The notes under the pieces: model-generated
The model's input: only the letters and a program-made list of their open reading frames with translations
What the model was told of the DNA's origin: nothing
Database searches by the model: none
Shown: positions 1-40,885 of the stretch, in pieces
How positions within the stretch are numbered: the stretch's first letter is position 1
Layout: every line of letters starts with the position of its first letter
Source of the DNA: Nemertoderma westbladi
Taxonomy: Eukaryota > Animalia > Xenacoelomorpha
Direction of reading: 5' to 3'
Assembly: GCA_032718475.1 (NCBI GenBank)
Contig: JAUCBJ010008266.1
Coordinates: 1 to 40,885 of the forward strand
DNA length: 40,885 bases
Program-made: the position numbers and the translations under genes

Positions 1-790
1 CAAACAAACCAACCAAAATACTGGTTAACTGGCCCATACTCAATCAACGCAACATACCTAATCTAATATACCTGTGCATACTTTTATATTGTTATACTGC
101 TATTTACTGTCGGTTCTTCATAATATGGTTGATGAATTATTATATTTGGAATAACGATAAATAACCCCGAAAACCCAATATTCTTGATATACCGAAGGTA
201 AGAGAGAAAGGTTACATATAACGATTGTGACTTATGTTAAAGTGGTTTGAAGTGAATCTAATGTTATCTGATAGACCCTACATGAGTCGGTCTGTGTTCC
301 TGTTATATGTGACTAAAATCAGTGAAGATCGGCAGATTAGTGTGCAGCATTGTGCAGCGTTGTGTATGAGCGAGACTGATAACGAAGCATTTCCTAAAGA
401 ATGCGCCATATATGTGAATTGTAACTAAGCCATATCGTTGTGAGTAGTTTAAGTCATAACTCTGTTTTTATAGATAGAGCGCCACGTCCTAAAGGAACTG
501 TTAATATTCCCCGAAGGTGAATAATATTGTCAGAGATTATATAATACTGTCAGTCGAATAATACATTAGGCTTACATAGCAATAAGATTAAGCCGTCGAA
601 CCCAATCTCCCGGGTATATCCAGCGGGTGAATGATCGCGCACAGATTGGTTTCGACTAGTGTAGTGAATCAAATACTTGTCAGAGGCTAAAAGTGATTTA
701 TTATCTAAAAGACATCCTAATTTGGCGGGTTAAACTGCCAAAGGTCTGAAAGCGAGAACAGGCGTTGAGTAATGTTACAATTTTGGAATA

Positions 791-920
791 AAGTACTTTA
801 CAGTGTTCTAATCCTCGTGGCTTTATTTTCACTCACTCACTAACGTTCGTTCGTGTAACAAAGCCACTCGGATCATCAGACTGTAAAGTGCTACTTTAAA
901 CACAAGTATGTAAATAGTTA
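791..920 (+). mobile_element. Hairpin-structured end of a non-autonomous DNA element (same family as the 16720-16843 end)
   Basis: Nested imperfect inverted repeats (gtactttacagt/actgtaaagtgc; atcctcgtggcttt/aaagccactcggat), followed by ctactttaaacacaagtatgtaaatagtta. That tail nearly matches the one at 16809-16842. Confidence 0.45.
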
Positions 921-1302
921 TTACACATAATTTCCATGGATAAACATATGATTAGCAAAATACATTTTATAGACTTTTTTGGCCATTAACAAACTATTAT
1001 ATAATGTGGTTCGGATTGATTGTGAAATACTATGGGTTTTTTTCTAGATTGACTCGACCACATGTAGAGTACCGAATACAATTTACATAACTTAGTCAGC
1101 CGACATTATACATGTGTGATATTGGTTGGGGGCAGATCTTTATCTTTATTTCACAATTCCAAATAGTTGAAGATAAGCGATGTCCATATACGGGCATAAA
1201 TTATCCTCCTCAATGTGGGAGGAGTGCTAATTATAATATTATTATAATTAACTATAATAATATATCATTATTAATAATAATAACAAAATATAATAAATTA
1301 TT

Positions 1303-1705
1303 ATTGTATTTATTAAATAGAATAAATGACCTACAGCGAACGATACTTCTTGCAATCTTTGAACGCCTATATCTCAGCTGTTTCTCAACGAAATTCAGAT
1401 ATTGTTACATATTTTGAATCCTTGCAACGCAAGCTTTCTAATGATATGAAAAAAATACGACTAATGTGAAGAATGGCCACGATACGGAGGGTGAATTTTG
1501 GCAAAAGACGCTTTTTTAAAACGCTTTTTAAAAATTTTTTAGGGCGAATTCGAAAATTCCGGATTCATGGGGTCAACGACACTGAGTGGAACTACAGTAG
1601 TGGTGTTTCAAAGTTCAAGCAATATGATAAAGATTTGTAGAAAAATCTGGGGGGGGGGGGGTCCGTGTCATCAGAAAATGACACTATATTACGGGACATG
1701 GTGTA
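1303..1705. mobile_element. MITE family A, right arm only (diverged subfamily)
   Basis: Colinear with 3985-4378 and 17385-17849 (tatttattaaatagaataaatg, tatctcagct, G-tract, gacactatatt..ggacat). Ends GGACATGGTG followed by TA. Confidence 0.7.
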
Positions 1706-2086
1706 TAAGATACATAGCGCCATCACACATATCACATAGCGCCATATAAGATACATAGCGCCATCTTCCAACACTTTGGTGAAAAATATCATTTTTGAAA
1801 ATTGTCTTATGTGCTGTTATGTCTCTACGATTACGCACTATATGTTTAATATCTATCTGCAATACCAAAACAAGCAACGCGAGTTAAGTTTATTCAATTT
1901 TATTGTCATTTTAATATAATTTACTTATAATGTTGTAGATAATAGTAATAGATAATATTTATGTTTTATCTATGAAATTTATATGTGGAATCTCATCTAC
2001 TGTAGCTATTTCTCACATTAGAACATAATTAATAACTAACTATATTTGTGATGGTCTTATTCCCTCTACTGACAACTGAACTTCAT

Positions 2087-3211
2087 TCATGTTGGTTCAG
2101 TTCGTACTGGAGAAGGTATGAGTTTGTTAAGTACAGCAGAAAGTAACTCTGTACAATTATCTGTAATAATTACCACTCGTGGACACAATGAGTGGAGGTT
2201 CATCACATCGTCCACAGATACACCACATCCCTCGATGTTGAGTCTACGTAATCGTTTCAGTTTGGATACACCCTTAAGGGCGATGTTAGTGAGGTCAGAG
2301 TGAGGTATATACAAAGTTACCAGGTTGGAACAACATTCTGTTATACTAATAATAGTAACTTCATCTATACAGCTAAGCTGTAATGTTGTTATTTGGGTAA
2401 ACTCAATTCCACTTGAAAAAACTGACCTCAACGTTTCTTTGTAACGATTTCTCATTTCAGTGATTTCCAAAGATGATAACGAAGGGGACAGTTGAGGAAG
2501 CCATTGCAGTAAAATCAAGATGATTTCTTCAGGAAATTCCTTTTGAAATTCGCTGTCAATTTTTATCTCCAACGGTACATGGGGGGATAAGCATTGGAAA
2601 GGGAACATACCCTTGTATGTTTCCATAATGTTAGATAATGTTGGTGTTTGTCTTGGAGCTCTCGAGCTTATTGGGTTTGGCACCTTCTGAGGATGACTAC
2701 TTGATATTTTTATTATATAATTCTTTATGTAATTCCATAATGAATTAATTCTACCGACTAAACTTGATACGTGTCGCGTTACTCTTAAATACGCCGTCGG
2801 TAGAGTTAATTGTCTGCGATATATATAAGAGGTAGAAAAGTAGAAGCCTCGCACCATTTGCTGCCACACAACCGTTGATATTCTACTCATCACAGGTGGA
2901 TTTGTGGTCGATATTATGAGTTTCTGAGTTCGAAGATTCAAGTCTAGTTGATTGTGGGCCAAAAGATAGGCGCGAATAACCTCCTTCCAAGAGTCGAGAC
3001 GAAGTTTAGGTGGCAAACTAGTCTCTAACCATCTGCTTAATATAGTGTCCTCTTGGTAATCTGTCGTTTGATTTCGTAACTTCCTAACTTCAGATTCCAC
3101 TATTACTTCAGCTAATACATGGGGCAGTAGGCTAATACAAAGTTCCCGTAGTGTTAGTGGTAAGTCATATCTTTTCTTCTCGAGTTCTTCTGAATATTTA
3201 TATTCGGACAT
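2087..3211 (-). CDS. Intronless 374-aa protein with an N-terminal BC-box-like motif and C-terminal leucine-rich repeats (candidate cullin-RING substrate receptor)
   Basis: Long ORF in AT-rich DNA. PLTLRELCISLL fits the BC-box pattern and LPPKLR is cullin-box-like. The C-terminus has LRR units: ITTLQLS, CSNLVTLYIPHSDLTNIALKGV, LKRLRRLNIEGCGVS. Confidence 0.7.
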   Translation of the reverse strand: MSEYKYSEELEKKRYDLPLTLRELCISLLPHVLAEVIVESEVRKLRNQTTDYQEDTILSRWLETSLPPKLRLDSWKEVIRAYLLAHNQLDLNLRTQKLIISTTNPPVMSRISTVVWQQMVRGFYFSTSYIYRRQLTLPTAYLRVTRHVSSLVGRINSLWNYIKNYIIKISSSHPQKVPNPISSRAPRQTPTLSNIMETYKGMFPFQCLSPHVPLEIKIDSEFQKEFPEEIILILLQWLPQLSPSLSSLEITEMRNRYKETLRSVFSSGIEFTQITTLQLSCIDEVTIISITECCSNLVTLYIPHSDLTNIALKGVSKLKRLRRLNIEGCGVSVDDVMNLHSLCPRVVIITDNCTELLSAVLNKLIPSPVRTEPT

Positions 3212-3348
3212 AGTGTATTCAATTAATTATTGTAAGATGAGGAAATTACTGAATAAATTTGAAAACATCAAATTAACTCGTTGGAGCTTATAATATAAAT
3301 ATGTAGACTTTGGCCTTTTAATCAAAGGCCACTATTTCCACTCCATTT

Positions 3349-3551
3349 GTCACCTTACCTTCCCATACCCCCTCACACTCCCTCTCATATGTTATCTACT
3401 TTCATGTGTTGGCCTACCATACATACACAATGTCCTGGAATATAGTTAACGACACTATATTCCAGGACATTGTGTATGTATGGTAGGCCAACACGTGAAA
3501 GTAGATAACATATGAGAGGGAGTGTGAGGGGGTATGGGAAGGTAAGGTGAC
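3349..3551. repeat. Near-perfect 98-bp inverted repeat with a 7-nt loop
   Basis: 3349-3446 is the reverse complement of 3454-3551 with one mismatch (catgtg/cacgtg). Loop is taacgac. Confidence 0.95.
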
Positions 3552-4378
3552 CCCCCCCCCCCCCAAAATTTTTTTACAAATCGTAATGAGATCACATGAA
3601 ATTTGAAACAGAGATAGTTTCACCTCCCGACCACTGACTGGGTGAGCCAGAAATTTTATTTTTGCTTTCATTCTTTTGCTACAAGCGTTTGAAAAAGGTG
3701 TCTCCGTCGGTATTGCGCCTGTTACACCGCAGTTATTCTTCAACCTTATAGCGATTTGTGGATATTGAAGGAAAGCTGGCCTTGCAAGGATTCCAAATAT
3801 GTATCACAATCTGTATTTTGTCGTAAAATAGCTGAGATATGAGCGTTCTAAAGTTGCATGCTTTTACACCTGCGCAAGGCTATTTTATTATATTTAATAA
3901 ATACACCATATTCTAGAACTATTATTATAGGCATAGCATTGTTGCCAAGCTACTTATTAGATTAACAAAATGTTCCAGAATATTGTTTAGGCCTATTTAT
4001 TAAATAGAATAAATGGCAAATACATGCAAGATTCGAATACCAATATCTCAGCTAATTCCAAACCAAATTAAAATATTTTTACATATTTGGAATCCTTTTC
4101 AGCTTTCCACTAGTACCAACAAATCACTAAATGTTTGAAGAATAACTGCGGTGTAACTGGGGCAATATCGACGGAGACACCTTTTTTTTAAACGCTTGTA
4201 GCTAAAGAAAGAAAGCAAAAATAAAAATTCTGGCTAACCCAGCAATGAGGAGGGAGGTGAAACCATCTGTTTCAAATTTCATGCAATCTCATTGAGATTT
4301 GTATAATTTTTTTTTTGGGGGGGGGGGGGGGGGGGCGTCCAGGTACTTGAATAACGACACTATATTCCAGGACATTGT
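3426..4378. mobile_element. MITE family A, palindromic foldback element with ~370-bp arms; TA-flanked (Tc1/mariner-like)
   Basis: 3552-3920 is an imperfect reverse complement of 3970-4335 (C-tract versus G-tract). Termini are TA-CACAATGTCCTGGAATATAGT and ACTATATTCCAGGACATTGT-TA. Confidence 0.8.
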
Positions 4379-4495
4379 TACATTCGTGTCTTACAACGCC
4401 ACTCACTATATTCCAGGACATTGTTACATTCGTGTCTTACAACGCCACTCACTATATTCCAGGACATTGTTACATTCGTGTCTTACAACGCCACT
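4358..4495 (+). repeat. 3 x 46-bp perfect tandem repeat spanning the MITE end and its flank
   Basis: Unit cactatattccaggacattgttacattcgtgtcttacaacgccact. Confidence 0.95.
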
Positions 4496-5779
4496 TTTAA
4501 AGTTTTAACATTTTCACCCTCATGGTTTATCCTACGCCTCGACAAAAAACTAAATACACCATTGCATTGTTTAATTTCAAATTTTGAAATATTATTTTCA
4601 TTTTTTTGTTGCGGGGGGGGGGGGGGGGTTGGTGAACAAGTTATGTGGATATGATGGCCGGGAATTAGAAGGCCCGCGAACACCTAGGAGGCCTATCATT
4701 ACCCAGTCCAGCTGCTCGCGGGTGTCTGTGCATATACACTTTCTCCTTTGCAGCTACCCTGCCCTGCCTCCCATCTACACCCTGCCCGGCACGGCATTTA
4801 CTAGTATACAATATCACCCATAATAATATAATATAATTTGTTTATTGATTGGCATAGCTATATTAGCAACTGATACGAATACGGAGAGAATCCCTTGAGA
4901 ACTAGCAGCTCGCCGTTGGCTGCATAGACCTTCACTGCTGCGGCTGCAGAGAGCGCTATAACGCGAAATAACGGCAAAAAGCTAAGTGCAGTTAGCCTAC
5001 ACTGTAAGCTAATTCGAAAACAATACCGATTCAAACTTGACGTCAATCCGAACCTTCTAAACCAATCTGTGCTCAATAAATATACATGGCATGGCCGTTT
5101 TCGGAAAGATTCATTTACAAAGAATTAATTTAACTAATATTCTACGCTATTATTTATCGAATTATACATACATACATTATAATTCAACATTGGCAGATAA
5201 GATAGTTAGTTCTATACATACCAAACCAATAATTCCTGAATCGTTTATTCTGCTAATATATTTAACCAAATTACCACAACAATCCAGACACCCATCCCCT
5301 TATGTTGGTTCTTCGCTAACAGATGATAATTACAGTAGAAGTACCAAGAACAAGAAGAAAGTCCGAATACCTCTTTAGCACCTCTTTCGTCCTGTTTTGT
5401 CTTAAAAATTTTTTTCCTAAACGCAGACTGGCCAGCTTTATAACACTGCTAAGACTCGAAACTGTGCGAGTAAAAATAATCACCCCGCCTATAATGCGGG
5501 TTCGTTACAAGTAAGTCTAATCGTTGGAAATTGAATTTCATTAATTAAGTAATTCAAAATGAGACGGTTTGATATCAAATTAAATTGACCTTTGAATTGA
5601 ATTAACTTTCCAAGGCATTTGTTAGGTCTATAAATAAAAAAGTAAAGTAAAAAAGTTTTTTCGGCTGTTAGACCATAGCCCCCTTCCCCCCCAGAACTAT
5701 ACTCCCTAAAGGTACTCATTCTTGTACTCTCATTTAGCTACCATGTAAGATGCAAGGCAGAGATACGCGAGTAGTGTAC

Positions 5780-5890
5780 CTTTAAAGCATTCGTGCCGAA
5801 ACGAAAACTGTCCTGCGGGATCGATCCCTCGACCTCAGGAGATTTGTGAATTCAAGGCAACGGATTTAACCACTACGCCAAGCGCCAAGG
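5780..5890 (-). mobile_element. tRNA-derived SINE-like head
   Basis: Minus strand reads TGGCGTAGTGGTTAA (A box) ... GGGATCGATCCC (B-box-like) at tRNA-like spacing. There is no intact cloverleaf. Confidence 0.55.
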
Positions 5891-6324
5891 TGGTCATAAT
5901 AACATTAAATTCTTCGGATTAACTATAATTTATTTAATGTTTTTATATTTTTTTCGACATTTAATAAACTTTCACCTACAACCCAATACATCTGAATCTA
6001 ATGATAAATGAATAATATGGTTTGCATAATAAATAAATTGTAATAATCAATTCGAATCGTCTCTAACTAAAATGTACTAGGAATTCCGAACATATAAATT
6101 ATGTAACTGGGAACCAGGGAACATAAAAATAATATCAGTATTCGGTCCAGTTCACAGTTTTAGTTAAGAAAGCGCTCACACAGCGAACTGGCTTAGAGAA
6201 GCTAGATTCTAGGTAACTTAATGAGGCAGTGTGAATGGTTAATGGCGCAAAATGACCGCAAACAGCAATCTTGTGTTTAAAAAATTAATATTTAAAGTTA
6301 ATATAATTTAATTTAAAACACTAA

Positions 6325-6575
6325 GAAGGGAACGGTGTATTGTTAGAGTGGCTGTGTTATCTAACCAAAACAATAAATGTAAAATGCATCCCTGTCCAGA
6401 AGTAAATCGACGCAAATAACAGCTGATTACTATCAAAAATAAAACTGTAACCTGTTATATTGTCTTTTGATTATTGTTTTGGTTAGAATAACATGCCCCT
6501 TTAACCTGTTATATTGTCTTTTGTTTATTGTTTTGGTTAGAATAACATGCCCCTGTAACCTGCTCCTTTCCGTTA
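6325..6575. mobile_element. MITE family B copy with an internal 54-bp tandem duplication
   Basis: Imperfect inverted arms (tctaaccaaaacaataaa / tttattgttttggttaga). 6449-6502 is duplicated. Related right ends occur at 27250-27356, 38285-38335 and 40330-40415. Confidence 0.6.
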
Positions 6576-6807
6576 ATTTATAATTTAACATTGAGGCGGG
6601 ATATTAATTCGCCGAGATGCTTCGAGTTTCCCCCCACCACACCCCTGTCTCTGGAAATCACATTTTTTCACTTGCGGTCAATGAGCGCTAATAAATATCT
6701 GGTGAATAGGAGTTAAGCTAGCAGTTTGAACGGGGCTTTATATACTGTAACACAGATTCATGGGTAACTAAACCGTCATTCAATAATCGAGCACAAAGAA
6801 ATCTTAT

Positions 6808-7746
6808 TCAATAAGCGAATCGCGAGTTTTTGTTGAAGCCGAGTTTCTCTAGATTAGGAATACAAGCGAAGTTCACCATGGGAGGCGGGCCGCACATCAG
6901 CACAATAGAGTCGTCGCCCGGGGAGGGGAGATGATCACGCAACATATCCTCGTTAATAAACCCCGAACTGTAAGCCCAGCCCGCGGTGGGACGGTCCACC
7001 GTGTACCACAGATGGAATCGGGTCGGATGCGCGGCCACCAGGTCCTCCAACTCATCTCGGAGGAGAATGTCCTCCTCGGTCTGGTTCGCGAACAGGAGCC
7101 ACATCTCGGAGGAGTCGGAAGGGCCTCTCTTTATAACATCTCGGATTATCTGTAACATCGGGGTGATCCCAGTTCCCCCGGCGATCAATCCCATTTTGGA
7201 GACGCTACGCTCCACTGGAGGCGACCTCTTATCCGCTTTTATATCAAACTTCCCGCCTCCTTTATAAAGAAGCAACCCAGAAGGTCCTCTAACATCTATA
7301 TAATCTCCTTTAGACATTGATTCCAAGTGTTGACTCATTTTCCCCCCGTTTGGAAACTTGGGGTGAACGTCTTTAAAGTAAACCTTAATGACTAATTCGA
7401 AGTATCCCTTATCGTCATCGCTAGTAACCGGGGTGTAAGGTCGAACTACTATCTCTCCGTTTATGCGGGCGGACAGGTAGATGTGTGCGCCTACAGGGAG
7501 GCCTAGCACGTGCTTCATCGAGGGGAGAGCGAATCGGAATCTGCGGGTATCGTGACTGACTACCTCGCTTTGGATGAGTTTAACCGGGTACTTTACTTGT
7601 GGGTCTTTGAGGAATACTTGTGTGTCTGGGCCGCGAGATTTACGGTACAAGGCGTAGACTACGAGCGCCGCTGCCGCTCCCACCACAACGGGTATCGCGG
7701 TACGTAGAAAGGTTACAGACGTTAAAAAGGAGTCTCTTTCCGCCAT
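6808..7746 (-). CDS. CYB5R3: NADH-cytochrome b5 reductase (CYB5R1/2/3 family), membrane-anchored, intronless
   Basis: N-terminal hydrophobic anchor; FAD motifs RPYTP and GGKMS; NADH motifs [19 protein letters not shown] and MCGPPPM. Full-length 312-aa ORF. The symbol is a family-level assignment. Confidence 0.95.
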
Positions 7747-7974
7747 GCTGCTACACCGGTATTCAATTCAAATAATGAATAATACAGAAATAGGTAGACC
7801 TACACCCTGACTCCAGGTACTGAGGTACTATAAACACAGATTACAGGAACAGAAGGGTTGAAACTTGAAACGAACCAAAACCGAAAACAATATACCGGTA
7901 CGGTCCGAATTGGTATGGACACTGGACAGGTTAAGAAAGAAATAATATATGCTAATATAATAATATATATCGTC

Positions 7975-8066
7975 TCTGCTATCCGATGGTAGGAGCGGGC
8001 GCTACCCTATCTGCTACCCGAGGGTAGGGATGGGCGCTACTCCTATCTGCTACCCGAAGGTCGGGG
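7975..8066 (+). repeat. ~2.6 x 35/36-bp GC-rich repeat upstream of the reductase gene
   Basis: tctgcta(c/t)ccga.ggt starts at 7975, 8010 and 8046. The middle unit has a ctacc-cgag-ggtag mini-hairpin. Confidence 0.75.
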
Positions 8067-8094
8067 CAGCATCAAGGCTTTATTCACATATGCT

Positions 8095-8366
8095 TTCCTC
8101 ACTCAGATTTTGTGTTAGGAAATGTGTGGGCTGTGTTTATGCAATAATTTTACTTATACTGTTGAATAATGTATGAATTTATTTTCTTTCATTTACTAGG
8201 ATTAAAAATTATTATTCTACTATCTGTCTGTTCCTCACTCAGATTTTGTGTTAGGAAATGTGTGGGCTGTGTTTATGCAATAATTTTACTTATACTGTTG
8301 AATAATGTATGAATTTATTTTCTTTCATTTACTAGGATTAAAAATTATTATTCTACTATCTGTCTG
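8095..8366 (+). repeat. 2 x ~136-bp direct tandem duplication
   Basis: ttcctcactcagattttgtg...ctactatctgtctg starts at 8095 and 8231. The copies differ by about one T. Confidence 0.95.
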
Positions 8367-9415
8367 TCTGTGTAGGCTAATCTGCTGTAGGGCCTACAGT
8401 ATATTAAATATTATGGTGATCGGGATAATGAGTTAAACCCGCCCATATGTTTATGCTTATATTACTGTATATATATCATGTTATTATTTCGATACATGTT
8501 TACAGTTAGTTATATTTTATTATTTTAGTAAAGATATACTTATATTTTATCCTACACAGTACTACTGTATATACAGGTTTACTGTACTTACGGTAGGCCT
8601 ATTGTGCATAATTTTTGTCACAGACAAATACATACTGTACTTGTGTACATAAATACCGCCTATATGAAGAAACGCAAGATTCACTTCATAAAATGGGTAA
8701 AAACGTTTTATATACTTTATAAAACAGTTTATTAATATAAATGTAGTCCTACAGAACAAACAGTAGGTCTACATACAGTGGTGCACTGTATAATGCCAAC
8801 ACGCCATGTGTTACTGTACTTGTGGTAGGGTACACACAGCGGGGGTGTATAAGCAGGTGCTACTCTCTAACATTAGCCTATTTGAGATAAAGAGTCAATG
8901 CCTATATGTAACATTAGGCTTGTACAGTAGCATTACTTGTGGCCCGCCCATGGCGTTCTATGGGCCGGCTACACAGAATATACAATATTGCAAATATCCG
9001 TGGTTCACAATATTCGTCAGGAAACTAACAGCTGAACAGTGATCGCGTGATCAACCAAACAGATGTCTCTCAGCATCCGAGCATCGGATATGAACTCATC
9101 TCTAACGATACACATCAGTGTTGAGCAACGACGCATAAAGATCACCGGCTTCATCTGGAAACCCGGATGATTCCTATACTGTATGGACATAAATCGTCTG
9201 ACTTCAAAATATTAAAATGTGTCATTAAAACATGTGACATTCTGGCATTCAAATTTGCGAAAACTGTACTTGGAAGAGTTAATCAAATCAAGCACTTCAT
9301 GGACGTGTTCAGTGACTGCAAAATTACATGGAACACCACATTCAATATATCATTTCCAAAACCTCGAAAGTGTTTTCAAGCTTACAATAGACACATATTT
9401 TTTCTACAAATTCTG

Positions 9416-12400
9416 CGAACCCTTTATTATGACCCGAACCCTTTATTATGACCCGAACCCTTTATTATGACCCGAACCCTTTATTATGACCCGAACCTTT
9501 ATTATGACCCGAACCCTTTATTATGACCCGAACCCTTTATTATGACCCGAACCCTTTATTATGACCCGAACCCTTTATTATGACCCGAACCCTTTATTAT
9601 GACCCGAACCCTTTATTATGACCCGAACCCTTTATTATGACCCGAACCCTTTATTATGACCCGAACCCTTTATTATGACCCGAACCCTTTATTATGACCC
9701 GAACCCTTTATTATGACCCGAACCCTTTATTATGACCCGAACCCTTTATTATGACCCGAACCCTTTATTATGACCCGAACCCTTTATTATGACCCGAACC
9801 CTTTATTATGACCCGAACCCTTTATTATGACCCGAACCCTTTATTATGACCCGAACCCTTTATTATGACCCGAACCCTTTATTATGACCCGAACCCTTTA
9901 TTATGACCCGAACCCTTTATTATGACCCGAACCCTTTATTATGACCCGAACCCTTTATTATGACCCGAACCCTTTATTATGACCCGAACCCTTTATTATG
10001 ACCCGAACCCTTTATTATGACCCGAACCCTTTATTATGACCCGAACCCTTTATTATGACCCGAACCCTTTATTATGACCCGAACCCTTTATTATGACCCG
10101 AACCCTTTATTATGACCCGAACCCTTTATTATGACCCGAACCCTTTATTATGACCCGAACCCTTTATTATGACCCGAACCCTTTATTATGACCCGAACCC
10201 TTTATTATGACCCGAACCCTTTATTATGACCCGAACCCTTTATTATGACCCGAACCCTTTATTATGACCCGAACCCTTTATTATGACCCGAACCCTTTAT
10301 TATGACCCGAACCCTTTATTATGACCCGAACCCTTTATTATGACCCGAACCCTTTATTATGACCCGAACCCTTTATTATGACCCGAACCCTTTATTATGA
10401 CCCGAACCCTTTATTATGACCCGAACCCTTTATTATGACCCGAACCCTTTATTATGACCCGAACCCTTTATTATGACCCGAACCCTTTATTATGACCCGA
10501 ACCCTTTATTATGACCCGAACCCTTTATTATGACCCGAACCCTTTATGTATGACCCGAACCCTTTAATATGACCCGAATCCTTTATTATGACCCGAATCC
10601 TTTATTATGACCCGAACCCTTTATTATGACCCGAACCCTTTAATATGACCCGAACCCTTTATTATGACCCGAACCCTTTATTATGACCCGAACCCTTTAT
10701 TATGACCCGAACCCTTTAATATGACCCGAACCCTTTATTATGACCCGAACTCTTTATTATGACCCGAACTCTTTATTATGACCCGAACCCTTTATTATGA
10801 CCCGAACCCTTTATTATGACCCGAACCCTTTATGTATGACCCGAACCCTTTAATATGACCCGAATCCTTTATTATGACCCGAATCCTTTATTATGACCCG
10901 AACCCTTTATTATGACCCGAACCCTTTATTATGACCCGAACCCTTTATTATGACCCGAACCCTTTATTATGACCCGAACCCTTTATTATGACCCGAACCC
11001 TTTATTATGACCCGAACCCTTTATGTATGACCCGAACCCTTTAATATGACCCGAACCCTTTACTATGACCCGAACCCTTTATTATGACCCGAACCCTTTA
11101 TTATGACCCGAACCCTTTATTATGACCCGAACCCTTTATTATGACCCGAACCCTTTATTACGACCCGAACCCTTTATTATGACCCGAACCCTTTATTACG
11201 ACCCGAACCCTTTATTATGACCCGAACCCTTTATTATGACCCGAACCCTTTATTATGACCCGAACCCTTTATTATGACCCGAACCCTTTATTATGACCCG
11301 AACCCTTTATTATGACCCGAACCCTTTATTATGACCCGAACCCTTTATTATGACCCGAACCCTTTATTATAACCCGAACCCTTTATTATGACCCGAACCC
11401 TTTATTATGACCCGAACCCTTTATTATGACCCGAACCCTTTATTATGACCCGAACCCTTTATTATGACCCGAACCCTTTATTATGACCCGAACCCTTTAT
11501 TATGACCCGAACTCTTTATTATGACCCGAACCCTTTATTATGACCCGAACTCTTTATTATGACCCGAACCCTTTATTATGACCCGAACCCTTTATTATGA
11601 CCCGAACCCTTTATTATGACCCGAATCCTTTATTATGACCCGAACCCTTTATTATGACCCGAACCCTTTATTATGACCCGAACCCTTTATTATGACCCGA
11701 ACCCTTTATTATGACCCGAACCCTTTATTATGACCCGAACCCTTTATTATGACCCGAACCCTTTATTATGACCCGAACCCTTTATTATGACCCGAACCCT
11801 TTACTATGACCCGAACCCTTTATTATGACCCGAACCCTTTATTATGACCCGAACCCTTTATTATGACCCGAACCCTTTATTATGACCCGAACCCTTTATT
11901 ATGACCCGAACCCTTTATTATGACCCGAACCCTTTATTATGACCCGAACTCTTTATTATGACCCGAACTCTTTATTATGACCCGAACCCTTTATTATGAC
12001 CCGAACCCTTTATTATGACCCGAACCCTTTATGTATGACCCGAACCCTTTAATATGACCCGAATCCTTTATTATGACCCGAATCCTTTATTATGACCCGA
12101 ACCCTTTATTATGACCCGAACCCTTTAATATGACCCGAACCCTTTATTATGACCCGAACCCTTTATTATGACCCGAACCCTTTATTATGACCCGAACCCT
12201 TTATTATGACCCGAACCCTTTATTATGACCCGAACCCTTTATTATGACCCGAACCCTTTATGTATGACCCGAACCCTTTAATATGACCCGAATCCTTTAT
12301 TATGACCCGAATCCTTTATTATGACCCGAACCCTTTATTATGACCCGAACCCTTTAATATGACCCGAACCCTTTATTATGACCCGAACCCTTTATTATGA

Positions 12401-13394
12401 CCCGAACCCTTTATTATGACCCGAACCCTTTATTATGACCCGAACCCTTTATTATGACCCGAACCCTTTATTATGACCCGAACCCTTTATTATGACCCGA
12501 ACCCTTTATTATGACCCGAACCCTTTATTATGACCCGAACCCTTTATTATGACCCGAACCCTTTACTATGACCCGAACCCTTTATTATGACCCGAACCCT
12601 TTATTATGACCCGAACCCTTTATTATGACCCGAACCCTTTATTATGACCCGAACCCTTTATTATGACCCGAACCCTTTATTATGACCCGAACCCTTTATT
12701 ATGACCCGAACTCTTTATTATGACCCGAACTCTTTTTATTATGACCCGAACCCTTTATTATGACCCGAACCCTTTATTATGACCCGAACCCTTTATGTAT
12801 GACCCGAACCCTTTAATATGACCCGAATCCTTTATTATGACCCGAATCCTTTATTATGACCCGAACCCTTTATTATGACCCGAACCCTTTAATATGACCC
12901 GAACCCTTTATTATGACCCGAACCCTTTATTATGACCCGAACCCTTTATTATGACCCGAACCCTTTATTATGACCCGAACCCTTTATTATGACCCGAACC
13001 CTTTATTATGACCCGAACCCTTTATGTATGACCCGAACCCTTTAATATGACCCGAATCCTTTATTATGACCCGAATCCTTTATTATGACCCGAACCCTTT
13101 ATTATGACCCGAACCCTTTAATATGACCCGAACCCTTTATTATGACCCGAACCCTTTATTATGACCCGAACCCTTTATTATGACCCGAACCCTTTATTAT
13201 GACCCGAACCCTTTATTATGACCCGAACCCTTTATTATGACCCGAACCCTTTATTATGACCCGAACCCTTTATTATGACCCGAACCCTTTATTATGACCC
13301 GAACCCTTTATTATGACCCGAACCCTTTATTATGACCCGAACCCTTTATTATGACCCGAACCCTTTATTATGACCCGAACCCTTTATTATGACC
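9416..13394 (+). repeat. 19-bp minisatellite, about 209 copies (GACCCGAACCCTTTATTAT)
   Basis: Read directly. The 5' part is nearly invariant and the 3' part has recurring variant blocks. Confidence 0.99.
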
Positions 13395-13984
13395 AAGAAC
13401 CCTTACAATTAGCCTTAGTTTATTTACCCTTACAATATTGTATTGTTGTCTGGGAATATATTATATAGAAACAAATATACATAGGTTAAGAAAAATAAAA
13501 TACTCAGATGTATCTCATTATTCTCAGATACTGTAGGTTAAGGCATTTGTTCCCGATATATAAGAGGTTAACAATTATGCATGTAAAACATGTATTGTAA
13601 AGTACAGTACTCTCTTCATGCACGGAATTCAATATGATGATTACTCATCCGATTTGGGTAGACTCTTCACCCTCGCGAGAGATGTACGCGCTTATATTAC
13701 TGTACACGTTCAACGGCAGTAAATAATTATTTTCTACGACGAAAAACTTAGTTGTAGGCCAGTCTTCAATTTCTTATTGAGGATCAGTGCTATGGAACTG
13801 TGTCCTTAAGCGATTTATTAAATACATATTAGCCTATTAGGCCTATTATTATAATATACTATATACGGTATATTAACTCCTTATATTAAAATGAAAGACA
13901 ATTATTTCAAAGAATGATGTATCTATTTTTAAACTCTCTACATTGTAAGATAGTCATTATATTTTTAATTTCATTAATTTTATC

Positions 13985-14230
13985 TCCATTTGGTCCCCAC
14001 AAGCTTAAGACTTGAACAGAGCCGCCTCCGCCTCGCAGGACATTGCATTCGCCGTGAGGACCGGGCTGTGCACATTGTTGTGCTGTGGCAGTCTCATGGA
14101 GAAAATACGCAAGGTGGACAGGCCACGCGGACACTTGGTGAAGGCTGCTGCAAAGATAATTTAAGACCAATCGTGCCAGCGGAGTAGATGGTGTCCCACC
14201 TGATGTCTGAGGTACAGAACGACGAGAGTA
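13985..14230 (+). mobile_element. 3' fragment of an RTE/RTEX-type non-LTR retrotransposon ORF2
   Basis: SRLRLAGHCIRREDRAVHIVVLWQSHG is typical of the RTE-clade C-terminus. It is paralogous to 15275-15400. Confidence 0.75.
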
Positions 14231-14254
14231 GTCCTACAAGAAATGAAAACAAAT

Positions 14255-15520
14255 TAGTTGGTGCCAGTTCCCAAGAAGGGCAACCTGACGGTTTTTTCCT
14301 ATACAATATTAAATAGAAGCGATATTAAATCGCTTCAGGGATCCCATTGAGAGATTGCTCCGTGGAAATCAGAATGGGTTCCGTAAAGGTCGTGGGACCA
14401 TGGAGCCCATTTTGGCACTTAGAAGGATAATTGAAGAGTTATCAAAAAAAGAGAAAGACATCTGGATGTAATTTTATTGACTTTCTCGAGGCGTTTGATT
14501 GAGTCTCCCGCTCAAGTATGTTCAGCATACTTTCATTATATGGGATTCCTGATGAAATTATTTCAGCAATCACATCGGTACACGATGGCTCGACGACATT
14601 TGTGTCTACTGTTGACGGTGACACAGAACCATTCGAAGTGTTATATGGAGTCCTCCAGGGAGACTTGCACCATTCTTATTCATAATTGTGGTTGACTTAT
14701 GTTCTACGCATGTCCTCAGATCATCATAATGACGATGGGGTGATGGTAACACCACCTCTACCTGCTCCAGAGGTCGAGGAAATCCAGCCAAGTACCTAAC
14801 TGATCTAGTCTTTGCTTATGACCTAGTAGTGCACTCAGAATCACCAGAGAGAGCCCAACCGCTCCTCAGCTAATTAACAGGCTGCTTTTGTTAACTCCAG
14901 AAAGACCAAAATGTTGCCAGTGTCTGATCGTATGAGCATAAGCTCAAAGGATGGTTTTTTTGAGCAAGTCGACGACTTCTGTTACCTGGGATCATGGATC
15001 CGGAAGTCAGGTGAGGACTTTAAATACGTCAGGTAAATGCATGGGCGGCCTTGTATGGGTTTCCAGGATTTGGAAGTCATAGAATTAATCGGAAACTTGA
15101 GGTACGATTATTTAGAGCAGCAGTAGTTCCAGTACACTTCTATGGGAGTCCATGCTGGGCTCTAACTAATGAGGACACCAAATCTCTCAAATTTACATGA
15201 ATGGCCGGGTTTGCTGTGTCAAGTACAATGCACACATCTCCAACCAGACACTATATAACATTGGAGATGTCTCATTGGTTCCCCTGAACTTGACACTTCA
15301 ACAAAGCCGCCTCCGCTTTGCAGGACATTGATTTCGCCGTGAGAACCAGCCAGTGCATTATCTTGTTCTTTGGCGGCCTCATGGAGTGAAGAAGCATGGA
15401 CAGCCCATGACTTTCTTGAGACGCATCTTAAAGGACACTGGCCTTGAGGATGCGGATGATCTAGCAAATGTCATGGGTGATAGGGAGTTGTGGAGCTGCA
15501 ACTTTGCCGAAGAGCCGGCA
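14255..15520 (+). mobile_element. 5'-truncated, decayed RTE/RTEX-type LINE (reverse transcriptase relic)
   Basis: Frameshifted peptides in the expected order: LVPVPKKGNLT, ILNRFRDPIERLLRGNQNGFRKGRGTMEPILALRRIIEE, FIDFLEAFD*V, GVLQGD, LTDLVFAYD (decayed FADD), QVDDFCYLGSWI, RLRFAGH. Confidence 0.88.
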
Positions 15521-15708
15521 CAGCATTCTTAATATTCTGTATATGTAATGTAATATATAATGCAGCTGCATTGCACCATGCCGATTGTACAGTAGCAGTT
15601 TTAGTGGTACGAGCGAAAGGGCCGTTGCTATGCACATTGAAAAAGTTGCTAACTTTGAAGTCATTTTCACCCGGTTGTTACGGTCGAAATTTTTTTTTAT
15701 TTACCAGT

Positions 15709-17849
15709 ACCATGTCCTGGAATATACAGTAGTGTCGTTATTCAGGTACCTGCCCCCCCCCCCCCCCCCCCCCCAACTTTTTCTACAAATCTTAATGAAA
15801 TTGCATTGAATTTGAAACAGAGATACAGTAGTTTCATCTCCCTCATCCTTAGTGGGTGAGCCATACAGTAATTGTTATTTTTGCTTTCATTCTTTAACTA
15901 CAAGCGTTTAAAAAGGGTCATTAAAGGTCGTACGCGACATCCTAGTAAACAATGGGGGTGTAAAACTCTATTGTTTATACTTGTTTATTTATTTTTTAAA
16001 AAAGGTGTCTCCGACGAAATTGTATCATTAACACCTCAGTTATTCTTCAAACCTGTAGTGATTTGTTGGTACTAGTGGAAAGCTGACCATTTTATTATAT
16101 TTTGTTACAATATGTCAACTAAACAGCGTTCTGGTGAATTACTCGTAACGCTGCAAAGTACTACTTTGCAGCGTTGCGGCCTATAGGACGGAACACTGCA
16201 AAGTAATCAATGACATGGAAACAACTTCAATTACCGTATTCCAGAATGTATTATTTCCATTTATATTAATTTGTGCTTTTTATTCAATAAAGCAGCACGT
16301 GTTTGCATAATGCGTACGTCAAGTTTGAAGTGACAGGACTAGCTAGCTACTCTATGTAAATAATTGTTTAACGTGTAAGACTGTATTCCATACGTCCCAT
16401 AGAAGACATTTTAAAGAAAATGAACAAATAAAATATGGCGACAGTGTTCAGTAAAACTGAACGGACAAAGACGGTGACTCAGTCGAAGATGGATCAAAGA
16501 TTTATTGCATCCACGCTGGAGATAACAACAATAAACTTTAATTAGATTTAAATGTTTAATTGATACTGTGTACCTGTTAATAAATTTCACTTATATTCGA
16601 ATTAGTACATGATTAAAATGTTTAAATGAGAGCATCCCTAAAATCCTTTCTTCACATATCGAACGCTGACAAGTTGACATAATGTCACAAAATTACATAC
16701 ATCATTGTATGCAAAGGTCACTTTTCAGCGTTAAAGACCCTTGTTTAAACCTCCCTCGCTGCGCTCGCTCGGTACATAAATAAACTCGGGTCATAACGCT
16801 GCAAAGTGCTACGTACTTTGAACACAGTAATGTAAATAGTTACGAATTTGGTTAGTAAACAGCTGAGATACGGGCATTCGAAATTGCATGTATTTGTTTC
16901 CGCTGTAGGCCATATTTATTCTATTTAATAAATACACAATGTTCTAGAATATTTTTGATTATGTATTAATTCATTCATTCGTTCATTCATTCATCCGGTT
17001 TTTTTCGCCCCGGTGGCTTTATTAAGTAAAATAAATAAAATCGACACAAACTATCAGTAAAACAACATAAAATGGGAAGCTGACACAGAAGCTAAAATAA
17101 AGCTAAAATTTAATATGCGAGTCAATTACAATTATTAATATGGCTAATTACACTGTACGGTCCGTGTCCTGTTGATCTGATCTCTCCAGTTAGAATAATA
17201 AATAAGTTATGCACTGCTTACAAAGTATGAATTTCCCTTCTGCCGAGTTCAGTAGACGTAAAATACAGTATATAGGTAGATAAAGTGGTCCCTTAAGGGA
17301 TTAATATCCATCCATGTACTAGTATTATCATGTAGACATTGCATTGTTGCCAAGCTACTTATGAGATAAACAAAATATTCTAGAACATTGTGTATTTATT
17401 TAATAGAATAAATGGCCTGCAGCGGAAGTTAATACATGGAAATTTCGAATGCCCATATCTCAGCTATTTCCTAAACAAATTCAATTATTTTTACATATTT
17501 GGAATCATTGCACGGTGAACACGGCAAACTACAGTACTGTAGTACCAACAAATCATTACAGGTTTGAAGAATTAGCTGCGGTGTAACTGATGCAATTTCG
17601 TCGGAGAGACTTTTTTTAAACGCTTTTAGCTATAGAATGAACGCAAAAATAACAATTCTGGTTCACCCACTAAGGAGGAAAGTTTGAAAAACTAACTTTT
17701 TACAAAGGAGGAGGGAGATGAAACTACAGAATCTCTATTTCAAATTTCATGCTATCTCAATAAGATTTGTAGGAAATTATTATTATTATTTTTTTTTTGG
17801 GGTTGGGGGGGAGGGGGGCAGGTACTTGAATAACGACACTATATTCTGG
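15709..17849. mobile_element. MITE family A copy with a nested insertion in the left arm
   Basis: Left terminus catgtcctggaata...gtgtcgttattcaggtacctg plus C-tract. The arm breaks near 16090 and resumes near 16844. The right arm (17375-17849) ends G-tract-caggtacttgaataacgacactatattc. Confidence 0.8.
16100..16843 (+). mobile_element. Nested non-autonomous element with a 5' palindrome and a 3' hairpin
   Basis: Interrupts the family A arm. Contains the perfect palindrome aacgctgcaaagta-c-tactttgcagcgtt (16147-16175) and a 3' hairpin (16720-16808). Its tail is shared with 890-920. Confidence 0.55.
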
Positions 17850-19189
17850 TCTGGGCCATTGTGTAAATTAGTTACATCACTGATACACCGATCGACCGAT
17901 CAGCTATCATTTCTAAGCGACAGCTAGGCGCCTAGGCCTATTACATGCTATTACATACATTATCCCCACGATGAAATTTTTTAGGCAATTTTTCTGAATG
18001 ACTACTCCAGTACTCAACCAACTCCTTAAAAAAAACGAGCAATGGTTTAGATCGGAATTTGTGGGCAAAAACTTAAATTAATGACGTATCTGGGGTATCT
18101 CGATTAAAGCCTATAGGCCTATCTCAGTCAGTCAGTACAGCAGTACCCGTACTGCAGTATCTGCCTATTCAGCTATTGCTGTATTGTCTGATTAGTGTGT
18201 GTGCATTCTGCAATTATACTGTTATAGTACCGGTACTCGGTACAGAGTTATGCCTAACAGAGTTATAGAGTTATGCTATCACCTATCTGCCTATGGCAGC
18301 AACTGTCTGACTGTATGCTGCTGGCAGCTGGGTCAATGACAATGTGTGTATGATTATGATACCGTTCCTGCCGTTAGCTGGTTAGGCTGTTAGGTTTTGC
18401 GCATTCCAGCATTCAGTCATCTCAATTTCAGTATTACACAGCTGCACAGTCGGGGAGAAGTTCAAATTTCAACTTTGGAATTTCCGGTTTGGGGGGCACT
18501 GAACTGCTGAAACGCAAAACGCATGTGTCTGAAACACTTGGCTGGTGGGAAAACACGGGAAAATTTTTCTCATACAAAATACAGTCATATTCATTTCTAT
18601 ATTGTCTATATATGAAAAGACTCTGATATTTTTCTCAAATTTCCCGGTCTCCTCGGGGAAATAGCGGGAAAAATTTCCCCAAAAATTATAAAGATTTTAG
18701 ATAAACATGGTTTTCTCAATCAATATTTTTATTATACATAACAGCCTCATAATCTGAGTAGGCCTAGGCCTATAACAGTATAATAATAGACATAGAAATA
18801 CCGGTACGAGACTACTGACTGACTGACTACGAGTATTAAACAATTCAAATTAATTTCATGTGCATGAAATTAATTTCACCATTTTTTTGAGGGAAAGGAG
18901 CAGATTACATAGGCAGGCAGATACCAGATACAGAGATAGACAGGCTATTCTAACTGTCTACAGATCTAACCAAAACAATAAACGGCCACTTTACCAATTG
19001 TGGGAAAGGCAGAAAGTCCAGAAGTCTGCAATGCAATGCAAACAAACTCATCAGTTCAACCACCTATAAAAACGTGAACACTGACTCTGAAAAATCAACT
19101 GTTAGGCTGCTGACAGGCTGAAACTGTTTAGAAGACATAGGCCTAACTGCATACTGAAACTATACTAACAGACAACAGACTAATGCCAT

Positions 19190-21810
19190 ACTGAAACCAG
19201 AAACAATCTGATGAAACGTTTAAGAGACCTTCGCGCAGTACAGCAGTATGTGGGATACTGAAACCATCTGTCTGTCTGTTGAAACGTTAAGGGTCCTTCA
19301 CGCAGTACTTGATCACAGAATCGTGAGATATTAAAACTATCTGTTCAATCATTTAAGAGTCCTTCGCGCAGTTTGTGGGATACTGAAACAATCTCTTGAA
19401 TCGTTTAAGAGTCCTTTGCCGCTTTGCGTAACGCGCAGTATGTGAGATACTGAAGAAACAATCTGTTGAATCGTTTAAGAGTCCTTCGCGTAACGCCCAA
19501 TATGCAGGATACTGAAATAATCTGTTAAATCGTTTAAGAGTCCTTCGCGTAACGCGCAATATGTGGGATACTGAAACAATCTATTGAAACGTTTAAGAGA
19601 CCTTTGCGCAATATGCAGGATACTGAAACAAACTGAAGAATCATTTAAGAGTCCTTCGCGTCACGCGCAATATGTAGGATACTGAAACAATATATTGAAA
19701 CGTTTAAGAGACCTTTGCGCAATATGCAGGATACTGAAACAAACTGAAGAATCGTTTAAGAGTCCTTCGCGTAACGTGCAATATGTGGGATACTGAAACA
19801 ATCTATGGAAACGTTTAAGAGACCTTTGCGCAATATGCAGGATACTGAAACAAACTGAAGAATCGTTTAAGAGTCCTTCACGTAACGCGCAATATGTGGG
19901 ATACTGAAACAATCTATTGAAACGTTTAAGAGACCTTTGCGCAATATGCAGGATACTGAAACAATCTGTTGAATCGTTTAAGAGTCCTTCGCGTAACCCG
20001 TAACACGCTATATGTGGGATACTGAAACAATCTATGGAAACGTTTAAGAGACCTTTGCACAATATGCAGGATACTGAAACAAACTGAAGAATCGTTTAAG
20101 AGTCCTTCGCACAATGCGCAGTATGTGGGATACTGAAACAATCTATTGAAACGTTTAAGAGACCTTTGCGCAATATGCAGGATACTGAAACAAACTGAAG
20201 AATCGTTTAAGAGTCCTTCGCACAATGCGCGGTATGTGGGATACTGAAACAATCTACTGAATCATTTAAGAGTCCTTCACGCAGTTTGTGGGATACTGAA
20301 ACAATCTGTTGATTCGTTTAAGAGTCATTCGTGTGATGCGCAATATGTGGGATACTGAAACAATCTATTGAAACGTTTAAGAGACCTTTGCGCAATATGC
20401 AGGATACTGAAACAAACTGAAGAATCGTTTAAGAGTCCTTCGCACAATGCGCGGTATCAGGGTATGTGGGATACTGAAACAATCTATTGAATCATTTAAG
20501 AGTCCTTCACGCAGTTTGTGGGATCCTGAAACAAACTGCTGAATCGTTTATAAGAGTCATTCACTCAGTACCTGAGATACTGATACAATCTGTTGAATCG
20601 TTTAAGAGTCCTTTTCACAGGATGTGGGATATTGAAACAATCTGTTGAATTGTTTAAGAGACTTTAGCGCAATATGTAGGTTACTGAAACAATCTGTTGA
20701 ATCGTTTAAGAGTCCTTCGCGTAACGCGCAGTATGTGGGATACTGAAACAATCTGTTGGATCCTTTAAGAGTCCTTCACGCAGTATGTGAGATACTGGAG
20801 TCCTTAGCACAATGCTCAGTATGTGGGATACTAAAACAATCTATTGAAACGTTTAAGAGTCCTTTGCGCAATATGCAGGATACTGAAACAAACTGTCAGG
20901 ACTGTTGAATCGTTTAAGAGTACTTTCCATGACGCGCAGTATGTGGCATGTGGGATGCTGAAACAATAATGTAGAATTGTTTGAGTCCTTCGCGTAATGC
21001 GCAGTATGTGGGATACTGAAACAATCTATTGAAACGTTTAAGAGACATTTGCGCAATATGCAGGATACTGAAACAAACTGTTGAATCATTTAAGAGTCCT
21101 TCAAGCAATATGCAGGATAGTGAAACAATCTATTGATTCGTTTAAGAGTCCTTTGCATAATGCGTAGTATGTGGGATACTGAAATAATCTATTGAATCGT
21201 TTAAGAGACCTTTGCGCAATATGCAGGATTCGGAAACTAACTGTTGAATCGTTTAAGAGTCCTTTGCATAACGCGCAGTATATGGGATATATACTGAAGC
21301 AATCTGTTGAATTCTTTAGGAGTCATTCACGAACAAGCAGTATATGGGAATGGGATATATACTGAAACAATCTGTTGAATCATTTATGAGTCCTTCACGC
21401 AGTACATGAGGTATTGAATCAAACTGTTGAATTGTTTAAGAGTCCTTCACGCAATGCGCAGTATGTGGGATACTGAAACAATCAGTTGAATCATTTAGGA
21501 GTCCTTTGCGCAGTTTGTGGGATACTGAAACAATCTGTTGAATCGATTAAGAGTCCTTCACGCAGTAAATGAGATACTGAAACAATCTGTTGAAACGCTT
21601 GAGTCCTTCGCCCAACACGCACTATGTGGGATACTGAAACAATCTATCTGTCTATTGAACCGTTTAAGAGTCCTTCGCGCAGTTTGTGGAATACTGAACA
21701 GCTGAAACAATCTGTTGAATCGTTTAAGAGTAATTCACGCAGTACATGAAATACTGAAACAAGAGAGTCCTTTGCACAGTATGTGGGATACTGAAACAAT
21801 CAGTTGAAAC
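19190..21810 (+). repeat. Diverged satellite of 52- and 59-bp monomers with a 111-bp dimer core
   Basis: GATACTGAAACAA..GTTTAAGAG(T/A)CCTT recurs, e.g. at 19567, 19619 and 19678. A/B alternation is regular over ~19560-20460 and the edges are decayed. Confidence 0.95.
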
Positions 21811-22295
21811 TGTTGAGGCCTTCGAGTCGAGCATCTTGATAAATATACTGAAAATAGCTGTAAAACTGAAAAAGGCCTTTGCGCAGCATATGAAATGCTT
21901 TGAAACTATTAAGGTCCCCACTGCAGCACTGGTAATATTGGCCTAGGCCGTTTATATTAATATGGTAGTTAATAATGGTAGTTATAATATACATAACAGA
22001 CATTCTATTCCTGACAGCCTGTATTTGCATTCAGCTGATATCCCTTTGATCCTCAGGCTGTCAGGTATGTAGGTAGCAGGGTTGTCATCGTTGCATATCA
22101 TTAATTTATTGCTGTTTTTTGTCCATATTTTATAATATACCTAGTTAATGTTTATAGCAATGTTGGGTGTACCATTACCATACCTCTGGAATAAGCACCT
22201 GCAATCAAAAGAATATGTTTGAGAAACTGGATGACCATGCAAACATGACACTGTAACTCTAGACTTAATGTCTTTGAGCTTTAACTTCATATCGA

Positions 22296-22464
22296 ATGGC
22301 TAAACTTTACGACTTTCAGTGGGTTATTCCCGTACCAGAGGAGCTGCAAAAAGGAGTTATCCTAGATCGATGGGATCAAAGTGAAAGTAGCATTGAGACA
22401 AACTGTTTAGTGAAAGTTGATGAGTTTGGCTTCTTTATTTACTGGAAGAGCGAGGGCAAAGAAG
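22296..22464 (+). CDS. PLCB4: Phospholipase C beta (PLCB4/norpA type), coding exon 1 (start of PH domain); missed by the ORF track
   Basis: MAKLYDFQWVIPVPEELQKGVILDRWD...CLVKVDEFGFFIYWKSEGKE resembles the PLCB4 N-terminus. Donor G|gtgagt is phase 1 and joins exon 2 to give EGKEGQVLEC. Confidence 0.9.
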
Positions 22465-22779
22465 GTGAGTAGGCCTACCCTCTTGCCTCTACTCCTACTG
22501 ATATATATATATTATTTCTTTGAGAGGAAATTAGTAGTGGCCTTCACGGACTTTCATACAGCCATTCAGAGTCCTATGAATTATAAAAAACACAATATTT
22601 GCCAAAAAATAATTTACCGATTTGCTTTGCTGATGCCTTTTAAATGTTTATCTTTTTTCGAAATCATCTGTAGCAGTAGTAGGACCCAGTAGTAGCATCT
22701 TTCTAGTTTGGTTCCCAAAGACACCAAATTATTTTGAGGCCTGATCTCAATCTGTTTGTCATTTAATATATACTGTACG

Positions 22780-23136
22780 TACCGTCAAATGGGGATACTT
22801 GGGCCCTGTGGATAACATGGGCCATTTGACTTAAAATGACTTTCAATCAGTGAAAAGTTTGCTTTTTTTCCTTTTATAACACTGAAGCTTGTTAAATATG
22901 AGAAGCTGAATTATTTAGCCACATTTTACCACATTATTGAGCCCAGCCCTAGATTTAAAATTGCCGTTTTATGTCTTTTATGAATTTAACCTTTTAGAAA
23001 CATTATAATGGCCCAACTTACCCCGTTAAACATGTGTCTCCAATAACAGTACAATTTATTGACCCTTGGTCTGCCAATGGCAGACCAGGTTTTTTTTTTA
23101 ACATTATAATGGCTCAAGTTACCCCATTTAAGGGTC
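22780..23136. mobile_element. Small MITE (family C) in PLC intron 1
   Basis: Imperfect TIRs taccgtcaaatggggatacttgggcc / ggctcaagttaccccatttaagggt, plus internal copies of the TIR motif. Confidence 0.55.
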
Positions 23137-23376
23137 ATTCATTATAGCCAGTTATATTAGATTACTAGTAAAATTAACAACTTTTTATACCTGATGGCAC
23201 AAGTAATAAGTTTCCCAGTTCCCCATGTCAAGGATACTTGGGCCTCATCAGTTTTAAAAAAATCGTATTAGCTTTCTGACAACAGAAGGTTAACTAACTC
23301 AAGCAAACTAAGAAAATATGTATTCTAATAGGTCTGATAAGCACAACAATAGCTTTAATTTAATAAAGCTGTGTTA

Positions 23377-23761
23377 GGTACCGTCACACCCCCTCCAAAT
23401 TTTGTATACTGGATACATTTTGCTATTTTTTCTACCGGTAAAATGTCCACGAACATGTTACATAGGCCCTATTCATTTATACGGTACCGGTAACGAAAAG
23501 GTTACAGAAATATTTATTCATTCTGGAACTTGTCGATAAGTTCATTTACAGGCACAAATATGTAAGCCCGACTTTAGCACCCGGTACAAGGTTATTTTTG
23601 TGGTCGATGCTAACAGGTACTTTTGTGTAAGGTTAGGTTGAGATTTATCATATTTTTGTGATGTTTTTTTGTAATCGATTTAAATTCATAACCATTCATA
23701 AATAATATATAGCAAAATGACTATCTGGTAAATTACATTTTTTGGGGAGGTGTAGTTACCG
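23377..23761. mobile_element. Possible MITE (family D)
   Basis: Imperfect TIRs ggtaccgtcacaccccctccaaattttgta / tacattttttggggaggtgtagttacc. Confidence 0.4.
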
Positions 23762-24901
23762 GAACACAACCTGCAGTATTGATAATGCGAATTAATTAAA
23801 CTGTAGTATTTGCAGTTCTGAACTATTGTTTATAATCCCTGTGCAATGATTCTAGAATGATAGATAATATGAATCTCCAAGAAATTTTAATTATTTTGTA
23901 AATTTAATACCGGTGGTACTAATAAGAGACTATAGAGTTTGTCCCGCAAAATTTGATGCAGTATTTTATTTTACCTAGGTATTTCTCACGTTGAAATATG
24001 AACGGAAATACAATGTATTGGTTTAACCCCGAAACTTATCTGATTAAAAATTATGCGAAAATTGCAAACGGTAGAACAGGGAATATAATATTACGTATTT
24101 ACATTATTACCTATTTATTGCAGATAGCCAATATTGGGTGGGACACTGACCTTATTAAATTAAAAGGATAGTTAATGGGTAAACAGATTACATGGTAGCC
24201 CCCCAGTACCTTTTCTGGTGCTCAAACACACATTTGCCGGTTGGAAGACCGGCGCTATAACCACCTGGCCCACTCATAAACAAACGCCTAATCCAGTAAA
24301 CCAGTAACCATTTAGGCATAATACTTAATTAGTTTCTATCCCATTATGGGTTAATGGCAATACTTAAACATTAGGCCTAGTTGATATAAATAGGTTATAT
24401 AAATACGGGTTATACTGTATACTGATATATATAGTACCATGAGAGCGGTTATTAGCCAATATGCCTAGATATAATGAATAGGTACCGGTAACTGAAAACA
24501 AACAACTAAACAGATCTAACAACCCTTTAATAACGTAAAGTAAATAAAAAAAAACAATAGATACAAGTTTCGAGAACGAGAAGGGCATAAGGAAGTTGAG
24601 CTGCGGGGAATGTCACGATTGGGGTACCGGTACCTATAAATTTAATGCAAAGTACAGAAGTATTTACAGTAGTGGCGGTCTAAACCCCAATTAAAACTGT
24701 CATGTAACCCTAACCCTAACACATAATCTAATATATAGTAAGCATTTGTTGTGTACTAAAAATATATAGATCATATGGGTTTCTCGTTTTATACCTCGAC
24801 ATATAGAACTCTATAGAACTCTGTTACTGTACTTGGCCGAACACATGCAATAACCAAGCCAACACACAACATTTATATAAATATATATGTTTAATTATCA
24901 G

Positions 24902-25901
24902 GTCAAGTTCTCGAATGTTCCCAGCTGAACGACATCCGATACGGGGGGATTCCGCGAGACGCCAAGCAGCGGGTCGATCTGGAGGCGAGGCAATCCGACC
25001 TTGACGACAAGTCCTTCACGGTGTGCAGCGGCCTGGACCTGGTCAACATCACGTCGACCCACTTCGTAGCGGCGAACAACGAGACCCAGAAGAAATGGGT
25101 CAAGGGCCTCCGCAGGATAACCCACAACTACAAAGCCAACAACATCTGCCCCACGAAGCAGCTCAAGAAGCACTGGATGCGAATACAATACTCGGTGAAC
25201 GCGGACGGCCGGATCCCCGTGCGGAGTATAACCCGCACCTTCGCGTCCGGAAAGGCCGAGAGACTCCTATTCAAATCGCTCCAAGAATTGGGTCTACCCA
25301 ACGGGAAGAACGACGACATCAGTGTGGACGACTTCACCCTCGAGAAGTTCTACCAGCTTTATCATATAATCTGCCCGCGTTCCGATCTAGAGCATTTGTT
25401 TAACCAGTACAGTTCGGGGACACCCGCTGTGTTAACTCTCGCGAAAATGTGCGAGTTCCTAAACGATAAACAGCGGGATCCCCGGTTGAACGAGATCCTC
25501 TTCCCGTTCTGGACTAAACAGAAGGTGCGGGAGTGGATCATACAGCGGTACGAGACCGACAAGTTGAGCATCGAGCGGGACGAGATCTCCTTCGACGGCT
25601 TCGTCAACTACCTCATGTCGGACGACAACTGCCCCGTGTTCCTCGACCGGCTGGACATCTACCAGGAGATGGACCAGCCCCTCTCCCACTACTACATCAA
25701 CTCGTCGCACAACACCTACCTCGTGGGCCGCCAGTTCGGCGGCAAGTCCGCCGTCGATATGTACCGGCAGGTCCTCCTCTCCGGATGCCGTTGCGTCGAA
25801 CTCGATTGTTGGGACTCCAAGGGCGGCGACGAACCCATTATCACGCACGGGAAGGCCATGTGTACCGACATTCTATTTAAAGACGTTATTCACGCTATAA
25901 G
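24902..25901 (+). CDS. PLCB4: PLC beta exon 2 (PH, EF-hand region, start of X domain)
   Basis: Acceptor cag|gt. Contains [29 protein letters not shown] and EPIITHG with both catalytic histidines. Donor AG|gtgagt is phase 2. Confidence 0.95.
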
Positions 25902-28050
25902 GTGAGTCCTTAGTATGTTTCATTATATATAATTACTCATCCGAAATGGCACTTGGAATCAAGTTTCATGAAAAATCACACAAATCGCAGCAGCATATAA
26001 AAATATTCAGGCTACTTCTAGCGATCTGCGTGATAAACTACAATGTTGTTTCGTGAATTTCCATTACGACTTAAACTTCCTTCCCAAATCGTTTAATTTC
26101 TCTTTAAACTCGTGATTGCTTAGTGCCTCCGGTGTATTTTATATTTGTTTACATTCTGTGGACCGAATGAATTTGGACCTGCGCTCAAATTCAACACCAT
26201 TTATTTACCGTATACACAATCTACCATACTATGGCTAATCGTGGAGACAGCCCTGTGAGAAACCTCTTCCCAATAACTGCTTCCCGAAAAATCCATCTAA
26301 AATATTCGCTTTTCTCAGTAAAACTTGTAAAAAACTTCAATTATTGAACTACCAGAAGGTTTAAAATTAAATAACAACCGGTATTAACGTTGCATGCAAA
26401 CAGTGATCAGCTGGCTGAAGGAACGTGATTGGCCCAAGTTTATGGTGCTGCTTCCCAGCGGTTAGTTTGTCTGCGTACGTACGTACAATATGCATCTTGC
26501 TTCGTTTTATTGCCTCTATTTTTCCGTTTGGTATCTCACTCTACTCTATTGTAGTTTCCTGGATGGCCTGCGCTGTGCGCGCCGTGTCGCATACAGCGCG
26601 TCGGCCGGATGCCGATGAAGTGTCTACGGAAGGTTACTTTCTACTTAACCTGTACCTTGCTGCTCTTATTGCTGTTTAAATGGGGGTCCAATAGTTTACG
26701 AATCCTTTCAAGCTGTCAGTAAGATAGAATAGCGTTATCACTAACTATGAAACATTTGTAGTGCACTTTATTCTCAGCCGGCAAGGTAAAGTCGCCTTAC
26801 ATCCTAAAGGCGTTAGTTCTGGGGAATGTTAGGTCCTATTGCAACAAACTTGGCGTTAATTAATAGACGGTTACATTACATTTATTGTTAAGATTATACA
26901 ATTTGCTGTAGTTAATAGCCGTGGTTGTGCCGTTAATTACTCTGGTCTTGTATACAAACACAGTGGCTGAATCCTGAAGGTCGTTTATTTTTTTGTTATT
27001 AATTTAAACATCGTAATATTGGTAGTAGTGGGTGCGGGTGGAGAGACTAATAAAGGTTGTTCTAAAAATAGTATAATAATATTGTGGAAGGTCGTATATG
27101 ACTTTGGGTTGAACCAACGCGGCACTACTGTAGTCAGTATCGCGATATCAGGTTCACCCACTGCCGCCTGAGACTGTCTATATTCAATTATTCAGGTAGG
27201 ATGGCGGGATCTCTGGACTGGATGCCATCAAAATCTATCCCTTATAGGAAAATCGACGCAAATAGATTACATATATAACTTTAACCTGTTCTATGGACTT
27301 TATTTTATTGTTTTGATTAGAATAAGTGGCACAGTAATAACCTCATCTCCTTTCCCTGGTGACCTAACGGAACACTGTCTGTCCTACCTGTCTGTGTGTG
27401 TGTTTACTATAGTTTACAAACAGTCACACTCAATATATTATGTATTTATTCATCCATAGGTTATCCAACGAAGTATAAATCTACATTAGGTATAGAGGTA
27501 CTCCACCCTCCCCCCTCCCCTCCATGTCATATTCTCAGAGGAATTGTAATGTATAGTTTAAGGTTTCGATAACAATTCATTTTACTTATATCCGTGGATG
27601 TGTCATTCTTTCTGATTGAATATTAATCGAGCATTTTCTGATGACTTTACTGGCTAGCTTTTCGCCTTTATAAATTTAACAATACCGGTACTTATTAATT
27701 AAATGTATATGGTATGCCTTAGCTAATGCTGCTATTTATATTTTAAATGTAAGCTAAATTCTAACTTAATGGGATCACCCCTACTTTGAAAGTGACCCAA
27801 AGGGTGACTTAAGGTTGAGGCCAGCCTGTGCGTCACCGATTTGTTTTCTAATATCAAACAATTTCTAATTCGAATATATTTTATATCGGATTATATCGGT
27901 ATGTCGTTATAAAGTAATATATTATTTAACCCATTTTCATTCATATGACACTGTTGGCATAAGGTCTAATCTAATCAGTCACAAATTTGTAATACGTTAC
28001 TCAACTTAGTTGTGAGTAAATTATAAGCGGTCGTTGTTTATAGCAAGGCA

Positions 28051-28801
28051 ACTGGCTTTGTGTCTCTCCCAGACCGTTGTAGCCAGGTTGTAGTGGTTGT
28101 AAACCATAAGTTACTGGCTTTGTGTCTCTCCCAGACCGTTGTAGCCAGATTGTAGTGGTTGTAACCTTAAGTTGCTGGATTTGTGTCCCCCATGTCGTTG
28201 TAGCCAGGTTGTAGTGGTTGTAAACCATAAGTTACTGGCTTTGTGTCGCTCCCAGGCCGTTGTAGCCAGGTTGTAGTGGTTGTAAACCATAAGTTACTGG
28301 CTTTGTGTCTCTCCCAGGCCGTTGTAGCCAGGTTGTAGTGGTTGTAAACCATAAGTTACTGGCTTTGTGTCTCTCCCAGGCCGTTGTAGCCAGGTTGTAG
28401 TGGTTGTAAACCATAAGTTACTGGCTTTGTGTCTCTCCCAGGCCGTTGTTGCCAGGTTGTATTGGTTGTAAACCATAAGTTACTGGCTTTGTGTCTCTCC
28501 CAGGCCGTTGTAGCCAGGTTGTAGTGGTTGTAAACCATAAGTTACTGGCTTTGTGTCTCTCCCAGGCCGTTGTAGCCAGGTTGTAGTGGTTGTAAACCAT
28601 AAGTTACTGGCTTTGTGTCTCTCCCAGGCCGTTGTAGCCAGGTTGTAGTGGTTGTAAACCATAAGTTACTGGCTCTGTGTCTCTCCCAGGCCGTTGTTGC
28701 CAGGTTGTATTGGTTGTAAACCATAAGTTACTGGCTTTGTGTCTCTCCCAGGCCGTTGTAGCCAGGTTGTAGTGGTTGTAAACCATAAGTTACTGGCTTT
28801 G
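28051..28801 (+). repeat. 62-bp minisatellite, about 12 copies, in PLC intron 2
   Basis: Unit gttactggctttgtgtctctcccaggccgttgtagccaggttgtagtggttgtaaaccataa. Confidence 0.98.
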
Positions 28802-29484
28802 CCACCATATCCATTATCCACTAATCGGAGCAAATGGCGAGATAATCTCTTTCAGTTATCGATTCGGTAAAGAAACGTACTGAATTACGCGATCAAATGC
28901 TATTTATTGTTCCCAAGGGGGAAATATAATTATTTAGCATTCTTTAGAATTGCAATATGCATGCATGCGAGTGCGAGACCACGTATATAGCCAGAGTGCT
29001 AACACCTTCAATGAGATGTGCACTTTAAACTACATCAAAGTTTGCAAGGTTTGCGAAAGTTTGCCAAAGCATCCTTCTCCCAAGTTGTATAAAATATACC
29101 TTTAATCCACTTTATAAATATTTTCAGCTATACTGATGTCTAATAAATACTTCAACCTAAAAATGTTACTTGTTTTTGTCTTTATAATCTCAACTTATAA
29201 GATGAGATTCTTAATATACTTATGCCTTACATTGTTCGTACGAACATACACAACATACTCATTTTATGTTCGATGCGTGTAACTGTAAACCAAGGTGTGC
29301 TAAATAACTATATTAGTAGATTATTATTACTACTTTTATTATTATTATTATTATTGATTATTATTATTATTAGATCATTATTACTACAATTAGTAGACCT
29401 TGGTACAAACATACATGTATTATATAGGATTATAGGTACATAAACGATATTCTAGAACTAATTATTTTTTTCTCTTGTTACTAG

Positions 29485-30883
29485 GGATACGGCTTTCGTC
29501 ACTTCAGATTTCCCTGTTATATTGTCCTTCGAGAACCATTGCTCCAAACCAATGCAACTGAAGATGGCCCAGTACTGTGAGGAAATATTCGGAGACCTGT
29601 TACTGAAGGATCTTCTACCGAACTTCCCGATCGCTCCCAATGTGGCGCTCCCGCCGCCAAACGCGCTCCGACGTAAGATCTTAATAAAAAACAAACGGCT
29701 GAACCCGGACGTGGAGCGGATCCAGTTGGAAGCCTACAGGAAGGGGCAGATGCTGTTGGAAGACGCGGAGGCAGCTGATAACCCCGAGGTCGTAGTCGAC
29801 AACCTGGAGGAGGCCCACCCCGAGATGAAACCTGTGGTCGCGGAGAAGAAAGAGGAGGAAGAAACCACTGAGGAGGACCCCCAGGCGGCGTTCGAGAGTT
29901 ACGTGTACCGCGGCGCGACGACCAACATCCACCCGCTCCTCTCCTCGCTCGTAAACTACGCCCAACCGGTCAAGTTCAGCGGTTTCGACGTCGCCGAAGA
30001 CAAGAACATCAACCACAACATGAGCAGCTTCGCGGAGACCAGCGCGATCGCCTTGCTCAAGACCTCCTGCATCGAGTTCGTCAACTACAACAAGCGCCAA
30101 CTCAGTCGGATCTACCCCAAAGGCAACCGGGTCGACTCCAGCAACTACATGCCGCAGATCTTCTGGAACACCGGCTGCCAGATGGTCTCGCTCAACTTCC
30201 AGACGCCGGACCTCGCCATGCAGCTGAATGCCGGCAAGTTTGAGTACAACGGAAACTGCGGTTACCTACTCAAGCCGGAGTTTATGCGACGCAAGGATCG
30301 CACGTTCGACCCGTTCTCGGAGACCCCGGTGGACGGCGTGATCGCGGCCCACTGCTCGGTGCAGGTTGTCTCGGGTCAGTTCCTCTCCGACAAGAAGATC
30401 GGCACCTACGTGGAGGTCGACATGTACGGACTGCCTACTGACACGATCAGGAAGGAGTTCCGCACACGGATGGTCCCCGGGAACGGACTCAACCCGCAGT
30501 ACAACGAGGAGCCCTTCGTGTTCCGCAAGGTCGTGCTCCCGGATCTCGCGGTCCTCCGGGTGGCCGTCTACGACGAGAACAACAAGATGATCGGGCAGCG
30601 AATCCTCCCTTTGGAGGGCCTCCAGGCCGGTTACCGACACGTGAGTCTGCGCACCGAGGGTAACTTCCCCCTCTCCCTCCCCACTATACTCTGCTGCATC
30701 GTGCTGAAGACTTACGTCCCCGACGGGTTCGGCGACTTCGCCGAGGCGCTCAGCTCGCCGCTCGCCTTCCTCTCCCAGGCCGAGAAGCGGGCCAAGCAAA
30801 TGGAAGCGATGGGGGTGGATGAGGCGGACGCTAACGTCAGCGTAACAAGCGTGGGTACCGGGAAGAAACGGGACCTTAAAAAG
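29485..30883 (+). CDS. PLCB4: PLC beta exon 3 (end of X, acidic X-Y linker, Y, C2, proximal CTD)
   Basis: Acceptor tag|G restores [20 protein letters not shown]. Contains [16 protein letters not shown] and [20 protein letters not shown]. Donor AAG|gttggt is phase 0 and matches exon 4. Confidence 0.93.
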
Positions 30884-31223
30884 GTTGGTAATCACGTGAT
30901 ATTATTAGGGTTCTCTATAAAATCCGGAAGTGACGTCATAAATTGTAATTTAAGTTTATTAAAAAGTTACTTGTGACTTCCTTTTACATAACAGTAAAAA
31001 TTAAAGTTAACCATATCCGATTGTGACCTCTTAATGTGAATAAACATAAAACAATTGGTTTCAATTTTTAATTTTTATAAATAAATTGGAGTTGAGCTGT
31101 TATTGCAACAAATTGTAATTAAAGGTGTAATATTATGGTTTTGTTCAGAAATATAAAAAATGAGAAAGCGCGTCACCGGCAGAAATATAAAAAATGAGAA
31201 AGCGCGTCACCGGGGTTTGAACC

Positions 31224-31269
31224 ATCGCTATACGTACGTTTCAGCCTATCAGGCCTCATCAGTAGCGCT
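31224..31269 (-). ncRNA. Minimal type I hammerhead ribozyme
   Basis: Minus strand reads AGCGCUA-CUGAUGA-GGCCU-GAU-AGGCU-GAAA-CGUACG-UA-UAGCGAU: stem I, conserved core, stem II, short palindromic stem III and a GUA cleavage triplet. Confidence 0.85.
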
Positions 31270-31634
31270 AACCAGTTCAGCCACGTGTCCCTGACATTCA
31301 CTATCCCACCTAATCCACTTTTATTGAACAGGCAGTCTTAAGTTGCATATCCTATCTCTAACAGCGGACCTACCGGCCTCAAGTATGTTAGAGTGAAACA
31401 GGAGGAAAGTACAAATAAATAAATATACAGCTCGGGTATTGCTGCCAGGATATATTATATAAATAAATTGGAGATGTGCTGTTAATGCAACTGTAATTAA
31501 AGATGTAATATTATGGGTTTGTTCAGAGGTGGAAAAAATGAGAAAGCGCGTCACCGGGGGTTGAACAGGCAGTCTTAAGCGACTGCCTGTTCAATAAAAG
31601 TAGATTAGGTGGGATAGTGAATATCAGGGACAAG

Positions 31635-31729
31635 TGGCTGAACTGGTTAGCGCTACTGATGAGGCCTGATAGGCTGAAATGTACGTATAGCGCTGGTTCA
31701 ACCCCCGGTGACGCGCTTTCTCATTTTTT
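31635..31729 (+). promoter_or_regulatory. Pol III type 2 promoter-like A and B boxes and T6 terminator around the hammerhead
   Basis: TGGCTGAACTGG (31635-31646), GGTTCAACCCC (31695-31705) and TTTTTT (31724-31729). The motifs are mirrored in the minus copy. Confidence 0.6.
31649..31694 (+). ncRNA. Minimal type I hammerhead ribozyme (sense to the PLC pre-mRNA)
   Basis: AGCGCUA-CUGAUGA-GGCCU-GAU-AGGCU-GAAA-UGUACG-UA-UAGCGCU. Stem I is a perfect 7 bp. Predicted cleavage is after A31687. Confidence 0.82.
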
Positions 31730-33377
31730 CCATTTCTGAACAAAACCATAATATTACATCTTTAATTTTTATTGCAGTGGCCCCAAGATTTGTCATGACG
31801 TCATAATTGTAGGTCGGTATTAAACTGGACGCAGTGAGCAATGACGTCAATCGCGTATTTGACGTTTACAATGTTTATTAATTTATTTTTAGTGACTCTT
31901 TTTATGGCTCATTTTATTTCCCTTGCTTGCCCGTCACAATTGTTGCTGCCCAATCTGCCCACGTCATTCAACTTTGATGTAATTTATTTTTCAGGCTGTA
32001 ATATAGATTACTGATCAAAGGCTATTATTTCTCTATTATAAATTCATTAAATCTACAATGAGGGAATTATTTCATTTCTAAAGCCTTTAATGAGACGGTA
32101 ATTCATACACTAACCATATGGCTTGTTATCAACATAGGTTGTATAGTATACCCTGGCCCAATCTGCCCCCCCCCCCCCCCCCCCACCCTTCGTAATAATT
32201 ACCATACCGCGGGTCGCGTCAATAATACCCCTCATGTTATACGGCCGGATTCACCCGAATAAAACCAAGCCATAGTGACATAATTACCCACCGGTAGGTA
32301 TACTCCTACCTGTAGGGATAGGCGCAGTGTTTTCGCGCGAGTTTTAATGAAACAAGAAAGATTTGATGACAGGCGAGAAAGAATATTGGATGCGATGAAT
32401 TATGGCGTTTGTGTGCTGGATAAGTTAACGCGCGCCGGTAAGCTTAGCCCAAAGGGCAGTGTGCATTGATTCGTACTTCCTTGGTAATCATACAGTCCTT
32501 CCTTTAGGATATACTGTCTTACATCGGAGCTTCCAGCATCGACAATAATGGTAGCATGTCTTACTGTGTTCAGATTTTCAGCTAATTTATCACTCTTTGT
32601 ACCTGGTATTACCCGCCAAAATTATTAATCTCTTGCGTTGGATAAATACACAGTTGGATATGCCCGTCTAGCATGTAGGGCGTAGGCAGACATTATATGT
32701 GGGGTGGGGCATTACGCAGACAATCATTATGTACACGTTGTTTGCAAACAGTACACGACCGACAATCCAAGATGGACGACTTTATTATCACGGTCTTCTA
32801 CTTTATACCACTGACTGCTGCTTTACATCACGCACTACTACTTTAAACCACTGACTGCTACTTTACCCCACTGACTGCTGCTTTACATCACGGGCTACTA
32901 TGTGTATGTTTGTATTTATAGACCATAAATGAATAACAAAAATAACACATAATTAAATAAACAATTGAATCTGAACATAGTCTTGCGAAGAGATAATTTT
33001 TACAGATGATTCAGACAATTGATATTTACAGTTGAACTGATGATACGGACACACATGATACAAGACATGCAGTATATGGGACATTCGAAGGCCGCAACAC
33101 AGTCGAATAGACATAGAGCAAACAACACGGTGGACTGAACATACCGATATAAACAAACAACAATGTGAAATAAACAATCAAACATTATACTAGACGTAGA
33201 AGAGGAAGTATCTACCATGGGCAAAGTCAACAAAAAGACAAACAACAGATTACAAAGTCAACAAAGAGATAAACAACAGATTACCAAGTCAACATAGAGA
33301 CAAACAACATATTATTACATATTATTATCAATGATGTCAATAATCATTAATGGAGTCTTGCATGATGATCACGTCAT

Positions 33378-33650
33378 ATAAATATGTACTTACACATGAG
33401 TTCCTTGCATGTTGGTCCTAATAAAGAATCTCTAAAATATATAATAATAATAAATTAATACTTACATATGTATAAATATGTACTTACATGAGTTCCTTGC
33501 ATGTTGGTCCTAATAAAGAATCTCTAAAATATATAATAATAATAAATTAATACTTACATATGTATAAATATGTACTTACATGAGTTCCTTGCATGTTGGT
33601 CCTAATAAAGAATCTCTAAAATATATAATAATAATAAATTATTAATACTT
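33378..33650 (+). repeat. 3 x 92-bp AT-rich tandem repeat
   Basis: catgagttccttgcatgttggtcctaataaagaatc starts at 33395, 33487 and 33579. Confidence 0.93.
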
Positions 33651-33739
33651 ATACTTACCTATGCGTAAATAAATTTCTGTACACACATAAATTAATACTT
33701 ACATATGTATAAATATGTTTCCGTACACACATAAATTAA

Positions 33740-36023
33740 CTACATTACACTACGGACTTGTTACTTTACACCACTGACTACAACTACATAACAATACGAA
33801 CTTGCTACTTTACACCACTGACTACAACTACATAACAATACGGACTTGCTACTTTACACCACTGACTACAACTACATAACAATACGGACTTGCTACTTTA
33901 CACCGCAGACTACAACTACATAACACTACGGACTTGCTACTTTACACCACTGACTACAACTACATAACAATACGGACTTGCTACTTTACACCACTGACTA
34001 CAACTACATAACACTACGGACTTGCTACTTTACACCACTGACTACAACTACATAACACTACGGACTTGCTACTTTACACCACTGACTACAACTACATAAC
34101 AATACGGACTTGCTACTTTACACCGCAGACTACAACTACATAACACTACGGACTTGCTACTTTACACCACTGACTACAACTACATAACAATACGGACTTG
34201 CTACTTTACACCACTGACTACAACTACATAACACTACGGACTTGCTACTTTACACCACTGACTACAACTACATAACAATACGGACTTGCTACTTTACACC
34301 ACTGACTACAACTACATAACAATACGGACTTGCTACTTTACACCACTGACTACAACTACATAACAATACGGACTTGCTACTTTACACCACTGACTACAAC
34401 TACATAACAATACGGACTTGCTACTTTACACCGCAGACTACAACTACATAACACTACGGACTTGCTACTTTACACCACTGACTACAACTACATAACAATA
34501 CGGACTTGCTACTTTACACCACTGACTACAACTACATAACAATACGGACTTGCTACTTTACACCACTGACTACAACTACATAACAATACGGACTTGCTAC
34601 TTTACACCACTGACTACAACTACATAACAATACGGACTTGCTACTTTACACCGCAGACTACAACTACATAACACTACGGACTTGCTACTTTACACCACTG
34701 ACTACAACTACATAACAATACGGACTTGCTACTTTACACCACTGACTACAACTACATAACAATACGGACTTGCTACTTTACACCGCAGACTACAACTACA
34801 TAACACTACGGACTTGCTACTTTACACCACTGACTACAACTACATAACAATACGGACTTGCTACTTTACACCACTGACTACAACTACATAACAATACGGA
34901 CTTGCTACTTTACACCACTGACTACAACTACATAACAATACGGACTTGCTACTTTACACCGCAGACTACAACTACATAACACTACGGACTTGCTACTTTA
35001 CACCACTGACTACAACTACATAACAATACGGACTTGCTACTTTACACCACTGACTACAACTACATAACAATACGGACTTGCTACTTTACACCACTGACTA
35101 CAACTACATAACAATACGGACTTGCTACTTTACACCGCAGACTACAACTACATAACACTACGGACTTGCTACTTTACACCACTGACTACAACTACATAAC
35201 AATACGGACTTGCTACTTTACACCGCAGACTACAACTACATAACAATACGAACTTGCTACTTTACACCACTGACTACAACTACATAACAATACGGACTTG
35301 CTACTTTACACCACTGACTACAACTACATAACAATACGGACTTGCTACTTTACACCGCAGACTACAACTACATAACACTACGGACTTGCTACTTTACACC
35401 ACTGACTACAACTACATAACAATACGGACTTGCTACTTTACACCACTGACTACAACTACATAACAATACGGACTTGCTACTTTACACCACTGACTACAAC
35501 TACATAACAATACGGACTTGCTACTTTACACCGCAGACTACAACTACATAACACTACGGACTTGCTACTTTACACCACTGACTACAACTACATAACAATA
35601 CTAACTTGCTACTTTACACCACTGACTACAACTACATAACAATACGGACTTGCTACTTTACACCACTGACTACAACTACATAACAATACGGACTTGCTAC
35701 TTTACACCGCAGACTACAACTACATAACACTACGGACTTGCTACTTTACACCACTGACTACAACTACATAACAATACGGACTTGCTACTTTACACCACTG
35801 ACTACAACTACATAACAATACGGACTTTCTACTTTACACCACTGACTACAACTACATAACACTGCGGACTTGCTACTTTACACCACTGACTACAACTACA
35901 TAACACTACGGACTTGCTACTTTACACCACTGACTACAACTACATAACAATACGGACTTGCTACTTTACACCACTGACTACAACTACATAACACTACGGA
36001 CTTGCTACTTTACACCACTGACT
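33740..36023 (+). repeat. 44-bp minisatellite, about 52 copies, in PLC intron 3
   Basis: Unit cggacttgctactttacaccactgactacaactacataacaata, with a recurring ccgcag/aacacta variant. Confidence 0.99.
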
Positions 36024-36118
36024 AGTGACTACCGCAATACACCACTACTGACTACTGCATTGCATTACACCAAAGAAATTGAAAAAACTAATTCCAATAC
36101 CCCAGCCATGATGTTTAT

Positions 36119-36275
36119 TGGTACCAACAAACAACTGAAATGACCAATAATAGCTCTGGTGAGACTGGTGAAATATCCATGGAGGCAGTTTTCTCAAACA
36201 CTTGTAGCAAAAGTTTGAAAGCGAAAATAAAATACTGCCTGACCATTCCAGCTAGTTAATAGGGAGGTCAAAGAC
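36119..36275. mobile_element. Decayed fragment of the MITE family A right arm
   Basis: gtaccaacaaa...aaacacttgtagcaaaag..gaaagcgaaaataaaat...gggaggt is colinear with 4113-4260. Confidence 0.55.
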
Positions 36276-37933
36276 AAATTATCTTACAAATAAATAACCT
36301 ATTACAAGGTTTATTCTTACAAAGCATTTAGCTACCATTTAAGGACGCGAAAAAAAAATACTTTAAATAGCCACTAGACAGTGATGATCTCTGACGTACA
36401 CTTATTTAAATGGTCGCGAAATGTGAAGTTTGTTAGTTCTGAGTTGTCCGCGCAGGAAATAAGTCGTCAGATTTTGACCAAGACGCTCGAAAAATTTCAC
36501 CAGGAGGCTGGCCGTATTTTATCTTAATCTTTTGTTGCACCGAATTTCCGTTCGTCCGCGCCATTTCTGAGATCTCGGCGTTGAAACATAAAGATTGGCC
36601 GATTTGTCTCTCAGTAAACCTCAAACCTACTACTACAGCTCAGAGCTTTGGCTACTATGGTAAGGGTAACCTACCGGTAATTCCTAATTAGATGTGTCTT
36701 TGGGCTGAGTATACTTTGTTTTTTTACCTGAACCAAAGTCTCCTCTTGCAACATCTATATATGGTAAAAATGAATACTAGCTGTCCCAAGAGGCCTAATA
36801 GCCTCGGCGGTAGCAATTACATCCTTGGTTAATTGCCCCCCCCCCCCCCCCCCTCCCTCCCCCACCACCTCACCCCCATGTCATATACAGCCCGATGACA
36901 TGTTTCCTCAAGAACCATTTACATTACTTACTGTCATGTAATCTATTTTGTTTTGCCTCCATCATCAATAATTAATCAATATGATTGCTCTAGCCATCCA
37001 ATATGCGCGTAGCTCAGCACGGCGGCTGCGAAATCATCTCGCCGCGTGTACACTCACTACCGTTCCATGTTGCGCTTCAATTCTGTCGCGCGCGGAGTTG
37101 CAATTACACAGCGCAGACGCCTCATAGCGCGTTAGTCGCGGGAGTTAGGATGGCGTGAGCCGAAACAATAGTCGATGAATGGAGGATAATTAATTGTGGA
37201 GGTGAATATTGTGTAGACGTCTTCCCTACCATATCGTACTCACACGATCTATTCCCTTCGCCACACGGACGGCCTCACTTAAAGTAATGCCACTCCTTCC
37301 ACACCGTAGATAGATAACCCTTCCCTGTTGTAGCTGGCAGAATTAACTTTAGCTAACGATCCCCCCACCCTGCCTTTCCTCTCTTCGCGACCAACGAAGA
37401 GAACCTGATTTATTTCTTTCCAGTTATGTTGGTCCAGCAATCTTCCGGGCTCTCTCTCTCTCAGCGCACAACGCCGTCTCGGTTATGTGGGGAACTGGTG
37501 CGGGAAGCTATGGGTATGGATGGGGGAGGTGGGGGGGGGGGGGGGGTGCGTGGGTGGGTTGGTAGCGGTGAGATACCGGTCACGGGGTAATGCGCTTTCA
37601 ATCTGCTCAAATAACTACCCAATAGGGCAGCTTATGGCTATCGCGTAGAGAGTAGCTATATTCAATTCCAGCCATCAGCAATATTTACAATATTCAATTT
37701 TATAAAGTCCAGTTTTCCGAATCTCGGTCAGCCTTTTATATTCAGTTTTTATGACCGAATTAATACCAAAATCTTGCCATATTTTTGACCTTGATGAAGT
37801 TTTAAAGAATTTATAAAATAACAAACAAAAATATCCTCTCATAAACGTGGAAAACTTCGTAAAAGATTGGGTTTAATAACCTACCCAGTTTGTTAGAGTG
37901 TCTAAATTAATTCCGTGTTGTTTCTCTCTTTAG

Positions 37934-38167
37934 GAGTCATCCTCTCTTGGGGCTTCCAAGTCGAACAACGTAAAGACGACGTTGCAAGGCAACTCCTCGT
38001 CAAATGCGCTCAACTCTATGACGGCGGTCAGCTCGACGTCCAAAAGCGAAAAGGTCAATGAGGATGAGTTAGAAGACATTCCAATAGATAAATTATTAGA
38101 AGATAAAAATTACCAGAAACTTTTACAGAAACACCAACGGAACATGTCGAAACTAATAAAGAAACAG
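37934..38167 (+). CDS. PLCB4: PLC beta exon 4 (CTD linker and start of coiled coil)
   Basis: Pyrimidine tract plus tag| acceptor, phase 0. IPIDKLLEDKNYQKLLQKHQRNMSKLIKKQ resembles the distal CTD. Donor CAG|gtaaat. Confidence 0.82.
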
Positions 38168-38502
38168 GTAAATTGTCTCGCAATTAAGTTTAAACTCTCA
38201 ACGGGAAAAACCGCAAATAATAATTTAATTTAATTTTAGCAAATCAAAATAATTTTAACTGTATTATGCGTGCTAATGACTCTTCTTTGTTGTTTTGATT
38301 ATAATATCATGTCTCGGTAACCTGTTACTTTCCATGACTTGTTGGTTTCCTATATTCCAATAAAAATTATAAAAACCTAATCAAACTATCCTCTTCTATT
38401 TTCCTCCGGCTTTACCTTAGAGTTTCTTGCCCACTTCAACCCCCCCCCCCTCCCCCCTCCCCTAAACTTAATTTACAGTGTTAATTGTTATTTACCATCT
38501 AG

Positions 38503-38646
38503 TCTCTTCAAATGGTAACGATGCAGAAAACGCACACATCGGCGGTGGATAAAGTTGTTCACAGCCACCGGAGACAGAAGAGTGTCGACAGTAAATCCAA
38601 GTTTAAAGTAACATCACCATCATCTAACAGTGGAAATAGTTGCCCA
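38503..38646 (+). CDS. PLCB4: PLC beta exon 5
   Basis: tag| acceptor and |gtaagt donor, phase 0. SLQMVTMQKTHTSAVDKVV resembles the PLCB4 TMQKxHxxxVDKIV segment. Confidence 0.78.
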
Positions 38647-38811
38647 GTAAGTTCTATTAAACATTCATTATAGGAACTGTATGTAAATGAACAAATTAGA
38701 GTGTTTGTAATGTTATTAATATTGACCACTGTTAGGAAGTAAACAAACCAGTAGTTTTAACATCATTTCATCATTTTTAACATCATTAATCATTTTATTT
38801 TACTATTTCAG

Positions 38812-38828
38812 TGTGAAATAAAGTATCG
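38812..38828 (+). CDS. Candidate 17-nt PLC beta micro-exon (CEIKY + R, phase 2)
   Basis: ttttattttactatttcag|TGTGAAATAAAGTATCG|gtaagt. Both splice sites are strong and the frame is open after exon 5. Confidence 0.5.
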
Positions 38829-39112
38829 GTAAGTAACATAAAGTTGCCAAAAATCCGTTCCAAGCTTGTCCGGTTTTTGCCAAACCCCTTTACTGATGGT
38901 AGGCTATTGTCGACTACATAGTTTAGTATTTAAGAAATGAACAATTAGATATATGTCTATCGGTAATAATCGGCTACTAGCACTACCATTTAATGCCAAC
39001 AATAATTGGCTACTTAATCGGACTCTACTTGTATGGTATTGCAAATCTGGTAGCCTATTTTTGTTACAGTGATAAATTATAATATTATGATAAATAAAAA
39101 ATATAAAAAAAT

Positions 39113-39228
39113 CGGACGTCCGAATTTAGCCACCCCCCTCCCCCTCTGTCCGAATATGTCCGGATTTTGAAGACCCCCCCCCCCCCCCCCCCCCCCCCCT
39201 CTGACATCCTTTAATGGATTTCCCCTTA
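39113..39228. mobile_element. C-tract-containing MITE-like right end
   Basis: cggacgtccga...C-tract...gacatcctttaatggatttcccct-ta resembles common invertebrate MITE termini. No partner end was seen. Confidence 0.35.
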
Positions 39229-40885
39229 CACCGGCATTATATTGCGTGATCTCATTTTTCATTTTCAGAAATTTTTTTAAGACTAGTTTGAAATAAACTA
39301 TGGCCTTGGACATTGTGGACTTGTGGATAGTGCAAATTTTTCACAACCATTACTACAAATCGATGTATCCACTGAGACATTTACAGACTGTTTGGCGTTC
39401 ACGAAACTGGCATTGATATTAGCGACCACAAAAACATGATGATATTATCATATCTATTGAATCAAGAATCTATTAAGATAATTTTACATCCAGACTAAGT
39501 AAGAATACCTTCGGTGCTCATGTAATTACTAAACTGGCGAGCTGACACTCCTATCAGGTTACTCCTCACCGGCATGCAACTGATATATTTTGTTTCCGAA
39601 ATGCGCTTTTTAAGTAATCTTCGTATTTCCATCGACTTAAAGGGCTACATAACGGCCGGCAACCAACAATCCACGTCCACTAACCTAATTACACCACCGA
39701 TATCTTGTAAATCCCATTTTAATTCTTATTGCGACTAAAGCAAAGCTACGCAACGCAAAAATTTTATTAGAACGCCTGCAAGCAGGCTTCAAACTCACCT
39801 GCCTTATAGTTTAACCGAGGTAAACCTCTATTACATGCGCTATTGCGACAAAAAATACCAATAATCCAGTGTCAATCTAGAGCATATAAGCCAAAACAGA
39901 TTCGCAATCAATCCAAACCATATTTCTTGTATTCTAATGCCCAAAAAACTTAAATATAAAAAAATATTATATAAAATATTAAACCGGTTTGCTGACCACT
40001 TTACAGCATTGAGGCTAACTAGTCTCATCTAACTAGTCTCATCTCTTTGGTTGATTTTTATAGAGTAAACGGCTGGTGGAATACAGACGTAGTCCTTATG
40101 GGTAGATTTAATAGTTCTTATGACATGTTCGAATTACTCTGAATTGTATGAATTTTATTGTTTGTATTTTGACATCCATAGGTTGTATTTATTATGACAC
40201 ACTAAAGATTAAACCCAACCGTATAACTCTACTACAATTTTTATGTGACGCAATGAGTCAAACATTTTGTGTCCACCCGAACGGGTGTAAACGCTACGCC
40301 GACAGCCGACAACCACTGCCGACAACACAAAAAATGAAAATGTAACCTGGTTTCGTGACTCTCATTTATTGTTATGGTTCGAATAACCTTACACTGTAAC
40401 CTGTTCCTTTCCCTCAATTAATGATTAACATTAATTAGCTTTAATAATGGTTGTCGGCGTTTGGGACCGGAAACAATAGCATTCGAACACACCCCCCCCC
40501 CCCCCCCCCCCCCCCCCCTCAAAAATTGGAAATGGCTAAAATTTTACTTTATTTTGGGATATTCGCACGTAAAAGTAACAAATTTAGAATAATAATTAAA
40601 TGCTTGAGTTAATACAATTATTTTATTCTTTAATTGTCAAGCTGAAGTAAAAAACCTTACCGGTAGGTATGCCAGTACAGTACGATACAAATACTAAAAT
40701 AAAAAAGCAACTGACCATTAGACGTTGCATGCAATCAGTAATCAGCTGACGGCTGTCAGCTGATCAGTAGGTTTCGCCCCAATGGGGGCTTTCTCAAGTA
40801 GCTAGTGCTAGAAAGGAGACAATAGATAGAAGTTCCCAAGGGAGACGGGACGGTAAAGTGAAACAAGGTAGATGAGGTAGATGTT

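Follow-up and report, generated by a model that had tools for sequence, protein, structure and literature searches.

The window analysed here, a 40,885-nucleotide stretch of the Nemertoderma westbladi genome, contains a hammerhead ribozyme motif enclosed by a tRNA-type A box and B box and followed by a run of six T residues (T6), an arrangement that raises the question of what kind of element carries it and how that element spreads. The reading we consider probable is a single insertion of a tandem repeat with a 348-bp unit and a high copy number, likely a non-LTR retrozyme of young age that owes its movement to Penelope-like element (PLE) enzymes, in which a predicted hammerhead lies between A and B boxes that are likely tRNA-derived and are predicted to pair with each other. 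The motifs, the 348-bp period, the high copy number, and the anatomy of tandem, inverted, and tail segments are directly established.

A predicted type I hammerhead

Every motif named in a preliminary description of the locus was recovered in place when the sequence was checked. The ribozyme core (CUGAUGA, helix II, GAAA, helix III, and GUA) occupies 31656..31687 on the plus strand, with CTGATGA at 31656-62, GAAA at 31676-79, and GTA at 31685-87. The helix I 5′ strand at 31650..31655 pairs with 31688-31693 (pair probabilities 0.56-0.97), the 3′ strand together with U1.7 at 31694 covering 31688..31694, and helix II (31663-75) has 4 bp and a five-base loop with A as its last base. U1.7 and this A fit what we take to be the usual hammerhead loop contact. 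A CUGANGA, GAAA, and UH core, three helices, and an open helix I, as expected of the type I form, are all present. The helix sizes (6 bp for helix I, 4 bp for helix II, and 2 bp plus a palindromic loop for helix III) match the canonical metazoan type I proportions in the compared part of PMC4209133 and not the minimal PLE form. The portion of PMC6155905 consulted mentions a conserved reverse Hoogsteen pair in the hammerhead and says no more about it. A descriptor requiring the core, a helix I of 6 bp, and a helix II of at least 4 bp matched once in the real window and in none of 150 block-shuffled windows. Rfam lent no support, with neither a hammerhead nor a tRNA among the three unrelated matches at E ≤1 or the three at E ≤10. 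Sequence and fold nevertheless support a genuine type I hammerhead, with cleavage predicted after 31687. A further CTGATGA at 23251 on the minus strand was rejected as a hammerhead, being without stems.

The second cassette of A box, hammerhead, and B box that had been reported on the minus strand is real (31213..31283; A box at 31283, core from 31262, and predicted cut after 31231). It fails the descriptor because helix I is damaged by a mismatch at 31225, where ~98% of the family depth has the pairing letter. Family letters were obtained by placing on the locus contigs from four DNA runs (X1-X4, representing at most three samples, with X1 and X3 from the same one), from any of which the window itself may come. 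Sites that vary inside the hammerhead include 31669 in loop II, 31683 in loop III, and 31675, at the G-U/G-C pair. The G-U pair closing stem II, raised earlier as a caveat, is present in the copies but is a minority allele in the family, since C at 31675, giving a G10.1-C11.1 pair, accounts for 66, 64, 55, and 77% of the depth in X1-X4. The minus copy and 92-99% of the family depth carry a perfect 8-mer palindrome at helix III (31679..31686), and 31680 T>C is found at 99, 99, 99, and 92% of the depth in X1-X4. The palindrome is a predicted dimer contact, with a duplex energy of −9.8 kcal/mol when perfect versus −6.2 in the 31574..31767 copy; the helix III pair probability in the RNA monomer is 0.0.

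tRNA-type boxes and a candidate terminator

The A box TGGCTGAACTGG lies at 31635..31646 on the plus strand, corresponding to tRNA positions 8-19, and the B box GGTTCAACCCC at 31695..31705, corresponding to 52-62. Each doubles as one strand of a distal helix I, GAAC at 31640-43 supplying the 5′ strand and GTTC at 31696-99 the 3′ strand. T6 (31724..31729), a candidate Pol III terminator, is the only run of at least four T on the sense strand of the 348-bp unit; depletion of other T4 runs in the unit is not significant (393 of 3000 shuffles). Its spacing is tRNA-gene-like, with a 7-nt trailer after position 73, and places it 36 nt past the predicted cut. The earlier claim that the boxes resemble those of tRNA genes stands beyond chance: when the 348-nt unit was dinucleotide-shuffled 20000 times, strict consensus patterns never gave an A and B pair 30-70 nt apart and loose ones gave it 28 times, and all 10 of the invariant positions named in the part of PMC1693877 consulted (8, 14, 18, 19; 53-56, 58, 61) are present. 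In viral contigs, a pattern built from the 16-nt A segment and a B box matched 88 times; 85 of these matches fall inside ARAGORN tRNAs, one of which carries a 16-mer identical to the A segment of the element; this pattern favors tRNAs by design, and the matched tRNAs are viral-contig ones picked by it. The 16-nt A segment therefore represents a full D-arm signature. It is likely, judged from these motifs, that the A and B boxes derive from a tRNA gene, and the odds that they still recruit Pol III appear about even. The boxes are correctly spaced but are internal to the unit and not at any 5′ end seen.

No tRNA fold accompanies the boxes. Poor pairing of the T-stem and acceptor stem had been anticipated and was confirmed (T-stem probability 0.00; acceptor strands unpaired), whereas the GCT/AGC D-stem proposed at the same time uses the same bases as helix I and has a pair probability of at most 0.01. 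The placement of the hammerhead at the anticodon-arm position thus holds for the linear order but not for a folded cloverleaf. A tRNA gene was rejected on the same grounds, and ARAGORN found 0 genes. Among the viral-contig matches, L046, L082, and L095 have A-to-B spans of 66-76 nt instead of 53 and are possibly tRNA-like genes with expanded anticodon arms.

The viral, metagenome, and prokaryote collections searched for relatives contain little animal DNA. Viral contigs gave no match to either of two family patterns or to both boxes plus a downstream CGGTG, and 21 viral-contig matches to a loose pattern of core plus B box were judged by eye to be chance. Metagenomes gave no match to the strict family pattern and at least 117 to the loose one; among the matches listed, 1 of 117 has a helix I of at least 4 bp and a helix II of at least 3 bp, and 0 of 117 has an upstream A box. 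A single pattern match in GTDB was without stems.

A predicted rod that outruns the cassette

When family-majority letters are used, 31588..31742 on the plus strand is predicted to fold into a ~155-nt rod that carries the hammerhead at the tip; the rod begins 40 nt before tRNA position 1 and ends 13 nt beyond T6. The fold of 31586-31745 has an energy of −62.8 kcal/mol (z −4.6, 0 of 300 shuffles) with six majority letters (five taken from variant table rows and that at 31602 inferred from the minus copy) versus −45.7 for the natural sequence, and the 17.1 kcal/mol gain was matched by 1 of 1000 random sets with the same substitution types. The circular monomer likewise folds at z −2.5 with majority letters (2 of 100 shuffles) versus +0.3 for the natural sequence. 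Over the 103-nt cassette, natural copies fold no better than shuffles (z −0.19); with majority letters, helices I and II form in the short RNA with probabilities of 0.84-0.92 and 1.0. Family variation is compatible with the predicted fold. Among 15 minor alleles, 5 break rod pairs (one of them at the rod edge, so that the count is 4 or 5), 5 keep them, and 5 are unpaired, and compensatory double changes amounting to true covariation were not established among these alleles. With the rod outrunning the cassette at both ends, structural selection likely acts on an RNA longer than the Pol III cassette.

In the long context, the A-box GAAC is predicted to pair with the B-box GTTC at a probability of 0.99, and an upstream GTTCA was rejected as a rival partner for the A box (probability ≤0.01). 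This pairing bears on a simpler account, in which the element is a retrozyme transcribed by read-through only and the A and B motifs are by-products of a paired rod or remnants of a dead tRNA. All box bases and T6 are paired in the rod, where GAAC needs GTTC and U-runs pair with purines, and distal helix I has a probability of only 0.05-0.08 in RNAs starting at 31625-28; a Pol III RNA would be without the 5′ strand of a rod that begins 40 nt upstream of tRNA position 1. T6 would in addition block Pol III monomers, and the unpaired acceptor and T stems, with no tRNA model match, suit a remnant. Box spacing that shuffling rarely or never reproduced, the complete set of invariant positions, the D-arm signature of the A segment, and the lack of an upstream A box among the listed metagenome matches to core plus B box argue against by-products, and hammerhead repeats of Pol III type have a precedent in the schistosome Sm-alpha element. 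We regard this account as doubtful.

Anatomy of the insertion

The insertion spans 31073..31767, as delimited by self-BLAST and contig depth, and consists of a minus-strand partial tandem followed by a head-to-head inverted copy. It sits in an intron of a PLC-beta gene, downstream of a plus-strand exon encoding X, Y, and C2 domains (29462..30883, with the donor site read from the sequence), and the plus copy of the hammerhead unit is sense to the PLC-beta pre-mRNA. PLC-beta is coded in two unusually long exons (24895-25905 and 29462-30883), and the intron splits the X domain. On the minus strand, self-BLAST and alignment delimit a full 348-bp period at 31213..31560; a partial unit without a hammerhead (31455..31570), joined through GTTCAA microhomology, adjoins the inversion junction. 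Since this second minus unit contains no hammerhead, there is one hammerhead per strand, and the locus falls outside the "active" class of Li et al. (bioRxiv 10.64898/2026.07.22.740005), which, in the part consulted, calls for two consecutive hammerheads. The inverted copy holding the plus cassette (31574..31767) is 5′-truncated, is without a tail, and has 94% identity to 31342-31180 on the minus strand. A tail of ~40 bp (40-44 bp; 31073..31116, minus strand) is found only at one of the insertion's two ends. Tandem Repeats Finder (TRF) also reported a 34-bp tandem duplication, including T6, at 31146..31213. Loose ends behind 31767 continue into the tail in 49, 43, 37, and 10 contigs of X1-X4, and the tail joins the head of the next unit directly, at the 348-bp period and with no coding sequence between. 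No ORF of at least 100 codons overlaps the insertion, no partner PLE was seen, no A-tail or target duplication was seen at its junctions, and no empty site was seen in the X1-X3 contigs over the locus.

A partial tandem, an adjoining inverted and truncated copy, and a tail at one end only are the features described for PLE insertions, whose adjoining inverted copy is 5′-truncated and whose tail measures 30-40 bp (PMC8557442, part consulted); that tail has been tied to two reverse transcriptase (RT) start sites in an AC-rich region (PMC11167929, part consulted). Loose 3′ ends here fall into two classes ~40 nt apart, one at 31743-59 and the other, on the minus unit, near 31460, resembling those two start sites. 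The likeness to the pseudo-LTR (pLTR) hammerheads of PLEs in the compared parts of PMC4209133, PMC8557442, and PMC11167929 extends to an AT-rich target, an AC-rich 3′ region, and a palindromic helix III. With this tandem, inverted, and tail anatomy, the unit could be the pLTR of an autonomous PLE, present here as truncated fragments, the more so as truncated PLEs carry opposite-strand hammerhead pairs 100-700 bp apart (PMC4209133, part consulted). The run of the tail straight into the next head, the lack of an ORF, and a hammerhead of canonical and not minimal form make this origin improbable; the tRNA-type boxes also set the unit apart from pLTRs.

Copy number and sequence variation

Summed contig depth is 1e4-1e5 over the unit (with one bin at ~600) versus 4-21 on the flanks in X1-X3, which place 3629, 1999, and 2315 contigs over the locus, and high depth spans all of 31076-31780. 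Depth itself is not a copy number, but when divided by word length it points to several hundred copies or more. What is amplified is the full 348-bp unit and not the cassette alone. The loose 3′ ends listed for X1-X3 lie mostly past T6, at 31743-31767, with one group at 31729 in X3.

Sixteen sites vary at ≥2% in X1. Using depth-weighted contig shares of this one run and borders set post hoc, and leaving out the edge zones 31580-614 and 31734-70 together with two sites private to the window, 1 of 34 sites varies in the fixed hammerhead, 1 of 29 in the boxes and T6, 2 of 10 in the loops, and 10 of 41 in the flanks (one-sided Fisher test versus flanks, p 0.008 for the hammerhead and p 0.016 for the boxes and T6). 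Both inner changes are tolerated ones. The sole variable site of the A box, 31642 A/G, is permitted by box and helix alike, whereas 0 of 11 B-box sites, 0 of 6 T6 sites, and no site in the helix I 5′ strand vary. The expectation that the boxes are more conserved than their flanks is in line with this contrast, although the dropped edge zones at face value hold 0 variable sites and would weaken it; they were dropped because another depth analysis has strong variants at the equivalent positions 31321, 31330, and 31503. The cassette at 31633-31711 is the least variable part tested, with 3 of 78 sites varying versus 11 of 39 (p 0.002), and a repeat family carrying the cassette, as had been proposed, is borne out by these few changes. 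Both boxes and T6 are fully paired within the rod, and their conservation thus cannot tell promoter from structure.

The X4 rows of depth 1108, assigned to one contig by inference from their equal depth, show a 4-nt insertion with a matching helix I change, unchanged boxes and core, about eight changes within 31708-24, and a retained T5. Although X4 carries the same species label, its contigs over 30700-32100 cover the exon and the repeat only, at far lower relative depth, and it is possibly a divergent lineage with a smaller and partly different family.

The preliminary description had seen in the locus an independent Pol III SINE-ribozyme of ~100 nt that is itself the mobile unit, and a spacing of the two boxes and T6 that resembles a tRNA gene, the low variability of the cassette, and the formation of helices I and II in a short RNA accord with it, but amplification of the whole 348-bp unit, 3′ ends mostly past T6, a rod that exceeds the cassette at both ends, PLE-type insertion, and junctions without an A-tail or target duplication make that model very improbable. 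A conventional tRNA-derived SINE layout was likewise rejected, in view of an amplified unit that extends upstream of the boxes, the tandem and inverted anatomy, and the missing target duplication.

Comparison with known ribozyme-bearing elements

The element has the non-coding tandem unit, type I hammerhead, and many copies that mark a non-LTR retrozyme, and its 348 bp falls within the 150-450 bp range given for retrozyme units (PMC7229834, part consulted). In the parts of PMC7229834 and bioRxiv 10.64898/2026.07.22.740005 compared, metazoan non-LTR retrozymes share with the element a non-coding tandem unit, a canonical type I hammerhead, a palindromic helix III, a GC content below 50%, high copy number, a self-paired predicted monomer, and a proposed dependence on PLEs. 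They differ in that A and B boxes or a Pol III terminator are not described for them in the main text of Cervera and de la Pena 2020 (PMC7229834) as far as compared, and in that circles are for the 348-bp unit a predicted fold only.

A precedent for a hammerhead combined with a Pol III-like promoter, as the preliminary description had noted, is Sm-alpha of schistosomes. Sm-alpha and Sj-alpha of Schistosoma are ~335-bp repeats with a tRNA-type promoter and a type I hammerhead, and for Sm-alpha a multimer cleavage model and a promoter-then-hammerhead order have been described (PMC6765202, part consulted); their promoter is of tRNA-Gln origin (PMC2770079, part consulted). In Sm-alpha t-2 (X15618.1, positions 54-335; supplement of PMC8490949), the B box precedes the core by ~40 nt, with an intact anticodon-arm region, and the 282 nt visible contain no T4 run, as judged by eye. 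In the 348-bp unit, by contrast, the hammerhead replaces the anticodon-arm region, the predicted cut separates the two boxes, which are predicted to pair as distal helix I, and T6 comes 36 nt past the cut. An Sm-alpha-type element with a complete promoter upstream of the hammerhead was accordingly rejected, and the nested layout is new relative to Sm-alpha, whose hammerhead lies downstream of the B box. A second promoter-then-ribozyme case is schistosome W25.2 (visible part of PMC8490949 supplementary figure 5), in which a tRNA-like head is directly followed by a hammerhead-like core.

Two further elements offer partial parallels, as far as their sources were compared. Pr77/L1TcRz of Trypanosoma cruzi also uses one sequence as internal promoter and ribozyme, but its ribozyme is HDV-like and cuts at its own 5′ edge, and it belongs to a LINE system (PMC3383444). 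The Helenus and Cassandra TRIMs have likewise taken tRNA A and B boxes into a non-SINE retroelement, and the Helenus box motifs TRGCY, YGG, and GGTTC are all matched in the 348-bp unit; Helenus differs in being an LTR element for which a ribozyme is not described there (PMC10886601). The nested order of box, hammerhead, and box was not found in the literature compared, which covered parts of the main text of PMC7229834. The element is an undescribed-looking repeat family akin to retrozymes and Sm-alpha-type elements, and the nested layout is its new part.

Proposed mechanism of spread

For a retrozyme moved by a PLE, the reading that we favor, long RNAs would run through tandem units, made either by host Pol II or by Pol III leaking past T6. 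Folded into the ~155-nt rod, these RNAs would be cut after GUA into 348-nt monomers or circles, and dimer pairing via the helix III palindrome would probably assist the cleavage. At AC-rich sites that lie 55-120 nt downstream of the cut, the PLE reverse transcriptase/endonuclease would begin to copy, and it would insert tandem and inverted copies in AT-rich DNA. T6 would end most Pol III RNAs at ~100 nt, and such an RNA would not be the spreading template because it ends upstream of most genomic 3′ ends. Since the predicted cut falls within the promoter, an intact A-B pair would be rebuilt only from templates that are uncut, circular, or multimeric.

A more elaborate version, which we hold to be unlikely, makes the element dual-coded, with the boxes acting as a live Pol III promoter in DNA and as the distal hammerhead helix in RNA. 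Hundreds or more copies would then yield the ~100-nt Pol III RNA, which could trigger cleavage in trans, through the helix III palindrome, of long RNAs that bear a copy, including host pre-mRNAs such as that carrying the PLC-beta intron, and the cut between the boxes would leave only circles or multimers able to regenerate the promoter.

Transcription of animal retrozymes is called intense in the literature compared, which leaves the polymerase unnamed apart from Pol III for Sm-alpha and Pol II for newt satellite 2. The family offers a compact test of retrozyme transcription, since a strand swap in distal helix I can uncouple promoter from ribozyme. If the boxes are active, the element's own ribozyme would split its promoter, and the element would suggest a possible route from tRNA gene to retrozyme; if they are inactive, it would be an ordinary retrozyme family, not described before, that bears clear marks of PLE-type insertion.

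Other features of the window

At 5886-5700 on the minus strand, a tRNA-like head has loose A and B boxes at a spacing of 54 nt and runs into unrelated sequence; it resembles an ordinary tRNA-derived SINE. A near-perfect 36-bp hairpin at 3406-3494, whose microRNA model matches fall below gathering scores, is probably a MITE-like inverted repeat. Two intronless frames lie on the minus strand, one of 379 codons without a Pfam match (2087-3226) and one for an NADH-cytochrome b5 reductase with a best database identity of only 70% (6808-7767), a value that points to an invertebrate animal lacking closely related annotated species. Long minisatellite arrays occupy 9416-13404, 19422-21800, 28051-28801, and 33738-36024, with periods of 19, 111/52, 62, and 44 bp, respectively.
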